IMG/VR virus record: IMGVR_UViG_3300027749_000047
Span: 71,954 to 135,953 of that record
Origin: a virus
Length of the DNA: 64,000 nucleotides
Reading direction: 5' to 3' (one strand)
Program-made: the position numbers and the translations under genes
Notes under the pieces: model-generated
Databases searched by the model: none
What the model saw: the letters and a program-made list of their open reading frames with translations, nothing else
What the model was told of the DNA's origin: nothing
Shown here: one piece after another, positions 1 to 64,000 of the stretch
Position numbering within the stretch: the stretch's first letter is position 1
Layout: every line of letters begins with the position of its first letter

Positions 1-3000
1 CAAGCAACTAAAATGTCAACGTCGGAAATTTTAAATGCTTTAAAAACTGATTACAAAGCTAGCTATACTTTTAATACTCAAAAAGAGTTATTAACTGGTA
101 CTGGTTTGGGTATTCAAGCAAGAATGATGGCTGGTCCTAATGCTAGTCCTGAAGTTATTAGCCGTTTGACGCAAGATGCGCTTGCTGGCACAAAAAATGC
201 TACTTTGGCGCGTGCCGCTGGTAATTACGCTACTGGTAAATCAACTTACGGTAGTTCTAATAGTGGTCTTTATACCGACGCTTTTCAATCGGCTGCCGAC
301 ACAATGACTTATACTGATGCTGTGGCTCACCGTCAAAGTGCCTACGGCGGAACTATGGCACAGTTGATTCGACAAGAGGCGACTTCTAATATTAATAATA
401 CTGCCCTAAAATTTGGAACCGGTACTATCCGTATGGCTACGCTTTCCGAGGCAGTAAAAATTCTTAGGGGCACTGCTGGCATTTCAGGCTCAAAGGGCTA
501 TAGAGATGTGCAGAACATGAATGCAGCTCGTATTGTTTCGGAATTGCTTGGTGTAAAGTATGACCTTAATTCTTGGAATTTACTCAAACAACAACGTGTT
601 AACTCAGCTGTGTCTCAGTCTACAAGTGACACTGATCCGCTAAGTGTATTTTTTGCTAATACTTCTGACAAAAAATCACTCCCAAGTAATTCTTTTTACC
701 AATATTACAAAACTTTGATTAAGGGTGGCGGTTACGGCTGGGAGACGCCATATTATGTAAAAGGTAAGCGCCAAGTTTCTCCTGAAGAAACTTATGCTAA
801 AAAACAAAATAGCCAACTTGGCGGGGCTCTTTTTGCAGCCGAAGATTTTGCTTGGTCAAAAAGCAAAACTGTTTTAGATATTTATAATGATCCTACAGTT
901 TTTAATGGTATTAAAAACAAAATTGTTAAATTGGCCATTAATGCTTTTGTTGCTCAAAACGATGTTGGTTCGCAAAATTCTTTTTCACAAGCAATATCTA
1001 CAATGTCTTTGACTGCTAATGCAGAAAATGGCGCAAATGCTGTCATTGATTTGTTAAAAGAATTAGCAAATCCTAACCTTGCCGCTACCAGTTCACAAGC
1101 TGCTGCAATCATGAATGCTTACAGTATGACGGCTGCTTCGCGCTCGGTTCAACAAGCGGGTCAATCTGGTTTGGCTAATATTAATGAAAATATTAAAACT
1201 GGTGTTAAAGCGGCCAATACTGTTTTGCCTACCGGCGCAACTCAAGATGAGCAGTCGATTCTTAATCAAGAAAAATCTAATGGTCAGCAAGCAGTTTCGC
1301 AAGTGATGTCGTTTGCTAAGCAAATTGCTAATTTAAATCATTCTTTGGCTGAAAGCCAAAATGATATGAATCTAAACATTACACGTTCACAAGCCAAATT
1401 TACATTGGGTATTTTGCGCGGTACGCAAGATTTTGCTAAAAGTTATTACAATGTTTATGAGCGTATTGGCGGTCAGCGTGTTGCTTCAACAGGCGCGTTA
1501 GTTACGAACCTTAAAGAGCAAAATACTCTTTTGAATCGTCAAATGAAGAATGTGGCTAAGTTGAAAAAACTTGGGCTGTCTGATGATGCCATTCGCACTT
1601 TGGATTTGATGAATCCTGCTAACGCACAACAAACAGATCAGCTTGTTAATGATATGACTCGTAATGCTGCTTTAGTATCGCAGACTAATGAAACAGTATC
1701 TAAGCGCATTGGGCTCTCAAATCAACATGAAACTAGTCCTTTTAATACGGCTTATGCTCGTGCTAAAGAAGATTTTAATTTGCAGATGCAGTACATGAAT
1801 GAAGATTTTGAAAAGGCTGCTAAGCGTGCATATAACGATTTGTTTAATTTTGGCGAGAACGTTGCTATTGGCGGTAAAGGCGCTACCGATAAACTTGCCA
1901 AGGCTTTATCTGGTATGCCTGATGTTGCAGGTAAAGCCGCTAAAGCAGCCGGACAAGCAATTTTGGCTAATCTAAAAAGTTCTTTAGGTGGTTTGACTGG
2001 CAGCGAGCAATTTAGTTTAGTAAACGGTATTTTGAATGCTCCTAAAAAAGCGCCAAATGCTGTTTCTGCGCCTAATAGTGGCTCGTCAGGCAGCGGGTAT
2101 CTTGCTGGTGGTAGCGGTAGTACTTCGCCTACTGGCTCCGCTAATCGTAATGCCGCTAGTACTATTGGTAAAAATACAGGAGTTGGAACTAGAATTGGTG
2201 GCGTTCAATCACAAAGTTCTACACCCGATACTGTGTGGGGCGCTGGTGTTCCTGTTTTTGGAACTGGTAAGAATCGCACTGAGGTTTGGGCTGCTAGTAA
2301 CGATTTGATTCATTACGACAAGCATTATGATGCAGCTAGTAAAAAATGGGTTTGGAATGCTACTGATACTGCCAGTGGCAAGAAACTTACTACTGCTCGC
2401 AAGCTAGAGGTTAACGCTTCTTCAAAGCGTGCGCAGTTTCTTGAGGCTGCTTTTCAACAAATCGGCAAGCCTTACAAAACTGGTGGGTGGCACTACACGG
2501 ATCATGATGGGCATGATTTTGACTGTTCTGGGCTTGTTGATTACGCAGCGCATGCTGCTGGGGTTAAAGATTTAGGTTATAGCACTGCGCAAGGTATTAA
2601 AAATAAAGTTGCTAAGATTGACAGTAAAAATGCTAAGGCTGGAGATTTAGTTTTTTGGACTAAAAATGGTTCAAACGAAGCACATCACGTTGCTATTTTT
2701 ATTGGTAACGGTATGGTTTTGGATGCTCAAAAATCCGGTACTAATGTGCACGTCCAAGGTCTTAATGATTTTAAAAATGATGGTAATGAGTCTTGGGGAC
2801 GTATTAAAGGTTTTGCTACTGGTGGTTACATTACTGGCCCTGGTACAGGTACTTCTGACTCTATTCCCGCCAAACTTTCTCATGGTGAGTTTGTTGTTAA
2901 GGCTGATGCGGTTAATAAGTATGGCATTGATTTGTTGCATGCTTTGAATGACCAAAAACTAGGTTCTCCGGGTTATGTTAAGCATAGTGATGTTAGGGCG

Positions 3001-3174
3001 TCTAGAATGAATCATTATTCTACTCAAACCTATAATGTGAGTCATTCTCAGTATGACCAATCTACGCAGATTAATGGTCCTATTACTGTTCAATCTTCTG
3101 ATCCTGCAGAGTTTGCTCGTAAGATGAATGCTCGTCAAAGGCGTCAGCGTCTCTTACAACCGGTAGGTAACTAA
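1..3174 (+). CDS. Tape measure protein, C-terminal part (5' truncated), with NlpC/P60 peptidase domain
   Basis: Frame is open from base 1. Long Ala-rich helical protein. NlpC/P60 motifs IGKPY..FDCSGLV..GDLVFW..HHVAIFIGNG. GFATGGYITGPGTGTSDSIPAKLSHGEFVV motif typical of actinophage tape measures. Lies upstream of the minor tail genes. Confidence 0.85.
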   Translation, partial: QATKMSTSEILNALKTDYKASYTFNTQKELLTGTGLGIQARMMAGPNASPEVISRLTQDALAGTKNATLARAAGNYATGKSTYGSSNSGLYTDAFQSAADTMTYTDAVAHRQSAYGGTMAQLIRQEATSNINNTALKFGTGTIRMATLSEAVKILRGTAGISGSKGYRDVQNMNAARIVSELLGVKYDLNSWNLLKQQRVNSAVSQSTSDTDPLSVFFANTSDKKSLPSNSFYQYYKTLIKGGGYGWETPYYVKGKRQVSPEETYAKKQNSQLGGALFAAEDFAWSKSKTVLDIYNDPTVFNGIKNKIVKLAINAFVAQNDVGSQNSFSQAISTMSLTANAENGANAVIDLLKELANPNLAATSSQAAAIMNAYSMTAASRSVQQAGQSGLANINENIKTGVKAANTVLPTGATQDEQSILNQEKSNGQQAVSQVMSFAKQIANLNHSLAESQNDMNLNITRSQAKFTLGILRGTQDFAKSYYNVYERIGGQRVASTGALVTNLKEQNTLLNRQMKNVAKLKKLGLSDDAIRTLDLMNPANAQQTDQLVNDMTRNAALVSQTNETVSKRIGLSNQHETSPFNTAYARAKEDFNLQMQYMNEDFEKAAKRAYNDLFNFGENVAIGGKGATDKLAKALSGMPDVAGKAAKAAGQAILANLKSSLGGLTGSEQFSLVNGILNAPKKAPNAVSAPNSGSSGSGYLAGGSGSTSPTGSANRNAASTIGKNTGVGTRIGGVQSQSSTPDTVWGAGVPVFGTGKNRTEVWAASNDLIHYDKHYDAASKKWVWNATDTASGKKLTTARKLEVNASSKRAQFLEAAFQQIGKPYKTGGWHYTDHDGHDFDCSGLVDYAAHAAGVKDLGYSTAQGIKNKVAKIDSKNAKAGDLVFWTKNGSNEAHHVAIFIGNGMVLDAQKSGTNVHVQGLNDFKNDGNESWGRIKGFATGGYITGPGTGTSDSIPAKLSHGEFVVKADAVNKYGIDLLHALNDQKLGSPGYVKHSDVRASRMNHYSTQTYNVSHSQYDQSTQINGPITVQSSDPAEFARKMNARQRRQRLLQPVGN

Positions 3175-3683
3175 TGGCTGTTAGTAAGTCGACTCCGTAT
3201 TCAAATTTGCATACTGATGTGCAGGTTCGTATTTCTTTATCTACTGATTTGTATTACTCAAATTCGGTAGTTAACAATGCAAGCCGGTGGTTGCTTGTCA
3301 ATGATGGAATTGTTTATAAACTTGCTAAGGGTTCTTTTGAGAACTCTGCAGTTCAGTTTAGGCGCGATGAGGTAACTAACTCGTTTCTTGAGGGTAAGTA
3401 CACTATTAATGCTTTGCGTGAGAATGTTACGGAAACGTTAGCGGTTTATGTCCATGGGTCTACACATATGGAAGTTATGGATGCCGTTAAGTCTTTAACT
3501 GATGCGTTGTCTCAGATTGGGTTTGTTATTGAGGTGAGTATAGGTAATTTGATTAAAAGCTGGAATTGTTATGCTTCGGACTATACGGTAAATATTTCGC
3601 ATGAGTTGCTTCATGCTAAGATGGCTCTTGTAACGGCACAGGTGACGCGTGATCCTGTTGAAACAATAACTGAGGAAATTTAA
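3174..3683 (+). CDS. Minor tail protein (distal-tail-like)
   Basis: TAATG coupling to the tape measure gene; position and size are Dit-like. Confidence 0.5.
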   Translation: MAVSKSTPYSNLHTDVQVRISLSTDLYYSNSVVNNASRWLLVNDGIVYKLAKGSFENSAVQFRRDEVTNSFLEGKYTINALRENVTETLAVYVHGSTHMEVMDAVKSLTDALSQIGFVIEVSIGNLIKSWNCYASDYTVNISHELLHAKMALVTAQVTRDPVETITEEI

Positions 3684-4093
3684 TGGGCTATATTTCAATG
3701 TATGGCGACCAGTTGCTTTTGGCTTCTTTATTGACGCCAGATTCAGCTGTTAGTATTGACTCATTTTATGTGGCTCTTTTGACTGATTTACCTGACAAAA
3801 ACATTACTGATTCTGCGCTGTTGAGTGAACCTTCTGGTAGTGGGTATGGCCGTGTAAGTTACCAATCGGGTTACGCTAACTGGTCTTCTTCTGTTGGGGT
3901 TTTTTACAACGCTAATGACATTGTTTTTCCTACGCCTACTGGCGATTGGGGACGTATTGTTGGGTGGGCTTTGTGTGATAGTGCCGGTATTGGCAATGTT
4001 ATTGCTGTTGGTGCTTTAACGCCAGAATCTAGCGTGTCTGCTTATTCTAATGTTTATATTCCAGCAACGTCTTTGCGTTTAAAGTTGGTTTGA
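3683..4093 (+). CDS. Minor tail protein (phage tail fibre-associated family)
   Basis: YVALLTD..EPSGSGYGRV..NANDIVFPTPTGDWGRIVGWALCDS pattern, common in tail modules. Confidence 0.6.
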   Translation: MGYISMYGDQLLLASLLTPDSAVSIDSFYVALLTDLPDKNITDSALLSEPSGSGYGRVSYQSGYANWSSSVGVFYNANDIVFPTPTGDWGRIVGWALCDSAGIGNVIAVGALTPESSVSAYSNVYIPATSLRLKLV

Positions 4094-4094
4094 T

Positions 4095-5408
4095 GTGGCT
4101 TACGGCGTCGCTATTGCTTATCATGATTTTTCGGCAGCTTTACCTGACCTAAATAATTCATACTATTTTTCTTTCGGAACTTATCCAAACGCATCTCCAG
4201 GTCCTATTACTGTCGGTGATGATGTCACTATTAGGTCGGTTAGTAATACTGATTGGTACATGTTTGGCTATGTAAATTCTAGTGTTGGCACTACTAGTAC
4301 AACTATTGTTTACAACATTACTGTTACTGGTTTGTCAGAAATACTTCATGGTGCATCTGTTGTTGATGAAACATATTGGAGTATTGATAGCACTGTTAGT
4401 ATTGATGTTCCTTTGCCCTCTGACGAGTCACTTTCTATGTCAGACGCTAGCGCTTCGTTAACGGTTCGACCTAAAATTGCGTATCATAAAGGCCTTATTA
4501 TGGCTAAATCTGCTGTTTTCAATACCGATCCTTATTTTGTTGTAGCCGGATACCCTATTGCAGCTAGCGGTTTTGGTGTCAATATTTATTCCAAAGGCAC
4601 TATTGACATGAATGGTGTTGAAACTAACGTTAAATATTCTGATGTTGATTTGTATTCTGATGAACGTTGGGTGCCTATCGATTCCACTTTAGGCATTAGC
4701 ACTCAAGGGGCAAATACTTATTTAACAAAATGGTGGCCGTGGAAATCTAATGTTGCTAATAGTGTTTTGGCTTCTTCTACAAACAGCCCAACAGTAGTAA
4801 ATAATGTTCAGGTTAATTACGGCTATGGCACGCAAAACACTAGGCTAAATGAAAAAGCCGTAAGATTTTTAAATGACCAATATCTAGTTACCAATAATAA
4901 ACCTTTGACTACTGTTAATAATCAGTCGAAATATTTCACTATGATGTCGGTCATTTTTTTACAGCCTCCAACTAAAAGCAATTGGTATGTTGTTATGGGT
5001 GCTGGTGGGGATAAATATACTTCTTTTGATCCTTTAATTAGTGTAAGGTATTACAGAAACAGTACTTTGAAGTTGATGCTGGGTCATACTGTTTTGTCTG
5101 AGATACGTATTGATGCGTCTAGGTTTCAAATGTTTAAGCCTATTGTTATTGCTGTTAGTGTTTCTGCTACAGATAAAATAGTGCGTTTTGCTGTTTTGGA
5201 CACTCAATTTCATTACGAACAGGTGGCTATAGCGGCAAATCATCCGTTTGATGTTAACTTTTATCTTGGTGGGGCTCCTGTTACTGACAAGAATTACACG
5301 GCGCATATGTATTTGCTGGAGCATAATCAGTATTATTCTGAGTTGTCACAAGAACAAATACAAGACCGTATGCTTTTGTTAGATAAAATTTATGGAGTTA
5401 CTTTATGA
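4095..5408 (+). CDS. Minor tail protein, beta-rich (possible ConA/LamG-like C-terminus)
   Basis: Tail-module position; beta-strand-rich C-terminal half. Confidence 0.5.
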   Translation: MAYGVAIAYHDFSAALPDLNNSYYFSFGTYPNASPGPITVGDDVTIRSVSNTDWYMFGYVNSSVGTTSTTIVYNITVTGLSEILHGASVVDETYWSIDSTVSIDVPLPSDESLSMSDASASLTVRPKIAYHKGLIMAKSAVFNTDPYFVVAGYPIAASGFGVNIYSKGTIDMNGVETNVKYSDVDLYSDERWVPIDSTLGISTQGANTYLTKWWPWKSNVANSVLASSTNSPTVVNNVQVNYGYGTQNTRLNEKAVRFLNDQYLVTNNKPLTTVNNQSKYFTMMSVIFLQPPTKSNWYVVMGAGGDKYTSFDPLISVRYYRNSTLKLMLGHTVLSEIRIDASRFQMFKPIVIAVSVSATDKIVRFAVLDTQFHYEQVAIAANHPFDVNFYLGGAPVTDKNYTAHMYLLEHNQYYSELSQEQIQDRMLLLDKIYGVTL

Positions 5409-8017
5409 AACGGCCTCAAGCAAATATTACGTCTTTAACTGAGTCTGGTTATTGGCGTATCATTGTTGATCCTTTGCCTAAAACATCTGGAGATAAGTCT
5501 AAAAGGGATGTCACTGTGTTTCGTGGCGGGGCTACTACTGTTTCTAGTTTGTCTACTACAGACCCTTTTGGGCCTGCTACCGCTACTATTTCTTTCCCAG
5601 CTATTACTATTTTTGATTCGTTGGGTACTGGCGATTTGGATTGGTGTGTGCCTGAGGCAAATGTAGATATTATTTGGATGTCTCCTCAGTCAGCTGACGG
5701 CACTTCTGCTGGTACGCCTTTGTATTATTGGGAAGGTTACTTTCTCGCTTTTGAGTTTGGCGAAGATGATGCTGGCGGTACTTTGACTATTACATGTAAT
5801 GGAGCGATGCGTCAGTTAGATAACTTTTTGGCTAAGCCTGAATATTTGACGCATCCTATTTCTTATGAGCAGGCTATCGCTCGCCAGTTTTATTATAGTC
5901 TGCATCCTTCAAGTCGCCTTCGAGAAATTAGTCCTCTTTCTGAAACTCTTGATGAGTTGGATTGGTGGGATACGGTATATAACGCTTCTGATTATGCTAA
6001 TCTTTCTAACTTTTATCGTCCTGTAAGTATTAAAGATAAGACTCGTTGGACTGGTTTTTTAACTCGTTCTACTGGTAACTTTGAACCTGTTTTGACTACT
6101 TATATTCAGGGTTTGTTATCTACTATGCAAACATCTAGGGGCTGTTTTACTATTTTGTTAGGTAAGGATCGTAGACCTTATTTTAAACATCGTGACCGTT
6201 TACATGCGCCTTCTAACGAAACGCTAGTAATTGATTTGTTGTGGCCGGGTGTACAGGTTAGTGTGTCTCAGGATTATTCGCAGCGCCTAAATGTTGTTTA
6301 TGGTAATGGGCAGTCTTTGTCGGGATATTCTTACTCTAACCTTAAAGTTTCTGCCGATGGGTCTAAAACTTATTACCAACCTTTTGCGGCTAGGCGCCAG
6401 GTTTATCCTTCTTTGGAAACAAACATTAATTTTGACCCTAATAAAATGGCTAAAGAAGTTTCGTTGCAGTTCTTTAGTGGTTTAGATGCAGATGAGGCTG
6501 CTGCTGTGGCTAGAAAGCATTTGGAGATGTTTTCTGAGCCTGGTATTACTGGGTCTTTGACTTTAAAAACTGACCCTCTTGTTAATGGTGTTTCTTATCC
6601 TCGTCAAATGATTACAGCTGGTATGTCTGTTCAGTTGGTAGGGCTTTTTGGCGACCCTAATGGTGTTGTTGTTCATATTACAGAAACGTCTTATTCTGAA
6701 GACGGAAGCGTTTCTATCACTTTTGATTCAAAGTTTCGTGATCAGTTGACTGTGCAAGAAGTACGTAAGCGCGGGCGTGATTCTATGGTGGTTAATAGAG
6801 TTTTGGGCGTTGGCCGTTATGCTCCGAGTATTCCGGATTTGTTGTTCCCGTGGACTTACGAAAAGCCAGTTTATTCAGGGTACATTCCGCAAGCGTCAGG
6901 GTTTATGTGGAATGCTGGCGTGAATTCTAATACTATTGCTAATGACGTTTCTTTCCCGTGGGCTGGTTTTACTAAAGCGTATCCACCAGGTAAGTCAGGG
7001 CATGAGTCTTTTTATGCCAAGATTGAGGGGCCTGCTAGTACAAATAATGCTGACAGTAACTGGTCTGACCCTACGGTAGTTAATCTTGCGGTTACTGGGC
7101 AGGTTGTTGGTGCGCAGTTTGTTGCGGTCAAATCTGATGGTACACAGTACAAAGTGCCTTTTCATGTTTCTATTTGGTATCAAAATGTTGATGTTTTGAC
7201 AGGTATGCCTATTTTGCCTACGGCAACTGGGGCGGATACTTTTTCTAAAACTATTACAGATCATGCTTTGGTGACTAGTACAGCAACTATTTCTGGCGGT
7301 ATGTATACGATTACGTTTACTACTTCTAGGGCGCACAATCTAAACGTTGGCGATAATGTTTTTGTGATGGCTGACCCTGCGCCAACTATTGATGGGTTGT
7401 TGTCTCCAACTTATTACGTGGTCGATACTGTACCAAGTGCAACTAAAATAACTGTCAAGGTAAGTTCTAGTGCTATTTCTGCTGCTGAGGCTAATACTTT
7501 GAAGTATGGTGATTCTACTTTTGCTAGGCAGTATGTAGGGCTTGCTAAATACATTATTGGTGTAAAAGATGCTGCTACTGGGTTTTCTTACCAGCCTGGT
7601 CAGTATTACCCGTTTTTTGAAGGTGCTTGGGAAAACAATAGAGCTGATGGCACTATTATTCAGGACCCTAATGTTGTGGCTAAAACGCCTCCTATTGCTG
7701 CGTGGGGTACTCATTATCAAAAGGCTGGCTATTGGCCTGCTTCATCGCCCGGTCCGGAACGCGATGGAGTAACTGTTCCTACCGGCAGGCTGGTGGATGA
7801 AACGCCTTTTAGTTTTGACTTTAAGGGTACTTCTATTGTTAATGTCAGCCAGTATGAGGCTTTCAATCCTAAGTTGCCTGATGCTGCGCGTGTGGCAGCT
7901 TATGTGATGTTTTATTGTGATCAGGAATGGAGTGATTCTCAAGGTAAACTTATTCCTAGAACTGAGGATGTCTATTTCTTGGGTCGCTTGTATCACCAAC
8001 CACCGACGGGACAATAA
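5405..8017 (+). CDS. Large minor tail / baseplate hub-like protein
   Basis: 870 aa with ATGA coupling. Contains a small inserted beta module (AHNLNVGDNV...) near 7300-7460. Confidence 0.6.
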   Translation: MKRPQANITSLTESGYWRIIVDPLPKTSGDKSKRDVTVFRGGATTVSSLSTTDPFGPATATISFPAITIFDSLGTGDLDWCVPEANVDIIWMSPQSADGTSAGTPLYYWEGYFLAFEFGEDDAGGTLTITCNGAMRQLDNFLAKPEYLTHPISYEQAIARQFYYSLHPSSRLREISPLSETLDELDWWDTVYNASDYANLSNFYRPVSIKDKTRWTGFLTRSTGNFEPVLTTYIQGLLSTMQTSRGCFTILLGKDRRPYFKHRDRLHAPSNETLVIDLLWPGVQVSVSQDYSQRLNVVYGNGQSLSGYSYSNLKVSADGSKTYYQPFAARRQVYPSLETNINFDPNKMAKEVSLQFFSGLDADEAAAVARKHLEMFSEPGITGSLTLKTDPLVNGVSYPRQMITAGMSVQLVGLFGDPNGVVVHITETSYSEDGSVSITFDSKFRDQLTVQEVRKRGRDSMVVNRVLGVGRYAPSIPDLLFPWTYEKPVYSGYIPQASGFMWNAGVNSNTIANDVSFPWAGFTKAYPPGKSGHESFYAKIEGPASTNNADSNWSDPTVVNLAVTGQVVGAQFVAVKSDGTQYKVPFHVSIWYQNVDVLTGMPILPTATGADTFSKTITDHALVTSTATISGGMYTITFTTSRAHNLNVGDNVFVMADPAPTIDGLLSPTYYVVDTVPSATKITVKVSSSAISAAEANTLKYGDSTFARQYVGLAKYIIGVKDAATGFSYQPGQYYPFFEGAWENNRADGTIIQDPNVVAKTPPIAAWGTHYQKAGYWPASSPGPERDGVTVPTGRLVDETPFSFDFKGTSIVNVSQYEAFNPKLPDAARVAAYVMFYCDQEWSDSQGKLIPRTEDVYFLGRLYHQPPTGQ

Positions 8018-8394
8018 TGTTAGGTATTGCTACTAATGAAACATATAACCGTTTTGTTGAACTTATTAAATCGCAAAACTGCTATATGTCGCTTCATTTT
8101 GACTATCCGTCTAATGTTGACCCTACTGCCACTGAGTTAACTTCTGGCGGGTACAAGCGTCAGCAAATCAGCTGGTCTACATCTACGATTTCTTTGGTTA
8201 ACTCTAACCGTATTACTTTTAGTGGTTTAACGTCGTGCACGATTAAATATGTGGGTATTTTTGATGATTTAACCGGCGGGTATCTTTTGTTTAAACTTCC
8301 GTTGACTGACCCTATTGTTATTATTAATTCTGGGGCTTATCAGGTTGCGCCTAATGATTTGTTTATCGCTTTTGGTTCATCTGGTGACGTCTAA
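8017..8394 (+). CDS. Minor tail protein, similar to 3683-4093
   Basis: Shares ELTSGGYKRQ..W..NSNRITF..YVGIFD pattern with 3683-4093. Confidence 0.55.
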   Translation: MLGIATNETYNRFVELIKSQNCYMSLHFDYPSNVDPTATELTSGGYKRQQISWSTSTISLVNSNRITFSGLTSCTIKYVGIFDDLTGGYLLFKLPLTDPIVIINSGAYQVAPNDLFIAFGSSGDV

Positions 8395-8432
8395 GTCTTG
8401 GTAGACTAAGACTATTGTTTTAAGGAGTTTAA

Positions 8433-8543
8433 GTGGCTGCCCATACCTATCCGATTACTATCAATCAGGGTTCTGAGTGGGCTTTTTCGTTTACTTATTC
8501 AACTAAATTGAAACTGGAAGGTCTGGTCCTGTCTAATGGCTAA
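8433..8543 (+). pseudogene. Truncated 36-aa paralog of the N-terminus of 8536-8883
   Basis: RBS AAGGAG (8422-8427), then GTG. Translates MAAHTYPITINQGSEWAFSFTY..., matching MANAHPYPIKIDQGGTWTLSLTY of the next gene. Stops at 8543. Confidence 0.6.
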
Positions 8544-8883
8544 TGCGCATCCTTACCCAATTAAGATAGATCAAGGTGGTACCTGGACCCTATCTTTGAC
8601 TTATAAAATTAACAGCACTCTGGTTAATTTGACTGGTTTTACAGCGTCAATGATGGTGCGTACAAATTACACAGATGACAATCCTTTGCTATCTTTAACT
8701 ACTGCTAATGGCGGTATTGCTTTGGGAGGCACTGCTGGCACTATCATAATTACTGCTTCGGCCATTAAGACTGCTGCTATTCCTGCTGGACAGGCTGTTT
8801 ACGATTTGGAACTATATACAGGTAGTGAGGTTCGTAAGCTTCTGCGCGGTGATGTGACGATTGTGCCTGAGGTTACTCGATGA
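8536..8883 (+). CDS. Small virion beta-sandwich protein (tail/baseplate associated)
   Basis: QGGTW..NLTGFTASMMVR..YDLEL..LLRGDVTIVPEVTR pattern, common before collagen and fibre genes. Confidence 0.6.
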   Translation: MANAHPYPIKIDQGGTWTLSLTYKINSTLVNLTGFTASMMVRTNYTDDNPLLSLTTANGGIALGGTAGTIIITASAIKTAAIPAGQAVYDLELYTGSEVRKLLRGDVTIVPEVTR

Positions 8884-9266
8884 GCGAAATTGTTGAAATT
8901 GGCAAGGATACGGTCAATTTGACGGTTGTTGATAATAATGTGTCCCTGAATGTCACTACATCGCAAATAACCCTTGAAACGGCTTCTGTGGGCCCTCAAG
9001 GGGTTGCTGGGGTTGCTGGACCAACTGGACCCGCAGGACCTACTGGACCTGCCGGACCTACCGGACCTACAGGCGGCACTTTTACATACACACAGGGCAG
9101 CCCTGCGTCTACATGGACTATTACACACAATTTGGGTTATAGACCGCAAGTTAGTGTTATAGATTCCGCAAACAGTTTAGTTGAGGGCGACTTTGCTTAT
9201 CCGACCGTTGATACAATGATATTAACTTTTTCATCTGCTTTTTCTGGTGTAGCATATTTATCTTAA
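8880..9266 (+). CDS. Collagen-like (G-X-Y) fibre protein
   Basis: GPQGVAGVAGPTGPAGPTGPAGPTGPTG repeat; C-terminal WTITHNLG domain. Confidence 0.75.
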   Translation: MSEIVEIGKDTVNLTVVDNNVSLNVTTSQITLETASVGPQGVAGVAGPTGPAGPTGPAGPTGPTGGTFTYTQGSPASTWTITHNLGYRPQVSVIDSANSLVEGDFAYPTVDTMILTFSSAFSGVAYLS

Positions 9267-9280
9267 GGAGATAATGACTA

Positions 9281-10600
9281 ATGGCACGTAAATTTTTAAC
9301 TAAAATTGATTTGAACGGAAATGAACTAACTAACTTTGCTGTTCAAAACTTAGGTACCCTTCCGGGCTCTGCTGCATATGGTCAATTGGTCTTTTACACT
9401 TCTGACAACACCCTTAGATATAACACCAGCAGTGTGCTCGGTTCACCTAGCTGGCAGACCGTCAGCAATGGTGCTGGATCCTTTATTTTGGGTTCTACCA
9501 CTATTAATTTGGGCTCAACCGCTGCAACTGTTAGTGGCCTTACACTTAGTACTTCTAGTGTTTGGAATGGTAACGCAATTGGCGTTGGTTATGGTGGTAC
9601 TGGAACGTCTACTGGTTCTATTACAGGTACCGGCGCCCTTACTTTTACAGCCGGCGGGACAAACACCAACATTAACTTAGTACCCCTTGGTACGGGATCT
9701 GTAGATGTTGCTAGCAAAAAAATTACAAGTGTTGCGGACCCTACTCTTGCTCAAGATGCTGCTACTAAAGCTTACGTAGATACTCAGGTTGGTACTGTTG
9801 CTAGTGGTCTAAATGCCCATGATGCTGTGGCGTACGCTACAACTGGCGCTCTAGGTACTACAGGTAACCTTGTTGGTGGAACTATTACCACTACCCATAC
9901 CACCCCATTTCTTACGCTAACTATTGCTACTTCAACTAACTGGACCTCTATTACAATTGACGGTCAGTCTCTAACCGTTGGCGATCGTGTTCTTATCAAG
10001 AATCAAGCTACTACTTCGCAAAATGGTATCTACACAGTAACTTCCGTTGGTGCTATCGGCAACACAACCTCGTTTGTATTTACTCGTGCAGCCGATGCTG
10101 ATACTGTTGGTGAACTTAGTGCAGGCGATTTCTGTTACGTTCTTAACGGCACTACCAACGGTCGTTTTACGTATGTTGAAACAGCAACCGTTTCTACTCT
10201 TGGATCTAGCGCAATTACTTACTCGGTTTTGTCTAATGGTAACTTGACCAGTATTGTTACTGCAGCGCAGGGCGGTACTGGCGCTAGCAACACTGCTACG
10301 CTAAATAACTTCCTTGTTGGTGATGGCACTAACTTTGTTGCTACTAACCCTGCTAGTGCAAGAGCTGCTCTTAGTGTTTCTGGTAAATACTCTGGTTCAG
10401 TATCTTTTAGTGCAGCTACTACTGCAACAGTTACACATGGTCTTGGAACATCTGCACTTATTGTTCAAGTATACGATAACGGTTCTCCGGCAAACTTAGT
10501 TGATTTTGATGTAAGTATTGCTGCTGCTTCGCCGTACACTATTACTTTAACTTCAGCAACAACAATCACGGGTACGTATTCTGTTGTTGTTATTGGCTAG
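9281..10600 (+). CDS. Tail fibre protein
   Basis: T/G/S-rich; AQDAATKAYVD, RVLIKNQATTSQNGIYTV, GGTG and THGLG motifs typical of fibres. Confidence 0.75.
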   Translation: MARKFLTKIDLNGNELTNFAVQNLGTLPGSAAYGQLVFYTSDNTLRYNTSSVLGSPSWQTVSNGAGSFILGSTTINLGSTAATVSGLTLSTSSVWNGNAIGVGYGGTGTSTGSITGTGALTFTAGGTNTNINLVPLGTGSVDVASKKITSVADPTLAQDAATKAYVDTQVGTVASGLNAHDAVAYATTGALGTTGNLVGGTITTTHTTPFLTLTIATSTNWTSITIDGQSLTVGDRVLIKNQATTSQNGIYTVTSVGAIGNTTSFVFTRAADADTVGELSAGDFCYVLNGTTNGRFTYVETATVSTLGSSAITYSVLSNGNLTSIVTAAQGGTGASNTATLNNFLVGDGTNFVATNPASARAALSVSGKYSGSVSFSAATTATVTHGLGTSALIVQVYDNGSPANLVDFDVSIAAASPYTITLTSATTITGTYSVVVIG

Positions 10601-10612
10601 TAGGGGTTTGTA

Positions 10613-11791
10613 ATGTCTAGGGTATTTAAAACAAATATCAGTGCACCAAATATTATTGCAACTAATACGGTGTATGGTGCTGCGGTGGATGTTACTACTA
10701 TAAGCTCAGGTTCATTAAATGTTCGTACAGATGGTGCAATAACTCTTACCTCAAGTACGGGTCAGCCTATGAGTGTAGATGCATCAACGGGCATAATTCA
10801 GGCTGCCACAAGTGTGATTGCAAATCTTGGTAATGTTGATGCTTGGGATAATTCCTCAACACTGCCATCAGTAACAACAGGTTATGGAAATGTTAGGGCT
10901 ATCAACCAAATTATTACCAGTAGTACTGCTTCAAATTCTATTAAAACTTCTGGTGGAATTGTTACTGGAGGTAGCCTTAATATAACTTCTAGTGCCATAC
11001 CTTTAACCGTTACTACAACTGCTGGAGCAAGTTTTACGGGTGGATATTTAGCTACTTTTAGTAATCCTTTTGATCAAACTACTAATTTAGTTACTATTGA
11101 CTCTGCGGGGAATATAAATACACAAGCTGGTTTAACTGCTGGCCCTATACAGTGCAATGGTACATTCACTCTTCCAGCAACCGGAACCCCCGGTTCAGGA
11201 GGTTACTCTGCAGGCTCTATTGGATTTGACTCCGCTAGTAATAAATTTTATGGAACTACAACTACAACTAGTGGTAGAGGGCTTATTCCATCTATTCAAA
11301 AGCAAGTTCTTGCTGGAAATAGCTCCGCCGCTACCACTAATACTTTAGTTAACGTATTTCCAACTACCCCTGGATTACCTATTGAAGCGGCTAAACTTTA
11401 TTACTTTAAGGCAACCTATCATTTTAATACCACTTGGACTTCAGGAACGGCGGTTGCTAACGTAGCTTTCACGTTTGCTAATGCCCCAGTAGCAATTAAG
11501 TACACCATAAAAACTTACAATGCCACTACTGCAAACTCGGCTTTAGAATACAATGCCGTGCGTACTACCGCAGCGGCCTCTCAAGCAACTGCTGCTTTTA
11601 CAGCCTCTAGGAACTCAACGGCTGAAATTGAAGGTTACTTTACATCCAATGCGACAACGGGTGGAACTATGACTCCTCAATTTAGTATGTCAACCACAGG
11701 ATCATCCACAGTAGTTTCACAGTTTTCTACTTTTGAGATTCAAAAAATAGGTACTACAGGTACTCAAAATATTGCTGGTGCATGGGCATAA
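10613..11791 (+). CDS. Tail fibre / receptor-binding-like protein
   Basis: T/S/A-rich beta protein following the fibre gene. Confidence 0.55.
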   Translation: MSRVFKTNISAPNIIATNTVYGAAVDVTTISSGSLNVRTDGAITLTSSTGQPMSVDASTGIIQAATSVIANLGNVDAWDNSSTLPSVTTGYGNVRAINQIITSSTASNSIKTSGGIVTGGSLNITSSAIPLTVTTTAGASFTGGYLATFSNPFDQTTNLVTIDSAGNINTQAGLTAGPIQCNGTFTLPATGTPGSGGYSAGSIGFDSASNKFYGTTTTTSGRGLIPSIQKQVLAGNSSAATTNTLVNVFPTTPGLPIEAAKLYYFKATYHFNTTWTSGTAVANVAFTFANAPVAIKYTIKTYNATTANSALEYNAVRTTAAASQATAAFTASRNSTAEIEGYFTSNATTGGTMTPQFSMSTTGSSTVVSQFSTFEIQKIGTTGTQNIAGAWA

Positions 11792-11863
11792 TAATAGTTT
11801 AATTAACAAGTTGTCATAACATATATGCTAGTATTTCCTTGACCATCTAACTAGGAGTAAAAC

Positions 11864-12091
11864 ATGGCCATCGATTACGACGCTCTGCTATCTGCTGAGC
11901 AAAAGCAAACAATCATTGAGAACCGTATTCAGCAGTTTGCTGCCGATATGTTTCAAACTGAACTAAATCGTGAGATTCATGTACGCGCAGGTAATGAAGA
12001 TGCTATTACTGGTTCTGACGAATCTATTGCATTTTTGAAGATTGCTATTGATGTTCATCAGGAAGAATTGGCTAAAATTTCTGCCGAGTGA
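11864..12091 (+). CDS. Small helical protein (possible fibre chaperone)
   Basis: RBS TAGGAG; last gene of the + tail module. Confidence 0.6.
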   Translation: MAIDYDALLSAEQKQTIIENRIQQFAADMFQTELNREIHVRAGNEDAITGSDESIAFLKIAIDVHQEELAKISAE

Positions 12092-12106
12092 CCTGTTTTT
12101 GGGCAT

Positions 12107-12151
12107 AAAAAAAAGACCAAATGGGGCGCCCCCGAAGGGGTGCCCCATTGG
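12107..12151 (-). terminator. Intrinsic terminator at the convergence point
   Basis: Minus strand CCAATGGGGCACCCC-TTCG-GGGGCGCCCCATTTGG, followed by an 8-nt U tract. Confidence 0.85.
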
Positions 12152-12497
12152 CTTTATACATTGACGTAATGCATAACGCACACACCAAATAAAACACGAC
12201 TAAGGAAAATGTCTCATTGGTTTTATGCATTAGCGTAATGTAGTTGCACATGTTGCGTCCGGTTTTTACCTTGCACTGTCTACCACACAAGGCTTGGTAT
12301 GTGCATGCACGCAGGCCTCTGTCTATTTGCATATCAGCGAGGGGCCACTCACGTCAATGTCTTTCGGGTATTGCTACGTGCGTCGTGCGGGCGATACATC
12401 AAATAAATAGTCAGTCGACCTTAAACTACTGCCAGAACAACAGTAAGCATAGGCAGGTTGACGTTTGCTCCCTGGAAAGGAGTCAGACGCACTTTAC
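12152..12497 (-). ncRNA. Candidate structured RNA (unknown family)
   Basis: Two perfect 10-bp pairings (12158-67/12351-60 and 12167-76/12223-32), a GNRA hairpin and further hairpins. No convincing ORF. Confidence 0.4.
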
Positions 12498-12857
12498 TTA
12501 AGGTATCGTAACTGCGGGAGCAGTCATCTTGGGGGGTAGACCCAAGTCTTTTCCAACAGGATCACCAATGTACAGGTCATTTTCTGTCATTCGTGTCGGT
12601 GGACGTTGTGCTGCTGGCGCACCGTTTGGCACACCAGCTTTTGCTGGAACAGGTACGGTCAAGGGTCCTTGACCTACGTGACCTTCAGCAAACCAGATTG
12701 CTACTTGCCGTACTGAATCAAATACGGTCAAGACGCGAGTGAGGATTCCTGAGAGGTTTCCAAACTGGTTGAGTCGGTCAAGGTTTCTTGCTCCGTTAGT
12801 CTTTGCCCAGGAGAATCCAAAAATGGAGACTGCTGTTGCCACAATAAGTAAGCCCAT
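12498..12857 (-). CDS. Hypothetical protein, N-terminal membrane anchor, Pro-rich tail
   Basis: RBS AAGGAAG; hydrophobic N-terminus; overlaps the upstream ORF by 130 nt. Confidence 0.6.
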   Translation of the reverse strand: MGLLIVATAVSIFGFSWAKTNGARNLDRLNQFGNLSGILTRVLTVFDSVRQVAIWFAEGHVGQGPLTVPVPAKAGVPNGAPAAQRPPTRMTENDLYIGDPVGKDLGLPPKMTAPAVTIP

Positions 12858-13708
12858 CGGTTACTTCCTTCATCTTGTAAGTCGTACACAGTTTGCCATC
12901 CTCTGTAAAAAGCATCTTGTGCTATTGACCAGATTTTGGCTGAGGTTTCAGATAGATGTTCTTCGATAACTGGTGGGTTAACATAGATTTCTTCTATCAA
13001 TTGTTGTGCGTGATCTCGTGCATCGCAGTCACAGTCTTGCCTGTAATCTTTAGCATGCGAGCACTCATCGGTGCATTCTACGAGTTCTAGTGAGCACCAA
13101 CAGTCGTTAAATCCTTCTAGCTTTTTCACAATTTCTGGGCTATTAATTTCGGATTTAAAGATGCGGTAATACTCTTCTTTAAGAGGCATTACGGTCCAGA
13201 TAGGAACAACACCTACAATATGAAACTTATTGTTTTCGTTTCCGACAACAATTTCGTTACCGTTTACTTCGTAATCAAAACGGTCAGCGTTAGATTCATA
13301 CTGTAGGTTGTCTATAGCCCACCGGTGATTTTCAAGCGGGCTATAGACTCGTTGGATTCCTACGCAAGGGTAATCAATGTCAAAGAAATCAACTAGTTGC
13401 TGGTATGGCATGTTAGTTGATGGGTCAATGATTGAGCACCATTGCACTGCTGTTGGGTACAGGTAGGGCTGTCGCTGTTGTGTACAAACGCAGTTGTAAG
13501 CCATGCTGTGGTAATACCCGACGCAATTGTTGCATTCAAATATTTGTCCAGCGTGTATTCCAACACCGGATTCAGCACCGCTAAGTAGTGAATACCAGTT
13601 TGTTTTGTCACCGGAAAGCCAGCGTTCATAGCCCGCTTTCCATTCAGCGATAAAAGGTGAATAAAAGGTATCTAACGTTGGCCTTTCATCACCTCTCATG
13701 CCCCACAT
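12728..13708 (-). CDS. Hypothetical Cys-rich protein
   Basis: 326-aa ORF with CNNC, NCVC and CDC clusters. Confidence 0.65.
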   Translation of the reverse strand: MWGMRGDERPTLDTFYSPFIAEWKAGYERWLSGDKTNWYSLLSGAESGVGIHAGQIFECNNCVGYYHSMAYNCVCTQQRQPYLYPTAVQWCSIIDPSTNMPYQQLVDFFDIDYPCVGIQRVYSPLENHRWAIDNLQYESNADRFDYEVNGNEIVVGNENNKFHIVGVVPIWTVMPLKEEYYRIFKSEINSPEIVKKLEGFNDCWCSLELVECTDECSHAKDYRQDCDCDARDHAQQLIEEIYVNPPVIEEHLSETSAKIWSIAQDAFYRGWQTVYDLQDEGSNRWAYLLWQQQSPFLDSPGQRLTEQETLTDSTSLETSQESSLAS

Positions 13709-13710
13709 GG

Positions 13711-14688
13711 TTACTTACGCTTTTTGTTCGGGTTGCTCTTAGGGTAGCTGTTACGCTGTCCCGGCTTGACGTTTGGGAAGTCTTTAGCCAGCGAACGTTC
13801 AGTGTCTGCTACTTCTTGAGCAACTGCTGCATTAGCAACCATTTCTGCTTGCTCTAGAGTGATGTCACCCTCAACTTCTACAGTGGCAATGTTTGACACA
13901 ATGTCAATTACCGTTGCGCTTGCTGTAATCTTGTCGATGTTTTCGCTGATTACTTCTGCTACGATTTCGTCACGCTTGTAGAACAGGGTAAATGCTGCGC
14001 TAGCCATTGCTACGGAAACAATGAATAGGACGGTTGCGACTCCGCCTGATAGTGCTGCGGCGATGAAATTTCCGACGAACGGAAGGCTTGAAACAAACGA
14101 TACAACAGCGCCGTTTAGTAGAGCGTTAACAGCTAGTCCTGCGCCAACTGTTACAGATGCAAAAGTTGTTGAGCGGATAGTGATTGGGTTGTTGAAAGCG
14201 TGCTTCATGATTGTTCCGAGACCTGAAAGGTTACGGTATGCAAAGTTAGCAGCGTTGTAACGCATTTCAGTGAATGTAGCGTTTGCATCATGCACAAAAT
14301 CACCAGTAGGTGCGTGTACACTCTTTACCAAACTGCCGAGCAATGCACCGACCTTATCAATGCTGTTGTGCGTGATAATCGCGACTGTAGTGATGGTATT
14401 TGTTACAAAAGAAATCACTGACTGTACGATTCCTGTTAGTGTCAAATACCCTTGCTTAGTTGCAGTTAAACTAGCAACTAGTGATCCACTAACACCTGCT
14501 GGCATGGATGACCATACGCGCTTTGCAAAGTTAAGGCCTGTTGTCGTGATGCCTTTTGTTGATGATGTTAGCTTGATTGCTAGTGCCTTAAGGAAGGCTA
14601 GCTGGTTAGTCGCTTTGGACTGTACTTTAACTAGGACTGACTTGTAGTCCAAGCCTGCGCCTACTGGCGCTGCTGATGATGCAGACAT
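13711..14688 (-). CDS. Hypothetical multi-pass membrane protein
   Basis: ATG at 14688 after AGAAAGGG; several long hydrophobic Ala/Val/Gly segments; basic C-terminus. Confidence 0.7.
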   Translation of the reverse strand: MSASSAAPVGAGLDYKSVLVKVQSKATNQLAFLKALAIKLTSSTKGITTTGLNFAKRVWSSMPAGVSGSLVASLTATKQGYLTLTGIVQSVISFVTNTITTVAIITHNSIDKVGALLGSLVKSVHAPTGDFVHDANATFTEMRYNAANFAYRNLSGLGTIMKHAFNNPITIRSTTFASVTVGAGLAVNALLNGAVVSFVSSLPFVGNFIAAALSGGVATVLFIVSVAMASAAFTLFYKRDEIVAEVISENIDKITASATVIDIVSNIATVEVEGDITLEQAEMVANAAVAQEVADTERSLAKDFPNVKPGQRNSYPKSNPNKKRK

Positions 14689-14758
14689 GTCTACACCCTT
14701 TCTTTGTGTGTAATTCACTTTTAGTGAATGGGTAAGGTACTTCTGTTTCCCTAACTCC

Positions 14759-14797
14759 CCTAGATGCTCAACCAGATAAGTGGCTGAGCATCGTAGG
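14759..14797 (-). other. Long hairpin without U tract (processing or attenuation site?)
   Basis: CCTA-GATGCTCA..CCA / TGG..TGAGCATC-TAGG imperfect stem. Confidence 0.5.
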
Positions 14798-14807
14798 CAA
14801 TCAGAGG

Positions 14808-15050
14808 TTAAAGTGCTTCACCTGGGCTGATTACTTCAAGGGCGCGAAGTAGCGTATTGATTTCTACGCCTAGCGCTTCGCACAGCGGGGGAAGAATGTC
14901 GATACTTGGCCTGGTTTCAAATGTGAAGTAACGGTACAAGTTACCTCGGTTGATACCAACGGCTACTGCGACTTCTTGCAGAGACTTATACTCAAGCTCT
15001 TTCATTCGTTCGCGTAGCCATTTCATTCCGGTTGGTTGTTTCTTAGCCAT
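14808..15050 (-). CDS. XRE/Cro-like HTH transcriptional regulator
   Basis: SLQEVAVAVGINRGNLYRYFTFETRPSIDILPPLCEALGV, an HTH_3 pattern. Confidence 0.85.
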   Translation of the reverse strand: MAKKQPTGMKWLRERMKELEYKSLQEVAVAVGINRGNLYRYFTFETRPSIDILPPLCEALGVEINTLLRALEVISPGEAL

Positions 15051-15438
15051 GGTGTACTAGCTCCTTTTCTTCTGCGCATTCGATGCAACCGCAGTCGCTG
15101 CACATTTTGTCGTATTCGTTAAAGATGTGACTGAGTGTTGCTGATGTTAGGTTGCAGTTACGGTCAATGACTTTTGCTGCTTGGGTAGTTGTTTGTGCGA
15201 GTGCGTCTACAATTTCGCCGTCGATTGAATTCATGATGCTTGACGCTTGTGACGCTGCAACATCTGGCGGTAGATAGTTCTCTAGGTGGCGTGTGATTGT
15301 GGTCTCGATAGCACCTAGTAGTTCACGACCAAAGATAGTTTTAGCTTGGTCGTTAAAGTGGTCAATCATGATACTGCGTGTTACTTCGTTTTTTTCATAC
15401 TCGCGCTTGAGTATTGCTTTTTGTATTTGCTTGCACAT
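15043..15438 (-). CDS. Hypothetical protein (C-terminal CxxC..CxxC)
   Basis: ATG at 15438 after GGAG; coupled to the HTH gene. Confidence 0.7.
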   Translation of the reverse strand: MCKQIQKAILKREYEKNEVTRSIMIDHFNDQAKTIFGRELLGAIETTITRHLENYLPPDVAASQASSIMNSIDGEIVDALAQTTTQAAKVIDRNCNLTSATLSHIFNEYDKMCSDCGCIECAEEKELVHHG

Positions 15439-15454
15439 GTTTACTCCAGACATG

Positions 15455-15485
15455 AAAAAAGCCCCGACGCTGTTTGCGTCAGAGC
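15455..15485 (-). terminator. Intrinsic terminator directly upstream of the 15438 gene RBS
   Basis: GCTCTGACGC-AAACA-GCGTCGGGGC-TTTTTT on the minus strand. Confidence 0.8.
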
Positions 15486-15625
15486 TGATTGCTTTGTATT
15501 TTGTCTTAAGGTTTGTCCGGTCACATCCAAATCGTGACTGAGGTTATCCTCCGAGACTGGGAGTGATTATCAGATCAAATCGTAATAATCACTAGTTATC
15601 GGGTAAAGGTCTCCCAACCCGATAC
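15455..15625 (-). ncRNA. Candidate riboswitch-like leader or sRNA
   Basis: Begins right after a promoter; four hairpins and a possible pseudoknot; ends in a terminator. Confidence 0.55.
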
Positions 15626-15629
15626 ATCT

Positions 15630-15659
15630 ATTATACCACACATTTACAACGGCTTGCAA
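15630..15659 (-). promoter_or_regulatory. SigA-type promoter
   Basis: TTGCAA-18 nt-TATAAT with extended -10 TG; near-identical design to 18442-18471. Confidence 0.75.
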
Positions 15660-15661
15660 CT

Positions 15662-15850
15662 TTATTTGAAAGTTTTTTCTAACTCTCTTAAAACATCTTT
15701 TTCTTCACGAGATAGTTTGAGTTTATCTCGGTAGTAGCCAGATGTTACCGTTCGTGTAGAAAGCCAGGCGCGAACACCAGCAGTAATAGCTACTGATGAA
15801 CCTAATGTAAGTAGTGCACCCATGTATTTAATGGTATCTAAATGTGTCAT
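15662..15850 (-). CDS. Small membrane-anchored hypothetical protein
   Basis: TAATG coupling; hydrophobic N-terminal segment. Confidence 0.6.
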   Translation of the reverse strand: MTHLDTIKYMGALLTLGSSVAITAGVRAWLSTRTVTSGYYRDKLKLSREEKDVLRELEKTFK

Positions 15851-16152
15851 TATTTGTCAACCACAGTCGGGCCTGTGTATCCGCTAATCTTTCGTGCAGC
15901 AACCTCAATGTTATTGATGTCGCCAATGTGGCTTAGTTCACACGTCTTATTCTTGTACAGTTCTCGTTCTTCGTACAAGATTTGATTCTCTGTGTCGTAG
16001 TCGTACAGAGATTTTAATAACTTTTGATTCTCAGCGTCACGTTCTACAATTTCGCTAAGAAGTTTGTGGTTTTCTTCAACGCGGTAAAAACCGCCAATAA
16101 CAATGCCTGTAAATAAAATTCCAAACATTTCTACATAACTAATGGCGTTCAT
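15850..16152 (-). CDS. Hypothetical protein (TM plus coiled coil)
   Basis: ATG at 16152 overlaps the TGA of 16149-16328. Confidence 0.65.
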   Translation of the reverse strand: MNAISYVEMFGILFTGIVIGGFYRVEENHKLLSEIVERDAENQKLLKSLYDYDTENQILYEERELYKNKTCELSHIGDINNIEVAARKISGYTGPTVVDK

Positions 16153-16328
16153 TTCTTGCCTTTCTCGTGCTTTTCTAAGTACGCCGTGCATAGGTTAGCA
16201 AAGCGTACATCAACGGGTTGACTTTCATCCTCTAGATGTACCAATAGTTCTTGGTTATCCATAAGAAGTTTAATTAAGTCTGCTTGCGACTTTTTTAGGG
16301 CATTTACAGCTTTTATTTTATTGAGCAT
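16149..16328 (-). CDS. Hypothetical 59-aa protein (not in the ORF track)
   Basis: MLNKIKAVNALKKSQADLIKLLMDNQELL...EKHEKGKK; fills the gap and overlaps both neighbours. Confidence 0.6.
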   Translation of the reverse strand: MLNKIKAVNALKKSQADLIKLLMDNQELLVHLEDESQPVDVRFANLCTAYLEKHEKGKK

Positions 16329-17067
16329 TTAGCGACCTGTAGTTGATTCGAGTGTTTCCATAAGATGATTGGTATTTAACAAATTCTTTGTCGTCACAAA
16401 AAACTTGTTGTATCAATTTTTCTTCGTTTGTGTAAGGGTTTTCTGAAACGACTATGTGATACCTATGCTTATCGCAAAAACAAAGATTTGCTCTAATGTA
16501 TTCGATAGCTGCTTTTTTAGTAAGAAACACACCCCAAAACTTTGCTTTAAACAAGCTAGAGTGTTTAGGTATGTCTAATGCTAAATAAGTTTTTGGTGGA
16601 TCAATAACGTCAGACTCTAAAATGTCGTCAACAATTTTGATTGTAGGGCACGGATACTCAAGGTCGCACTCTACGCAAAAACCTTCTTCCTCTGTGTGCA
16701 GTTCATCTAACTTATCGACATGAAGTAAAACGTTATTAAACTTTTCGTTAATAGCAATTTCACGTTCAAATTTTCTTTCATTTCTTTCTTTTTGTTTTTG
16801 CCTCTTAGACTTGTGTGCAAAAGGATTGACATTGACTACTCGCTCACCGATATTATTCGGACTACCAATAGAGTCCATGTAAGCGTTTGCAGCGTACGTA
16901 CCTAATTGTTTTTCTACCGCACTGCGTAAACCTTCCGCATTACCTTCGGCTACTACCTTAGCAATATCTGAATTTTTTTCGGCGGCTTTTGCAAGTTCGG
17001 CAGCGATTTCTTTATACTCATCTGCGGTCAACAGAGTTATCGTTCTTAGATTAGTGTTTTTAATCAT
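16318..17067 (-). CDS. Hypothetical protein
   Basis: Probable start MIKNTNL at 17067, overlapping the preceding stop; contains CxxC-x4-C. Confidence 0.65.
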   Translation of the reverse strand: MIKNTNLRTITLLTADEYKEIAAELAKAAEKNSDIAKVVAEGNAEGLRSAVEKQLGTYAANAYMDSIGSPNNIGERVVNVNPFAHKSKRQKQKERNERKFEREIAINEKFNNVLLHVDKLDELHTEEEGFCVECDLEYPCPTIKIVDDILESDVIDPPKTYLALDIPKHSSLFKAKFWGVFLTKKAAIEYIRANLCFCDKHRYHIVVSENPYTNEEKLIQQVFCDDKEFVKYQSSYGNTRINYRSLNAQ

Positions 17068-17302
17068 CAGCGTTTTTCTCACATTCGTGTTTGATGCTGT
17101 AATCAAATTGGCAGTAGTAGCACTCCATTGTTTCACCACAGTTCTTGCACTCGTAGACAAACTGTTGCTCATCGCAGTGGATGATTGTATTGTCAAGAAT
17201 CCAGTAGTAAGTGTTGTGGTCGATTGCATAATCAGGCATGTTCCTGGTGTCTGCATCTTTAATGGCGTCGTGCATTGCGTCGAGAGTTCCATGGTCAGCC
17301 AT
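17060..17302 (-). CDS. Hypothetical zinc-ribbon protein
   Basis: CKNC..CYYC motifs. Confidence 0.6.
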   Translation of the reverse strand: MADHGTLDAMHDAIKDADTRNMPDYAIDHNTYYWILDNTIIHCDEQQFVYECKNCGETMECYYCQFDYSIKHECEKNADD

Positions 17303-17567
17303 GCTGACCACTTACTTGCTTTTGTGTGTGCAAATCCGTATCCAGTTTGGTTAAGGCTTGCTCTAACTCTCTTGCTAATTTCCTTGCTTCGTTAAACGTC
17401 AATGACGTTATCAACTTGTCAAGGTGCGCGTGGTCTTGCCAGACATTTACTGTTATGTTAACAACACCCTCAACGTAACCGTCTGGCGTGAACATGGTGG
17501 CGGAAGTTACGTCAACCAACTTGGTGCGATCTGCTGCGCGTAGCATTTCTAATTTACGAATATTCAC
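17295..17567 (-). CDS. Hypothetical protein
   Basis: GTG at 17567 after GAAAGGAAG; GTGA coupling. Confidence 0.6.
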   Translation of the reverse strand: MNIRKLEMLRAADRTKLVDVTSATMFTPDGYVEGVVNITVNVWQDHAHLDKLITSLTFNEARKLARELEQALTKLDTDLHTQKQVSGQHG

Positions 17568-18115
17568 TTGACTTCCTTTCGGCTTGGGTTGCTGATAGTC
17601 ACAAAGCATTCCATGCATACGTAACCTTTTGGGTGTATTAGCAGGGAGTTTTCGTAATCGTCAGCAACTAGGCACTGGCCGCTGTTCATTGCCATAACGA
17701 AGCAGCCTTGGCAAACAGGACGAGTCTCAATGTAGTAGACCTGGTACTGCTTTTCTGGCTCTTGCTTAGACAAGCTAAACAGGGCTTTGATAGAGCCTGT
17801 AACTAACTCAAACAAAAACGTAACGGCTTCGTTCACGACATCTGAATTGTGCGGTAGCGTGTGATCAGGGCATTTGCAGCAATCAACACACAGATAGTCG
17901 CCGTCTTGAATGGTGTGCGGGCAAGCCCACTCATCAACACGCAGTACATTACATTCCTTGCACAATGGTGGCTTAATCACTTCTTGCTCCTTTGCGGGTT
18001 CAGGCATCAATTCTTTGATGTCAGATTTAACTAGGTGGTACAGGATGACTAGCAGGACTGGCATGAGCACTAGCAGAAATGCACGTTCTAGGAACGTGGC
18101 GATGGTCCAGCCCAT
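17564..18115 (-). CDS. Hypothetical protein, TM segment plus multiple CxxC motifs
   Basis: Start MGWTIATF at 18115; CKEC, CVDC, CQGC and CMEC motifs. Confidence 0.65.
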   Translation of the reverse strand: MGWTIATFLERAFLLVLMPVLLVILYHLVKSDIKELMPEPAKEQEVIKPPLCKECNVLRVDEWACPHTIQDGDYLCVDCCKCPDHTLPHNSDVVNEAVTFLFELVTGSIKALFSLSKQEPEKQYQVYYIETRPVCQGCFVMAMNSGQCLVADDYENSLLIHPKGYVCMECFVTISNPSRKEVK

Positions 18116-18116
18116 G

Positions 18117-18356
18117 TTATTTACCTTCCTTGCATAAAGCGCAGTAACTGCTGTTGTGGCGTTGCCCGCGCATGTGAGCGATGGTTTCTTCTTCGCGAAG
18201 CTTTTGCTGAGCCTCGCCAGCAGTTCCAAGTGCTACAAGTATTGACATTGCTGTCTTTGCTGTAACACTGGCTGCCTTTTTTGCTGCTGCTTTAGCGTCA
18301 ACACTTGGGGCGTCGACCTTAGAGCTACTGGTGTTTCCGGTTTTTGCTTTTGACAT
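18117..18356 (-). CDS. Hypothetical protein (first gene after an early promoter)
   Basis: ATG at 18356 after CAGGAG. Confidence 0.65.
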   Translation of the reverse strand: MSKAKTGNTSSSKVDAPSVDAKAAAKKAASVTAKTAMSILVALGTAGEAQQKLREEETIAHMRGQRHNSSYCALCKEGK

Positions 18357-18441
18357 GATTTTCTCCTGTAATGCAGAAACCCCCAAAACACGGTATTTTG
18401 GGGGTATTTTCAGGCAGCACAAATGCCGCTTGAATACTTCT

Positions 18442-18471
18442 ATTATAGCACACTTTGTGACCTTTATGCAA
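18442..18471 (-). promoter_or_regulatory. SigA-type promoter
   Basis: TTGCAT-18 nt-TATAAT with extended -10 TG. Confidence 0.75.
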
Positions 18472-18507
18472 CACATAAAGGCAAAAAAATACCGATAGGC
18501 TAATAGA

Positions 18508-18571
18508 TACAGAAAGGCTGGTCTCTTTCTGTAGTAGGAAGGGCAGTTTTGCCGTGTTTCTGCCCTTCCTA
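18508..18571. terminator. Two abutting hairpins downstream of the DUF932 gene
   Basis: TACAGAAAG/CTTTCTGTA (9 bp) and GTAGGAAGGGCAG/CTGCCCTTCCTAC (13 bp). Confidence 0.5.
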
Positions 18572-18581
18572 CGTCTATTTA

Positions 18582-19538
18582 TTACAGTTTAGCCAGAATA
18601 GAATGTGCTTCTTGCTTAGGGCTTTCCAAGCGAGTCAAAGTGCGCTTAATTAACGAATCAGTGGTCTTAAACTCATTAACATGATCGCACAACTCAATAG
18701 CAGCCTGCAAAATGCCCCATTTGGTACCAGAAATACCAGCACATGTAGGGCCTTCGTACAGTTTGCGTAACTGTGCACGCTTACCAGTTACATTGTCACG
18801 AATCCTTTCAGACATGTCGGTTGAGTATGGCAACCACAAATCCATAAAGTCTTCAAACATGTAATCGCTAGCGTTCTGTGTCGCAAAATGCTCAGCCATA
18901 CGTTCCCAATGCTTAAAAGCACCCAAACTAGATTGAATGTGCATTCTTGCAGCCTCAATCTTGGTAGCCCAACTGCTGGTATGGCGAATAGTAAACGATG
19001 TCTTGTTGCTATCCATTTGCCGTTCAGCGATTGCTTGAGTATTAGCACAAACAACCCGTACGGCTGTAGGGCCTAGCTTTAACCCACCCTGACCGTCGTG
19101 CCGTGAAATAAACACAAGGTAAGGGTATGTTTCTGACGGGTCATTCCGGACTTGGATTGGTTCGTCCAAGTACATTGTGGCGACAATTTGTCTTCCGCCA
19201 TCTAAACTAACTAGCGTTTCAAACTTTAGATTGCTAGTTCCAGCGATGTTTCCATCCAAGACATAATCGATAATATCGCCAAACTCAGAATTTCCAATAA
19301 CAGTGTACGAATTCTTTTCAATAGAGAGAATAGAGCCTGTATCATTGCGTACAATCCGTTGCCAACCGGGGATAACACTGTGGTCATCATCAAATAACTC
19401 CTTTGTTTCAACTTCCCAGGTTAAACCTGCTTGTTTGCGTGCTTCTTCAAACGATCCTGGCCAATCGCCAATTACGTTGCCTAACTTGTGCCAGGCTGGT
19501 GTGCGGACAAACATTCCGCTATCAAATAAATGTGCCAT
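18582..19538 (-). CDS. DUF932 / TIGR03299-like phage-plasmid protein
   Basis: MAH.F.SGMFVRTPAWHKLG, HDGQGG..PTAVRVVCANT and IRHT motifs. Confidence 0.85.
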   Translation of the reverse strand: MAHLFDSGMFVRTPAWHKLGNVIGDWPGSFEEARKQAGLTWEVETKELFDDDHSVIPGWQRIVRNDTGSILSIEKNSYTVIGNSEFGDIIDYVLDGNIAGTSNLKFETLVSLDGGRQIVATMYLDEPIQVRNDPSETYPYLVFISRHDGQGGLKLGPTAVRVVCANTQAIAERQMDSNKTSFTIRHTSSWATKIEAARMHIQSSLGAFKHWERMAEHFATQNASDYMFEDFMDLWLPYSTDMSERIRDNVTGKRAQLRKLYEGPTCAGISGTKWGILQAAIELCDHVNEFKTTDSLIKRTLTRLESPKQEAHSILAKL

Positions 19539-19546
19539 GCTTTCTC

Positions 19547-19813
19547 CTACAGGCTTATTGTGTGTGTGTAGTCAAGACCTGCTTCTCGTAGCAAGTCGTT
19601 TGCGTATCTTTCGGCATCTGACCATGCGGTCTCTGTGTCAAAAGTTTTGATTTTTGTGATTTTTATTTCTTTAGGTTTACCAGTTGTTTTTACAATAGTG
19701 TACTTTCCAGCCACTCCTTCATTTGGCTCGTAGTAAACCTCAATTAGCATATCTCCAACTAATCTAGTTGCCGCTAATGTTCTCATCGGGTTGTTGTGTT
19801 CCTTCATATTCAC
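19547..19813 (-). CDS. Hypothetical protein
   Basis: ORF in a co-directional cluster; start uncertain. Confidence 0.55.
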   Translation of the reverse strand: MNMKEHNNPMRTLAATRLVGDMLIEVYYEPNEGVAGKYTIVKTTGKPKEIKITKIKTFDTETAWSDAERYANDLLREAGLDYTHTISL

Positions 19814-20117
19814 CTTCTGGGGTTAATAAAACCCACATTCTGTGGATAAGGTTAAGTGGTGTTGTGTGTGGCTCTTCCCATGAATGGACCATAAAACCAT
19901 TCGCGTAAGATTTTTTGGGATTTAGATGAACGCTGTTTGTGCCTAAGTTGTGGCATTCATGGTGTAATGCTACGGCGTTCTCGATGTTGTTTGTGCCTCC
20001 TTGTGAGCGGAGTTTGCGGTGATGAGCTGCCCAACTTTCTGGTAAATCACCACCGCAATACTCGCACATGCCTTTGCAGCGCTTGTAAAGCGCTTTTCGG
20101 TCAATACCTTTAGACAC
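19764..20117 (-). CDS. HNH endonuclease
   Basis: CEYCG..HHRKLRSQGG..N..ALHHECH. Confidence 0.85.
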   Translation of the reverse strand: MSKGIDRKALYKRCKGMCEYCGGDLPESWAAHHRKLRSQGGTNNIENAVALHHECHNLGTNSVHLNPKKSYANGFMVHSWEEPHTTPLNLIHRMWVLLTPEGEYEGTQQPDENISGN

Positions 20118-20454
20118 GCATACCGCTGTTTTTGTGGTCAGAATCGATAGCGTACGACATTGTTCTTGCCGCTTCTACATTGTTCTTAAGGATTGAAAGG
20201 TGCATTGATAGTGCTTTGGTGTTTGCTTCTGCAAGTTTGGCATACAAACGGTCATCGGCGCTTTCTAAAAATGCTTTGTTTTCTTTCTCAAAAACAGTTC
20301 CAGTTGCTGATAACCCTGCTTGAGACAGTTTTGTTCGATATTTTTGGTCAGCTAATACTTCTTCAACCAAAGCATCTTTGTAGTCTTGATATACCGCGGA
20401 CTGTTCTAAAGTTACTTGCTCTAGATCATGCACGATACTGGTTTGTCGTATCAC
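20110..20454 (-). CDS. Hypothetical helical protein
   Basis: ATGA coupling; coiled-coil composition. Confidence 0.65.
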   Translation of the reverse strand: MIRQTSIVHDLEQVTLEQSAVYQDYKDALVEEVLADQKYRTKLSQAGLSATGTVFEKENKAFLESADDRLYAKLAEANTKALSMHLSILKNNVEAARTMSYAIDSDHKNSGMRV

Positions 20455-20696
20455 TTCTTTTTTCCTAACTCTTTGGCTAGCTTAGCGATGATGGCCACAA
20501 GGTCGTCCACAATGTCTTCGTAGATAGAAGTTTTAGGGTCTTCTTGCGGGGTTGGCTTGTGAAAGTGCTCGTTTGCTTTGGCGTTACTATATGGTTTTTT
20601 TTCATTGTTATCGTGAAAAAACCAACTGGTGTCGCGCTTGCGTTCCTTTGGCACTTCGGGTAAGTTTGGTGGTGGAGTCGTGTTGTTCTCGTCCAT
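20451..20696 (-). CDS. Hypothetical protein
   Basis: RBS AAAGGAG. Confidence 0.65.
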   Translation of the reverse strand: MDENNTTPPPNLPEVPKERKRDTSWFFHDNNEKKPYSNAKANEHFHKPTPQEDPKTSIYEDIVDDLVAIIAKLAKELGKKK

Positions 20697-20731
20697 TGCG
20701 GTTCTTTCTCCTTTGTGTGTGTTGAGTGGAA

Positions 20732-20760
20732 GGCCCCCTAGTTCTCTAGGGGGTCTTTTA
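20732..20760. terminator. Hairpin terminator
   Basis: GGCCCCCTAG-TTCT-CTAGGGGGTC-TTTT. Confidence 0.6.
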
Positions 20761-20889
20761 CATTACTGCAGTTATCTTAATGTCTGAGCAATGATTTTCC
20801 AATTCTTGTTCGACTCTTTCAGAAGCCGTTTCAGGATCTGGAGCGTCAAGCGTTACTCGGACTATAGCCTCTACTTCATAAGTCGGCAT
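20758..20889 (-). CDS. Hypothetical 43-aa protein (not in the ORF track)
   Basis: RBS AAGGAG; MPTYEVEAIVRVTLDAPDPETASERVEQELENHCSDIKITAVM. Confidence 0.65.
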   Translation of the reverse strand: MPTYEVEAIVRVTLDAPDPETASERVEQELENHCSDIKITAVM

Positions 20890-20920
20890 TAATTTCTCCT
20901 TTTATTTCCTAGTGGTGTTC

Positions 20921-20948
20921 TTGACTTGACTTCCTTACTGTGTATGCT
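20921..20948 (+). promoter_or_regulatory. Putative SigA-type promoter
   Basis: TTGACT-16 nt-TATGCT upstream of the + cassette. Confidence 0.45.
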
Positions 20949-20977
20949 AGTAGTACACACTGACAGAAAGGTTACTG

Positions 20978-21202
20978 ATGGCACTCAGTCTTGACGTACC
21001 AGTTGTAAAGAAAGACAAAATCTGTTCTTTACAAAAACTTCGCAATAAATTAGATGTAGATGATCAAGCAATACTTGATAGCTGGATTGATGGAAAGGTA
21101 ACACCTTACCGCATCTACATGGCTCTTAAACGAGACGGACATGCTATCGGCAGACAAGTTGTCTACGAACATATGAATGGATGTTGTATCTGTGGCTCTT
21201 AA
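20978..21202 (+). CDS. Small putative DNA-binding protein
   Basis: RBS GAAAGG; ends in HxxxxCxC; this gene type precedes phage metallophosphoesterases. Confidence 0.6.
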   Translation: MALSLDVPVVKKDKICSLQKLRNKLDVDDQAILDSWIDGKVTPYRIYMALKRDGHAIGRQVVYEHMNGCCICGS

Positions 21203-22379
21203 AGATTTTGTTGAAATGGGCCCTGGCAGCCCTGACCCTCGTGGCAAACACCCAAACATTCCTAAAGGGTGGGAGCCACGTTTAGAGTATGACGAAGCGC
21301 AGGGTGGTTATCTTGTCACTAAACCCCGCGAGGTCAAACAAGACGACCCAAGTTCTTTAGAAATCTTTGACCAATTTAATGTGAATCCTGATAAATGGAA
21401 AATCACTAATTTGCGCAGATCTACATGGCAAACATTTAGTGGCGAATGGCTTGAATCTTTTAAAGCCACTTTTGTGCCGGTTACTCAGTTTAATGAGACA
21501 CTTAGACTAGATGCAGACCAGTTAATTGAGGAAGTTAAGCGTCACAAACCAAGTAAGCGCACAGCCCCCTCAGGAGACTTTACAGCCGTTTTTGCTGTGG
21601 GTGACACTCAGATAGGTAAAGTAGACGGCGGTGGCTCAGAGACCATTCTGAGGAACATGCTGACGCGTTTTGACGCCTCTAAAGACCGCCTGACTGATTA
21701 TCGCAAATTAGGTTACGGTATTGGCGAAGTAGTTGCTCCGTGGTTGGGTGACTGTATTGAGGGTAATCAAAGTCAAAGCGGGAATGCTGCAGCAGCTGGT
21801 CGTATAGATTTGACAATTACAGAACAATACCGTGTGCTACGTCGAACGATGATGTATCAGATTAAAGCCTTAGCGCCTATGGTTGAAAGGCTTATTATTC
21901 CTGTTATTCCAGGTAATCATGACGAAGCTGAGCGTAGGGGTGGGATTGTTCGGTCTTACACTGATTCTTGGGCTATCGAAGCTGGAGTTGCTGTAGCGGA
22001 TGCTTGTGCGGCAAATCCAGAGGTTTACGGAAATGTATCGTTTATCTTTCCTCAGCCTGATGAGTTAACTGTCACTATGCAAACTAGCAATACTATTCTT
22101 GCTATGGCACATGGACACCAGTTTGGTAGAGATCCAATTAAATGGTGGCAAGCACAGTCGCACGGACGTCAACCTGTAGGCGAAGCGCACATTCTGTTAG
22201 GCGCTCATCTTCACCATCATAAAATGCAGGATAGTGGCCAAGACCGTGTGTTTATCCAGGTCCCTGCGCTTGATGGCGGGTCTACTTGGTTCAGGCATAG
22301 GCAAGGTGAAAGCGCTAAAGCAGGTCTGCTAACATTTGTTACATCAAACGGCGCATGGCATGAAATGAGTATTTTGTAA
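21192..22379 (+). CDS. Calcineurin-like metallophosphoesterase (Mre11/SbcD-like nuclease)
   Basis: GDTQ, GDCIEG, PGNHDE, AHGH and GAHLHH motifs. Confidence 0.85.
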   Translation: MALKDFVEMGPGSPDPRGKHPNIPKGWEPRLEYDEAQGGYLVTKPREVKQDDPSSLEIFDQFNVNPDKWKITNLRRSTWQTFSGEWLESFKATFVPVTQFNETLRLDADQLIEEVKRHKPSKRTAPSGDFTAVFAVGDTQIGKVDGGGSETILRNMLTRFDASKDRLTDYRKLGYGIGEVVAPWLGDCIEGNQSQSGNAAAAGRIDLTITEQYRVLRRTMMYQIKALAPMVERLIIPVIPGNHDEAERRGGIVRSYTDSWAIEAGVAVADACAANPEVYGNVSFIFPQPDELTVTMQTSNTILAMAHGHQFGRDPIKWWQAQSHGRQPVGEAHILLGAHLHHHKMQDSGQDRVFIQVPALDGGSTWFRHRQGESAKAGLLTFVTSNGAWHEMSIL

Positions 22380-22636
22380 TGGACCAAACAATCCTTGACG
22401 AAGCATGGGAACTAGTTAATGGAGATCGTCAAAGCGACTATGGCAAAGCTAAAACTAACATGAGCAGAACAGCCAAAATTTGGTCAGGTATTTTAGACAT
22501 TGATGTGACACCTGAACAAGTGGCTTTATGTATGGCTGGTGTAAAACTTGCTCGTACACAACAGGCATACAAGCGTGACAATGTTGTCGATGCTGTTGGT
22601 TATCTGCTTGTTTACGACAATGTTATTAGGTCATGA
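22379..22636 (+). CDS. DUF6378-like protein
   Basis: NGDRQ.DYG..N..RTA.IWS.IL..VTPEQVALCM..VKLAR..DN.VDAVGY. Confidence 0.75.
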   Translation: MDQTILDEAWELVNGDRQSDYGKAKTNMSRTAKIWSGILDIDVTPEQVALCMAGVKLARTQQAYKRDNVVDAVGYLLVYDNVIRS

Positions 22637-22839
22637 GACGCCAAATTGTCATCAAACTTTTTGGTGATGAGATTGTCAATATTCTCATTGACGAAAGTGA
22701 TGATGATGTTTTAGAAGAAACAGAAGATTCTGCGGAGCATTTGGGATCTGTAGGTTCAGCAGATGTTTCTATCTCCGGGAAGAGTTCTGTTGGTTTTGGG
22801 TCTCCGTGGTCTGTGGAGTATTGGTCTGAAGAAGATTAA
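22633..22839 (+). CDS. Small acidic hypothetical protein
   Basis: ATGA coupling. Confidence 0.55.
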   Translation: MRRQIVIKLFGDEIVNILIDESDDDVLEETEDSAEHLGSVGSADVSISGKSSVGFGSPWSVEYWSEED

Positions 22840-22999
22840 CTCTGTGCTCTACCCATTCAACTTTTTGCACATCATAATCGTCATTAATGTTGTCGGATTT
22901 CCAACCACATCTACAACCCGCTGATTTCAGCACTGTTAAAACACCATTTATTGGTTTAATTTGTATTGCTTGGTCGTAACGGCACTTTTTGTTAGCCAT
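22769..22999 (-). CDS. Hypothetical protein (CRCGW motif)
   Basis: TAATG coupling to 22999-23703. Confidence 0.5.
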   Translation of the reverse strand: MANKKCRYDQAIQIKPINGVLTVLKSAGCRCGWKSDNINDDYDVQKVEWVEHRVNLLQTNTPQTTETQNQQNSSRR

Positions 23000-23703
23000 T
23001 ATGCCGCTTCGTAGATTCCACTAAAAACAATAAGGTCACTTGTGTTACGTGTGTAGATAGCGCTTGTGATACCAGCGCGGTTAGCGTAAATAATTGATGG
23101 TGAAGCAGTTGTTGTAATGCTTAACAGCTGAGGAATAAATGTTGTTGTGCTGTTTGGCGAAATGATAAGGGCAGCAGTTGATGCTGTGCCTGTAAGTTGT
23201 GCTCTGCCTGTGCCTGACCAGTTGGTATCTAATGCTGTTACCGGAAGACTGAGCACAAGAGACGTACTGCCGATAGTTGCTGTGGCTAGTGACCAACTAC
23301 CTTTGAAATAGACTGTTTTGCCTATTTGTTTCCATTGTCCTACTGGGACAGTGGCGCCTGTGGCCCAACTAGTACCTGTGACAGTTGGGTTGTAAGTTGT
23401 CCAAGCCGTGCGATCTACAGCCAAAGTAGAGCCAGATACACCGCCGATAGTTGACGTCGAATCAATCGTTCCGGTTATGTTAGTGGCTGTTAGTTGTGCA
23501 AGATTTAATGACGCTGTTGCAGAGTTGTAATCCGCTAAGGTATCAACTTGTAGTGGCGCTGCTACCCATTTGTTGTCTAGGTAAACAATGGTGTCATTAA
23601 GGTTCGGGCTTCCAGCGCTGATGTCGGTAATGTCGTTCAGTTCATGGACATGCCCTGTTGCCGAGGATGTTGATGTTACTTTTCCTTGGTTTACTAAATC
23701 CAT
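22999..23703 (-). CDS. Fibre-like virion protein
   Basis: HVHELNDITD..WT.YNPT..GQWKQIGKTVYF..LSLPV receptor-binding-type motifs. Confidence 0.65.
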   Translation of the reverse strand: MDLVNQGKVTSTSSATGHVHELNDITDISAGSPNLNDTIVYLDNKWVAAPLQVDTLADYNSATASLNLAQLTATNITGTIDSTSTIGGVSGSTLAVDRTAWTTYNPTVTGTSWATGATVPVGQWKQIGKTVYFKGSWSLATATIGSTSLVLSLPVTALDTNWSGTGRAQLTGTASTAALIISPNSTTTFIPQLLSITTTASPSIIYANRAGITSAIYTRNTSDLIVFSGIYEAA

Positions 23704-25250
23704 TAGGTAACTGTTACTTTCATTTGCCCATTAATGTTTGTTAATCCAGAAGTTAAATCACGGTCTAATCTCATGTATCCAGTACTAGAGTTGGAATAAT
23801 CATACATTTGTCCGCCAATTGTTATGCCTTTGTATGTACCTGCTTTTAGTAGCGCTACCCATTCGGATGGAATCGTTATCCATCCTGACTTTCCTTTTGT
23901 TAGCGGCACAGTAGTAAAGCGGTACCATCCTGATTTGTCTGCGGGTTTTGATGTGGCATAGTCAGTTGTGCTATTAACTGTGTTTGCAGAGGAATAAGTG
24001 GTGTACTTATGCAATGTCATTGTTACATAAGTTGTTGTTGGGCCTGGACTTACAGAACTTCGCTTAAAATATATTGCAATGTTTGACCATGTAGCGCTTG
24101 GCACATTAGCAAAAGCATTAGAGCCATAATAAAAGAACGTGTAATAAGTTCCTGCAAGGTCTGAATAAGAGTATCCGTTGCCGTGGTAATAGTTATTTGA
24201 TGTTCCTAACCAAGCTGGGGTAGCATACAAACCGCCATCAACCCATGTATAGGCTTGTTTAGGGTTAACATAATAATCACCGTTAACGTAATTATCTGTA
24301 GTAAATGTAGTTGCTAGTCCTGTTGGTGAGTTATCAGGACCTACCTTTGCTTGCAAAGCAATCGTGTATGTTGAACCTTTTGTTAAGCCTGTTATTGTGG
24401 CACCTGACGCTACCGAGCTACCACCTGTAAATGCTACGCCTGTATTAAAATCAACGATGTCAAAAGATGTTGCGCCAGAGTATGTTCCTGTCCAAGTTAC
24501 AACAGCACTAACATCTGTAATACCAGTAGACGACACTGTTGGGGCAAATGTTGGTGCAGGTAGCTGGTCAAAATTTACTGTGATTGGTTGCGTTACTGAT
24601 CCTGTGCTTATGGTGTTTGTTGTCGCATTGTAAATCGGGCCAAAAGCATTTAGCTTAAAGTCAATTGGTGTCTGTGCTGTTGGTGAAGTGTAAGTGACTG
24701 TTTGCGTGCCAACTGGGCTGTTTCCACTAGCTATTGTTGTGTTGGTATCTGTGTTAAAAATAGTCCAACTTGTAGCGTTTGGTACGTTAAAAGTAAACGT
24801 TACTGTGTTGTACGAAGGTGTACTTAAAGTGTAAGTAAAAGTATCTACGTACACTGTTGTAGGGTAAACCTGCACCCATCGTGAAGTAGGAGTAGTAAAA
24901 ATAATTTCGCCTTGTGTTGTTGCTGTGGCAGCAAAAGCAGTTCCTGTTGGTGTTGCAGTAAATGATGTAGAGCTAGTAACTGTAGCTACGGTATATGTGG
25001 TGTTGATGGTGGACGGTGAAGCGCCTACTACTGTAACCAAATCACCTACTACAAATGAATGTCCTGTTACTGTAAATGTGGCTTTATTGGGTGAACTTGT
25101 AACAACAATGGCTGTCGTTTTTGCTTTGTTTAAGTTACGCCATGCTTTTTGTGCCGGAACATATTTACCATTTTCGTCATAAACAGATAGACGCTTAGCA
25201 ACGTTAAATGTGTGCTGTGCGCTATTTGCCGATGTATTTGGTGTAGTCAT
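23703..25250 (-). CDS. Virion protein with FN3-like domain and inserted beta module
   Basis: ATG at 25250 coupled to the preceding TAA; FN3-like ITGLTKGSTYTIALQA; GHSFVVGDLVTV module. Confidence 0.6.
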   Translation of the reverse strand: MTTPNTSANSAQHTFNVAKRLSVYDENGKYVPAQKAWRNLNKAKTTAIVVTSSPNKATFTVTGHSFVVGDLVTVVGASPSTINTTYTVATVTSSTSFTATPTGTAFAATATTQGEIIFTTPTSRWVQVYPTTVYVDTFTYTLSTPSYNTVTFTFNVPNATSWTIFNTDTNTTIASGNSPVGTQTVTYTSPTAQTPIDFKLNAFGPIYNATTNTISTGSVTQPITVNFDQLPAPTFAPTVSSTGITDVSAVVTWTGTYSGATSFDIVDFNTGVAFTGGSSVASGATITGLTKGSTYTIALQAKVGPDNSPTGLATTFTTDNYVNGDYYVNPKQAYTWVDGGLYATPAWLGTSNNYYHGNGYSYSDLAGTYYTFFYYGSNAFANVPSATWSNIAIYFKRSSVSPGPTTTYVTMTLHKYTTYSSANTVNSTTDYATSKPADKSGWYRFTTVPLTKGKSGWITIPSEWVALLKAGTYKGITIGGQMYDYSNSSTGYMRLDRDLTSGLTNINGQMKVTVT

Positions 25251-26161
25251 TAGTATTGAACCCACATAGATCCGTATGGATAAGTACCTGTAGTTGGGGC
25301 TGCCGAACTAGAAATATTTACCGTTGACAATACTGATGTGGTACCGGTTGTTCCGTCCCACAAATACACATACATAGTATTTGTATCTTGTTGTAGGTAA
25401 ATTGTTCCGTTAGTGATTGCACCGCCTGTGTTTGTGCTTGTGTAAAAAGCGGCAGAAGCAGCAGCAGCGTTAGCATAAGACTGAACGCCTGAAGAACCCT
25501 TTACACCCGCAAGGCTTACTTTCCAAGAAGCATAAGTTCCAGTGCCACCCCATGTGTCAACATTTACTGTGACATTTAATGAAGATACAGCAGTAATGAT
25601 TCCTTCAACAAAGTTAACTGGTGCTGTAGGGTATGCAAGGCGCACACGGTTTCCTACTGCATAAGCTCCAATAGCGCTAAAAGCAAAAACTTGGTTACCT
25701 GTTGATGTTGGGATTGCGTATGAAGTAGTTGATGTAATACCATCGTATCCAGCACCAGTAGGACCTGTTGAGCCGCCACCAAAACTACCTTGAAGTGCCC
25801 AAGAGCCAGATACCTTTAGATAAATATTTTTGTTGGTGTAGTCCATGTAAACATCACCGTTGTTACTGGACGTTGGTGCTGGAGGTGATGATGTTGGTGC
25901 ACCTGATCCTACATAAACCGATGTTCCAGTAGCACCAGTATTACCTTGCGGAATACTAAAGTTAAAAACAGCAGCTGATGAAGTTCCTGCGTTAGTTACA
26001 GTTGCGCTTGAGCCTGCGCTACCAGTTGTCACTGTTCCTACTGCAATAGTTGCTGCTGATCCCGCACTACCTGCTGCGCCTGTTGGCCCTACTCCACGTA
26101 AAACACCTGTTCGGACTTGTACTGTTCCGCCAGAGGTTAGACGGACTGTGTTGTTGCTCAT
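25250..26161 (-). CDS. Collagen-like virion protein
   Basis: G-X-Y runs; FNFSIPQG and GDVYMD motifs. Confidence 0.65.
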   Translation of the reverse strand: MSNNTVRLTSGGTVQVRTGVLRGVGPTGAAGSAGSAATIAVGTVTTGSAGSSATVTNAGTSSAAVFNFSIPQGNTGATGTSVYVGSGAPTSSPPAPTSSNNGDVYMDYTNKNIYLKVSGSWALQGSFGGGSTGPTGAGYDGITSTTSYAIPTSTGNQVFAFSAIGAYAVGNRVRLAYPTAPVNFVEGIITAVSSLNVTVNVDTWGGTGTYASWKVSLAGVKGSSGVQSYANAAAASAAFYTSTNTGGAITNGTIYLQQDTNTMYVYLWDGTTGTTSVLSTVNISSSAAPTTGTYPYGSMWVQY

Positions 26162-26772
26162 ACGCTCTCCATAATTGTTGTTCGGCTATTTACGGTAAAG
26201 AAGCCTGATACTAACTTTACTTGAGGATTAGCAATAGGTGAAGTTACCCCATCAACAGTCGCATAAATATCTATTGAAAACTGTCCAGGCGTAAGGCTTT
26301 TTGTGACTGATTTTGGTGCACTTAGTTGAATGATGCCTTCTGACCCGGCAATAATAATTGATGCTTGAGTAGATGGCGTGTTAGACGATTTGAAAGAAAT
26401 TATTGTGTTTCCTGAAGCATCTTTAACATCTGCTCGGCAACTTTCAAATGTTGCTGAACCATAAGGTGATACAGGCGCAGCGTTTGCGTTTGCTATTTTA
26501 AATACAGTTGATGAAGTAACGGCTGTAACAGGAAAAATACCGTTATTAACACTTTGGCTAAAACCTGTCAGTGTTGCGTAGTCACCAACACTAAAGGAAT
26601 GACCAGGTGTAGTAAGTGTTGCTATCCCACCTGAATAAGATAATGACGACACTGTTACGGTTGAAGAAGCACGAATTGGCATTACTGTTCCGTCGCTGTC
26701 ACTCCACAGCAACTGACAGGCAAAGTCCTCGCCGATATCTAAACTAATATCGACATAATCTTGAGTGGCCAT
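26158..26772 (-). CDS. Homolog of 8536-8883 with an inserted beta module
   Basis: DIGEDF..W....CRADVK..IQL..T.SL..G..DI..KLVSG.FTV scaffold interrupted by GHSFSVGD..NNGIFPVT. Confidence 0.6.
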   Translation of the reverse strand: MATQDYVDISLDIGEDFACQLLWSDSDGTVMPIRASSTVTVSSLSYSGGIATLTTPGHSFSVGDYATLTGFSQSVNNGIFPVTAVTSSTVFKIANANAAPVSPYGSATFESCRADVKDASGNTIISFKSSNTPSTQASIIIAGSEGIIQLSAPKSVTKSLTPGQFSIDIYATVDGVTSPIANPQVKLVSGFFTVNSRTTIMESV

Positions 26773-27272
26773 TAATAATCTCCTTGATCAGTAATTACTG
26801 GCAGTTCAGCAACACGACGTAGAGCAGCAACATATTCTTCAGATGTACCAGCAACAACGATAGTGTTATTAGTTATTGTACTAGTAGGCATGTTATCAAG
26901 ACCCAATACTTTAGCACGCGCTTGAATAATCTTTAATGCTGTTTCTACGGCTTGCCTGTCACCATTAATGGCGTCTTGCCATACAGCGCTTTGCAACTCA
27001 TCAAGCCGGTCCACTTCCATAGCCAGTAAAGACCTTTTGTGGCCAGCGTCTACTAAGTCTGCGGCTTCTTTTAAAGCATCAGAAATCAAAGTGTTTACGT
27101 TTCGCTCTGAAATTCCTAGGTGTTCTGCTATTGACCATAAAGAGCGACCTGATCTGCGCATTTCTAGTGCTTTTCTGGCTTTTTCGTTGCGTTCGTCTTG
27201 TAAAAGCGCCGCTGAAGTAACTTTTTTGGTTCTAGCTATTTCTTTAGTAACAGCCGCTTTTTTTACCGTCAT
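26772..27272 (-). CDS. Putative terminase small subunit (HTH)
   Basis: ALEMRRSG.S..SIAEHLGIS..RLDELQ..W..A..GD..AVE..LKI..RAKVLGLD, a pattern seen in actinophage terS-like proteins. Confidence 0.55.
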   Translation of the reverse strand: MTVKKAAVTKEIARTKKVTSAALLQDERNEKARKALEMRRSGRSLWSIAEHLGISERNVNTLISDALKEAADLVDAGHKRSLLAMEVDRLDELQSAVWQDAINGDRQAVETALKIIQARAKVLGLDNMPTSTITNNTIVVAGTSEEYVAALRRVAELPVITDQGDY

Positions 27273-27706
27273 TTCTTTCTCCTTCTAGGAGCTACAAAAG
27301 CTTTGTCGTCATAATCATCCATGGTTTTTTGCACGTTACCTTTATTGCGTGCTAAAGCCGCTCTTCGTTCAAAACTTGTAAAACCGCCCCATACACCAAA
27401 AGGCTCTTGTTTTTTTAAGGCTGTAATTAAACAGTCACGCTGAACATCACATAGTTTGCAAATAGATTTAGCATAATTTATTTGCTGTGAAGACATTGGC
27501 AAATCGGAGTGTCCATAAAATATTTCTGATGGCATTCCAAAGCAATAAGAATCGTCACGCCAATCTCTGCGTGCCGTATAGCGCCAAGCAAGTGGCGTCG
27601 ATGGCGTCTTGAGGTTTTTTGAGTTGCTGGCAGGCGTCGTAATAATTGGGGTGTTTGGAAGCAAGCCATCTTGCGACAGCTTCTTTGTCCGATCTTCCAT
27701 TACCAA
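27269..27706 (-). CDS. whiB: WhiB family transcription factor
   Basis: Four Cys (C..IFY..C..C.V...C) and GVWGGFTSFERR; start uncertain. Confidence 0.9.
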   Translation of the reverse strand: MVMEDRTKKLSQDGLLPNTPIITTPASNSKNLKTPSTPLAWRYTARRDWRDDSYCFGMPSEIFYGHSDLPMSSQQINYAKSICKLCDVQRDCLITALKKQEPFGVWGGFTSFERRAALARNKGNVQKTMDDYDDKAFVAPRRRKK

Positions 27707-28022
27707 CTACCGCCTTTTTCCATGATGAAGGTCCAATAAATATTACCTCTGATTCTACTCGCTGTGCTGCCACAGCCAAAGCACCGGCTACCATACCCAT
27801 AGATATGCCCGTACGGATGTTGTGGCTAGCGCCCTGAATTGCTTGTTCAATAACAGTCAATTCAGGGCACGTAGCCCACATTAGGTTGGTTAACCAATCA
27901 GACAGGATTAATAGGTTTTTGACGTCATCTTTGCTGGTCAAAATGAGTTCTTCAAAAACCATGTGGCTAGGGTGTGCGAACGCAATTCGTCTTACACCAT
28001 AGTCAACTCCTGCTGCATCCAT
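27555..28022 (-). CDS. ruvC: RuvC-like Holliday junction resolvase
   Basis: GVDYG, VIEQ, PSSWKKAVVGNGRSDKEAV and DAIDA motifs. Confidence 0.85.
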   Translation of the reverse strand: MDAAGVDYGVRRIAFAHPSHMVFEELILTSKDDVKNLLILSDWLTNLMWATCPELTVIEQAIQGASHNIRTGISMGMVAGALAVAAQRVESEVIFIGPSSWKKAVVGNGRSDKEAVARWLASKHPNYYDACQQLKKPQDAIDATCLALYGTQRLA

Positions 28023-28031
28023 GTATCATTT

Positions 28032-28112
28032 CTACCAGTTTTGTCGCTGAATGTACAACATGACACACAATAAGCCACTAAAGGCTATCAGTAGCATAAT
28101 GTCTTTAATCAT
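28032..28112 (-). CDS. 26-aa single-TM peptide (not in the ORF track)
   Basis: ATGA coupling; MIKDIMLLIAFSGLLCVMLYIQRQNW. Confidence 0.45.
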   Translation of the reverse strand: MIKDIMLLIAFSGLLCVMLYIQRQNW

Positions 28113-28312
28113 CGCTTTTCTCCGTCTGCTGGTGGCCCCCAAGACGACCAAGGGTTTGGGCGCCAAGCAACACGACAAATCTTGTTATCAAACATGGTGA
28201 TAAGTAGTTCGCCGCCTTCTGGCACGGGTATTTGGTCATTTTCATCTAGGTTTACTACAAATGTAGAAACAACCTCTTCGTTAATCATCTTTTGTAGCCT
28301 CTCATCTAACAT
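28109..28312 (-). CDS. Hypothetical protein
   Basis: Co-directional small ORF in the operon. Confidence 0.6.
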   Translation of the reverse strand: MLDERLQKMINEEVVSTFVVNLDENDQIPVPEGGELLITMFDNKICRVAWRPNPWSSWGPPADGEKR

Positions 28313-28523
28313 CAGTTGATTCTCCTAACTCACTTACTTGGGTTAACGCATCGCGATATCCCATGGCTATTACAGTGGCTATTTTTAGCCCATTTAATGT
28401 TCCGCCATAGTATTCACCTACATATGGCCCTGTTTCTTCAATGTAATCGCTAATTTCTTGAGCAATTTTTTGACGAAACTGTTCTTCACTCATCGTCTCT
28501 TGAGTCATCATTATCCATTTCAT
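28302..28523 (-). CDS. Hypothetical protein
   Basis: Co-directional small ORF in the operon. Confidence 0.6.
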   Translation of the reverse strand: MKWIMMTQETMSEEQFRQKIAQEISDYIEETGPYVGEYYGGTLNGLKIATVIAMGYRDALTQVSELGESTDVR

Positions 28524-28728
28524 CTTCAGAAAATTCGGCGTTGCATTCCCAGCAATTTATGGGCAGTGCGCGGCCTTTTGAGTGGTGTCGTCGACAGTTA
28601 GCGTTTGCTTCATCGTCGATTATGATTTCTTGCTGATACTGAGAAGTTGTATTTACCGTTATGGTAATACTTTCGGGTTTGTTTGTTGATGTGCTCACGC
28701 TAACTCTTTCCATTGTGCTGTTGGGCAA
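28486..28728 (-). CDS. Hypothetical protein
   Basis: CRRHH..CWEC; start uncertain. Confidence 0.5.
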   Translation of the reverse strand: MPNSTMERVSVSTSTNKPESITITVNTTSQYQQEIIIDDEANANCRRHHSKGRALPINCWECNAEFSEDEMDNDDSRDDE

Positions 28729-29465
28729 GATTCTTTGAAATCACAATAATTGTAATTACTGCCTTTTTTAGTTAGACATGTTTCTAGCATGACTGGCAGT
28801 TCTTTAATAGCAATGTGATTGTGTAGTGATTCCATGAGCAGTTCTAGTGTGTCATCGACCTCTTGCATTCTAGCTACTCGAAATTCTTTCCAGATAGCGT
28901 GCTCGCGGTTTTCGTACACGATAGAAAAATGGCTTAGATCAAGTGCTTTCATGTAAGCGTGCGTTTGCATAAGGTGTGGAAATAGAGGTGAGTTTTGTTT
29001 TAGTACATCTCGCCATTTGTTGCTGTTTACTGTTTTTAATTCCCACCCTGAGCCGTCACTGATTACGCCGTCCATAGCGCCTTTTACTAGCCAAGGATTG
29101 TACTCAACTTGAACCTCTATGTCAGCCAACCAACCTTGAGATAGGCCGGCAAGTTGCCATCTGTAATGCCCCCACGTTCCAGCGTTCATTACGTCAAAAC
29201 TGCCGTCTGAAGGGGTAAGTTTTTCTTCCCCTAAATACGACAATAGATGCTTACGTTGGCAGGAATCACCGATAAGCGATGGTCTAATGCGACCTGCTCC
29301 GCTGGTTCGTGAGTTGTCAAACGAATCGTTATGCATTACTTCTTGCAAACGAGCAAATGCTTCTGGCGTTATGACTGAACCGCTTTCACGCCATTTGCTC
29401 ATGCCAAATGTGACAGGCATGTCGTTATTGCCCATCACACTTTTTAGTAGGTTAACCATGTTCAT
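28695..29465 (-). CDS. Cas4-like PD-(D/E)XK exonuclease
   Basis: RPS..GDSC.R, GTWGH, GAMDG..ELKT, Q..AYM and a C-terminal C..C....C cluster. Confidence 0.8.
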   Translation of the reverse strand: MNMVNLLKSVMGNNDMPVTFGMSKWRESGSVITPEAFARLQEVMHNDSFDNSRTSGAGRIRPSLIGDSCQRKHLLSYLGEEKLTPSDGSFDVMNAGTWGHYRWQLAGLSQGWLADIEVQVEYNPWLVKGAMDGVISDGSGWELKTVNSNKWRDVLKQNSPLFPHLMQTHAYMKALDLSHFSIVYENREHAIWKEFRVARMQEVDDTLELLMESLHNHIAIKELPVMLETCLTKKGSNYNYCDFKESCPTAQWKELA

Positions 29466-32107
29466 GATTCTTCTCTTTCTAAGCCGATTAAAGCACCGGC
29501 ATCAAATAGCGCAGCGACAATACCGCCACATGCTGATGGTGTGTGACCTAGCCCAAGTGATTTTGCACCTGTGACTCTTCTTCCGCTTACTTTTCGTGCT
29601 AAATCATCAAGTGAAGTGTATGGTGCATGTCTGACAATCTCCTCTGCGGCTTTTGTGCCTACGTTCTTAATAGAGGTTAATCCTTTACGGATTGCGTTTT
29701 GTTTGATGTCAGCCGAGTAACCTTCTTGTGATCTATTTACATGTGGGGGTCTTATTTGTACTCCTGCTTCTCTAGCTGCTTTAAGGTAAAGCGGTTCTTG
29801 TTTTGCGCCTGTGTAGGAATGTAGCATTCCTGCCCAAAACGCTGCTGGGTGGTGCACTGAATAGTAACCAGTTATGTATGCTAAGACACCGTATGCTGTT
29901 GCATGTGCTTTGTTAAACCCATAGCCAGCGTATGCCTCAAGCGCTTCTTCTAGCCATGCCAAGTCATGAATGTTCATGCCTTTGGCTAATGCTAGTTCGC
30001 GTACACGCTTAAGTAGTTCTACCAATTCATCTCTTGCATCACCAACATTGGCGTTAGATGCTTTAATGACTTTGCGCATGCGTTCAATTTCTTCAGCGTC
30101 CAAACCAATATTGCGCATAACACCAATAACTTGTTCTTGGTATAAAAGCACGCCGTATGTGTCTTTGGTCTCATCAGAAATAATTGCGTGACGTTGCGGT
30201 ACTGGCTCTACTCTTTGCCTACGGTAAATGAAATCGTCAGTAGCGCCTGACTCCATAGTTGCAGGTCTAAACAGCGCCATAGCAGCAATAACATCAGCAA
30301 TCTTTGTAGGCTTTAACCTACGAACACCACTGCGGCTAGAACCGCCTTCCAACTGAAACATACCAACCGTATTGCCTTTAGACATAGCACTATATACAGA
30401 ACGATCATTAAGCGGAATGTCTTCAGGATTTACGCCTGAATACTCACTCATAATACGCAAAGCAGTTAGTGTTTTAAGGCCTAGCAAATCAAGTTTTACT
30501 AAACCTAAACGCTCAACATCATCTTTATCAAACGATGTCACCATAGTTTTACTTGAAGCAACATATTGCAGCGGGACCACAGATGCGGCTTCTGCGCTAG
30601 GTGCAACAAGTAATCCAGCAGCATGGACGCCATAGCCCAAGAATGCTTTCTTGTTTGCTAAACCTTTTAGTGCATTCCATTGATACGTAGTTAAAGGTAT
30701 GTCAGGGTCTGCGCCAAGTTTTCTTGCACGCATTTTCCATCGAACCATAAGGCTACCTTTTTGGTCATTTTCATCATCATCTAGACCCATTTGTAGCCAA
30801 GTGCTGATGTTAACAACGTGAAAGTTATCTCTAAGCCAGTTAACTACCTCATCTCGACGGTCATGCTCAACATCAATATCGATATCTGGTGGCTTAGTCC
30901 GGTCTTTTGATAAAAATCGGTCAAACCTTAATCCCCAAACAATTGGATCAAAAGATGTGATGCCTAATAGCCAACAAAGTAGCGAACCAGATGCTGAACC
31001 ACGAACGTTATAATTGATTTTGTTTTCGTCCATGTATCTGCAAACAGCAGCAGTAAATACTAAATAGCCTGAAAAACCAGCATTTGTAATAACATCTAAT
31101 TCTTCATAGATACGGTCTAAGTAAGCCTTTTTCTTGCTTGGCTTTAACTTTCCTGTTTCTATTTTGTAATCTAATGATTTTAAACTTACTTCTGCTAGTT
31201 CTTTTTCAGGATTTCCAGTAACTGTCGTGTCAGGTACTTTAAGCGAAAAAGTATCCAACTCTGGAATTACTACTTTTGCTTTAGACAACAAATCATCAAG
31301 CCCTTGCATTCCTGCGTTAAAAATTGCTGGGGCGTGGTGTTCTTTCATCCATTGTGTATCTACCATGTGGTACCCATCACCAGGAAACAGCGCATCCTCT
31401 GGGTCTTCTGACCAAGATACAAGCTCTTTCATGGTGTCATGCAGTACACGATCAGACTCTTCTACATAATGCGAGTCTTGCGTAATAATCACCGGTAGAC
31501 CGTGCTTTTGTGCAATGCGCCATTGAAGGTTTGAGTGCAGGTCGCTATCTTGACCATCTAAATAGATTGCGTGGTTTTGTATTTCTACATAAAGACCTGA
31601 ACCAAACCAGCCAGCCATACTCATAAGTAGGTTATCTGTAATCTTGTCGATGTCTGCATTTGGTGTTTTTAGTGTTTCAGACAAGACACCAAACCAACAG
31701 CCGGTCATTGCTGCAATGCCATCTAATCTTCCGTCTTCAGCAGCTTGTGCTAAGTCCGCAAAGTCTAGAATTGGCTTGTATTTGAACTGTTGGTGTGACT
31801 GCGTAACAAGCCCGGAAAGGTTGCGATAGCCTCTTTCACTTGTTGCAAGCATACCTAAGTGCATAGTGTCTGGGCGTTTTTGTTCTCTGTTAACTGCGAT
31901 GTATGCTTCAACACCAGGCAAAGGCAATATTCCGGCTTTTCTGCAACCTGTATAAAGTTGCACAGAGCCAGCCATTGTTCCATGATCTGTTAACCCAAGA
32001 GCAGGGTATTCTAACTCTTTGGCTTTATTGACTATTGCATCGACGGTTGGCAGAGCATCTTTAACAGAGTAGCGACTGTGTGTGTGTGCACTCCAAAACG
32101 TGCTCAT
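29462..32107 (-). CDS. dnaE: DNA polymerase III alpha subunit-like (family C), compact
   Basis: PHP motifs HTHSRYS, TDHG, GVEAY, DSHY; RGSASGSL; PPDIDID; HAAG; KLDLLGLKTL; FQLE; YGFNKAHA. Confidence 0.95.
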   Translation of the reverse strand: MSTFWSAHTHSRYSVKDALPTVDAIVNKAKELEYPALGLTDHGTMAGSVQLYTGCRKAGILPLPGVEAYIAVNREQKRPDTMHLGMLATSERGYRNLSGLVTQSHQQFKYKPILDFADLAQAAEDGRLDGIAAMTGCWFGVLSETLKTPNADIDKITDNLLMSMAGWFGSGLYVEIQNHAIYLDGQDSDLHSNLQWRIAQKHGLPVIITQDSHYVEESDRVLHDTMKELVSWSEDPEDALFPGDGYHMVDTQWMKEHHAPAIFNAGMQGLDDLLSKAKVVIPELDTFSLKVPDTTVTGNPEKELAEVSLKSLDYKIETGKLKPSKKKAYLDRIYEELDVITNAGFSGYLVFTAAVCRYMDENKINYNVRGSASGSLLCWLLGITSFDPIVWGLRFDRFLSKDRTKPPDIDIDVEHDRRDEVVNWLRDNFHVVNISTWLQMGLDDDENDQKGSLMVRWKMRARKLGADPDIPLTTYQWNALKGLANKKAFLGYGVHAAGLLVAPSAEAASVVPLQYVASSKTMVTSFDKDDVERLGLVKLDLLGLKTLTALRIMSEYSGVNPEDIPLNDRSVYSAMSKGNTVGMFQLEGGSSRSGVRRLKPTKIADVIAAMALFRPATMESGATDDFIYRRQRVEPVPQRHAIISDETKDTYGVLLYQEQVIGVMRNIGLDAEEIERMRKVIKASNANVGDARDELVELLKRVRELALAKGMNIHDLAWLEEALEAYAGYGFNKAHATAYGVLAYITGYYSVHHPAAFWAGMLHSYTGAKQEPLYLKAAREAGVQIRPPHVNRSQEGYSADIKQNAIRKGLTSIKNVGTKAAEEIVRHAPYTSLDDLARKVSGRRVTGAKSLGLGHTPSACGGIVAALFDAGALIGLEREES

Positions 32108-32127
32108 TATTTCTCCTGAAATATGTA

Positions 32128-32165
32128 GACAACAAAGGAGGCTGCCCCGCAGGACAGCCCCCTTC
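32128..32165 (-). terminator. Intrinsic terminator between the SSB-like gene and dnaE
   Basis: GGGGGCTGTCC-TGCG-GGGCAGCCTCC-TTTGTTG. Confidence 0.7.
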
Positions 32166-32175
32166 GTAGTTATGA

Positions 32176-33078
32176 TTAAACGTTGTGCGCTTCGGCAAGT
32201 GCAATCAACGCAGAGCGTGTGGACCGTGGCGGAATAGAAACATTAGCCTTAGTCAACAGTGTCTTAAGACGCACATCAGAAATAGATGCATACTTGTTAT
32301 CATCTGCAGATTCAGTCTCAATGACTGCTTCTTCGTATGATTCAACAACATCGTATTCTTCATCTGCGATAGTTGTTTCAATGTGCGTAGATGAGAGACT
32401 GCGAACAAACTCTTCAACATCCTTGCGAACGGAAGCAAATACTTCAACCAAATCGTACGGTTCAGGTAGTTCAACCGGTGGTTCGTCCTTGATTTGCTTA
32501 ACGCTCAAGGTAGTGCTCAAGCCAGTTCCACTGACAGTAAGTGCCCACGGATGAGTTGTGCAAGAGAAGTTCTCGTCAACATCCTTGTATGTGTTAAAAG
32601 CCTTAAACAAGTCTCTTGCTCGCGCAGCGCTCATCTTAAGAATGACATGCTTACCTTCTTCAGTAAGAATGTTTACAGCAACCTTGTCTTGGCCTTTAAC
32701 ACGACCATCTGCAGGTGGGAACCTTAGTGATGGCACAACAAGTTCAAGTAGAGGGTCAGTGCCTCGTGGGGCATATTGACGAAGCCTTTCGCCTGTTTCA
32801 GGGTCTTCAACAATAACTTGGTCGTTGACTGGGAACTCTCGGCAACCTGGTGGGAGTTGGAAACCTCCACGCAGACCGTCAAAAGCTGCAACTTCACGGT
32901 AAATGTACCATCCGTGATCTTCAGCCATTGTTTCTTTGTCTGTCAAGAAACGAACAATGGTTGTGCCCTTTTCAAGGCGGTAGATAGGACGGTAATTGCT
33001 GTTATTCTTTTGCGGCTGAGCGTATCCATCGATACCGGCCAGCAACATGTCTTCGTCGATGTTGTAATCAATCGGCAT
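32176..33078 (-). CDS. Putative ssDNA-binding protein (gp32-like)
   Basis: ATG at 33078 after AAAGGAG; RLEKGTTIVRFL motif; acidic tail; located in the replication operon. Confidence 0.55.
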   Translation of the reverse strand: MPIDYNIDEDMLLAGIDGYAQPQKNNSNYRPIYRLEKGTTIVRFLTDKETMAEDHGWYIYREVAAFDGLRGGFQLPPGCREFPVNDQVIVEDPETGERLRQYAPRGTDPLLELVVPSLRFPPADGRVKGQDKVAVNILTEEGKHVILKMSAARARDLFKAFNTYKDVDENFSCTTHPWALTVSGTGLSTTLSVKQIKDEPPVELPEPYDLVEVFASVRKDVEEFVRSLSSTHIETTIADEEYDVVESYEEAVIETESADDNKYASISDVRLKTLLTKANVSIPPRSTRSALIALAEAHNV

Positions 33079-33079
33079 G

Positions 33080-33367
33080 TTAACCAATCTCCTTTGCTTT
33101 CTTTGCTTGTAACGCGGCTTCACGCTTAGCGTCAATGATGGCTGCCAAGTTTTCGGCAGTTTGGAATGCAGTGCCTAGCGCAATTGATTGCGCACGATCA
33201 CTGGCTTCGTCGGATGTTTCTTCTGGCAATACAGCAATACATGCTTCTGCAGTTGCCCATTGTGTCTGCCCATTCACCAAAAAGGTATGGGTAACTTTTA
33301 CTGTTACTTTATCGCCGTCGCTAATGGGGATGGGCGCGTAAACATCGTCATCTTGCTCGTTACTCAT
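33080..33367 (-). CDS. Hypothetical protein
   Basis: Start MSNEQDDD at 33367. Confidence 0.6.
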   Translation of the reverse strand: MSNEQDDDVYAPIPISDGDKVTVKVTHTFLVNGQTQWATAEACIAVLPEETSDEASDRAQSIALGTAFQTAENLAAIIDAKREAALQAKKAKEIG

Positions 33368-33782
33368 TTGTATCTTCTTCCGTGTTTGTGACTTCACTGA
33401 TTGATAGCCACGGCTTGCGCGGTTTAATCATAATGATTTTGTTAGCCAGGTCAGACTCTAAACCACCATTAGTTACTATACGGTTAAATGACGTTTTGTC
33501 CAACACAGACTTGGTTACTTTTGAATACAATTCTGGCGCTTCTGCTTTTAGCACCGCTAGGTCAACGTCAAAAGTTTCACTGCGCATTACTTTTGCTTTG
33601 AATTGTCGACTATCAATCTCAAACTCAACCTTGTCAAAAGTATCGGCTAGTTGTTCTTGAATGTCTTCAATTTCATGCTCAATCTCGGCCTTGCGTGATT
33701 TGAGCTGGAGCAAGCGGTAAAGATCTGCTGTTAGTTCTTCATCCGCTTTTGCTATTTCTTCTGTGTCAATAATATTTGACAT
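33360..33782 (-). CDS. Hypothetical coiled-coil protein
   Basis: RBS AAGGAG; in the replication operon. Confidence 0.65.
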   Translation of the reverse strand: MSNIIDTEEIAKADEELTADLYRLLQLKSRKAEIEHEIEDIQEQLADTFDKVEFEIDSRQFKAKVMRSETFDVDLAVLKAEAPELYSKVTKSVLDKTSFNRIVTNGGLESDLANKIIMIKPRKPWLSISEVTNTEEDTNE

Positions 33783-33790
33783 CTCTCTCC

Positions 33791-34615
33791 TTAACTGTGT
33801 TTTTTGTATGTGCTATTGGTTATTAAGCTGCGAATACTAGTGATTCTGTCACCTACTTTTATTTCGCCAGGATCGTTTCCACCTACTGTAGACCAGTGGT
33901 GTGACAAAACTGGGGAAATGTCGTTCAGTTGGTGTTTTGCTCTTTGAGCCGCACCCCAACCAGCCGTGTCATCATCAAAAGCAGCAATTACTACCTTTGG
34001 TGATAAATCTGCAATCATTTGTACTTGTGGCGCATGTAGACCAGAGCCAAAACAACCTAGTACAGTCCAGTGGTCTGGTATGCCGGATTGGTCTAAAGCC
34101 ATCACATCAGCTGCTCCTTCAACAAGCACGACTACTCTTGATGGCTTGTATTCGCCATAAAAAGTTGCTGATGTACGTACACCGTATGGGTATTTGTATT
34201 TGGCTTTTTCATCCTCATGCCTAGTAACAACACCAATAAGTTCATTGTTTTGATTTCTTATTGGATATGTTGGTGAACCATCAAGATAATTTGTTCCGCA
34301 TCTGTGTTTAGTTGCAGTCTCAATACCAAACCTTTTTACCCAGTATGGGCTTGGGCTGTGTGCATCAAATACATCAAGCCATGCTTCTGAATAGATACGT
34401 GGTGGTACATCACCTGCAAGTACGCGAATAATGTCTTCTACAGTTGGTACATAGCCTTCTGTAGTTCCGTGTGCTTTACATGCATGGCAATACCACACAC
34501 CTTTGCCAACATTTACGGATGCTGATGCATTACCGTCATCGTGTACAGGGCAACAGAATGATCTCTCTAATCCTCTTCCTGTAGATAGAGCCTCATCTAG
34601 TGTTATTCGTTTCAT
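33791..34615 (-). CDS. dnaG: DNA primase (CHC2 zinc finger plus TOPRIM)
   Basis: CPVHDD..WYCHAC; VEGAAD; FDDDTAG. Confidence 0.88.
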   Translation of the reverse strand: MKRITLDEALSTGRGLERSFCCPVHDDGNASASVNVGKGVWYCHACKAHGTTEGYVPTVEDIIRVLAGDVPPRIYSEAWLDVFDAHSPSPYWVKRFGIETATKHRCGTNYLDGSPTYPIRNQNNELIGVVTRHEDEKAKYKYPYGVRTSATFYGEYKPSRVVVLVEGAADVMALDQSGIPDHWTVLGCFGSGLHAPQVQMIADLSPKVVIAAFDDDTAGWGAAQRAKHQLNDISPVLSHHWSTVGGNDPGEIKVGDRITSIRSLITNSTYKKHS

Positions 34616-34618
34616 TTC

Positions 34619-35917
34619 TTACCCCATTTGCATTTCTTCAGCTTCGTCATCAGCCATTCTCATTTCTGCTGCACGTTCGGCGCTAATGTCGCCAAAGCGT
34701 CCAAAGGTTGGGTCAAACTCAGTAAACCAGCGCGAACCAGATTCACCGTGTCGATACTTAGTGAGTGAGTTAAGCAATACATGCTTAGATACTCTTTTGA
34801 GCGTCACTAACGCGTCAGCATCTTGTCCTAAAGCATCAGATTGTGCTAAATGTTCAGCGCCTGGTGTTTTGTCTGAGTTGCCTCCAGCGCGGTTTATTTG
34901 TGCCGCGGCAATGATTGGGACATTGCGATTAAGTGCTACTTCTTTAAGTTGGTTAGAAATAGCAGCCATTGCTCGCCAGTCTTCAATAGCGCGTGAGCCG
35001 GTTGTTGTGTGCATAAGGCCAACGTAGTCCACGATAACTAATGTGTTATCACCTGCAACGGCTGAGATGACTGATGCGTCACATCTGCCTTTGGATGGAT
35101 CATAGACACTAATTGTTCCTGTGGCTGTTTCTGACCACTTTTCCAATAGTTTGCGGCGTGTATCAATGTCTATTTCTGTCCATGGACGTTTGTAGTCTTT
35201 GAATGCCACTCGATGAATACGATCTTGTACGGATTTAGCAGGCATTTCGAGACTGAAGTATGCAACATCCCAGCCACCTTCTGCTGCAGCAACAGCATGT
35301 TGAATCATTTTCCATGATTTACCAATACCTAAACGCGCTGCTACAAACCACAAATCACCTGCAGCAATACCACCAGTGATTGCGCTAAGCATTCCATACG
35401 GTACTGGGCACATGTTGAGCTCTTGCTCATTCTCCAAAAGTGTTAAATCTGTAGCATCAATGCCCATACCAATGGCTGGTTGTATTTGCGATAAACCATT
35501 TTTTAGGTAATCAATAGCCTCATCGTTTGCGTCTTCTGCAAGAGATGCTGATGCTTTAGACATTGCTGAACGTAAAACTCTGTTTGTGTGTGCATCAGAT
35601 AGTTGACTTGCTGCCCATACAGGGTTTATGTCTGATGTGTACGGGAACCGTGGGTACTTTTCTTGAAGTAAGTGAACTGGTGGAGCACAGTTAGCATCCT
35701 GTTGGTATTTCATACAAAACTCATGAATAGGTTTGTGGCCTGATATTTGTTCTGTCTTAACACCAAACATACCTGGGATATAGACACCGGTATCTATTAG
35801 CGCTGAAATAAACAATGCTTCTGGAGCATGATCTGCTGTAGAACCGTAGTTAACTTGTATGTGCTTATCACTGACCAGTTTCATGTAACTGTTTTTCTCT
35901 TGTTTTTGTAATCCCAT
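34619..35917 (-). CDS. dnaB: DnaB-like replicative helicase
   Basis: AARLGIGKS, FSLEM, IVDYVGLM, QINR and SDALGQDAD motifs. Confidence 0.9.
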   Translation of the reverse strand: MGLQKQEKNSYMKLVSDKHIQVNYGSTADHAPEALFISALIDTGVYIPGMFGVKTEQISGHKPIHEFCMKYQQDANCAPPVHLLQEKYPRFPYTSDINPVWAASQLSDAHTNRVLRSAMSKASASLAEDANDEAIDYLKNGLSQIQPAIGMGIDATDLTLLENEQELNMCPVPYGMLSAITGGIAAGDLWFVAARLGIGKSWKMIQHAVAAAEGGWDVAYFSLEMPAKSVQDRIHRVAFKDYKRPWTEIDIDTRRKLLEKWSETATGTISVYDPSKGRCDASVISAVAGDNTLVIVDYVGLMHTTTGSRAIEDWRAMAAISNQLKEVALNRNVPIIAAAQINRAGGNSDKTPGAEHLAQSDALGQDADALVTLKRVSKHVLLNSLTKYRHGESGSRWFTEFDPTFGRFGDISAERAAEMRMADDEAEEMQMG

Positions 35918-36053
35918 TTTTTCTCCTGTGTGTATAAAACAAAATAGCCTTAAGTCTGTATCTAGAATTACCTAGACTAAGGCTTAAAGCTATTTTTGGG
36001 AAGTCAAAAGTTAAAATCTTTTAGGCATACTGCCCCCTCCCCGTGTAAGAGCA

Positions 36054-36062
36054 ATTATACCA
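36054..36062 (-). promoter_or_regulatory. Extended -10 promoter for the leftward replication operon
   Basis: TGGTATAAT on the minus strand. Confidence 0.55.
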
Positions 36063-36174
36063 GATAAATCTGAATAGGAATACCTAACAGGAAGCCATAG
36101 CAGGTAATACTTTGTAACAATCTGATAACAAGAACTTATGGGTAATCAAAGTGGGGTTGCGATTAGAAAGCATA

Positions 36175-36183
36175 TGATACAAT
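36175..36183 (+). promoter_or_regulatory. Extended -10 promoter (rightward)
   Basis: TGATACAAT. Confidence 0.5.
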
Positions 36184-36185
36184 AA

Positions 36186-36410
36186 AGGCTGAGTACGTAG
36201 TGTTCAGAAAGCAGATTAAATAACATTCACAATAACACTCCATTAAAAGTGTTAAAGTGAAAGAAGCGAAAGCAAAAAATCTGAGTACTTAACTGAGCAT
36301 AGCTGTTAAAGCGAAGCGCCACTACGGTACGGAAGCCTAAACATATAGCGATAACCACTGTAAAAAATAGGCAAGGAATAACCCTTGTTAACGCAGGGGT
36401 TTTTTCTTTT
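36186..36410 (+). ncRNA. Candidate rod-shaped ncRNA (6S-like shape)
   Basis: Nested stems from 36186 to 36338 with a central asymmetric bubble, bounded by a promoter and a terminator. Confidence 0.5.
36380..36410 (+). terminator. Intrinsic terminator
   Basis: AACCCTTG-TTAACG-CAGGGGTT-TTTTCTTTT. Confidence 0.7.
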
Positions 36411-36448
36411 GTGTACACTAGACACATAACTACAATCAAGGAGCAATA

Positions 36449-36865
36449 ATGGCAATATCACGTATTACAGGCACTCAAGCATTTTCACACATGAATGTTT
36501 GGCGTCTTAATGAAAAAAATGGTTTTCTTGGCTACTGCCACAGAACATGTCAGAATGCTTGGGGACTACCTCCTAAGTATGAATCAGCTATTGATGCATG
36601 GAATCATGTACCTAAGCAGCATCGTCATACAGATCCAACTAAGGCTCCTATAGGAAGTCCCCATTTTTGGGAAGGTGGCTTGTATGGGCATGTGGCGCTT
36701 CAGTCAGATAAGAAAGATGTTGTTATTACTACTGATGCCCCTCGCCCTAATTACATTGGTTTAGAGCACATGGATTTCTTTACTAAGAACTGGGGTAAGA
36801 AGTATCTTGGTTGGGCTTCCCAGTACAACGATGTTGATTTGCAGTTGGGTAAGATGCCTTCATGA
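36449..36865 (+). CDS. Endolysin-like Cys/His peptidase (CHAP/NlpC-like)
   Basis: GYCHRTCQNAWG..SAIDAW..APIGSPHFW.GG.YGHVA..YLGW; RBS AAGGAG. Confidence 0.75.
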   Translation: MAISRITGTQAFSHMNVWRLNEKNGFLGYCHRTCQNAWGLPPKYESAIDAWNHVPKQHRHTDPTKAPIGSPHFWEGGLYGHVALQSDKKDVVITTDAPRPNYIGLEHMDFFTKNWGKKYLGWASQYNDVDLQLGKMPS

Positions 36866-37005
36866 TTAAATGGCTCAAGAGTTTAGATTGGGAACTTGTA
36901 TTGTTCAGGTTCATTATTCTTATGACCGGCGCTTGGGCATTATTCAATGCTTTCTTACTAGCTGATTTGTTTTATTGGTACAAGACAGGTCACAATTTCT
37001 GGTAA
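36862..37005 (+). CDS. 47-aa membrane peptide coupled to the lysin (not in the ORF track)
   Basis: ATGA overlap; MIKWLKSLDWELVLFRFIILMTGAWALFNAFLLADLFYWYKTGHNFW. Confidence 0.6.
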   Translation: MIKWLKSLDWELVLFRFIILMTGAWALFNAFLLADLFYWYKTGHNFW

Positions 37006-37154
37006 TATTTTGCTTAGTGTGGGCTTCCTAGGACGTGCCTTTACTAGCCGCAGTATTGTGGCTCCGTATGGAGTACCAATACCGCCTTGCCAAGACCCTC
37101 GTGCACCACATTCTTTCAGTGTTTGTGGGAGCGGGGGTTTTGTGCTACATTTAA

Positions 37155-37226
37155 GGTACTGTAGTCCAATAGAGCAGAGACGGCCAGAAAATGGAGGGAT
37201 TGCAGGTTCAAATCCTGCCAGTACCA
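37155..37226 (+). tRNA. Degenerate tRNA-like element (Phe-like, shortened anticodon arm)
   Basis: Perfect acceptor stem GGTACTG/CAGTACC-A and T-arm GCAGG-TTCAAAT-CCTGC. Anticodon region CCA-GAAAA-TGG is too short. D-loop lacks GG. Confidence 0.6.
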
Positions 37227-37531
37227 CTTCGCTAGTCTATGCACCATGACGTCTGGGAGTATGGGCCTCCATTAAATTGGGCGGCGGAGTCTTTTATGGA
37301 ATAAGAGTTTGTTTATTCCAAGTTATATGATAAGTTTTCTTTTAACAGCACGGATTGCAACTGTGTTGGTGAGTGGCTGAAAAAAGTCTCCTGTTTAGGT
37401 GGGATGATAAAGCACAACGTGGGTTTAGCGGCCTGGACTTAGCGGTCTAAAGCGTTGGTAGGAACAAGGCGGTACATAGGATACCTAAACTTCTCCTTGG
37501 TGGTAACAGACAATCCACCCTTACAACCTTA

Positions 37532-37580
37532 AGGCCCCGTATGCGGACATGATCTGATTGTGACCGGTACGGGGTCTTTT
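37532..37580 (+). terminator. Long hairpin plus U tract
   Basis: AGGCCCCGTA...TACGGGGTCT-TTT. Confidence 0.55.
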
Positions 37581-37717
37581 GTGATTTTAGTAGTGTAGAA
37601 CCTGTGAAATTGGTAGTGTTATATTGTTTACATTGAAATATAACAAAACCACGCTAAGTGTTACATTGTTGCATCTTAGTGCAACACTTTGCTTGGTTAT
37701 GTTGCACCACAATGCAA

Positions 37718-37797
37718 GGGGCAGGAAGGTTTCGACTAGACATTAAAACCGCATGTCGGTAGTGTTTAGGACCAGAGTTCAATTCTCTGCTGCTCCA
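37718..37797 (+). ncRNA. tmRNA tRNA-like-domain-only RNA (mini-tmRNA)
   Basis: GGGGCAG-GAAGGTTTCGAC ... TAGGAC-CAGAG-TTCAATT-CTCTG-CTGCTCC-A. G3.U70 pair present. Only a 32-nt hairpin replaces the mRNA/pseudoknot region. Confidence 0.85.
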
Positions 37798-37823
37798 CAC
37801 GCGGCCAAACAAAGGAGATAAGT

Positions 37824-38294
37824 GTGACAACGCAAACATTAGAGAAGACACTTGATAGGTTTTATTCAAAAACTCAAGTATCTGCAGGTACTGATTGCTT
37901 GAAGTGGGTTGGTGCTATTAATAGCCAAGGTTATGGAAACTTTTGGTATGAAGGTAAGACTGTTTCAGCACATAGGTTTATTTTTGTTATGCGCAAGAAT
38001 GATGGTGAATGGCTAGATAGAAAACTAGTTGTTAGACACACATGTGATACTAGAGATTGCACAAACATTGATCACCTTATTTCTGGTACTTACGGCGACA
38101 ACTTGCAAGATGCTTGGGATAGGAATCGTCGTAGTCGCACGTTAAAGAAAAAGTCTTCTGCAGTTGCTAAAAAATGGAGTGAACACGCTCACGATGTGGG
38201 ACTAGATGATTTGGAAACCCCTACGTTAGAGCAGATACGTACTGCTCAAAAGTTAGCTCGTGAAGTTCTTAGGGAACAAAAAGCGCGTGGCTAG
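37824..38294 (+). CDS. HNH endonuclease (HNH_3-like)
   Basis: C..W.GA..SQGYG.F..SAHR..VRHTCD...C.N.DHL..GT..DN. Confidence 0.88.
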   Translation: MTTQTLEKTLDRFYSKTQVSAGTDCLKWVGAINSQGYGNFWYEGKTVSAHRFIFVMRKNDGEWLDRKLVVRHTCDTRDCTNIDHLISGTYGDNLQDAWDRNRRSRTLKKKSSAVAKKWSEHAHDVGLDDLETPTLEQIRTAQKLAREVLREQKARG

Positions 38295-38355
38295 TTATGT
38301 GTTGACAGTCTTGCTACTGCTATGGTGGGTTGCATCATCGTACTCAGGAAAGTAA

Positions 38356-39861
38356 ATGACTGAATCACCTATTTTTAGCCTTGTCAGGCCACCAACCAAT
38401 AAAGAAGAGTTGTGGTGGACTGTTAAAGCGCTGTGGGGTGTTGAACTTCCAAGAGTGCAAGTGTGTCCGGATCACACAGCGCCTTTTGATGCTTTTGCAG
38501 AGGCGTATTTTGGTAATGATTACAACTGGGTGCTTTGGTATGGTTCGCGTGGTACAGGCAAGTCTTACATGCTTGCTTTGCTTGCTTTAACTAAGGCTGC
38601 TTTGCTTGAGATTAACGTAACGCTTCTTGGTGGGTCTATGGCTCAGTCACAAAACATTCATGAGCATGTGGAGTTTTTGACGCAATTTCGTAATGCGCCA
38701 GTGCACGCTATTGAATCAATTATCAAGACACAAATTACTTTTACTGGTGGTAACTGGATTCGTCCTCTACCAGCTTCTCAAAAGACTGTTCGTGGTCCTC
38801 ACCCTCAAATGACTCTGCTTGATGAGATTGACGAAATGGAGCGTAAGATTTATGACGCTGCTATGGGTCAGGCTATGACTAAACCTAACGTGCGTGGCGT
38901 TGAGATTCCTGAAATGGTTGTTGCTTCTTCTACTTGGCAAAACCCTGTTGGCACGTTTCAGTCTGTTATGGATGAAGCTTTGGCTAAGGGTATGCCTGTT
39001 CGTACGTGGTGTTATCGTGAGCAGTTGAAACCTAATGGGTGGATGGATCCTGATTTTATTGAACGTAAACGTATGTCTGTTCCAGCAGAAATGTTTCGTG
39101 TTGAGTATGAACTTGGTGAACCTGCTGGTGGGTCTCGTGCGTTTGATTTGGAAAAGTTAAATAAGGCTTTTGTTGAATTGCAGATTGTTGATGAGCGTCA
39201 TTCTGCTAATGATGATGAGTGGATTTTTGAGCATCCAGTGCCTACTGCTACTTATTCTGCTGGGGCTGATTGGGCAAAAGAGCAAGATAAGACTGTTATT
39301 GCTGTGTTTAGGTTAGATGAGGGTAAGCGCACTCTTGTTTATTATCGCCGGTTTAATCGTATGGATTGGCCTACGATGATTGGTGTTTTTAACAAGGTAA
39401 CTACTGACTATCAGGCTATGGCAGCGCATGATGCTACTGGTATTGGCAATGTTGTTCATGACATGGTTGATGAGCGTGTGATTAAGTTTACGATGTCTTC
39501 TCAGAAGCGTACTGAGATGCTTACTAATTACATTACTGCTGTTGAGCAGGGGCGTTATCGTTTGCCTCGCAATACGCCTGCTTACAATGAGCATAAGTCC
39601 ACTACTGTTGAGGAAGTTTTTGGTGGTGGTGGTTGGAACTCTCATTTGTCTGATGATGTGTGTGCTTTTGCTTTGGCTCATCATGCTGCTGAACGTATGG
39701 CTCCTCCTGCTTCTGGTGAGGGTGTTAAGAAAACTGAATTTGCTCCGGCTAAGTTTAAAGAGATTACTCCTGTCTATGAGGATGATGGGCGTTACGTTAC
39801 GCAGGTTGGTTCAGTGACTGTTAAGGATGACAGTGGTGTTGGAGTTTTTAACCTTTTCTGA
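38356..39861 (+). CDS. terL: Terminase large subunit
   Basis: Walker A GSRGTGKS; Walker B LLDEIDE; nuclease motifs GADWAKEQD, HDATGIG, SDDVCA. Confidence 0.92.
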   Translation: MTESPIFSLVRPPTNKEELWWTVKALWGVELPRVQVCPDHTAPFDAFAEAYFGNDYNWVLWYGSRGTGKSYMLALLALTKAALLEINVTLLGGSMAQSQNIHEHVEFLTQFRNAPVHAIESIIKTQITFTGGNWIRPLPASQKTVRGPHPQMTLLDEIDEMERKIYDAAMGQAMTKPNVRGVEIPEMVVASSTWQNPVGTFQSVMDEALAKGMPVRTWCYREQLKPNGWMDPDFIERKRMSVPAEMFRVEYELGEPAGGSRAFDLEKLNKAFVELQIVDERHSANDDEWIFEHPVPTATYSAGADWAKEQDKTVIAVFRLDEGKRTLVYYRRFNRMDWPTMIGVFNKVTTDYQAMAAHDATGIGNVVHDMVDERVIKFTMSSQKRTEMLTNYITAVEQGRYRLPRNTPAYNEHKSTTVEEVFGGGGWNSHLSDDVCAFALAHHAAERMAPPASGEGVKKTEFAPAKFKEITPVYEDDGRYVTQVGSVTVKDDSGVGVFNLF

Positions 39862-39890
39862 TTGCAATCGTTTGTTTGTGGGCTTAGGCT
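39862..39890 (+). promoter_or_regulatory. SigA-type promoter
   Basis: TTGCAA-17 nt-TAGGCT immediately after the terL stop. Confidence 0.55.
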
Positions 39891-39924
39891 TGTAACGTCT
39901 GTTTTCTCAGTTTGCGAGGTTCTT

Positions 39925-40209
39925 ATGAACACTTTTCTTAAATGGTTTGGTACTAGTCCTGTTGCGGCTGTGCTAAAGATTGCTGTTAGTGGCTTGTTGG
40001 TTATTGTGTTTGATTCGATTAATTCTTATCATTTGCCTGCAGGTGTAGCTTTGGTTATTACTGCTTTTATTCCTGTTGTTGTGGACTATCTAAATCCGCA
40101 TGATGCTCGTTTTGGTAAGGGCGCTGCGCCTAGCCTTGTGGATTTTTTGCAGGCTTACACTAAGGTTATTAATGCTGAGTCTGCTAATAGTGAGACGCCA
40201 CAATCATGA
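39925..40209 (+). CDS. Holin-like membrane protein
   Basis: ATG at 39925 after GAGG; two TM segments ending in YLNP.D.RFGKG, as in actinophage holins. Confidence 0.7.
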   Translation: MNTFLKWFGTSPVAAVLKIAVSGLLVIVFDSINSYHLPAGVALVITAFIPVVVDYLNPHDARFGKGAAPSLVDFLQAYTKVINAESANSETPQS

Positions 40210-40445
40210 GTGAAAAAATCGTTTCGTTAGGCCAGTTAGCGTTTGCTATCGCTTCTATCTTGTCTTTGGCCGGGATTCTTGTTCGTTGGGGAATTGTTAA
40301 ACCTTTGAAGCGTTTTATTGCTGACCAAACGTACCCTATTCAGCCTCATGCTAATGGGGGCGATTCTTTGCCTGATGTTATTAAGACTATTAAACGTATT
40401 GAAAATAAGTTGGACCAGCACCTTGAAGTAGATCACGGACGCTAA
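40206..40445 (+). CDS. Membrane protein with coiled-coil tail (lysis-associated)
   Basis: One TM segment; NGG.SL.D..KRIE.KL..HL pattern. Confidence 0.6.
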   Translation: MSEKIVSLGQLAFAIASILSLAGILVRWGIVKPLKRFIADQTYPIQPHANGGDSLPDVIKTIKRIENKLDQHLEVDHGR

Positions 40446-40487
40446 AAAAGCCATAGTGTATGGTTATCTCATACCTTCGGAGGATTT

Positions 40488-40916
40488 ATGGAACTTATTG
40501 CGTCTTTGCGTAAAACATTGGCTAATGTTGTTACTGAGTATTTTCATGCTCATGGGTTTCATTGGAATGTTGTTGGCCCTGAGTTTGCGCAGTTGCATGA
40601 GTTTTTTGAGTCTGTGTATGAAGACATTTATTCTTCGATTGACCCTATTGCTGAGATTTTGCGTAAGTTGAATGCTAAGTCTCCTTTTCGTTTGTCTGAG
40701 TTTATGGCTGATTCTACGATTACTGAGGCTAATCCTGTTGAGGCTTTAGATATGGTTCATGCTTTGAGCATGATGAATACTAAGGTTATTGAGTCTTTGA
40801 ATGAGACTTATGGTTTGGCTAATGATGCTAATGAGCAGGGTGTGTGTAATTTTATTGCTGAACGTATTGATATGCATAAGAAGTGGGCGTGGCAGATGCG
40901 CTCATTGTTGAGTTAG
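40488..40916 (+). CDS. dps: Dps / ferritin-like DNA-protection protein
   Basis: H.FHWNVVGPEF..LHEFFE..Y...D.IAE.LR..K..WQMRS; RBS GGAGG. Confidence 0.92.
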   Translation: MELIASLRKTLANVVTEYFHAHGFHWNVVGPEFAQLHEFFESVYEDIYSSIDPIAEILRKLNAKSPFRLSEFMADSTITEANPVEALDMVHALSMMNTKVIESLNETYGLANDANEQGVCNFIAERIDMHKKWAWQMRSLLS

Positions 40917-40918
40917 TT

Positions 40919-42946
40919 ATGTATGTTCGTAAGAGTCAGTTAGAGATTCCTGGCATTGGTGATGTGTTTCATGAGACTGCTAAGCGTAAATTACCTAACT
41001 ATGCTTGGTGGAAGCACATGAATGGTAAAACTTCTAAAGTGCAAGTTATTGGTCCGCATCCAACGCTTAAAGACCATTTTCATGTTATTGATCATCAAGA
41101 TGTTAAGCGTGCTTTACATCGTGACCAAATTTCGTTTATTAAGTCAAAACCTATTTCAAAGTCGTTGGAGTATAGTGTAGTTATGAATTCTGTAAATAAA
41201 AAATATGACGGTCGTGACTTGTCGCATTTGTCCACCAAAGACAGAATCAAAAATAACCCTCAATATATAGCACCTATTGCTGGCGGAGCTGCTCTTACCG
41301 GTATGTCGATACGAAATTATCATAAAGCCAATGTTGCTTTTTTAGACAGCCACAACAAAATGTTGGATTATGGAGGGCATGCTTTATCAGAACACCTTGA
41401 TCCAAATAATAAAATTACAGCTTCTGCTTTTAAAGATCAAGAAATTGCTGCGTGGGAGCACGGGAAAAAATTAGTAAAAAGAGGCAATAAATATCTTGCT
41501 GGTTCTGCTGCGCTGATGACTGCTGGTATGGCAAATAATGTTAGAGTTGCAAACAAACGACATAAACTTTATGAGCAAAAGAATGGACATCCACCAGAAA
41601 TCAAAAAATCTATGAATCAATCCCGTTTTGGCGGCGCTAGTGCTGTTGCTAAGGGTCACGCAGGGGATAAGTATGACAAAGAGCTTGCTGAAAATCGTGC
41701 AAAGATTAGCACTACTCACACTATTAATCGCAATGCTTTTCGCCAGGGCGTTAAAGGTGGGTTGATTGTAGGGGTTCCTACTACTGCCGCTGCTACTTAT
41801 GGTGCAGTTAAGGGCAAGCAGAAACTTTCTGAAATTAAGAAAGCATCTATGGGCGCCGCAAGGGTGTTTGAGGGCGCAGCTAATGATATTCGTCGTGCTG
41901 TCCCTGTCGGTCATGGTACTGGTGGTATGGGCGACCCTGAGGTGCGTCGTAGTATTCGCGAGCATGCTGCGCGTGAGATGCAACGCGGTTTGTCTAGAGG
42001 TAAAGAAGTTGCTGTTCGTGCTAAAAGTGAATTGGCTGATACACGTCCTCCTGCGTCTAAGAGGGGCACAGACATTGCTTTGAGGGGTAAGAATAGTCTT
42101 GTTAGTTTGCGTCAGAGTGTAAAGCCTAAGCCTGTTAAGGCTAGCCAAGAACTTTTGCCTATTAAGCAAGGTACTTCGGCACCTAAGGTTGAAGAGCCAC
42201 TTCGTTCAGAAAAGGCTAGTCCTAAGCATTCATTTGTTGTTCCGCCTAAGCCTGCCGCAACTGGCGCTGCTCCACACGCTGCACCTCCTGCTGGCCCGCA
42301 TCGTTTTGATGAAGGCGTTAAGACTAAGAGTTATGTTCCTCATGCTTTGGCTGCTGCTGGCGTGGGTACTACGGCTGGTGTGGCTATTACTGATCCTCAA
42401 AAGCGCAAGAATTGGGCTAGTGGGGCTAAGAGCCAGATTCATGAGTTGACTAAGGCTGAGAACTATGATGCTTCTGGCAATCCTCGTCAGAGTCCAACTA
42501 TTTCTGGTAATACTGCGTTGGGTCTTGCAGGTGTTGGTACTGCTGCTTTGGGCGCTCGTACTTTGGGTCGCGCAGGTAATTTGCCTCATACTGCGGCGCG
42601 TAATGCTAATCTTCAGACTAACAATTTGCTGCAGCAACAAGGTTTGAATGCTAATAAGGAGGCTGCTCGTCAGGCTGCTGAGGCTAAGGCAGCTAAGGCT
42701 AAAACTCCTTGGGGCAAGTCGCGTGCCAATAAGCAAGTAGATCGTGCTATTTATCATGAGTCTCGCCAGAATGAGCGTTTGATTGCTCAAGAGGGGAAGA
42801 CTACTGCTGCGCATGATTTGGCGCATGCTGTTAAGCCACGTATGAAGATGATGCGTAATGGTGGTTTGGCTATGGTTGCTGGCGGCACTGCTTTGGCTGC
42901 GGGTGCTTTACATAATGCTGGTAAGAATCGTGAGGTTCCTCAGTAA
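40919..42946 (+). CDS. G/A/K/R-rich multi-segment head-module protein (putative internal protein)
   Basis: Segments delimited by ISKS, IKKS, VAKG, IKKA and LTKA; several Gly/Ala hydrophobic stretches. Confidence 0.55.
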   Translation: MYVRKSQLEIPGIGDVFHETAKRKLPNYAWWKHMNGKTSKVQVIGPHPTLKDHFHVIDHQDVKRALHRDQISFIKSKPISKSLEYSVVMNSVNKKYDGRDLSHLSTKDRIKNNPQYIAPIAGGAALTGMSIRNYHKANVAFLDSHNKMLDYGGHALSEHLDPNNKITASAFKDQEIAAWEHGKKLVKRGNKYLAGSAALMTAGMANNVRVANKRHKLYEQKNGHPPEIKKSMNQSRFGGASAVAKGHAGDKYDKELAENRAKISTTHTINRNAFRQGVKGGLIVGVPTTAAATYGAVKGKQKLSEIKKASMGAARVFEGAANDIRRAVPVGHGTGGMGDPEVRRSIREHAAREMQRGLSRGKEVAVRAKSELADTRPPASKRGTDIALRGKNSLVSLRQSVKPKPVKASQELLPIKQGTSAPKVEEPLRSEKASPKHSFVVPPKPAATGAAPHAAPPAGPHRFDEGVKTKSYVPHALAAAGVGTTAGVAITDPQKRKNWASGAKSQIHELTKAENYDASGNPRQSPTISGNTALGLAGVGTAALGARTLGRAGNLPHTAARNANLQTNNLLQQQGLNANKEAARQAAEAKAAKAKTPWGKSRANKQVDRAIYHESRQNERLIAQEGKTTAAHDLAHAVKPRMKMMRNGGLAMVAGGTALAAGALHNAGKNREVPQ

Positions 42947-43599
42947 TGACTATTTCGCAGTCTCGTTTTGGTAGCCAAGCGGAGGTTGGTCGTTCGCCTA
43001 ATCGTAAGAATGCCAAGGATCAGCATCATTGGGGTGCTGCTGTTGGTTTAGGTGTTGCTGGTACTGGTTATGGTGCCACTCGCGCTGCGAGTGTATTGAG
43101 TAATAGTGCTGGCGCTTCTAAAGCTAAGGCTAATCAGTCTCGTGCTGGTATTCGTATTAGTCAGGGCGACGCTAATCTTGCTAGGAATCTTCAAGCAGTT
43201 GAGCAGGCTAAGTTGGCTAAGTTACGTGGTCGCAATAAAGGCCAAGCGATGTGGATTGTTGATGGTCAGGGTCGTAGGGTTAATGTTCCGGCTACTGCAG
43301 ATAGTGCTTTTATGCATGGTGTTATTAATGATGTGGTTCGGGAAAGCAATAAGCATGCGCAGACTGCTAGCAGGCATGATTTGGCAACTAAAAAGTCTCG
43401 TGATGAGGCGCGTGCTCATGCTCAAAATTATGCTCGTATGAATCGTTACAGTAAGTTGGCTTCTCGTGGCGGAAAGATTGCTATTGGTACTGGCTTGCTG
43501 GGCGCGGCTGGTGCTTTGGCTCAAACTGAACATGCTCGTGGTACAGTTGGCTACAAGCGACCTACACGCGCACAATTAAGGGGACGTAATGTCAGATGA
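42946..43599 (+). CDS. Basic G/A-rich head-module protein
   Basis: N-terminus QSRFG is shared with an internal segment of 40919-42946. Confidence 0.55.
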   Translation: MTISQSRFGSQAEVGRSPNRKNAKDQHHWGAAVGLGVAGTGYGATRAASVLSNSAGASKAKANQSRAGIRISQGDANLARNLQAVEQAKLAKLRGRNKGQAMWIVDGQGRRVNVPATADSAFMHGVINDVVRESNKHAQTASRHDLATKKSRDEARAHAQNYARMNRYSKLASRGGKIAIGTGLLGAAGALAQTEHARGTVGYKRPTRAQLRGRNVR

Positions 43600-45160
43600 T
43601 GTACGTTTGGCGGCTAGACAAACTGATGGCTTAAATGCCACGCCTGCTGATATTCAGGCTTTAGAAGAATTAAAGAATGCTTCGCCGTTTCTGGAACTGG
43701 GTACTACTGGTCTTAAGCGTGCTGGTGGCTATATTGATGAACAGTTTCTTCCGCAGTTGCGTGGGCGTAAGGCTGTTCAAGTCTTTAAGGAAATGGCTGA
43801 GAATGACCCTTTGGTTGGGTCTTTGTGGTTCACTATAGATCGTTTGATTCGTAATGTTGAATGGCGTGTTGAGCCTGCCAGTAAGTCTAAAGAAGATACT
43901 GATAATGCAAAGCTTGTTGAAACTTGTATGGATGACATGTCTCATACTTGGGATGATTTTATTTCTGAGGTTTTGTCTTGTGTGATTTATGGCTGGTCTT
44001 GGCATGAGATTGTGTACAAGCGTCGTGTTGGTCCGTGGGAGCGCGATTCTTCTAAGCGCTCTAAGTACACTGATGGTTTGATTGGCTGGCGTAAGATGCC
44101 AATTCGCGCACAGGAAACTTTGTTGCGTTGGGCGTTTGATGATACTGGTGATGTTTCTGCGATGATTCAGTTGGCTCCTCCTCGTTATGAAACTAAGGTT
44201 TTGCCTATTGAGCGTTCGTTACTGTTTCGTTATCGTCATCAAAAAGGTAATCCTGAGGGTATGTCTATGCTTCGTCAGGCTTATCGTCCTTGGTACATGA
44301 AGAAGCGCCTTGAAGAATATGAGGCTGTTGGTATTGAGCGTGACCTTGCTGGTTTGCCTGTTGTTAAGGTGCCGGCAGAGTTTTTGCGGGCTAAGCCTGG
44401 CTCTCAGCAGGCTCAAACTGTTGAGGCGTTTAAGCGTATGGTTAAGTCTGTGCGTCGTGATGAGCAAGAGGGCATTGTGTTTCCTATGGCTTATGATCAG
44501 GACACTAAGCAACCTTTGTATTCGTTTGAACTTATGGGCGGTGGCGGTGCTCGTGCTTTCAATACTGATGCAATTATTCAGCGTTATGAGCAGCGAATTT
44601 TGATGTCTGTTTTGGCTGATTTTATTATGGTTGGTCATGAGGGTGGTGGCTCTTACAGTTTGCATACTGATAAGACTGGTATTTTTCGTACTTCGCTTAA
44701 CTCTATTGCTGGTTCTATTGCAGATACTTTGAACCGTTATGCTATTCCTCGGTTGTTTTCTGTTAATGGTATGAAGCCTGCTGAGTTGCCTAAGATTGTG
44801 CCTGGTGATGTTGATAGTCCAGATATTGCGCAGTTGGCTCAGTTTATGTCCGCTATGTCTAGCACTGGTGTCACATGGTTCCCAGACCCAACTATGGAGA
44901 ACTTTATTCGAGATGCTGCTCGTTTGCCTAAACTTAATGAAGAGGATGAAGATCGTCGTCGTCAAATGCAGATGCGTACGGAGGCTACGCAATACGCACA
45001 AGCTAACATTGCGTATGTTCAGGCTAAGCAACAGTTGGCTCAAACTTTGATGGGTCAGCAACAACAGCAAGCGCAGCCTGGTCAGCCTGGTCAACAGGAT
45101 AGTCAACAGAATGCTAGTCAACAAGAAAGTCAACAACAAAATCCTCAGCAGGGGCAGTAA
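43589..45160 (+). CDS. Portal protein (DUF935/Mu gp29-like)
   Basis: ELGTTGL, YGWSWHEIVYK, GNPEGMSMLR, GIERDLAG.P and IQRYEQRILMSVLADF motifs; poly-Q tail. Confidence 0.9.
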   Translation: MSDDVRLAARQTDGLNATPADIQALEELKNASPFLELGTTGLKRAGGYIDEQFLPQLRGRKAVQVFKEMAENDPLVGSLWFTIDRLIRNVEWRVEPASKSKEDTDNAKLVETCMDDMSHTWDDFISEVLSCVIYGWSWHEIVYKRRVGPWERDSSKRSKYTDGLIGWRKMPIRAQETLLRWAFDDTGDVSAMIQLAPPRYETKVLPIERSLLFRYRHQKGNPEGMSMLRQAYRPWYMKKRLEEYEAVGIERDLAGLPVVKVPAEFLRAKPGSQQAQTVEAFKRMVKSVRRDEQEGIVFPMAYDQDTKQPLYSFELMGGGGARAFNTDAIIQRYEQRILMSVLADFIMVGHEGGGSYSLHTDKTGIFRTSLNSIAGSIADTLNRYAIPRLFSVNGMKPAELPKIVPGDVDSPDIAQLAQFMSAMSSTGVTWFPDPTMENFIRDAARLPKLNEEDEDRRRQMQMRTEATQYAQANIAYVQAKQQLAQTLMGQQQQQAQPGQPGQQDSQQNASQQESQQQNPQQGQ

Positions 45161-45414
45161 TGAATTTGGTTCTTGAACATAGGGCGCAAATGACTATTGC
45201 GGGTGCTTGTGCGCACATTGCGCAGGAGAATAATGCTGATGCTGCAAAACTTGTTAATTTGTTTGTGTCTGATGTTATGGAAGAGAATGGCGTTAAGTTT
45301 GATGAGGCTTTAGAGATGCTGGCTCGTGCTGGCATTGCTGTTTCTATGATGGCTGCTGAACCTAATGTTGAGGAAACTTTTAGGCGTATTACTTTGGCGC
45401 TAAGTGGGTTGTGA
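45160..45414 (+). CDS. Hypothetical protein
   Basis: TAATG coupling to the portal gene. Confidence 0.6.
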   Translation: MNLVLEHRAQMTIAGACAHIAQENNADAAKLVNLFVSDVMEENGVKFDEALEMLARAGIAVSMMAAEPNVEETFRRITLALSGL

Positions 45415-46601
45415 TGAAGAAAGAGTCAAAGAATAGATTACATGGCGTTGAGGCTGCTGCTGTTGGTGGCAGTCTTACTGGCGTGGGCGCTAACATCAAT
45501 TACCGCGCTGAGCGTACTTTGAGGGAGTCTGGCAAGAAGGGTTTGTGGGATGCTACTAAGGCCCGTGAGTTAGGTTCTCATCATGCCAAGTTTGTTGGTT
45601 CAAAGTTTGGTGCTCGTGGTTTGCAGGTCACAGGTATTCCTTTGGCTTTGGTTGGCGCTAAGCATGCTGTCACTGGTGAGGATACTCGTCGTTTGGACAT
45701 TCACCATGATGTGGTTAAGCCTGTTGCTCGTAATGCTGTTATGGCTGACCAGTTGAAGCGTGGGGAAAAGACTTTGAGTAAGAGTGATGCGCCGGAGTAT
45801 GAAGACAAGATTCTTAATTCTAAGCGTCGCGCTAAGAACTTTTCTCGTGTTGCTGGCACTTTGGGTCTTGCTGCTTTGGGTACTCGTGCACCTGAGATTG
45901 CTAATTATGCTGTTAAGAAAACTCCTAAGTTGGCGGCTAATAAGCATATTTCTACTTTGATTTCACATGAGCCTAAAGCGACTAAAGCTTCTAACGCATT
46001 GGGTATTGGCTCTATTGGTGTTGGTTCTTTGGGTGCTTTTAATAATGCTCATATGCAAAACTTAGAAGTTAAGCAGGGTAAGCAGCGTAGGGCTTCGTCT
46101 TCTATTATTAAGCGCGATGACAAGTTTTTGGCTACTCATCGTGATCGTATTAGTCCAAAGGCTGAAGAGGGCTATAAGTATTTAAAACACGGCGCTAATA
46201 GTCGCACGTTTGATGCCGCTGCTGCTGGAGCGTTAGGTACTGGCGCTATTGCTTATTCTGTCAGGGATTTGCGTCATAAGAATAAGGCTGGTGCGGCGCT
46301 AGGTACTCTTGCTGGTGCTATTACTCTTAAAGAAGCGCATGATAATGCTCGGGCTGCTAGGGCTTGGAATGCTAAGGCTAATAAGATTAAGGCTAAGGCT
46401 TATGAGCGCGAGGCTGTTGGTGAGTGGGGTAAGGGCCGTCATGTTGCTGTTGCTAAGTCTTTGTGGGATGTTGAAAAGGCATCTTTGGCTTTGGTGCCTA
46501 GCGTTCCTAAGGGTTTGATGCGTAAGCCTGCTATTAGAGCAGGTCATTTGATGAGAACGCGTAGTGGTAAGGTTGTTTCTGTTAATGGGTCGATTGGTTA
46601 A
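45411..46601 (+). CDS. G/A/K/R-rich head-module protein
   Basis: LSKS, IIKR, VAKS and VEKA segment boundaries; Gly/Ala hydrophobic stretches. Confidence 0.55.
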   Translation: MMKKESKNRLHGVEAAAVGGSLTGVGANINYRAERTLRESGKKGLWDATKARELGSHHAKFVGSKFGARGLQVTGIPLALVGAKHAVTGEDTRRLDIHHDVVKPVARNAVMADQLKRGEKTLSKSDAPEYEDKILNSKRRAKNFSRVAGTLGLAALGTRAPEIANYAVKKTPKLAANKHISTLISHEPKATKASNALGIGSIGVGSLGAFNNAHMQNLEVKQGKQRRASSSIIKRDDKFLATHRDRISPKAEEGYKYLKHGANSRTFDAAAAGALGTGAIAYSVRDLRHKNKAGAALGTLAGAITLKEAHDNARAARAWNAKANKIKAKAYEREAVGEWGKGRHVAVAKSLWDVEKASLALVPSVPKGLMRKPAIRAGHLMRTRSGKVVSVNGSIG

Positions 46602-46612
46602 GGGGTTTTGTT

Positions 46613-49600
46613 GTGTCGTTGCTTGATGCGGTTCGTAAGGCTGTAGAGGAAGACCCTATTGGCGGTTCGATTCTTATTGATGAAATCGTTTATTCGGTTT
46701 TGGCTGATGAGGCTGAGCAGGTTCGCCCTGCGGTTGAAAAGATGCTGTCTGTGTTTATGGCAGAGCGTGTTGGTGTTGCTAAGCGTGCGTTAGGTCGTGC
46801 ATATGTTGAGACTATGGCTAATGGTGAGTATCCTGACCCTGAAGTTCAAAAGAATGCTGAATGGATTGCGGGCATCGAGCGTTTTATTGCTTCAGATATT
46901 TCTAAAGCTGATGATCGTACTTTTGATGAGCGTCTTCATCCTCGTGGCAGTGGTGGCCGCTTTAGTGTCAAAGCACCTCCTGCGGCTGAGGTAAAAGCAG
47001 GCGCATACGTTGGTTATGCCGCTGCGCAGCATAAGTCTAAGCATAGTGCGTCTACTCAAACGCACGTTATGCATGATGGTAAGAAAAACGTTTATGCTGA
47101 AGGTATTCATCCGGATACGCAAGAACTTGTTGACCAGCATCAGTATCAGTGGGATGCAGCTAATCAGCAGGCTAATAGCATTATGGAAAGTTTTGGTCGT
47201 GATGCGGGAAAGATTAACCTTCGTATTACTGTTCAAAATAAGCATAATGACAAGTTGCGTGACATTGTTGTTCCTGGCTCTGAGGCTAAGGGTGGTCTAC
47301 CGTCTGATAGCGCTTGGTCTATTAATGATGATTACAAGTCTATGAGTGTTGATGCGGCTAATTTGGATAACCCTACTGACCAAATTCTTATTGATAATAA
47401 GGTTAATGCTTATAATGTGATGGGTAATGCAGGCGGTCCAGCTTTGGCTGAATTGGGCACTATTGATTCTTCTCGTTACACAAAACTTGGTCAGACTATG
47501 GATCGCGGTTACATGCGTTCTCAAGACAAGTCTAAGATGGGCACTTTCTTTGACCGGTTGCATGCAGGTGGTGGCATTCTTCGTGAAACTCCTGGTATGG
47601 AAAAGTATGGGCGTTTTGCGCAGTTTGTTGGTCAGACTGGTCCTGAGGCTGAAAAGTATTTGGGGCCTTATGCTCAGCAGGCTGCGTATCGTTACCGCGG
47701 TACTGAGAAAGAACCTGATTTAGATTTGGTTAGTCAGTTTAATAGTGTCACTATGAATGCTGTTAATGCTGTGGCTACTAACCCTAATAATACTTTGGCT
47801 ATGAATCATCTTGAAAATGAAGTTTCAGGTCAGGGTGAAAAAGACGTTGTTGCTACGTCGGCTGTTTATGAAATGAATCATTTGAAGCGCACTCGTGGTG
47901 GCGAGTATACGCCAGATGAGTTGGCACTAAATGTTCGTGCTGATGTGGCGGCTCGTCATTTGTTGAATACGTTACCGTCGGACCCTTTTGTTGCTGATTT
48001 GTCTCGCGCAGCGGGTAATGTGTTGCCGTCGCAGGGTGTCATTATTGATGCTGATGGCGATGTTGTTAGTCAGTCTGTTGGTTTTTCTGATGACCATTAT
48101 TTGCCTTTTGATTTGAAGAATCTTAAGTCTTTGCGTGGCGGCCAGTATGTGCGTACTCGTCAGCAGGGTGGTTTGACTGCGGAGGATGTTTATGCGTCTA
48201 TTCGTACGGGTGCGCGTATGGCTACTGTTGTTTCCAGCAGTGGTGTGTTTTCTTTAGAGTTTGACCCTAATTTCCGTGGCGCTCGCGCTAACTCTGATAA
48301 GGCTCGACAGATGGTTGACCGCTATGTCAGTATTCTTGATGCGGTTCAAAACTCTAATTTGTACACTCAAGATATTGATCAGCGTGAAAAAGAACGTCTT
48401 CGCGGTATGGCTAACTCTATGGGCTCTACGCCAAAAGAACGCAAAGATTTGTTTGAGCATTATGTTGACCAAGCTCGTACTGCTGGTGCGACGCTTAATG
48501 AGCAAGATTTGCAGATGCTTCATGAGGATGCCATTAAGCAGGTGGATTCTGAGGGCTTTAAGTACAAGAATGAGCGTTACAATCGTCGTGTTAATGAAGT
48601 GTTTGATGAGTTGGCTGAGCAGAAGCGTGCAGCCCGTGTTTCTCGTCTTAATCTAAATTCAAAAGGTTATGACGCTGCTTTGCAAACTTTGCAACAGCAG
48701 TTCCCTTATTTTATTCGTTCTGTTAAGTATCAGCCTTTGACTGCTGATAAGAATGGTCAGCGTGGATTCTTGCAGTCGCTTGGTCAGTCTGGTGCTGCGG
48801 GAGCGCGTCAAAAGTTGGGCGCTAAGGATCAGGGTTATGTTAATGCTGGTGCCGGTGATTTACGGCCTAATGTTGGTTACAAAGAGCCTAAGGAAGAAAA
48901 GACTGAGGCTGGTGCAGCGCCTAAGGAAGAAAAAGTTAGTGCAACACCTTCTGCTGGTGCAACACCTGAGACTAAAGCTAAGCCTGTTCCTAAGGCTAAG
49001 TTTTTGGGTGATTTGGAAGCATTTACTGCTGTCGCGGATAAAGAAGCATCTAAAGATGTTGAAGAGTTGGCGTCTATGTTCCGCAGTCATGACCCAACAA
49101 TTCAAGGTATCCCAGGCACTACAGAGTGGTCTGTAGCAAAGGGTGCTTTTGAAACTACTGGTGATAAACGTTTGGCTGCTAAGTATCTTTTGGCTGCTTC
49201 AAATAATGGAGAGCACGATGCTTTAGTTAAGGCTTACAAATCAGACCCTGCTGTTGTAGGCGCGGTTTTGTCTGATGAAAAAGCAGTGAAAGAGGCTTTG
49301 GCTGCTTTGTATGGTTCTGCTTGGAAGGGCGAATCTGAAGCCAGTTTTGGTATGTCGCTTGAGGATTTGCAAAACAATGTGCATTATGTGGCAGATAAAA
49401 TTAACGATTCTGCTTCGTTAAAGTCTCCTTACGCACCTGCGGCTCATGGTCCTGCTGGTCTATTTTATTCAGGCGATAAGCCTCAGGAGATGGCTGAGTT
49501 GGCGTCTGTTAATGACAAGGCTGGTCTTAAAGCGATGATTAATGCTAATCCTGCGGTTGCCGAGATTGCGTCAGACCTTGATGGTTTGGATAACACTCAA

Positions 49601-50086
49601 ATGAGTAAATTGGTCGCTGAGCGCGTTGCTGTGCTTAAAAAAGCTAAGGATGCTCGTATTGGTGAGTTGTTTAGTTCTGAGGCCGCTATTGATCCGGATA
49701 AGGCTGCTGACAAGGCTTTGTCTAAAGCAGGCATTACTCCTGATGAATGGAAAGATGCGATGGGGTCTAGCACTAGTTCTCATTTTGGTACATTCCAACA
49801 GTTCTTGCCTGAAACTATTGACCAGCGTGCGCAAGCTACACAAGCTGCTTGGGGTGCTATCTATACGTCTCAGTTGATGGATAAGTTAGAGGAGTTGAAA
49901 GCATCTTCTGCTGAGGCAGGTGGTGTTGAGGCCCCAAAAGCGGAGCCCCCAGCGGGGGAGTTAGCGAAAAGCCAGCAGGGGTACTCGTCCCGACAGGTGC
50001 TCATCGCGAAGAATCATTGGCTGGCCCAAGAGGTGGCAGTGAGGCGCGAGGCGGGTCTACCACTGGTGCCGATACGGCAAAAGTAG
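46613..50086 (+). CDS. Large multidomain head-module protein (HPR motif, JAB-like domain)
   Basis: DISKA..LHPRGSGGRF; JAB/MPN-like segment at 48023-48270; slippery site at 49933. Confidence 0.6.
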   Translation: MSLLDAVRKAVEEDPIGGSILIDEIVYSVLADEAEQVRPAVEKMLSVFMAERVGVAKRALGRAYVETMANGEYPDPEVQKNAEWIAGIERFIASDISKADDRTFDERLHPRGSGGRFSVKAPPAAEVKAGAYVGYAAAQHKSKHSASTQTHVMHDGKKNVYAEGIHPDTQELVDQHQYQWDAANQQANSIMESFGRDAGKINLRITVQNKHNDKLRDIVVPGSEAKGGLPSDSAWSINDDYKSMSVDAANLDNPTDQILIDNKVNAYNVMGNAGGPALAELGTIDSSRYTKLGQTMDRGYMRSQDKSKMGTFFDRLHAGGGILRETPGMEKYGRFAQFVGQTGPEAEKYLGPYAQQAAYRYRGTEKEPDLDLVSQFNSVTMNAVNAVATNPNNTLAMNHLENEVSGQGEKDVVATSAVYEMNHLKRTRGGEYTPDELALNVRADVAARHLLNTLPSDPFVADLSRAAGNVLPSQGVIIDADGDVVSQSVGFSDDHYLPFDLKNLKSLRGGQYVRTRQQGGLTAEDVYASIRTGARMATVVSSSGVFSLEFDPNFRGARANSDKARQMVDRYVSILDAVQNSNLYTQDIDQREKERLRGMANSMGSTPKERKDLFEHYVDQARTAGATLNEQDLQMLHEDAIKQVDSEGFKYKNERYNRRVNEVFDELAEQKRAARVSRLNLNSKGYDAALQTLQQQFPYFIRSVKYQPLTADKNGQRGFLQSLGQSGAAGARQKLGAKDQGYVNAGAGDLRPNVGYKEPKEEKTEAGAAPKEEKVSATPSAGATPETKAKPVPKAKFLGDLEAFTAVADKEASKDVEELASMFRSHDPTIQGIPGTTEWSVAKGAFETTGDKRLAAKYLLAASNNGEHDALVKAYKSDPAVVGAVLSDEKAVKEALAALYGSAWKGESEASFGMSLEDLQNNVHYVADKINDSASLKSPYAPAAHGPAGLFYSGDKPQEMAELASVNDKAGLKAMINANPAVAEIASDLDGLDNTQMSKLVAERVAVLKKAKDARIGELFSSEAAIDPDKAADKALSKAGITPDEWKDAMGSSTSSHFGTFQQFLPETIDQRAQATQAAWGAIYTSQLMDKLEELKASSAEAGGVEAPKAEPPAGELAKSQQGYSSRQVLIAKNHWLAQEVAVRREAGLPLVPIRQK
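49933..49958 (+). other. Putative programmed -1 ribosomal frameshift signal
   Basis: C CCA AAA heptamer, 6-nt spacer, CCCCC-AGC-GGGGG hairpin; AGGTGG 9 nt upstream. Confidence 0.65.
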
Positions 50087-50886
50087 AGCGTATTAGTTCT
50101 GACCTTCATTCAATGATTGGTATGAATGAAGTGGCTAATGAAGTGGATAGTCTTGTTGCTACTGGTTTGATGAATCAGAAGCGCGAAGAAGCTGGCTTGC
50201 CTGTGTCTAATAACGCTAAGCATTTGGTGTTTGTTGGTGAGCCTGGTACTGGTAAAACGACTGTGGCTAAAAAGTTGGCAAAGTTGTATAACGCGGCTGG
50301 TTTGTTGCCAAAGGATACTGTTGTTGAGACTGACCGTAGTAAATTGGTTGGTAAGTATGGCAATAACATTTCTGATCGTGTTCGTAAAGAGTTTGAGTCT
50401 GCTCGTGGCGGTGTTTTGTTTGTTGATGAGGCTTACACTCTTGCGGATGATGCTTTTGGTAAAGAAGCTGCTACTCAGTTGATGAAACTTATGGAGGAAC
50501 ATAAGGATGATACTGTGGTTATTGTTGCTGGTTATCCGGGTGAGATGGGTAAGTTTATGGCGCTTAATCCTGGTATGAAGTCTCGTTTTTCTAAGACTGT
50601 TAATTTTCCTAACTATTCTCATAAGGAGCAGGTACAGATTCTTGAGCAACGTATGGCTAGGCATAAGGATGTGGTTGATAGTCCACAGACTGCTAAGGCT
50701 TTGAATGAGGCTGTTCGTGTGGCATCTGCTGAAGGTGGTAATGGCCGTGCTATGGAGCGTTTGCATGCCAGACTTGAAGAGGCAAGAAATGTGCGTTTGA
50801 GTCGTAAGCCTGATTTGTCTACTGAAGATTTGTCTGTGTTTACTGTTGATGATGTAAACTCGGCTATCGGGGCTTCTAGCTCTTAG
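50017..50886 (+). CDS. CbbX/CfxQ/SpoVK-family AAA+ ATPase (probably a frameshift extension of 46613)
   Basis: HLVFVGEPGTGKTTVA, LFVDEAYTL, VVIVAGY..EM..F...NPG.KSRF and FPNYS motifs; no clear RBS. Confidence 0.9.
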   Translation: MAGPRGGSEARGGSTTGADTAKVERISSDLHSMIGMNEVANEVDSLVATGLMNQKREEAGLPVSNNAKHLVFVGEPGTGKTTVAKKLAKLYNAAGLLPKDTVVETDRSKLVGKYGNNISDRVRKEFESARGGVLFVDEAYTLADDAFGKEAATQLMKLMEEHKDDTVVIVAGYPGEMGKFMALNPGMKSRFSKTVNFPNYSHKEQVQILEQRMARHKDVVDSPQTAKALNEAVRVASAEGGNGRAMERLHARLEEARNVRLSRKPDLSTEDLSVFTVDDVNSAIGASSS

Positions 50887-50904
50887 CATTGAAAGTAGGG
50901 GATT

Positions 50905-53361
50905 GTGAATCGTTGGTGGGCCAATCCGGAGTTATCTGCAGAGATTTTAAAGTCTGTTGATGATTCGGATGTTGTCAATGGTGTTGGTGTGGCTGTTTTG
51001 GGTTATCACGGGCTTGCTATGGGTGTTTTAAAGCCTTTAGTTACTCAGACACTAGTTGATACTCATACTGTGCGTAAGGCGCTTTTACAGGTTGATTTAC
51101 AGCCTATTGCTAAGGCTTTGTCTGAGGCAACTAAACCTGTTATGGGTGATGCTTCTGAACGTTATGGCAAATTGTTGGCTGATGCTATTCATGAGAAAGC
51201 CGTGGCTTCTACTGAGCGTTTATTGCATACGTGGACAAATAACGGAATGCCTTGGCCTAACGCTATTGAACGTGCTGCTGAGGTGCATGGTGTTCCTGTT
51301 GAGCGTCTGGGGCGTTATGCGTCTGTTATGAAAGCGGCTACTGTTAATCCGCATATTCGTGCTGATTATGCTGATCGCGAGTTGATGACTTATGCATCTG
51401 TTATGGGTAGTCGTGAGTCTTTGATTTCTTCTGAGTTAATTTCTAAGCAAAAGTCTGAGTTTGAAGAGTTGCACCCTAGGGCTTCTGATGGTCGTTTTAC
51501 TGATAAGAGTGAAGTTCTTGATTTGCGTGCCAAGTTGAATAAGATGAAAAAGTTTAAGGCTGCTCGTGAGGTTGGTTCGCAAGTCAAGCGTGGTACTTTT
51601 GATTTTGCTAGGTCTAAGACCGCTGGTGAGTCTCGAACTAAGATTGCGCCTCGTACTAAAGTGGAGCCTAAAAAAATGGAGGTGCAAACTACTGGCGATA
51701 CTTTTAAAACTAGTTTTAGGCATTCTTTTCGCAAGCCTGATTTTAAACTAAACGACCCTAGTGGCGATTGCCCTACGGTTCCAACGTTTTTTGTTAATGG
51801 TGACGTGTATATTCCTGTTAATGCTTCTTTACTTAATCAAATTAAAAAGCAGAGTAATCTTTTTACTGCGTGGGATGTTAAGAATCATGATGGTAATGGT
51901 GAACTTGAGGCTTTTGGCAAAGATGGCTTTAGTGACTATGTTGACATACGTGGTTTAAAAAATATTGTTAATGAAGGCACTGTTCTTCTAAAATGTAGTT
52001 ACACGCCTGTTCACAAGAATCGTGCTGATGTTTTGACTAATTCTAGCGGTAATCCGCATACTGATGATTTTAAGTGGAGTACTGTTGCACCTAAAGCTAC
52101 ATTTAGACTTGTTACTGGTGGCCCAGAGCCTCGCAGTTTAATGTCTTTGATTAATGCCGGCAAGCATAAGTTGCACAGTTATTCTGACGATTTTGAAGAC
52201 GATTTTGTACCTAATACTGATGATTTTAAAGTTTATGAAATCGCTTTGGTTAATGATGATCCTGATTTGTGGGAAGAAGATATTAGTAAAAATTTGTCAG
52301 ATGAGGAGCGTGAGGTTTTTAACGTAGAACATCCTCGTGCTGTTAATGGTCAGTTTACTGATAAGAATGTTACGTCTCTTAAGGCTAAGTTGGATAAGCG
52401 CAATAAGATGGCTCGCCAGCGTGAGATTGGGCAAAAAGCTAAGCAGGGTAATTTTGATTTTAAAGAGTCGCGTCAGAATCAAGCTGATGTTCGTCAGAAG
52501 GTTTCTGCTTTGCGCCAAGAGCCAGTTTTTGCTGAAACTAAATTTAAGCAAAGTTTTAAAACTAATTTTAAAATGTTTTATAGGGATGAAACACATGACC
52601 CTATTAAGTTTGGTGACAGTTGGGCTGTGATTGTTCCTTACGGTATGTCTCCTATGCCTGATTTGTGGCCATGGTTAAATGAAAAAGCATTTAGCGAGCG
52701 TTCGTATAAAAAAGAAACTCACCCTAAAGGTCCTACAGAAATAGTTTCAGGAAATCTTGAGGATGATAGAACTGCTTTAAAAGTGTTTAAAAATACTCAT
52801 GGCAGCAGTTTGTTAATACCTAGAGAACAACGCACGTCTCCCGGTAGGGCTTTGTCACCAGTTGTTGGAAATATTATTAATCATGCTGATCGCAGAGAGC
52901 CTGAAAAAATTATTAAAGTTACAGGTACTGGTGGTAATAGCGAAGATACTGGTGAGTGGTCTTTTGAAACACCTGAGCAGGCGCTTGAAGCGGCTAATAA
53001 TAGTAAGCAGCGTTTTAGTCTAAGTAATTCATTTTTAATGTGGCAACCGGAAGCTTTGATTAATGAAAACGGCGAATATGATGCTATTTTGGCTGGGTAC
53101 AACCCAGAAGAGAAATATCAACTTATTGTAGGTAGTTATAGTGACCTTTGGGAAGCGCATTATATTGCTAACGAAAATCCTGAAGAGTTTGCTGAAAGAG
53201 TAAAAATTGTGCCTTCTGATAAGGACGTAAGTAATTTGCAGGAGTTTTTATCACTTAGTGATAGCGATGAGATTATTGATGAAGTTAATTCGGCTATTCG
53301 CGATAAGGGTACTAACCCGCCAATAGAATTGTATGAAATTAAAGTTATGCCACCTTGGTAG
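50905..53361 (+). CDS. Large head-module protein with internal duplication and two HPR motifs
   Basis: Repeats near 51436-51740 and 52282-52580. Confidence 0.6.
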   Translation: MNRWWANPELSAEILKSVDDSDVVNGVGVAVLGYHGLAMGVLKPLVTQTLVDTHTVRKALLQVDLQPIAKALSEATKPVMGDASERYGKLLADAIHEKAVASTERLLHTWTNNGMPWPNAIERAAEVHGVPVERLGRYASVMKAATVNPHIRADYADRELMTYASVMGSRESLISSELISKQKSEFEELHPRASDGRFTDKSEVLDLRAKLNKMKKFKAAREVGSQVKRGTFDFARSKTAGESRTKIAPRTKVEPKKMEVQTTGDTFKTSFRHSFRKPDFKLNDPSGDCPTVPTFFVNGDVYIPVNASLLNQIKKQSNLFTAWDVKNHDGNGELEAFGKDGFSDYVDIRGLKNIVNEGTVLLKCSYTPVHKNRADVLTNSSGNPHTDDFKWSTVAPKATFRLVTGGPEPRSLMSLINAGKHKLHSYSDDFEDDFVPNTDDFKVYEIALVNDDPDLWEEDISKNLSDEEREVFNVEHPRAVNGQFTDKNVTSLKAKLDKRNKMARQREIGQKAKQGNFDFKESRQNQADVRQKVSALRQEPVFAETKFKQSFKTNFKMFYRDETHDPIKFGDSWAVIVPYGMSPMPDLWPWLNEKAFSERSYKKETHPKGPTEIVSGNLEDDRTALKVFKNTHGSSLLIPREQRTSPGRALSPVVGNIINHADRREPEKIIKVTGTGGNSEDTGEWSFETPEQALEAANNSKQRFSLSNSFLMWQPEALINENGEYDAILAGYNPEEKYQLIVGSYSDLWEAHYIANENPEEFAERVKIVPSDKDVSNLQEFLSLSDSDEIIDEVNSAIRDKGTNPPIELYEIKVMPPW

Positions 53362-53408
53362 ACTTTAGCTGTAAGATAAGATAAACGTAATAAGAATTTG
53401 GAGAATCA

Positions 53409-54122
53409 ATGGATTCGTTAGAGATTGTTAAGTCGCTTCATAAGGTTGATCCTGGCTTTGTTGATTTGTGCAAAACTTTGTTTGGCGATGCTGTTTATCC
53501 TGAGGCCATTTGGGAGTATTTGTACACTCCTGAGGGTATTTCTAAGATGGGTCCAGAGCCTTCAGAGCTAAATACTTCTTCTAGTAATAAGCGTGGCCGT
53601 CTTGTTCCACAGGAGCGTACTCCGCAGGTGCCTCGCGTTAAGGTTCCACCTAAGCATTCTCATAAGGGCGAGCAGGTTGATAATACTGACGCTATGAGTA
53701 AGTCTGATGATGATTTTGACATTACGTGGGCTGGTGAGTTTGCTAAGTCTGATGAGGATAAGCGTCAAGTTTTTGGTTGGGCTTCTATTGTTGAGGTTGA
53801 TGGTCGCCCGGTTGTTGATCGTCAGGGCGATTGGATTACTCCTGAAGAGATTGAGAAGGCTGCATACCAGTATGTTCTTAATTCTCGTAAAGCAGGTCAT
53901 CAGCATAAGCGTGATGGCGACCAGCCGTTTCATGCCGGTGACATGATTGAGTCTTTTGTTATGACACCTGAAAAGGTTGAAAAGATGGGTTTGCCTGACG
54001 ATACTCCTATTGGTTGGTGGGTTGGCTACAAGATTCATGATGAGGATGCTTGGCAGAAAGTTAAGAAGGGCGAAGTTACTGGCTTTTCTATTCATGGTCG
54101 CGGTAAGCGTAAAGAAGTCTAA
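53409..54122 (+). CDS. Prohead protease (XkdF-like, peptidase S78_2)
   Basis: RQVFGWA..D.QGD.I..EEIEKAAY..H...ESF..GWWVG.KI.D..W.KVKKGE.TGFSI.G. Confidence 0.85.
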   Translation: MDSLEIVKSLHKVDPGFVDLCKTLFGDAVYPEAIWEYLYTPEGISKMGPEPSELNTSSSNKRGRLVPQERTPQVPRVKVPPKHSHKGEQVDNTDAMSKSDDDFDITWAGEFAKSDEDKRQVFGWASIVEVDGRPVVDRQGDWITPEEIEKAAYQYVLNSRKAGHQHKRDGDQPFHAGDMIESFVMTPEKVEKMGLPDDTPIGWWVGYKIHDEDAWQKVKKGEVTGFSIHGRGKRKEV

Positions 54123-54124
54123 AA

Positions 54125-54424
54125 ATGTCTATCAGTAGAGCTTTTGTTGAAAGTAACATTTCTAAAGGGTCAAATGTTAGGGAGTTTCCGTATCTTCCTG
54201 AGAACATTAGGGATTGGCAAAATAATGCTGTGCCTATTCGTCGTAATCCTGTGTCTCCTTTGCAAATGATTGCTTCGGCAAATGTTATGGCTGTTGGTAG
54301 TAATTTGGGTAATCAGTCTGGTATGACTAAACGTCAGTTGCGTCGTTTGGCTCGTGGTTTGAATATTTATGAGGGTGGTCGCGCAACAGTGTATTCGCCT
54401 CTTGGTCAAGGTACGATGGTGTAA
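54125..54424 (+). CDS. Hypothetical head-module protein
   Basis: Contains the ISKG motif. Confidence 0.55.
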   Translation: MSISRAFVESNISKGSNVREFPYLPENIRDWQNNAVPIRRNPVSPLQMIASANVMAVGSNLGNQSGMTKRQLRRLARGLNIYEGGRATVYSPLGQGTMV

Positions 54425-55755
54425 TGGCTGCTGATTCTTCTAATCATAAAAATCATGCGCACGAGCTGGGCGCTGGTCTTGTTGGGTCTACTATTGCTGA
54501 GGGCGCTGCTGTTGCGGAGTCGGCTAAAAAGTATCGTAATCTTAAGGCTAAAGGTTTTCAGGCTACGCCTGAAGAAATGGGCGCTATTGCGCGTAAGATT
54601 GGTGCTAAGAACGCAGCAATTGCTGGTCTTGGTTTGCAGGGCGTAAATATGGCTATTGGTGCGGGTGCTGCGCACCACTTGTTGAAGAAACCTAAAGGAA
54701 GTGCAATGAATACTGGTCAGTCTGCTGTAAATAAGTCGCAGGGTTCTGTGAGCCGTAATGGTCATGGTAAAAACTTGAATGATAAAAAGAATGGCATTGT
54801 TGCTTCTAACACTATTGCTAGTGGTGCTATTGGGGCTGGTTCTGCAGGCTATTTGGGCCACATGCTAGGTGATGGCGGTTTTGAGCGTAGTTTAACTGGC
54901 GTTAAGGAAGATAAGGCCACTAAGCCTAAGCGCGAGATGGTTCGTGGTTCTCGTAGTTCTAATCGCGAGTATGAAAAGATGATGCGGGCTAATGGCTTGA
55001 TGCAGAAAAAAACTTTGGCTGAGCATGGCAAGAGGGCTAAGGCGCTTGCTGGTAAGAATAAATGGGCTGTTGGCGGCGCGGTTGCTGGTGGCGCTTTGGG
55101 TGCTGTTGATGGTGCTATTCGTGGTCAAGAGTATGTAAATGCTGCTCACCGTTCGGGCATTCAAAAGTCTTTGGTGGAAGTTTCTAAAGGATTGCCTAGT
55201 TCAGTAAACACAGCAACAATGATGTCTAGCCATACCTCTGACAGAATCATGGCTAACGCTTATGGAAAAAACGTTTCTTCTCGTGTTTCAGCTGTTAGAA
55301 ATCAAGCTGGTAAAGATACTGGGCCTTTGTCTGGCCTTAGAGCTGAGCAGGAAGCAAAGCGCATCAGAGATGCTAAAAAAACCGGTATTGATTTACGCAG
55401 TGAGTCCCGCAGGGCGTTGGACAAACCAAGCAAACGCGCTAGTTCATTTAAAGAGTCGGGTGTTGGCAAGGCCTATCGCCGTTTTGATCCTGAGGCTGAT
55501 CGTCAGCGTCGCTTAGGTCTTTATTCTGGCGCTGCTGCAGGTACTGGCGTTGTATTGGGTCGTGAGGCTGCACGAAATTACACAGTTAGCGGTCTTGATT
55601 CTGCTAGCCGCGCTAAGGATGGTTTGGGAATTAAGTTGAAGCCTGGTTTGACCAAGCGTGGTTTGGGTTTGACTGCTGCAGCGTTGGGCGCCAGTGTTGT
55701 TAGTGCTGGGTCTTACAAGCGTGGTGTTAGTGCTCGTAATCAGCCGTGGACATAA
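54424..55755 (+). CDS. G/A/K/R-rich head-module protein
   Basis: VNKS, IQKS, VSKG and VGKA boundaries; four Gly/Ala hydrophobic stretches. Confidence 0.55.
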   Translation: MAADSSNHKNHAHELGAGLVGSTIAEGAAVAESAKKYRNLKAKGFQATPEEMGAIARKIGAKNAAIAGLGLQGVNMAIGAGAAHHLLKKPKGSAMNTGQSAVNKSQGSVSRNGHGKNLNDKKNGIVASNTIASGAIGAGSAGYLGHMLGDGGFERSLTGVKEDKATKPKREMVRGSRSSNREYEKMMRANGLMQKKTLAEHGKRAKALAGKNKWAVGGAVAGGALGAVDGAIRGQEYVNAAHRSGIQKSLVEVSKGLPSSVNTATMMSSHTSDRIMANAYGKNVSSRVSAVRNQAGKDTGPLSGLRAEQEAKRIRDAKKTGIDLRSESRRALDKPSKRASSFKESGVGKAYRRFDPEADRQRRLGLYSGAAAGTGVVLGREAARNYTVSGLDSASRAKDGLGIKLKPGLTKRGLGLTAAALGASVVSAGSYKRGVSARNQPWT

Positions 55756-55808
55756 AAGTTGTTAAGTCTAATGCGAGCAATCATTTTTTGTAAGAAGATT
55801 GGAGTACT

Positions 55809-56819
55809 ATGAATCAAAATGTAAAGCGTCTTTTTGACATTGAGATAGATGAGGTGTCTGTCGTGGACCGTCCTGCTAATCAGCATGGCCTTATTGCTTT
55901 CGCTAAAAACGACGATAGCGCTGAAGAGATTCCTGCTGCTTTGTTTGATGAAACTGGCGAGGAAGTTCCTGCTGAAATTCTTGAGCATGGTGATGTTGTT
56001 TTTGATGCTGAAGGCAACGAGTATGTTTACGTCGAAGATGAAATTGAAGATGATTCTGATGACGATGTTGAAAAAAATATGTTCTCAGGTTTTGCAGAAA
56101 AGTTTGCTGCAACAAAGATGGGACAAAAGGCTCTCCCGCACATGATTAATGCTGCGGAGAAATCTGGCACTGCATACCGTGGTGCTACAAGTTCTGAAGC
56201 TGGTCAGTCGCTTGTTCGTGGTGCGAAGAAGACGTCTGGTTGGGTGAAAGAAAATCCAGGCAAAAGTCTTGCCGTTGTTGGTGCCACCGGTGCCGCTGGT
56301 GGATACGCCTTGTCTAAGGCAGAAATGAGTGATCATATGAGTCTAGGTGACTCGGTTCTTGAGGAACTAAGTAAGGCGGTCACCGAGCGTGATCGCGAAG
56401 AAATTATCGCTAAGGCGATGGATGAAGTTGAAATCGCGAAGGCTCAGGCTGCTGAAGCATTTGAATATGCTGCAGCAATTGAGGATGCCCGTATCGAAGA
56501 TGCTTTCATCTCTAAGGCAGCGGAGTACAATCTTCCGGTTGCTCCTGAGGTATTTGGCCCTATTTTGAAGTCAATCGCTGAGGCTTTGACTGATGAAGAG
56601 CTAGAACTTGTCGATGAACTTTTCTCTGCTATCGGTGATGCGTTGTACAACGAAATCGGGTATGTTGGAGATACAGACAATGCTTCGGTACTTGATACTG
56701 TAAATGGACTTGCTAGCGAGTTTGTTGGTAAGGCTGATGTGTCTTACGAGCAGGCTTTTACTGCAATGTTTGAATCTAATCCAAGCGCATATGACGCTTA
56801 CCTAGCAGAAGGACGATAA
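55809..56819 (+). CDS. Capsid scaffolding protein with protease-like N-terminal segment
   Basis: L.DIEIDEVSVVDRPAN; acidic helical body; lies just upstream of the capsid genes. Confidence 0.7.
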   Translation: MNQNVKRLFDIEIDEVSVVDRPANQHGLIAFAKNDDSAEEIPAALFDETGEEVPAEILEHGDVVFDAEGNEYVYVEDEIEDDSDDDVEKNMFSGFAEKFAATKMGQKALPHMINAAEKSGTAYRGATSSEAGQSLVRGAKKTSGWVKENPGKSLAVVGATGAAGGYALSKAEMSDHMSLGDSVLEELSKAVTERDREEIIAKAMDEVEIAKAQAAEAFEYAAAIEDARIEDAFISKAAEYNLPVAPEVFGPILKSIAEALTDEELELVDELFSAIGDALYNEIGYVGDTDNASVLDTVNGLASEFVGKADVSYEQAFTAMFESNPSAYDAYLAEGR

Positions 56820-56822
56820 GTC

Positions 56823-57764
56823 ATGGCTTACGAAGAGTCCCTTAAATCCATTTCCCTCGCTGCTGACGCTTCGATTGCTGGTTACACCGGTGTATCTAAC
56901 GTTGGTCTTGGTGGATTCCCATCTAGCAAGTCTTTGACTGCTACTGTTTCTTACGCATCGTCAGTGAACACTTTCACCACTCCAACACCTCATGGTTTTT
57001 CTTTTGGTGACACGATTGTTGTTACTGGTGCTACTGCTGCAGGAAATAATGGTACTTTCACTATTACAGGTATTGCTTCGGCAACTACTTTTACTGTTGC
57101 TAACGCTACCCCTGGTGTTACACAGTCTACTGCAGGTATCACTGTAACTCGTAACATTAGCACTGCTGGTAATCAGTACCGCTTTGTTAAAGTGACTGGT
57201 TCTAAGACTGCTGGTCTTTGTACTTCTGCATCAGATTACTCAATTGGTGTTTTGCAGAATAAGCCACAGGTTGTGGGCGCTGCTGCTCAGGTTGGCTTCA
57301 TTGGTGTTTCGTTTGTAGTTTCAGGCGATACAGGTATTACTGCAGGCGCAAAAGTAACTTCAGATTCATTAGGTGCTGCTACTAGGTTCCTTGGTGGTTA
57401 CACTAACGCTCTAAGTTACTCACAGGGTTCAACTTCTAGCACCTTCTCTTCACCAACTGTCACTATGACTCTTGGTGCTGCAGGAACTGGTACCACTACT
57501 GACGTAACGTCACATGGCGTACAGGTTGGCGACATCGTTAACATTTCGTATGCTACAACTGCTGCTAACAACGGTACTTTTGTTGTAACTGCTGTTGGTG
57601 CTACTACAATCTCTTACATTAACGCTGCAGGTGCTGCTGAAGCTGGTCGTGCTTCTTCAGCTACCAAGGTTAACGTTATTCGTAATCAGGTTATTGCTGG
57701 TACCGCACTTGCTTCTTCGTCTACCGCAGGCGAGCTTATCCCCGTGCTTCTGGCCGCACGATAG
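56823..57764 (+). CDS. Capsid cement/decoration protein with two inserted beta modules
   Basis: YRFVKV..IGVLQNKP..A.VG..GVS.V..AG..V...G scaffold; HG...GD...NNGTF modules. Confidence 0.7.
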   Translation: MAYEESLKSISLAADASIAGYTGVSNVGLGGFPSSKSLTATVSYASSVNTFTTPTPHGFSFGDTIVVTGATAAGNNGTFTITGIASATTFTVANATPGVTQSTAGITVTRNISTAGNQYRFVKVTGSKTAGLCTSASDYSIGVLQNKPQVVGAAAQVGFIGVSFVVSGDTGITAGAKVTSDSLGAATRFLGGYTNALSYSQGSTSSTFSSPTVTMTLGAAGTGTTTDVTSHGVQVGDIVNISYATTAANNGTFVVTAVGATTISYINAAGAAEAGRASSATKVNVIRNQVIAGTALASSSTAGELIPVLLAAR

Positions 57765-57781
57765 AAATAGGAGACTAACTC

Positions 57782-58789
57782 ATGCCAAGTCCATCCCAGT
57801 CCGATCTGCATGTTAATGTGCCGTTGACCAATGTGTCGATTGCCTACATGCAGTCTGCAGATGCATACATTGCTGACAAGGTTTTCCCTAAGGTTCCTGT
57901 CAAGAAGCAATCTGACCTTTATTGGAAGTACAGCAAGAGCGATTGGCGTCGTACTGACGTTGCTCGTCGTGCTCCTTCTACAGAGTCACCTGGCGTTGGT
58001 TGGAATACAACCACCGACCAGTACTTTGCTCATGTCTACGCTGTTCACAAGGACATTGATGACCAGCTACGCGCTAATGCTGATAGTAACTTTGTGCTTG
58101 ACCGCGATAGCACCGAGTTCATCACTAATCAGCTTCTTTTGAAGCGTGACGTTGACTGGGCTGCTAAGTACTTCACTACTGGCGTTTGGGACAATGACCT
58201 TGTTGTTGGTGCTTCTGCTAACACTAATGGTTTCACTGCTCCGGCTGCTAAGTGGTCTGATGCTGGTTCTGACCCTATTGGTGACGTTGCTCGTGCGGTT
58301 ATTGCTTTCCGTAAGAACACTGGTTTTGCGCCTAACATCATGGTTATTGGTGCGGATGTTATGACTGCTCTCAAGCAACATCCAGACATCATTGACCGTA
58401 TCAAGTACACTCAGCGCGGTATCGTGACTGAAGACTTGATTGCTACTATGTTTGGTGTTAACGAGTTGTACACGTCGTACGCTTCACAGGCTACTGGTCC
58501 ACAGATTCCAGATGCTAAGACTCAGGATGCTGCTGCTTCATACAGTTTCATTAATGATTCTAAGTCTGCTCTGTTGTGCTACGCTCCTTCAGCACCTAGC
58601 TTGATGACTCCATCTGCTGGTTACACGTTCACTTGGAACGGCTACCTCGGTGGTAACTCTGAAGGTATTAAGATTAAGCGTTTCCGTATGGAGCATATTG
58701 CTTCTGATCGTATCGAGGCAGAAATGACTTACGATATGAAGACGGTTGCTACTGACCTTGGTGCTTTCTTCACGGGCGTGGTTGCATAA
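57782..58789 (+). CDS. Major capsid protein
   Basis: LHVNVPLTNVSIAY..IADKVFPKVPV.KQSD..Y; SDPIGD; ALKQHPDIIDRIKYTQ motifs; RBS TAGGAG. Confidence 0.9.
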   Translation: MPSPSQSDLHVNVPLTNVSIAYMQSADAYIADKVFPKVPVKKQSDLYWKYSKSDWRRTDVARRAPSTESPGVGWNTTTDQYFAHVYAVHKDIDDQLRANADSNFVLDRDSTEFITNQLLLKRDVDWAAKYFTTGVWDNDLVVGASANTNGFTAPAAKWSDAGSDPIGDVARAVIAFRKNTGFAPNIMVIGADVMTALKQHPDIIDRIKYTQRGIVTEDLIATMFGVNELYTSYASQATGPQIPDAKTQDAAASYSFINDSKSALLCYAPSAPSLMTPSAGYTFTWNGYLGGNSEGIKIKRFRMEHIASDRIEAEMTYDMKTVATDLGAFFTGVVA

Positions 58790-58791
58790 TC

Positions 58792-59400
58792 ATGTATCGT
58801 CCTGCAACTGTTCTTCGCTTAGCTAAGGCTCTCACTATTGGTGGTGTGAATCGTGCTAAGGGATATATTCTTACTGATGCTGAAGTGTTGAGTATGAAGA
58901 CGTTGCAGTCTCTTCTTGCGAAGCGGTGGGTGGTCCCTGTTCCGGGGCCATCCGCCGTTCGCTTGGCTACTGCACGCCAGCAGTCTCCTGATGGTGCTTT
59001 TGGGCCTACGGGCTTGTTGGATACTTCTTACATGACGGATAGTTCTGCTAATAACTCTGTTAAGTACACTCCAATACCTACTTATCTAAATCCTCAGGTT
59101 CTTCGGGATTATGCTAAGGATAATATTCCTTATGCTTTGACTGGTACTGCTGGTTCTGGTCAGGTTGTTTTGAATTGGTATGCGCCTAGCAATAGCCCTT
59201 CTGGTTTGACAGATTACAGTATTCAGTACAAGTTGTCTTCTGCTTCGTCTTGGACTACTTTTACTCATACTGCTTCTACGGCTGTTACTGCAACTATTAC
59301 TGGTTTAACTGCTAATACTTTGTATGATTTTCGTGTTGCTGCAATAATTAGTTCTACTACAGGAACGTACTCTAATACGTTTACTATTGATCCTAGTTAG
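58792..59400 (+). CDS. Capsid-associated protein with FN3 domain
   Basis: LNWYAP..DYSIQYK..ITGLTANTLYDFRVAA. Confidence 0.7.
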   Translation: MYRPATVLRLAKALTIGGVNRAKGYILTDAEVLSMKTLQSLLAKRWVVPVPGPSAVRLATARQQSPDGAFGPTGLLDTSYMTDSSANNSVKYTPIPTYLNPQVLRDYAKDNIPYALTGTAGSGQVVLNWYAPSNSPSGLTDYSIQYKLSSASSWTTFTHTASTAVTATITGLTANTLYDFRVAAIISSTTGTYSNTFTIDPS

Positions 59401-59408
59401 GGGTTAGT

Positions 59409-59708
59409 ATGACTGTGACTAAGGCTACTAACGGCAAAGTGCAGACGTCGATTAAGAAAGCAACTTCTACTACTTCTCGTGCTACTTCGGTGTCTCAGGA
59501 GGATGTTGCGGTGGCTGATAAAGAGGTTCAGCGGGTTGCTACTCGTAATGCGATTAATGCTGATACTACTAAGGCTATTGTTTACAAAGCGGTTAAGCCT
59601 TTGGTTGTTGGTGCGCATACTTATGCTGCAGGGGACATTGTTCCTGAGGCATCTAGTTGGCTTCGTTTAGACTCATGGATTATGGCCCGGTGGGTTGAGG
59701 AAGTTTAA
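59409..59708 (+). CDS. Small capsid-associated protein
   Basis: YKAVKPLVVG..YAAGDIVP..W.EEV; paralog of 59708-60973. Confidence 0.65.
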   Translation: MTVTKATNGKVQTSIKKATSTTSRATSVSQEDVAVADKEVQRVATRNAINADTTKAIVYKAVKPLVVGAHTYAAGDIVPEASSWLRLDSWIMARWVEEV

Positions 59709-60973
59709 TGCCAATTACTAAAACTTCTGTTGGCAAGTTTCAGACTTCTATTCGTAAAGCTAATTCTATTGTTCCTAATTTTGTTTTTGGTACGAATGCT
59801 TTAGAAGTTACGCAAGTTGCTTCAAATAATTCGGGCATTAGAACCCCTAACCTTATTGCTGTTAGTCCTAGTACAACTTACACTTTTTCATATTATGTTA
59901 AGCCAGGGTCGGGTAACAGTAGTATTGATCTTGCTACTATTGTTCATGACGTAGATTCTGGTGGTTCCAATATTGTCACTCAGCATAATACGACTAATAC
60001 TACTTATTATGCTAGTGATGGGTGGAAAAGAGTAGTTCATACTTTTACTACTCATGCATCAGCCGCGTTTGTAAGACTTCATATTTGTTATAACACTTAT
60101 CCTGTGAATTCACAGGCTGTGGCTGGATCAAAATTTGTTGTTGATGGAATTATGCTAGAACAATCTTCAACTGCTAATGTGTTTAAGCCTAACTTGGTAC
60201 CAAATTCTTCTTTTGAAACTGATGCTTCTGGTTGGGAATTATTAAAATCTCCCGATAATGTGTCGGCTACTTTGCAAACTTCGTCAACATATTCTTTGTA
60301 TGGTAGTAATAGTTTAAAGCTTTCAGTTGGTTCGACTTTTACGCCTGCTACTTCATACGTTTTTGCGGATATTACAAACACACTTGTTGCTGGAACATAT
60401 GTTTTTAGCGCTTATGTTTATTCACCTGTAGCAACAACAGTTAAACTTCCTTTTAGAGACAATGATGGTACTTCATATGATGGAGCAAGCGATTTTGTTG
60501 TTCCTGCAAACACTTGGACAAGAATATCTAAACCAGTAGTTCAAGTTGGCACTAATGTACATTGGAGCATTGGTTTTGATGTTGGTCAAGTTGTGGCAAA
60601 TTCTAATCTGTATATTGATGGGGTAAAGTTAGAAACCTCAAGCACTGTAAGTGCATATAATTTGGTTCCAAATGAATCTTTTGAAACTAATACTACAGGT
60701 TGGGATGTCAATGCCCCTGGTGTTACGTTAACTTTACTTTCTTCTCCTGTGTCGTCACAAGATGTTTGTGTGGCTAATAGAATGGCACAGCGTCTTGCTA
60801 CTCGCAAAGTAATTATCGCGGATATTGATAAGACTAAGACTTATAAGGCTACAAGGCCTATGATTATTGGTAGTACTAGTTATGCTGTTGGGGATGTTGT
60901 TCCTGGCGCCGCTAATTGGACTCGTGTTGAGACTTGGATTAAAGCCCGTTGGATTGAGGAAGTGGATTTGTAA
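59708..60973 (+). CDS. Paralog of 59409 carrying carbohydrate-binding (CBM4/9-like) repeats
   Basis: Repeated NLVPN.SFE...GW and DG..LE..S motifs. Confidence 0.7.
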   Translation: MPITKTSVGKFQTSIRKANSIVPNFVFGTNALEVTQVASNNSGIRTPNLIAVSPSTTYTFSYYVKPGSGNSSIDLATIVHDVDSGGSNIVTQHNTTNTTYYASDGWKRVVHTFTTHASAAFVRLHICYNTYPVNSQAVAGSKFVVDGIMLEQSSTANVFKPNLVPNSSFETDASGWELLKSPDNVSATLQTSSTYSLYGSNSLKLSVGSTFTPATSYVFADITNTLVAGTYVFSAYVYSPVATTVKLPFRDNDGTSYDGASDFVVPANTWTRISKPVVQVGTNVHWSIGFDVGQVVANSNLYIDGVKLETSSTVSAYNLVPNESFETNTTGWDVNAPGVTLTLLSSPVSSQDVCVANRMAQRLATRKVIIADIDKTKTYKATRPMIIGSTSYAVGDVVPGAANWTRVETWIKARWIEEVDL

Positions 60974-61584
60974 TGTGCGCATCATGTGGTTGTGGTTGTA
61001 AGCATGGCATTGCAGCAAAGGGCTGTAATTGTAAATGTAAAACGTGTCGGGAGGCTCGTATGTCTGTAGAAAAGTCGTTTGCGATTGCTAAGGCTTATCG
61101 TGATCTTAATGAGTTTGCTAAGTCTGTTGAGTTGGCTCCTACTCATGTGGGTAGTATTTCTGCTGGTCAGCGTTATTGCGATAATGGGTCGTGTGCTACG
61201 TGTATTAGGCAGGCTAGTCGTGACAAGAATGCTCGTCAGACGGCTTTGCATGTGCGTAAGAGTGACGATAAAATTAACTCTACCCGTTTGGCTTTGGGTA
61301 CGGTTCTTCCTGGTATGCATGGTGCTGTTGCGGGTAAGAAGGGTAAGAAGCTTCGCGCTGCTGGTAATGAAATTACCGGCGATGTTGTAGGTGGTGCTGC
61401 TGGTATTGGGGCGGCTTATGGTGTTGGTCGCGCTCTGCGTTCTGGAAAAATTAAGAATCCTAAGACTGCTGCAGGGCTTGCTGCGGTTGGTGGCACTTTA
61501 GGTTTGGCTGGTGGTGTTGGTGGCGCTACGGTAGGCACTATGCGGGCTCATAAAAAGGGTTACTACAAGGATATTGAAAAGTAA
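60973..61584 (+). CDS. Head-module protein with metallothionein-like Cys-rich N-terminus
   Basis: 8 Cys in the first 25 aa; VEKS, IAKA, FAKS and VRKS motifs; Gly zipper C-terminus. Confidence 0.55.
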   Translation: MCASCGCGCKHGIAAKGCNCKCKTCREARMSVEKSFAIAKAYRDLNEFAKSVELAPTHVGSISAGQRYCDNGSCATCIRQASRDKNARQTALHVRKSDDKINSTRLALGTVLPGMHGAVAGKKGKKLRAAGNEITGDVVGGAAGIGAAYGVGRALRSGKIKNPKTAAGLAAVGGTLGLAGGVGGATVGTMRAHKKGYYKDIEK

Positions 61585-61624
61585 GTATTTCATTAAGTTT
61601 TTGTTTATCAGTTAGGATTGTCCT

Positions 61625-62125
61625 ATGTCGTGGACGTATAGTGGTAATCCGGGTTCTTCTGATAAGGACAGTGTTCGGTTTTATGTAGGGGATACTGATT
61701 CTTCTTTTCCGTTGTTGACGGATGAGGAGGTTCAGTTTCTTTTAGATCAGTGGAATACTGATTACAATGCTCCGCTTTATGTTGCTGCGGTTGCGGCTGA
61801 GGTTATTTCTGGTCGTTTTGCTCGTGAGGTTAGTGTTTCGGCTGATGGTGTTTCTGTTCAGTTGAGCGAGTTGCAGGAGCGTTACAATAATCTTGCTGTT
61901 TCTTTGCGTGACCAGTATAAGGCTTTGTATGGGTTCTTTGACCCTGTTACTGCGGCTAATATTTTGAGTATTGAGTGGGATCCTGAGATTAAGCCTCTTG
62001 TGTTTGGTATTGGCTTTAATGATAATTATCTTGCTGGCCGTCAGAATTATGGTGATTTTCATCCTGGTCGTTCGACTGATTGGTGGAAGTCTGATGTTCA
62101 AAATGAACCGATTGTTTGGGGCTAA
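61625..62125 (+). CDS. Head-to-tail adaptor
   Basis: W.YSG.P..D.VRF.VGDTD..LLTDEE..F.L; A..ISGRFAR motifs. Confidence 0.75.
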   Translation: MSWTYSGNPGSSDKDSVRFYVGDTDSSFPLLTDEEVQFLLDQWNTDYNAPLYVAAVAAEVISGRFAREVSVSADGVSVQLSELQERYNNLAVSLRDQYKALYGFFDPVTAANILSIEWDPEIKPLVFGIGFNDNYLAGRQNYGDFHPGRSTDWWKSDVQNEPIVWG

Positions 62126-62127
62126 TT

Positions 62128-62439
62128 ATGGAATTAGTTGAGCTTGGTCGTGTTGCTAAGGGCTTGCCTTCTGCAATGAATAGGGCGCTTAAAGCTGGTA
62201 ACGCTAGTGTTTTTGATAATGAAATGAAACAGGGTATGCTTCTGCAGCATTTGTCCGGTAAAGAAGCTTCGCGATTTTTGGCTTTGTCTAGAAAAACTAC
62301 AAGTTTGCCAGAAAAAATTAAGCATGGTTCTGATTATGGTATTCATCGTGTTACTGGAGAGGCTGTAAGAGCTAGCGAAGGACGTGCGAAGAGTGCTGCG
62401 GCCGAGCGGCCTGGCAAGTTAAAAAGAGTACTTCCGTAA
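62128..62439 (+). CDS. Hypothetical basic protein
   Basis: RVAKGLPS resembles VSKGLPS in 54424-55755. Confidence 0.5.
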   Translation: MELVELGRVAKGLPSAMNRALKAGNASVFDNEMKQGMLLQHLSGKEASRFLALSRKTTSLPEKIKHGSDYGIHRVTGEAVRASEGRAKSAAAERPGKLKRVLP

Positions 62440-62906
62440 TGTACAAAATTAATACTAGTCTTGTGCATCGTTATGCTCAGCGTTATGCCGAAATGAATAT
62501 GACTGCTACTTTGCGTATTGATCGTCCAGGTAAACCTTCTCTTAATACTACAACTGGTGATGCTACTGCTACTGTGCTTTCTACTATTTACACTGGCAAG
62601 GGTAGGGTTACTACGATTGCTGGGCCTGTGCAGTATCAGTTGGGTGAAGAGCCTCAGTATTTTTCTAGTGGTGCGGTGTCTATTCCTTTGCTTGATGATG
62701 ACGGGCAGCCTACTACTCCTCAGGTGAATGATGTGGTTGTTGTGGTTGCTCATCCTGATGTGTTGATGGTTGGTCGTGCTTTTCGTGTTATGGATGTTCA
62801 GGCTTCTGGTCAGTTTGAGGCTGTGCGTAACATTTCTGTTACTGGTGTTCAGCGTTGGGAAGGTTGGACTCCGGAAACTAATATTCCTTCGGAGTGGTAT
62901 GTATGA
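62439..62906 (+). CDS. Head-to-tail stopper (DUF6093-like)
   Basis: M.AT.RI.RPG...TG......IY.GKGRV..SIP..ND.V.V motifs. Confidence 0.75.
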   Translation: MYKINTSLVHRYAQRYAEMNMTATLRIDRPGKPSLNTTTGDATATVLSTIYTGKGRVTTIAGPVQYQLGEEPQYFSSGAVSIPLLDDDGQPTTPQVNDVVVVVAHPDVLMVGRAFRVMDVQASGQFEAVRNISVTGVQRWEGWTPETNIPSEWYV

Positions 62907-63181
62907 CGTTTAAGAATGTAACAGATAAGTTGCGTCAAATGCAGGTTGATGCTCAGAAGGTTCCTCAGGCTTTGCATAATAGTGCTCAGGAGATTGTGAA
63001 GTCTAAGCCTTTGGCTAATGTGTCTGCTGTGGTTCATAATACGTCTACGGGTACTGCTATCACGTTTAAGCCTAATGTGGGGGTTAGGGTGGATTCTGCG
63101 GCTGTTTCAGAGCATGCTAGTAGTATTGCTAAGGAGTTGGCTCATAAGAGCACACAGGTCGCTAGAGGGGCTTTGAGATGA
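62903..63181 (+). CDS. Neck protein (HK97 gp10-like position)
   Basis: ATGA coupling; position between stopper and terminator. Confidence 0.5.
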   Translation: MTFKNVTDKLRQMQVDAQKVPQALHNSAQEIVKSKPLANVSAVVHNTSTGTAITFKPNVGVRVDSAAVSEHASSIAKELAHKSTQVARGALR

Positions 63182-63636
63182 TTGATCATGGCGCGTTAAC
63201 TGACGCTATTATTGTTCAGTTGGTGGCTACTGGCGAGCTTGTTGGTGATGGTGTTGCTCCTGCTGATGGTGGCTGGGTTAAGGGTCAACCTAATCAGAGT
63301 GTTTTTGCTCCTTATACGGTGCTGGTTTCTACTGGCGCTAATGTGATGATTAATGACCTTGATGGTAATTTGGATTGGACTGTGAACTTTAATCTGAGGC
63401 ATTTTGGTGGGTCTCGTAAGCAGTGTGATTGGATTGCTAATAAGACTCGTGTTGCTGTTGATGGCGGTCCTAATAATTTGCTTCATTCTACGTTTGGTAG
63501 CACTGAGGTTTTTAAGATTACTGCTATTCAATGGCAAAATTTAGGGTCTGTTACTCGTGTCGATACTGTGAATCCACCTTTTTGGCAGTGTTTTGATTCT
63601 GTCGGATTTGTTTGTTCGAGGAACAGTTTTTCTTAA
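63178..63636 (+). CDS. Tail terminator
   Basis: VGDGVAP..GW..PY.VL..G.SRKQCDWIA..R motifs. Confidence 0.7.
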   Translation: MIDHGALTDAIIVQLVATGELVGDGVAPADGGWVKGQPNQSVFAPYTVLVSTGANVMINDLDGNLDWTVNFNLRHFGGSRKQCDWIANKTRVAVDGGPNNLLHSTFGSTEVFKITAIQWQNLGSVTRVDTVNPPFWQCFDSVGFVCSRNSFS

Positions 63637-63700
63637 ACTTTGTAGTAGTATCGGATATACCGGTATTTAATCGTACGATTGGCTTAGGAGGCCTACCACT

Positions 63701-64000
63701 ATGGCAAGAATTATTCCGAACAATAATACGTGGATTGGGTTTATTCCTGTCACGTCTTTTGGTTCTGCTATTTCGGGTTACAACACTGCTTGGAACGCGT
63801 CACAAACTCAACCAAACATCACCGCTGCTGAAATAGCTACTGCTTACGATATGACTCCTTTTGTCATTTCTGTAACCGCACAGTCAACAGGTAACACTGT
63901 TCCTACACCTTCTTTGGACACTTTGTTTGAAGGTAACGTTCCCGGCACAGTTAATGCTTCGTTTACTGCAGATTTTTACCGCGATGATGCTTTATACACT
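63701..64000 (+). CDS. Major tail protein (3' truncated; not in the ORF track)
   Basis: RBS TTAGGAGG; MARIIPNNNTWIGF..TAAEI..D.TPFVIS..A..TGN.VPTP..D.LFE; open to the window end. Confidence 0.8.
   Translation, partial: MARIIPNNNTWIGFIPVTSFGSAISGYNTAWNASQTQPNITAAEIATAYDMTPFVISVTAQSTGNTVPTPSLDTLFEGNVPGTVNASFTADFYRDDALYT

Follow-up and report, generated by a model that had tools for sequence, protein, structure and literature searches.

Trans-translation is the main bacterial pathway of ribosome rescue and protein quality control, and in mycobacteria it is a drug target. In the 64,000-nt stretch of phage DNA analysed here (the window), an initial annotation made from the letters alone had pointed to an 80-nt gene that looks like the two ends of a tmRNA, in normal, non-permuted order, joined without the message between them. 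Such a locus raises the question of whether a tmRNA reduced to its tRNA-like domain (TLD), here called mini-tmRNA, is a genuine gene under selection and, if so, what a phage would use it for.

Genomic setting

The IMG/VR record that contains the window comprises 135,953 bp of DNA from freshwater metagenomes, and self-comparison resolves it into two colinear, related phage genomes of about 68 kb that lie head to tail and are 70–90% identical (genomes A and B, Table 1). Both genome variants are present in one single lake sample, and the two-genome record probably arose when strains living side by side were wrongly joined. Terminase, primase and DnaB are among the viral genes of the record, and the phage of the window has a genome of about 68 kb with 43% GC. 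Near 35.9 kb (window coordinates), the leftward primase and DnaB genes give way to a rightward transcription unit, of which the mini-tmRNA gene is the second element. It is directly preceded by an ORF-poor stretch of about 860 nt (36860–37717), present in genome B only, and directly followed by an HNH endonuclease gene in both genomes (156 aa and 109 aa). A blastn comparison of this 1.2-kb region with cultured phages gave no match. Further downstream, a ferritin-like (Dps-type) gene (40488–40916, + strand) lies inside the structural region, just upstream of a 687-aa ORF.

The ORF-poor stretch also holds two other RNA-like elements. The first (37155–37226, + strand) scores 36.6 bits with the Rfam tRNA model, while ARAGORN is silent on it; it has a perfect 7-bp acceptor stem without G3·U70, a T-arm, and in place of an anticodon arm the sequence CCA-GAAAA-TGG, which has no anticodon loop. 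Neither genome A nor any of the fetched relatives yielded a homologue of this element. Between it and the mini-tmRNA sits a match to the manA RNA motif (RF01745, 37347–37529, + strand; E 3e-12) whose 52.1 bits are below the gathering score of 55.2. With the tRNA-like element, the manA-like match and the mini-tmRNA following one another, the 860-nt stretch specific to genome B resembles a small RNA-gene cluster.

Table 1. Positions of the two genomes in the record and of the features discussed in the window (window numbering unless stated otherwise).
Feature	Position	Strand	Remarks
Genome A	1–68175 of record		
Genome B	68176–135953 of record		window (71954–135953) is the second half of the record
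Small ORF	36449–36865	+	after primase/DnaB, start of rightward unit
−10-like hexamer CACAAT	37708–37713	+	4 nt upstream of G1; candidate own promoter
Mini-tmRNA gene (TLD-only, CDS-less)	37718–37797	+	80 nt, G1 to discriminator A73
Acceptor stem, 5' strand GGGGCAG	37718–37724	+	pairs with 37790–37796
Stemless D-loop GAAGGTTTCGA	37725–37735	+	aligns to GGaUUCGAC consensus of RF00023
P2 module	37736–37769	+	P2 helix, A-rich bulge, capped hairpin, bulged T
P2, 9-bp helix, CTAGACATT with AGTGTTTAG	37736–37744 with 37761–37769	+	covariation
Bulge AAAA (A-rich)	37745–37748	+	
3-bp hairpin CCG-CATGT-CGG	37749–37759	+	5-nt loop
Bulged T	37760	+	
Linker GAC	37770–37772	+	
T-arm CAGAG-TTCAATT-CTCTG	37773–37789	+	
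Acceptor stem, 3' strand CTGCTCC	37790–37796	+	gives G3·U70
Discriminator A	37797	+	followed by CAC
HNH endonuclease gene	37824–38294	+	PHROG HNH families, E 8e-21; Pfam HNH_3 weak
Large terminase gene	38356–39861	+	Pfam Terminase_6C and Terminase_6N; marks start of structural module

A tmRNA without its message

The Rfam tmRNA model RF00023 matches positions 37718–37800 with 61.4 bits (cmscan, E 1.4e-21; gathering score 47). The alignment spans model positions 1–374, includes both model ends and skips 288 internal positions, which bears out the reading of the locus as a phage-encoded TLD in non-permuted order. The alanine identity elements that had been noted are likewise in place: all 7 positions of the acceptor stem are paired, with G3 (37720) and U70 (37794) forming the wobble. 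CCA is not encoded, since CAC comes after the discriminator A. The two strands of P2 are separated by only 16 nt, and within the total of 80 nt neither an mRNA-like domain (resume codon, tag reading frame, stop codon) nor any of the pseudoknots PK1–PK4 is present, as the initial annotation had said. The single-sequence centroid fold equals the consensus of the family described below (z = −3.1 relative to shuffles), and the covariance model of that family, R1, scores the element at 95.1 bits. Of the two tmRNA detectors that had been recommended, cmscan recognised the gene and ARAGORN did not, calling neither a tRNA nor a tmRNA at this place in the window. A canonical tRNA-Ala was considered and rejected: besides the silence of ARAGORN, there is no D-stem and no anticodon arm with a 7-nt loop, Rfam clan competition keeps the tmRNA assignment, and the consensus fold has no anticodon arm.

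Upstream of the gene, the −10-like hexamer listed in Table 1 has counterparts in most close relatives, in which TACAAT, TGTAAT, CACAAT or TAAACT stands 4–9 nt before G1; a generic sigma-70 promoter and terminator scan returned no full promoter and nothing convincing on the + strand. The word TGTTGCA(T/C)C occurs in two direct copies and one inverted copy just upstream of the RNA gene (37667–37717), and three relatives (L018, L025 and L035) have in common ATGTTGC, a −10-like hexamer and GCAA directly before G1. The region with the repeated word may be a promoter or operator.

The inner module

The segment between the D-loop and the linker had originally been drawn as a single 32-nt hairpin, ACTA-GACAT-loop-ATGTC-GG-TAGT. 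This fold has to be given up: the genome A copy breaks the GACAT/ATGTC pairing, and covariation supports the P2 helix, bulge and 3-bp hairpin of Table 1 instead. In the 85 distinct homologues found among the matches listed (see below), compensatory changes occur in 8 of the 9 P2 pairs and in all 3 hairpin pairs, the small stem appearing as CCG/CGG, CCC/GGG, CCA/TGG or CGC/GCG. Within the same set, 77 sequences have a 5' bulge of 3–4 nt and 74 an A-rich one, 78 have just one base as their 3' bulge, and the hairpin loop has 4–5 nt in 68, mostly as CNNG or GNRA. The RF00023 consensus shows the same asymmetry at the P2a/P2b junction, with a 3-nt bulge on the 5' side and a 1-nt bulge on the 3' side, so that the window RNA can be described as a TLD with P2a, the P2a/P2b junction and a 3-bp P2b stump closed by a loop. 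Across these 85 homologues the inner region shows no conserved stop or resume triplet, and hence a cryptic tag frame is absent. The idea that a UAA directly behind P2 serves as an immediate stop ('resume = stop') was also considered and rejected, given that the triplet is not conserved and many members have no stop triplet at that place.

Selection on structure

An IMG/VR pattern scan for the short form that left the acceptor stem unconstrained yielded 27 true elements, 19 of them distinct, on diverse viral contigs. Their acceptor stems covary (GGGGCAG/CTGCTCC, GGGGCTG/CAGCTCC, GGGGATG/CATCTCC, GGGTGTG/CACATCC and others), and G3·U70 is present in every element of this set. For 13 elements, RNAalifold gave a consensus in which the acceptor stem and an 11-nt D-loop precede a 9-bp P2 enclosing an A-rich bulge, a 3-bp hairpin and a single bulged base, followed by the GAC linker and the T-arm, with compensatory changes in 17 of 24 pairs; R1 was built from this alignment, which does not include the published element of Mycobacterium phage DS6A discussed below. 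A broader pattern matched at least 118 viral contigs, and among the matches listed R1 recognised 95 elements, of which 85 are distinct. The search of related contigs proposed together with the initial annotation thus did reveal a form of about 80 nt with covariation.

In the 85 distinct sequences among the matches listed, aligned by fitting to R1, paired cells amount to 95.3%, against 38–49% when the partners are slid by 1–3 columns, and the covariation score reaches 0.70, compared with about 0.10 in the slid controls. Double changes affect 19 of the 24 base pairs, which confirms the earlier claim that the structure is under selection. The T stem is paired throughout (100%), with 4 of its 5 pairs covarying. 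G1-C, G2-C and G3·U are kept in 85 of 85 while pairs 4–6 covary, in a set in which U70, like parts of the D- and T-loops, was prescribed by the second pattern. For G3·U70, unbiased evidence is therefore limited to four sources (the first pattern set, the relatives defined by terminase, DS6A and a single bacterial copy), and every sequence in the sets with U70 unforced keeps this pair. The family is narrow in length (73–82 nt in 82 of the 85, mode 79), and ARAGORN misses 91 of the 95 listed members.

A closer comparison is offered by the copy in genome A, which is 94% identical to that of the window over 84 nt. The flanks of the two copies are unalignable, the genome A HNH ORF (L002:1603–1932) lying beyond DNA alignment with the HNH gene of the window, and the nearby terminase region and genes are about 81% identical. 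The five differences (37747, 37751, 37754, 37757 and 37766) all leave the structure intact: the A-rich bulge and the hairpin loop have one each, two form a compensatory pair by which CCG/CGG becomes CCA/TGG, and a T-to-C change replaces a P2 G·U by G-C. In three other samples, contigs run through the element and its flanks with no indel, and the genome-A variant, with precisely these five differences, is present in a fourth. The window element is a real RNA gene, with selection acting on its structure.

Distribution and carriers

With the neighbouring terminase as the query, 59 related loci were fetched, and among these the element lies upstream of the terminase only in the closest ones (terminase at least 79% identical). 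Every form of tmRNA is missing from one relative with an 80%-identical terminase and from four more distant ones, three of them complete (terminase identities of the five, 62–80%), and the mini-tmRNA is thus an accessory gene. No full-length tmRNA was found at this place in the relatives, nor beside the short one in the complete carriers checked.

Cultured carriers include the Streptomyces phages LuckySocke, GiJojo, pSt2308, Alone3 and BRock, in which the element is embedded in tRNA arrays, co-oriented with the tRNAs and close to an RNA ligase gene. Sites in cultured phages are OR725497 17977–18054, PP725410 17025–17102, NC_048650 97143–97220 and, for DS6A, JN698994 28478–28557. GenBank leaves the element unannotated in LuckySocke, BRock and DS6A and places it under a 'hypothetical protein' CDS in GiJojo (gene 44). 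Among the matches listed, a tRNA lies within 1 kb of 18 of the 95 elements and is co-oriented in 17 of these 18. One viral contig (L194) has two mini-tmRNAs 1.3 kb apart (5–81 and 1317–1392) with the same acceptor stem, one of them with a degenerate T-loop. Outside viral contigs, one of 151 sampled actinobacterial genomes contains a family member (L235:1501–1578, that is G065 contig 13, 64027–64104), with CCA encoded; it adjoins a gene of the phage family PHROG 8200 and probably stems from a prophage or from a phage contig binned with the genome.

As to the host, WhiB is encoded in both genome halves of the record and in 9 of 24 larger carrier contigs, and in control genomes this marker matched only the actinobacterium. 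Carriers with known hosts infect Mycobacterium or Streptomyces; together with WhiB, this identifies the phage of the window as an actinophage. A full-length Corynebacterium tmRNA has the same TLD signature (GGGGCAG, GGTTTCGAC, TTCAATT and CTGCTCC-ACCA), by which likeness the phage RNA is actinobacterial in type. A host search by identical acceptor stem and T-loop across 185,579 species genomes returned no freshwater actinobacterium; the matches were confined to gut Bacilli, Mycoplasma and Muribaculaceae MAGs and a single Corynebacterium.

Relation to known tmRNAs

The initial annotation had supposed that no TLD-only phage gene was known, which does not hold, as 'Mycobacterium phage DS6A (TLD only)' is an entry in Hudson, Lau and Williams (2014; PMC4131195), who describe its sequence as little beyond the TLD; the same RNA is tmID 11587 of the tmRNA Website. 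On R1, built without it, the DS6A element scores 52.5 bits (E 1e-11), and this score, the length of 80 nt and the shared inner module place the window RNA and the DS6A RNA in one family. Common to both are the acceptor stem with G3·U70 and A73, the stemless D-loop, the P2 helix, the T-arm, the AAAA bulge, a CCG-CAyG-CGG hairpin and one bulged base (AAAA-CCG-CACG-CGG-U in DS6A), as well as the absence of a tag ORF and an actinobacteriophage as carrier. They differ in D-loop and linker (GGTGGTCGAC and CAC in DS6A, GGTTTCGAC and GAC in the window), in site (between gp33 and the DNA pol III gene in DS6A, upstream of the HNH and terminase genes in the window) and in background, since the element of DS6A is GC-rich and belongs to a Mycobacterium tuberculosis phage of 60 kb, whereas the window belongs to a freshwater phage of about 68 kb and 43% GC. 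A literature search found no paper on the breadth of the DS6A-type family or on its conserved inner module. Judged by sequence, the window RNA is a further member, not the first, of the TLD-only phage tmRNAs, and belongs to a DS6A-type family that is precedented, large, mostly unannotated and barely charted.

Compared with bacterial tmRNA (ssrA, RF00023; Corynebacterium), the window RNA keeps GGGGCAG, GGTTTCGAC, GGAC, the T-arm with TTCAATT, CTGCTCC-A and the asymmetric P2a/P2b junction; in contrast, about 290 nt with PK1–4, the resume codon, the tag ORF and the stop codon are missing, and CCA is unencoded. Because the mRNA part is absent, the window RNA is unable to perform the mRNA half of trans-translation. 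Full-length phage tmRNAs (those of Bxz1-type mycobacteriophages, Bacillus phage G and the two-piece form of Melnitz) are likewise phage-borne and often lie among tRNA genes (PMC4131195, PMC9004378); they keep the tag reading frame, however, which no member of the DS6A-type family does. The tmRNAs without a CDS in jakobid mitochondria, and the plastid forms of about 65 bp in Mallomonadaceae (PMC11915505), also retain the TLD without a tag reading frame; unlike the window RNA, to which we liken them by layout, they are non-viral and act with nucleus-encoded SmpB in their own compartment. Artificial TLD constructs from trans-translation biochemistry (Shimizu and Ueda 2006, as cited in PMC3895274), which consist of the TLD and a short capped P2 helix and accept the nascent peptide with SmpB and EF-Tu in vitro, are laboratory truncations, whereas the window RNA comes from a conserved gene found in nature and retains the P2a/P2b junction.

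Possible functions

We favour, with modest confidence, the view that the mini-tmRNA is a competitor of host tmRNA through which ssrA tagging is blocked or diverted. In the multistep mechanism that we propose, (i) the RNA would mature like a tRNA, with CCA presumably added by host enzymes because the gene does not encode it; (ii) host AlaRS would charge it with alanine, as the invariant identity elements suggest; (iii) the intact TLD would bind host SmpB; (iv) the RNA would compete with the full-length host tmRNA for SmpB, EF-Tu and stalled ribosomes; and (v) as it carries no message to resume on, host trans-translation would be blocked or diverted, and proteins from stalled ribosomes would be left without the ssrA degradation tag during infection. 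Neither smpB nor a full-length tmRNA, a CCA-adding enzyme, Pth or ArfB was found in the window phage, so that the RNA must use host factors.

The inhibitory step has precedents. In the relevant passage of PMC4131195, which cites Mao et al. 2009, a molecule similar to the DS6A RNA is said to inhibit tmRNA strongly whether chargeable or not, perhaps by titration of SmpB; a passage of the 2025 tmRNA database paper (PMC11915505) attributes inhibition of the endogenous tmRNA in E. coli to the DS6A form itself. The two passages differ as to whether a similar molecule or the DS6A RNA itself was tested. The result was obtained by expression in E. coli, not in actinobacterial infection, and would extend to the window RNA by analogy. 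The gene, its structure, the selection on it and its family membership come from the present analysis; inhibition is reported elsewhere, and the remainder of the mechanism is what we infer.

A non-chargeable variant is reported in the same passage of PMC4131195 to inhibit as well, and pure SmpB titration would thus leave the invariant G3·U70 unexplained. G1-C72, G2-C71, G3·U70 and A73 are invariant while the neighbouring pairs covary, which we read as selection for charging; from the sequences, then, charging appears to be under selection. Both an SmpB/AlaRS decoy and a tag-free rescuer, which the initial annotation had put forward, are reasonable candidate functions, whereas its suggestion of an RNA immune to anticodon nucleases found no support in any test made.

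A tag-free rescuer seems to us a possible but less probable role. The alanine-charged RNA, with host SmpB and EF-Tu, would accept the nascent chain, and the ribosome would be recycled via drop-off and peptidyl-tRNA hydrolase, ArfB or repeated rounds. Under this tentative scheme, the phage would gain rescue capacity, and its truncated proteins would receive alanine and no degradation tag. The strict retention of the alanine identity elements, though charging is not needed for inhibition according to the cited passage of PMC4131195, would be accounted for, and peptidyl transfer to a TLD-only tmRNA has been observed in vitro (Shimizu and Ueda 2006, as cited in a passage of PMC3895274). Some organelles retain CDS-less tmRNAs together with SmpB (PMC11915505), and in Streptomyces phages the gene stands in tRNA arrays beside an RNA ligase gene. 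This 'translation kit' setting of tRNAs and RNA ligase in large Streptomyces phages fits a pro-translation role as well as inhibition. A short protein with an RF-1 domain (ArfB-like) is encoded in 2 of 24 large carriers (L237, G008 86715–86888; L236, G169 27616–27801), both contigs of 115–120 kb, in G008 about 9 kb from the RNA gene. Against rescue, the RNA offers no stop codon or other known means of chain release and its inner loop no conserved stop triplet; the window phage and most carriers have no Pth or ArfB gene; and the sole in vivo effect of a TLD-only RNA reported in the cited passages is inhibition. A variant in which a partner hydrolase is always co-encoded was rejected, with Pth in 0 of 5 records, an RF-1/ArfB-like protein in the 2 of 24 and neither in the window phage.

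If rescue nevertheless took place, which we regard as doubtful, the mini-tmRNA would be the smallest working ribosome-rescue RNA, one that takes the nascent chain and permits recycling without a tag, thereby converting 'rescue and destroy' into 'rescue and keep'. The P2a/P2b junction would in that case be a required contact with the ribosome or SmpB in the smallest functional tmRNA.

We consider it improbable that the element acts outside trans-translation, either as a tRNA-like decoy or sponge that soaks up a host defence enzyme acting on tRNA acceptor ends or aminoacyl-tRNAs, or at the DNA level as an HNH target or packaging signal. Its position directly upstream of the HNH endonuclease and terminase genes in this clade, and the second anticodon-less tRNA-like element 560 nt upstream, would suit such roles; elsewhere, however, the element resides in tRNA arrays or other places away from HNH and terminase genes. 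The tmRNA-specific features that are kept (stemless D-loop, GAC linker and P2a/P2b junction) go beyond a generic acceptor/T minihelix and speak against a decoy of this kind, and the compensatory base-pair changes point to an RNA rather than a DNA site.

That the element is a non-functional remnant, namely a decayed phage tmRNA, an attP fragment of host ssrA or an assembly collapse, is highly improbable even though ssrA is a common integration site whose fragments occur in prophages (PMC9004378, PMC10865867), since both gene ends are present and perfectly paired, covariation is strong, the copies of the two genomes are 94% identical between unalignable flanks and, by the test for decay and collapse set beforehand, no relative has a full-length tmRNA and independent samples contain the same short form. 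The attP variant was rejected for the presence of both gene ends and because no Phage_integrase or Resolvase domain (tyrosine or serine integrase) occurs anywhere in the record.

Significance

Annotation pipelines should gain a model for the DS6A-type family, whose members are invisible to ARAGORN and stand unannotated or as 'hypothetical protein' in GenBank phage records. The family defines, by evolution, a minimal conserved core of tmRNA that consists of the TLD, P2a and the P2a/P2b junction. A compact natural RNA that keeps the part facing SmpB and AlaRS in many actinophages suggests that trans-translation is a recurrent target or tool of phages.

Follow-up and report, generated by a model that had tools for sequence, protein, structure and literature searches.

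A conserved dnaX-type slip site predicted to fuse a giant phage head-module protein to an AAA+ ATPase

The window analysed here is a 64,000-nt stretch of DNA from an uncultured freshwater phage, in which a portal gene (43589–45160) is followed by a giant gene and then by protease-like and major head genes. At its 3′ end, the giant gene overlaps, in the −1 frame, the coding sequence of an AAA+ ATPase of the CbbX/SpoVK/EccA type. No start codon or RBS is conserved for this ATPase across homologues, but the missing RBS is weak evidence, as SD sites are weak in many genes of this phage. A preliminary description of the locus proposed that a programmed −1 frameshift fuses the two proteins. Homologues support this proposal, as they keep the heptamer in phase and leave the −1 frame open. 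As judged from the sequence, a dnaX-type programmed −1 frameshift at the 3′ end of the giant gene very probably joins the giant protein to the ATPase (Table 1).

Frame 0 reads GCC CCA AAA GCG at 49931–49942, with the slippery heptamer (49933–49939) in phase and 50 codons upstream of the giant-gene stop. The −1 frame, which is that of the ATPase, opens at 49930 after a TGA codon and stays open to the stop at 50884–50886. The SD-like element has an AGGTGG core at 49918–49923, 9 nt before the heptamer, and the duplex between AGGTGGTG and the 16S 3′ tail is predicted at −15.1 kcal/mol, which beats every control window of the same gene. On the other side, a 6-nt spacer leads to a hairpin within a GC-rich patch (62–63% GC at 49900–50050 vs. 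about 45% in the surroundings). The preliminary description had pointed out all of these elements, and each was verified in the sequence; its product sizes of 1157 and about 1424 aa likewise agree with the predicted products, which are 1157 aa (frame 0) and 1109 + 315 = 1424 aa (fusion, with the junction EAPK–SGAPSGG). In Escherichia coli, ribosomes are prone to shift on C_CC.A_AA.A, and of the heptamers measured C_CC.A_AA.G is the best (PMC4066793). The candidate site carries the marks of a dnaX-like signal, namely a heptamer, an open −1 frame, an SD-like element, a stem-loop and synonymous constraint.

Table 1. Coordinates of the giant gene, the putative frameshift signals and the ATPase module in the window.
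Feature	Position	Strand	Remarks
Giant head-module gene, frame 0	46613–50086	+	1157 aa; >120 homologous protein clusters; AF2 model
SD-like stimulator (putative), AGGTGGTG	49918–49925	+	7 nt before heptamer
TGA closing the −1 frame	49927–49929	+	3 nt before slip site; part of GGTG(N)TGA element
Slippery heptamer C CCA AAA and invariant following G	49933–49940	+	Encodes Pro1108-Lys1109
−1 frame extension	49939–50886	+	315 residues + stop; low-complexity linker, then AAA+ module
Frame-0 tail	49940–50086	+	48 residues + TAG; predicted product of non-shifting ribosomes; conserved motif
Downstream stimulator hairpin (putative), CCCCC-AGC-GGGGG	49946–49958	+	5-bp G:C stem, AGC loop, 6 nt after heptamer
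GVLVPTG, copy of GxLVPTG	49978–49998	+	Short motif in −1 linker
CbbX/SpoVK/EccA-type AAA+ ATPase module	50095–50883	+	Pfam AAA 3e-16; NCBIfam profiles
Walker A	50236–50259	+	In AAA+ module
Pore-loop-like LVGKYG	50344–50361	+	In AAA+ module
Walker B	50413–50433	+	In AAA+ module
NPGMKSRF (Arg finger)	50566–50589	+	In AAA+ module
GNGR (sensor 2)	50737–50754	+	In AAA+ module

ATPase-carrying relatives were compared at 23 loci, which represent 17 non-redundant lineages of 30–87% identity and 43–72% GC. When the window and a duplicate locus (L001) are included, the ATPase coding sequence is −1 relative to the giant ORF in 25 of 25 loci and overlaps it by 109–529 nt, and an in-phase CCCAAAA is present in all 25 at 33–71 codons ahead of the frame-0 stop. 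In every ATPase locus the −1 frame can be read for 315–364 codons beyond the slip site, and it opens no more than 12 nt before the heptamer in 15 of 23. The octamer is in phase in all 23 relatives, and their slip codons are always NNC CCA AAA Gnn. Pro1108 and Lys1109 are invariant in the giant-protein alignment, whereas the residue before them varies (A, P, G, V, F, S, L) although its codon is always NNC. In lineages of 66–72% GC, AAA accounts for only 0–3 of the 34–59 Lys codons elsewhere in the gene, and the choice of slip codons given the conserved Pro-Lys has a summed log10 p of about −60 (23 rows, not all independent). The record also contains a second, diverged copy of the genome (87% aa identity), in which the TGA, the SD-like element, the heptamer and both hairpin arms are retained and the hairpin differs only in the loop.

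The putative stimulators are also shared by most lineages. Predicted anti-SD duplexes range from −11 to −18 kcal/mol across lineages, computed with a 16S tail that may not be that of the host, and fall at or below the 5th percentile of own-gene windows in 20 of 23. The upstream GGTGGTG also codes for a conserved Gly-Gly, so that part of its conservation could be at the protein level. A stem-loop begins 5–9 nt past the heptamer in nearly all lineages, with differing sequences; its stability is at or below the 13th percentile of own-gene windows in 20 of 23, z-scores against shuffled sequences are modest (mean about −1.3), and the stability comes partly from the GC-rich dual-coding patch.

Constraint is seen in both reading frames downstream of the slip site. 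The frame-0 tail carries a widely conserved motif (RVxVLxKxHPLS...GLPLV), and substitutions in the second half of this tail leave the frame-0 residues unchanged. The −1 linker, a low-complexity segment of roughly 55 residues, contains the motif GxLVPTG, at which differences between lineages are synonymous in −1 and non-synonymous in frame 0. The conserved linker motif and the conserved frame-0 tail together indicate that this stretch codes in both frames. Substitution density between L003 and L010 is 1.4% in the overlap vs. 7.8% and 4.6%, and between the window and the second genome copy 8 of 21 changes are synonymous in −1 only, vs. 14 of 113 upstream. Read at the level of sequence comparison, the arrangement of the slip site shows selection. 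GxLVPTG is confined to the −1 extension ORF, where it lies before or after the ATPase domain in 19 of the 24 loci scanned; it was found nowhere else among the other head proteins and ORFs of the window and 23 loci, and may be a processing or docking site.

The ATPase matches NCBIfam profiles of SpoVK (1.4e-62, profile positions 3–260 of 261), the AAA part of EccA (2.2e-59) and CbbX (1.5e-43). Its scores lie far below the equivalog cut-offs (211/423, 202/467, and 149/459 bits, respectively), which places it in the subfamily as an orthologue of none of the three. The Walker A, Walker B, arginine finger and sensor 2 motifs are all intact, and G100/G103/G105/K106, D163/E164, R216 and N268 are invariant in 15 lineages (residue 1 being the first −1 extension codon read after the slip). 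The module is complete and probably active.

In-frame ATG codons occur at the start of the ATPase fold (50113 and 50122 in the window; also in several relatives), and the ATPase might be produced by both routes, as the frameshift fusion and as a free protein from starts or re-starts at these ATGs or at TTG 50017, in which case the free pool could assemble with tethered copies. This dual production is rather unlikely. In its favour, many lineages have ATG codons at the SMIGM motif, gene callers put the ATPase start at these ATGs in L003 and L004, and the frame-0 stop is just 27 nt upstream, so that re-initiation could give some free ATPase; moreover, an AAA+ ring takes six subunits, and fusions alone may not readily provide them. 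However, the recurrent Met codons sit only in an LIGL-type helix of the fold, at ordinary hydrophobic positions that are Leu, Tyr or absent in L005, L014 and L016; the SD scores of these ATGs are near zero (+0.7 to −5), and a start there would trim the first residues of the HMM-matched domain.

In the sister clade, the identical in-phase octamer is present in four of five loci (the fifth has G GGA AAA), and the slip site feeds −1 domains other than the ATPase; these extensions belong to no Pfam family and have no similarity to anything in the compared loci. In 31 more distant relatives, the slip octamer is absent from the last 250 codons and there is no extension. Such a distribution of the octamer goes far beyond what chance would give. 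A tree built with FastTree separates the slip-site loci (17 with the ATPase and five with other extensions) from the 31 without at a branch support of 100%. It is very unlikely that the locus consists of two ordinary overlapping genes, with the ATPase made from its own start only, the Pro-Lys/G-rich stretch kept for protein reasons and the slip-like appearance coincidental. Public gene calls do keep the two genes separate, and Pro-Lys and Gly-Gly are conserved at the protein level, but this would leave unexplained the invariant rare codons CCA AAA, the NNC before varying residues and the following G. It also fits poorly with the invariable −1 placement of the ATPase (25/25), with a −1 frame that opens right at the slip site, with a linker that carries a conserved motif yet is entirely free of ATG, GTG and TTG in at least 10 lineages, and with the use of the same site for unrelated −1 domains in the sister clade.

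A fusion could also arise if RNA polymerase slipped on the C5A4 run, giving mRNAs with one base more or fewer. Homopolymer runs can cause such slippage, and the outcome in fusion protein would be identical, but runs of 4–5 bases are well under the lengths known for efficient slippage (PMC5009743). The C run is just three bases long in several lineages (GGC CCA, GTC CCA), and such a mechanism gives no role to a conserved SD-like element or to a hairpin placed at ribosomal spacing. Transcriptional slippage is extremely improbable. The idea that a sequencing or assembly indel has split a single 1424-codon ORF, favoured only by the general liability of homopolymers, can be dismissed as next to impossible. 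More than 20 independent assemblies and the second genome copy share the arrangement, contigs of four further metagenome runs cover the slip site without an indel, the frame-0 tail is itself conserved, and none of 171 giant-protein homologues of 636–2025 aa is an in-frame fusion. A search with the ATPase for longer proteins likewise returned only cellular multi-AAA proteins of 45% identity or less. The checks on homologues and on indels that the preliminary description had suggested thus fall on the side of the frameshift: the heptamer is conserved, no natural in-frame fusion was found, and the ATPase has no conserved start or RBS.

In the proposed −1 frameshift, the ribosome would be held by pairing of the 16S rRNA tail with AGGTGGTG and by the GC hairpin. 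During the pause, tRNA-Pro and tRNA-Lys would occupy CCA AAA, and a fraction of ribosomes would re-pair on CCC AAA, one base back. Non-shifted ribosomes would add the conserved 48-residue tail and stop at 50084–50086, whereas shifted ribosomes would continue through the junction into the flexible linker with GxLVPTG and the AAA+ module, ending at 50884–50886. Frameshifting may be the main, perhaps the sole, route to the ATPase, and may keep giant protein with and without the ATPase at a fixed ratio. The giant body would then serve as an address that brings the ATPase, or other modules in the sister clade, to the assembling head, and the ATPase would be taken into the capsid or tethered there.

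Homologues of the giant protein form more than 120 protein clusters of 1000–1225 aa, and family and fold searches gave it no interpretable function. It has no family match, and no MuF or other polyvalent-protein domain was detected, in Pfam, PHROG or NCBIfam; a PDB profile search and an ESM Atlas search were without matches, and Foldseek against the PDB returned generic helical matches only. In BFVD, the matches were its own family and weak ‘minor capsid protein’ models (E 1e-3 to 8e-2), and a wide VIA-align search matched a single N-terminal helical hairpin (Z of 8 or below). The AF2 model (pLDDT 69.9) has a final long helix at 1066–1101, a disordered segment at 1103–1134 that contains the slip site, and a short helix at 1136–1147 in the frame-0 tail. 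The terms ‘virion cargo protein’ for the giant protein and ‘sub-stoichiometric’ for the fusion, which the preliminary description used, are plausible on gene position only. In the GenBank phage collection (megablast and tblastn), the giant protein had no matches, the ATPase matched distant stand-alone ATPases only, and no cultured relative of this phage was found. A scan of bacterial genomes for the host yielded just two MAG contigs and no host, and no RNA run is listed among public sequencing runs as containing this phage.

Among the closest known counterparts of the site is E. coli dnaX (tau/gamma), in which A AAA AAG is accompanied by an upstream SD-like element and a downstream stem-loop (PMC5009743). 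In both, an internal SD-like sequence lies a few nt upstream of a heptamer of the X XXY YYZ form that places Lys in the A site, and a hairpin lies 5–9 nt downstream. They also share the production of two proteins from one gene in a fixed ratio, which here would follow from the proposed mechanism. They differ in that the shifted dnaX ribosome stops almost at once, giving a shorter protein, whereas here 315 codons and an enzyme would be added; in addition, the heptamer here is C CCA AAA, and the frames overlap over 147 nt coding in both. The −1 frameshift at this locus is very probably genuine and of the classical dnaX type, with a gene context that is new.

Among phages, lambda G/GT, T7 10A/10B and the major head protein of Lactobacillus phage A2 (cited in PMC10885494) also have a −1 slip near the 3′ end of a structural-module gene, and the minor, C-terminally extended form takes part in assembly. 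Those extensions are structural or chaperone segments, whereas here a full AAA+ ATPase or the domains of the sister clade would be added, and neither a tail chaperone nor a capsid protein but a protein of roughly 1150 residues, encoded beside the portal gene, is the carrier. A G/GT-type tail assembly chaperone identity was considered and rejected: frameshifts of that type occur in small chaperone ORFs between the tail tube and tape measure genes, whereas this one would occur in an ORF of 1157 codons that follows the portal gene and precedes the protease-like and major head genes. Polyvalent phage proteins and MuF-type head proteins carry effector domains (PMC5512222), and MuF-like/VIP2 ADP-ribosyltransferase pairs, which elsewhere are fusion genes, have been predicted as frameshifts by PRFect (PMC10885494). 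The giant protein resembles these as a portal-adjacent head-module carrier with a variable, enzymatic C-terminal module that differs between clades. In contrast to them, however, the joint here would be made by recoding and not by gene fusion, and no MuF domain was found. The polyvalent-protein paper makes no mention of frameshifting or of AAA+/CbbX modules (PMC5512222), and no description of such a use of frameshifting was found in the literature, including that paper and the PRFect paper.

The phage ATPase belongs to the same AAA+ subfamily as CbbX (red-type Rubisco activase), SpoVK and EccA (type VII secretion ATPase), has the full module and shares with them the motifs LVGxYxG (pore-loop-like), NPGxxSRF and GNxR. 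Members of this subfamily remodel or thread partner proteins. The phage ATPase lacks the N-terminal TPR region of EccA and, unlike all three, would be the C-terminal part of a head-module protein. A broader and tentative reading, possible though on balance doubtful, is that the slip cassette is a general ‘adaptor socket’, with a capsid-addressed giant carrier of which a set fraction is loaded with an exchangeable module by frameshifting. Since the carrier would be addressed to the capsid, the module would enter the procapsid or sit at the portal; the head protease might release or trim it at GxLVPTG, and the ATPase might work in the head or be delivered to the host. The exchangeable modules in this reading are an AAA+ protein-remodelling motor in one clade and unrelated helical domains in the sister clade.

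The slip site defines a well-supported recoding family of more than 100 protein clusters, which adds to the few −1 frameshifts that are conserved in bacteria and phages. With its three classical signals and a natural control clade that lacks them, it could serve as a clean benchmark for frameshift predictors. These phages are at present systematically misannotated: gene calls treat the ATPase as a gene of its own, often with a truncating start, and the predicted 1424-aa product is absent from protein databases. The biology suggested by the locus has not yet been described: the phage would tie a CbbX/SpoVK/EccA-type motor to a giant head-module protein at a fixed ratio, and the sister clade would tie other modules to it. 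If the adaptor-socket reading holds, the virion cargo would include an AAA+ motor produced by recoding, which would be a novelty.

The preliminary description placed a C CCA AAA heptamer in the frame of the giant ORF, and every element that it attributed to the site was found in the sequence. The -1 frame is closed by a TGA just upstream and then stays open as far as the stop at the end of the ATPase; an SD-like AGGTGG(TG) precedes the heptamer, and a hairpin with a 5-bp G:C stem follows after a 6-nt spacer. The surrounding patch (49900–50050) has 62–63% GC, as against ~45% around it, and the predicted products are indeed of 1157 aa and 1424 aa (1109 + 315). An artefact of sequencing or assembly, which had been considered in the form of an indel error, is excluded, as the site is spanned gap-free by contigs of four other freshwater metagenome runs. 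The 31-mer 49914–49944 (SD-like element and heptamer) forms its own unitig in one metagenome run, at a depth of 95 compared with ~20 in its flanks; this cassette seems to be identical letter for letter in several co-occurring relatives.

The window forms the latter half of a 135,953-bp IMG/VR virus record, which consists of two collinear ~68-kb genomes arranged head to tail (1–68175 and 68176–135953) that are 70–90% identical. Two co-occurring strains were probably joined into a chimera during assembly, which makes the '100% complete' estimate misleading. Proteins of the second genome copy (copy 2) are 84–87% identical to those of the window copy. Copy 2 retains the TGA, SD-like element, heptamer and both hairpin arms, and differs only in the loop.

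Features of the head module and slip site, with comparable sites in homologous loci (L-numbers)
Feature	Locus	Position
Large terminase	window	38356-39861
Mu-type portal	window	43589-45160
84-aa and 396-aa ORFs	window	45160-46601
Giant ORF, 1157 aa (+)	window	46613-50086
SD-like element	window	49918-49925
TGA closing the -1 frame	window	49927-49929
Codons GCC CCA AAA GCG	window	49931-49942
Heptamer C CCA AAA	window	49933-49939
Hairpin	window	49946-49958
Stop of -1 frame	window	50884-50886
AAA+ ATPase	window	end at 50886
818-aa ORF	window	50905-53361
Protease-like gene	window	53409-54122
Major head protein	window	57782-58789
GxLVPTG(S/R)R	window	49978-49998
GxLVPTG(S/R)R	L016	8350
GxLVPTG(S/R)R	L019	8305
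GxLVPTG(S/R)R	L020	8194
GxLVPTG(S/R)R	L027	7522 and 8446
Sister-clade slip site	L030	6109
Sister-clade slip site	L031	7081
Sister-clade slip site	L035	7204
Sister-clade slip site	L043	7288
Sister-clade slip site	L046	6067

Homologues of the giant protein fall into more than 120 clusters, all of 1000–1225 aa and none near 1424 aa, and no homologue is a natural in-frame fusion with the ATPase, a possibility raised earlier. DNA was compared for three homologues and 79 IMG/VR loci, and 25 loci were ATPase-positive by tblastn (the window, its duplicate locus and 23 relatives), representing 17 non-redundant lineages of 43–72% GC. In all 25, the downstream match lies in the -1 frame of the giant ORF, and this frame opens upstream of the frame-0 stop (overlap 109–529 nt). 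The heptamer proved to be equally conserved: an in-phase CCCAAAA stands 33–71 codons before the frame-0 stop in 25/25 and is followed by 315–364 open -1 codons. The codons are invariably NNC CCA AAA Gnn, with variable residues before (A, P, G, V, F, S, L) and after (A, V, D, G, E) the site.

Pro1108 and Lys1109, encoded by CCA AAA, are invariant in an otherwise variable C-terminal region (26-sequence alignment, 30–84% identity). In lineages with 66–72% GC, AAA accounts for 0–3 of the 34–59 Lys codons elsewhere in the same gene, and the summed log10 probability of the codon choice at Pro-Lys is about -60 (23 rows, partly related). Such an improbable choice despite fixed residues reflects selection on the nucleotides, as expected of a slippery site. 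A second in-phase X XXY YYZ pattern (CCCGGGG, GGGCCCA, GGGGGGT) occurs within 12 nt of the main heptamer in L012 (7495), L018 (7351) and L025 (7168). Three homologues (P0051, P0062, P0089) have Pro-Phe-Gly in place of Pro-Lys, which could be a different slippery heptamer of the C CCT TTG type.

A G-rich element (GGTGGTGA, GGAGGTGG and similar) precedes the heptamer in every lineage. With the 16S 3′ tail it is predicted to pair at -11 to -18 kcal/mol, which in 20/23 lineages is no higher than the 5th percentile of all same-gene windows. A stem-loop starts 5–9 nt 3′ of the heptamer in nearly all lineages, with an energy that in 20/23 is no higher than the 13th percentile of windows from the same gene, and with modest z-scores against shuffles; as its sequences are unlike between lineages, it is the structure that recurs. 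Of the heptamers measured in E. coli, C_CC.A_AA.G shifts most efficiently, and C_CC.A_AA.A too was found to be shift-prone (PMC4066793). On this comparative evidence, a selected frameshift signal can be regarded as shown, and the mechanism is most likely a dnaX-type programmed -1 ribosomal frameshift.

Comparison likewise shows that the -1 linker is translated. The linker carries a conserved motif, GxLVPTG (GxLAPTG or GxLFETG in some lineages). Of the 24 loci scanned, 19 have one or two copies of it in their -1 product, and no other coding-strand ORF of at least 60 codons in these loci contains it. In L016, L019 and L020, the linker is without the motif, which lies 3′ of the ATPase domain instead. 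The extended form, GxLVPTG(S/R)R, precedes the ATPase in most lineages; where it follows, a basic tail comes next. Where lineages differ at the motif (TCG/TTG, CAG/CGG), the change is synonymous in the -1 frame and non-synonymous in frame 0. The frame-0 tail is also conserved, more widely (RVxVLxKxHPLS...GLPLV). Between the window and copy 2, first-half changes in the overlap are mostly synonymous in -1 and second-half changes are synonymous in frame 0; changes synonymous in -1 only make up 8/21 in the overlap, compared with 14/113 upstream. Substitution density in the overlap is below both flanks, or the single alignable flank, in three of four informative close pairs (L003/L010, 1.4% vs 7.8% and 4.6%); for window/copy 2, it is only marginally lower (14.6% vs 18.8% and 15.5%). 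The overlap thus codes in both frames, which also explains the GC-rich patch.

In support of this translation, no ATG, GTG or TTG lies between the heptamer and the ATPase fold in at least 10 lineages. The sole recurrent Met codons are in an SMIGM motif corresponding to the LIGL helix of SpoVK/CbbX; L005, L014 and L016 lack them, and they score near zero as SD-preceded starts. The frameshift fusion is presumed to be the main source of the ATPase. A free ATPase pool may arise in the window lineage from ATG codons at 50113/50122.

Along its whole length, the ATPase module matches the profiles of SpoVK, CbbX and the AAA part of EccA, with scores far under the equivalog cut-offs, and is orthologous to no named member of the subfamily. 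Fifteen lineages show no variation in Walker A, Walker B, the arginine finger (NPGxxSRF) or sensor 2 (GNxR), and the module also has a pore-loop-like LVGxYxG. It is probably an active protein-remodelling motor of the SpoVK/EccA/CbbX subfamily.

Database searches assigned no family to the giant protein, and fold searches gave only weak matches, to 'minor capsid protein' models. In its AlphaFold model (26 sequences, pLDDT 69.9), helices predominate and a mixed domain lies at the centre; the chain ends in a long helix (1066–1101), a disordered segment (1103–1134) and a short helix in the frame-0 tail (1136–1147). The slip site falls in the disordered segment, which places the switch point at a domain boundary. 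The giant protein has one copy of a motif, HPRxxxG(R/Q)F (residues 109–117, disordered in the model), and the 818-aa protein has two (190–198 and 476–484); the window's other head-module proteins have none.

The site also occurs in phase in five loci of a sister clade, as CCCAAAA in four and GGGAAAA in L046. Their -1 extensions (60–298 codons) are non-ATPase and consist of a G/P/A/S-rich linker, to which the four long ones add a ~130-residue domain with no detectable relatives. A natural control is provided by 31 more distant relatives, in which no in-phase CCCAAAA was found within 250 codons upstream of the stop, and neither an ATPase nor a site-fed -1 extension is present. In a FastTree phylogeny (last 120 residues left out; midpoint root used solely for display), a branch with 100% support sets the slip-site loci apart from the rest, and well-supported branches do so for the ATPase group and for the other-extension group, which indicates that the cassette was gained, or lost, once. 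It has persisted over long divergence and serves different modules, and the slip site looks like an exchangeable socket.

No paper was found on a frameshift joining a phage head-module protein to an AAA+ ATPase. Two published ideas come nearest: cargo fusions of the MuF and 'polyvalent' types (PMC5512222), and the remark in the PRFect study that MuF-like/VIP2 pairs which it predicted to be frameshifts are found elsewhere as fusions (PMC10885494). Frameshifting would set a fixed ratio between the giant protein with its own tail and that with a linker and AAA+ motor; the carrier would take the ATPase to the assembling head, with GxLVPTG presumably serving as a processing or docking site. What is new is the gene context, dual-coding design and exchangeable module; the mechanism itself is classical.
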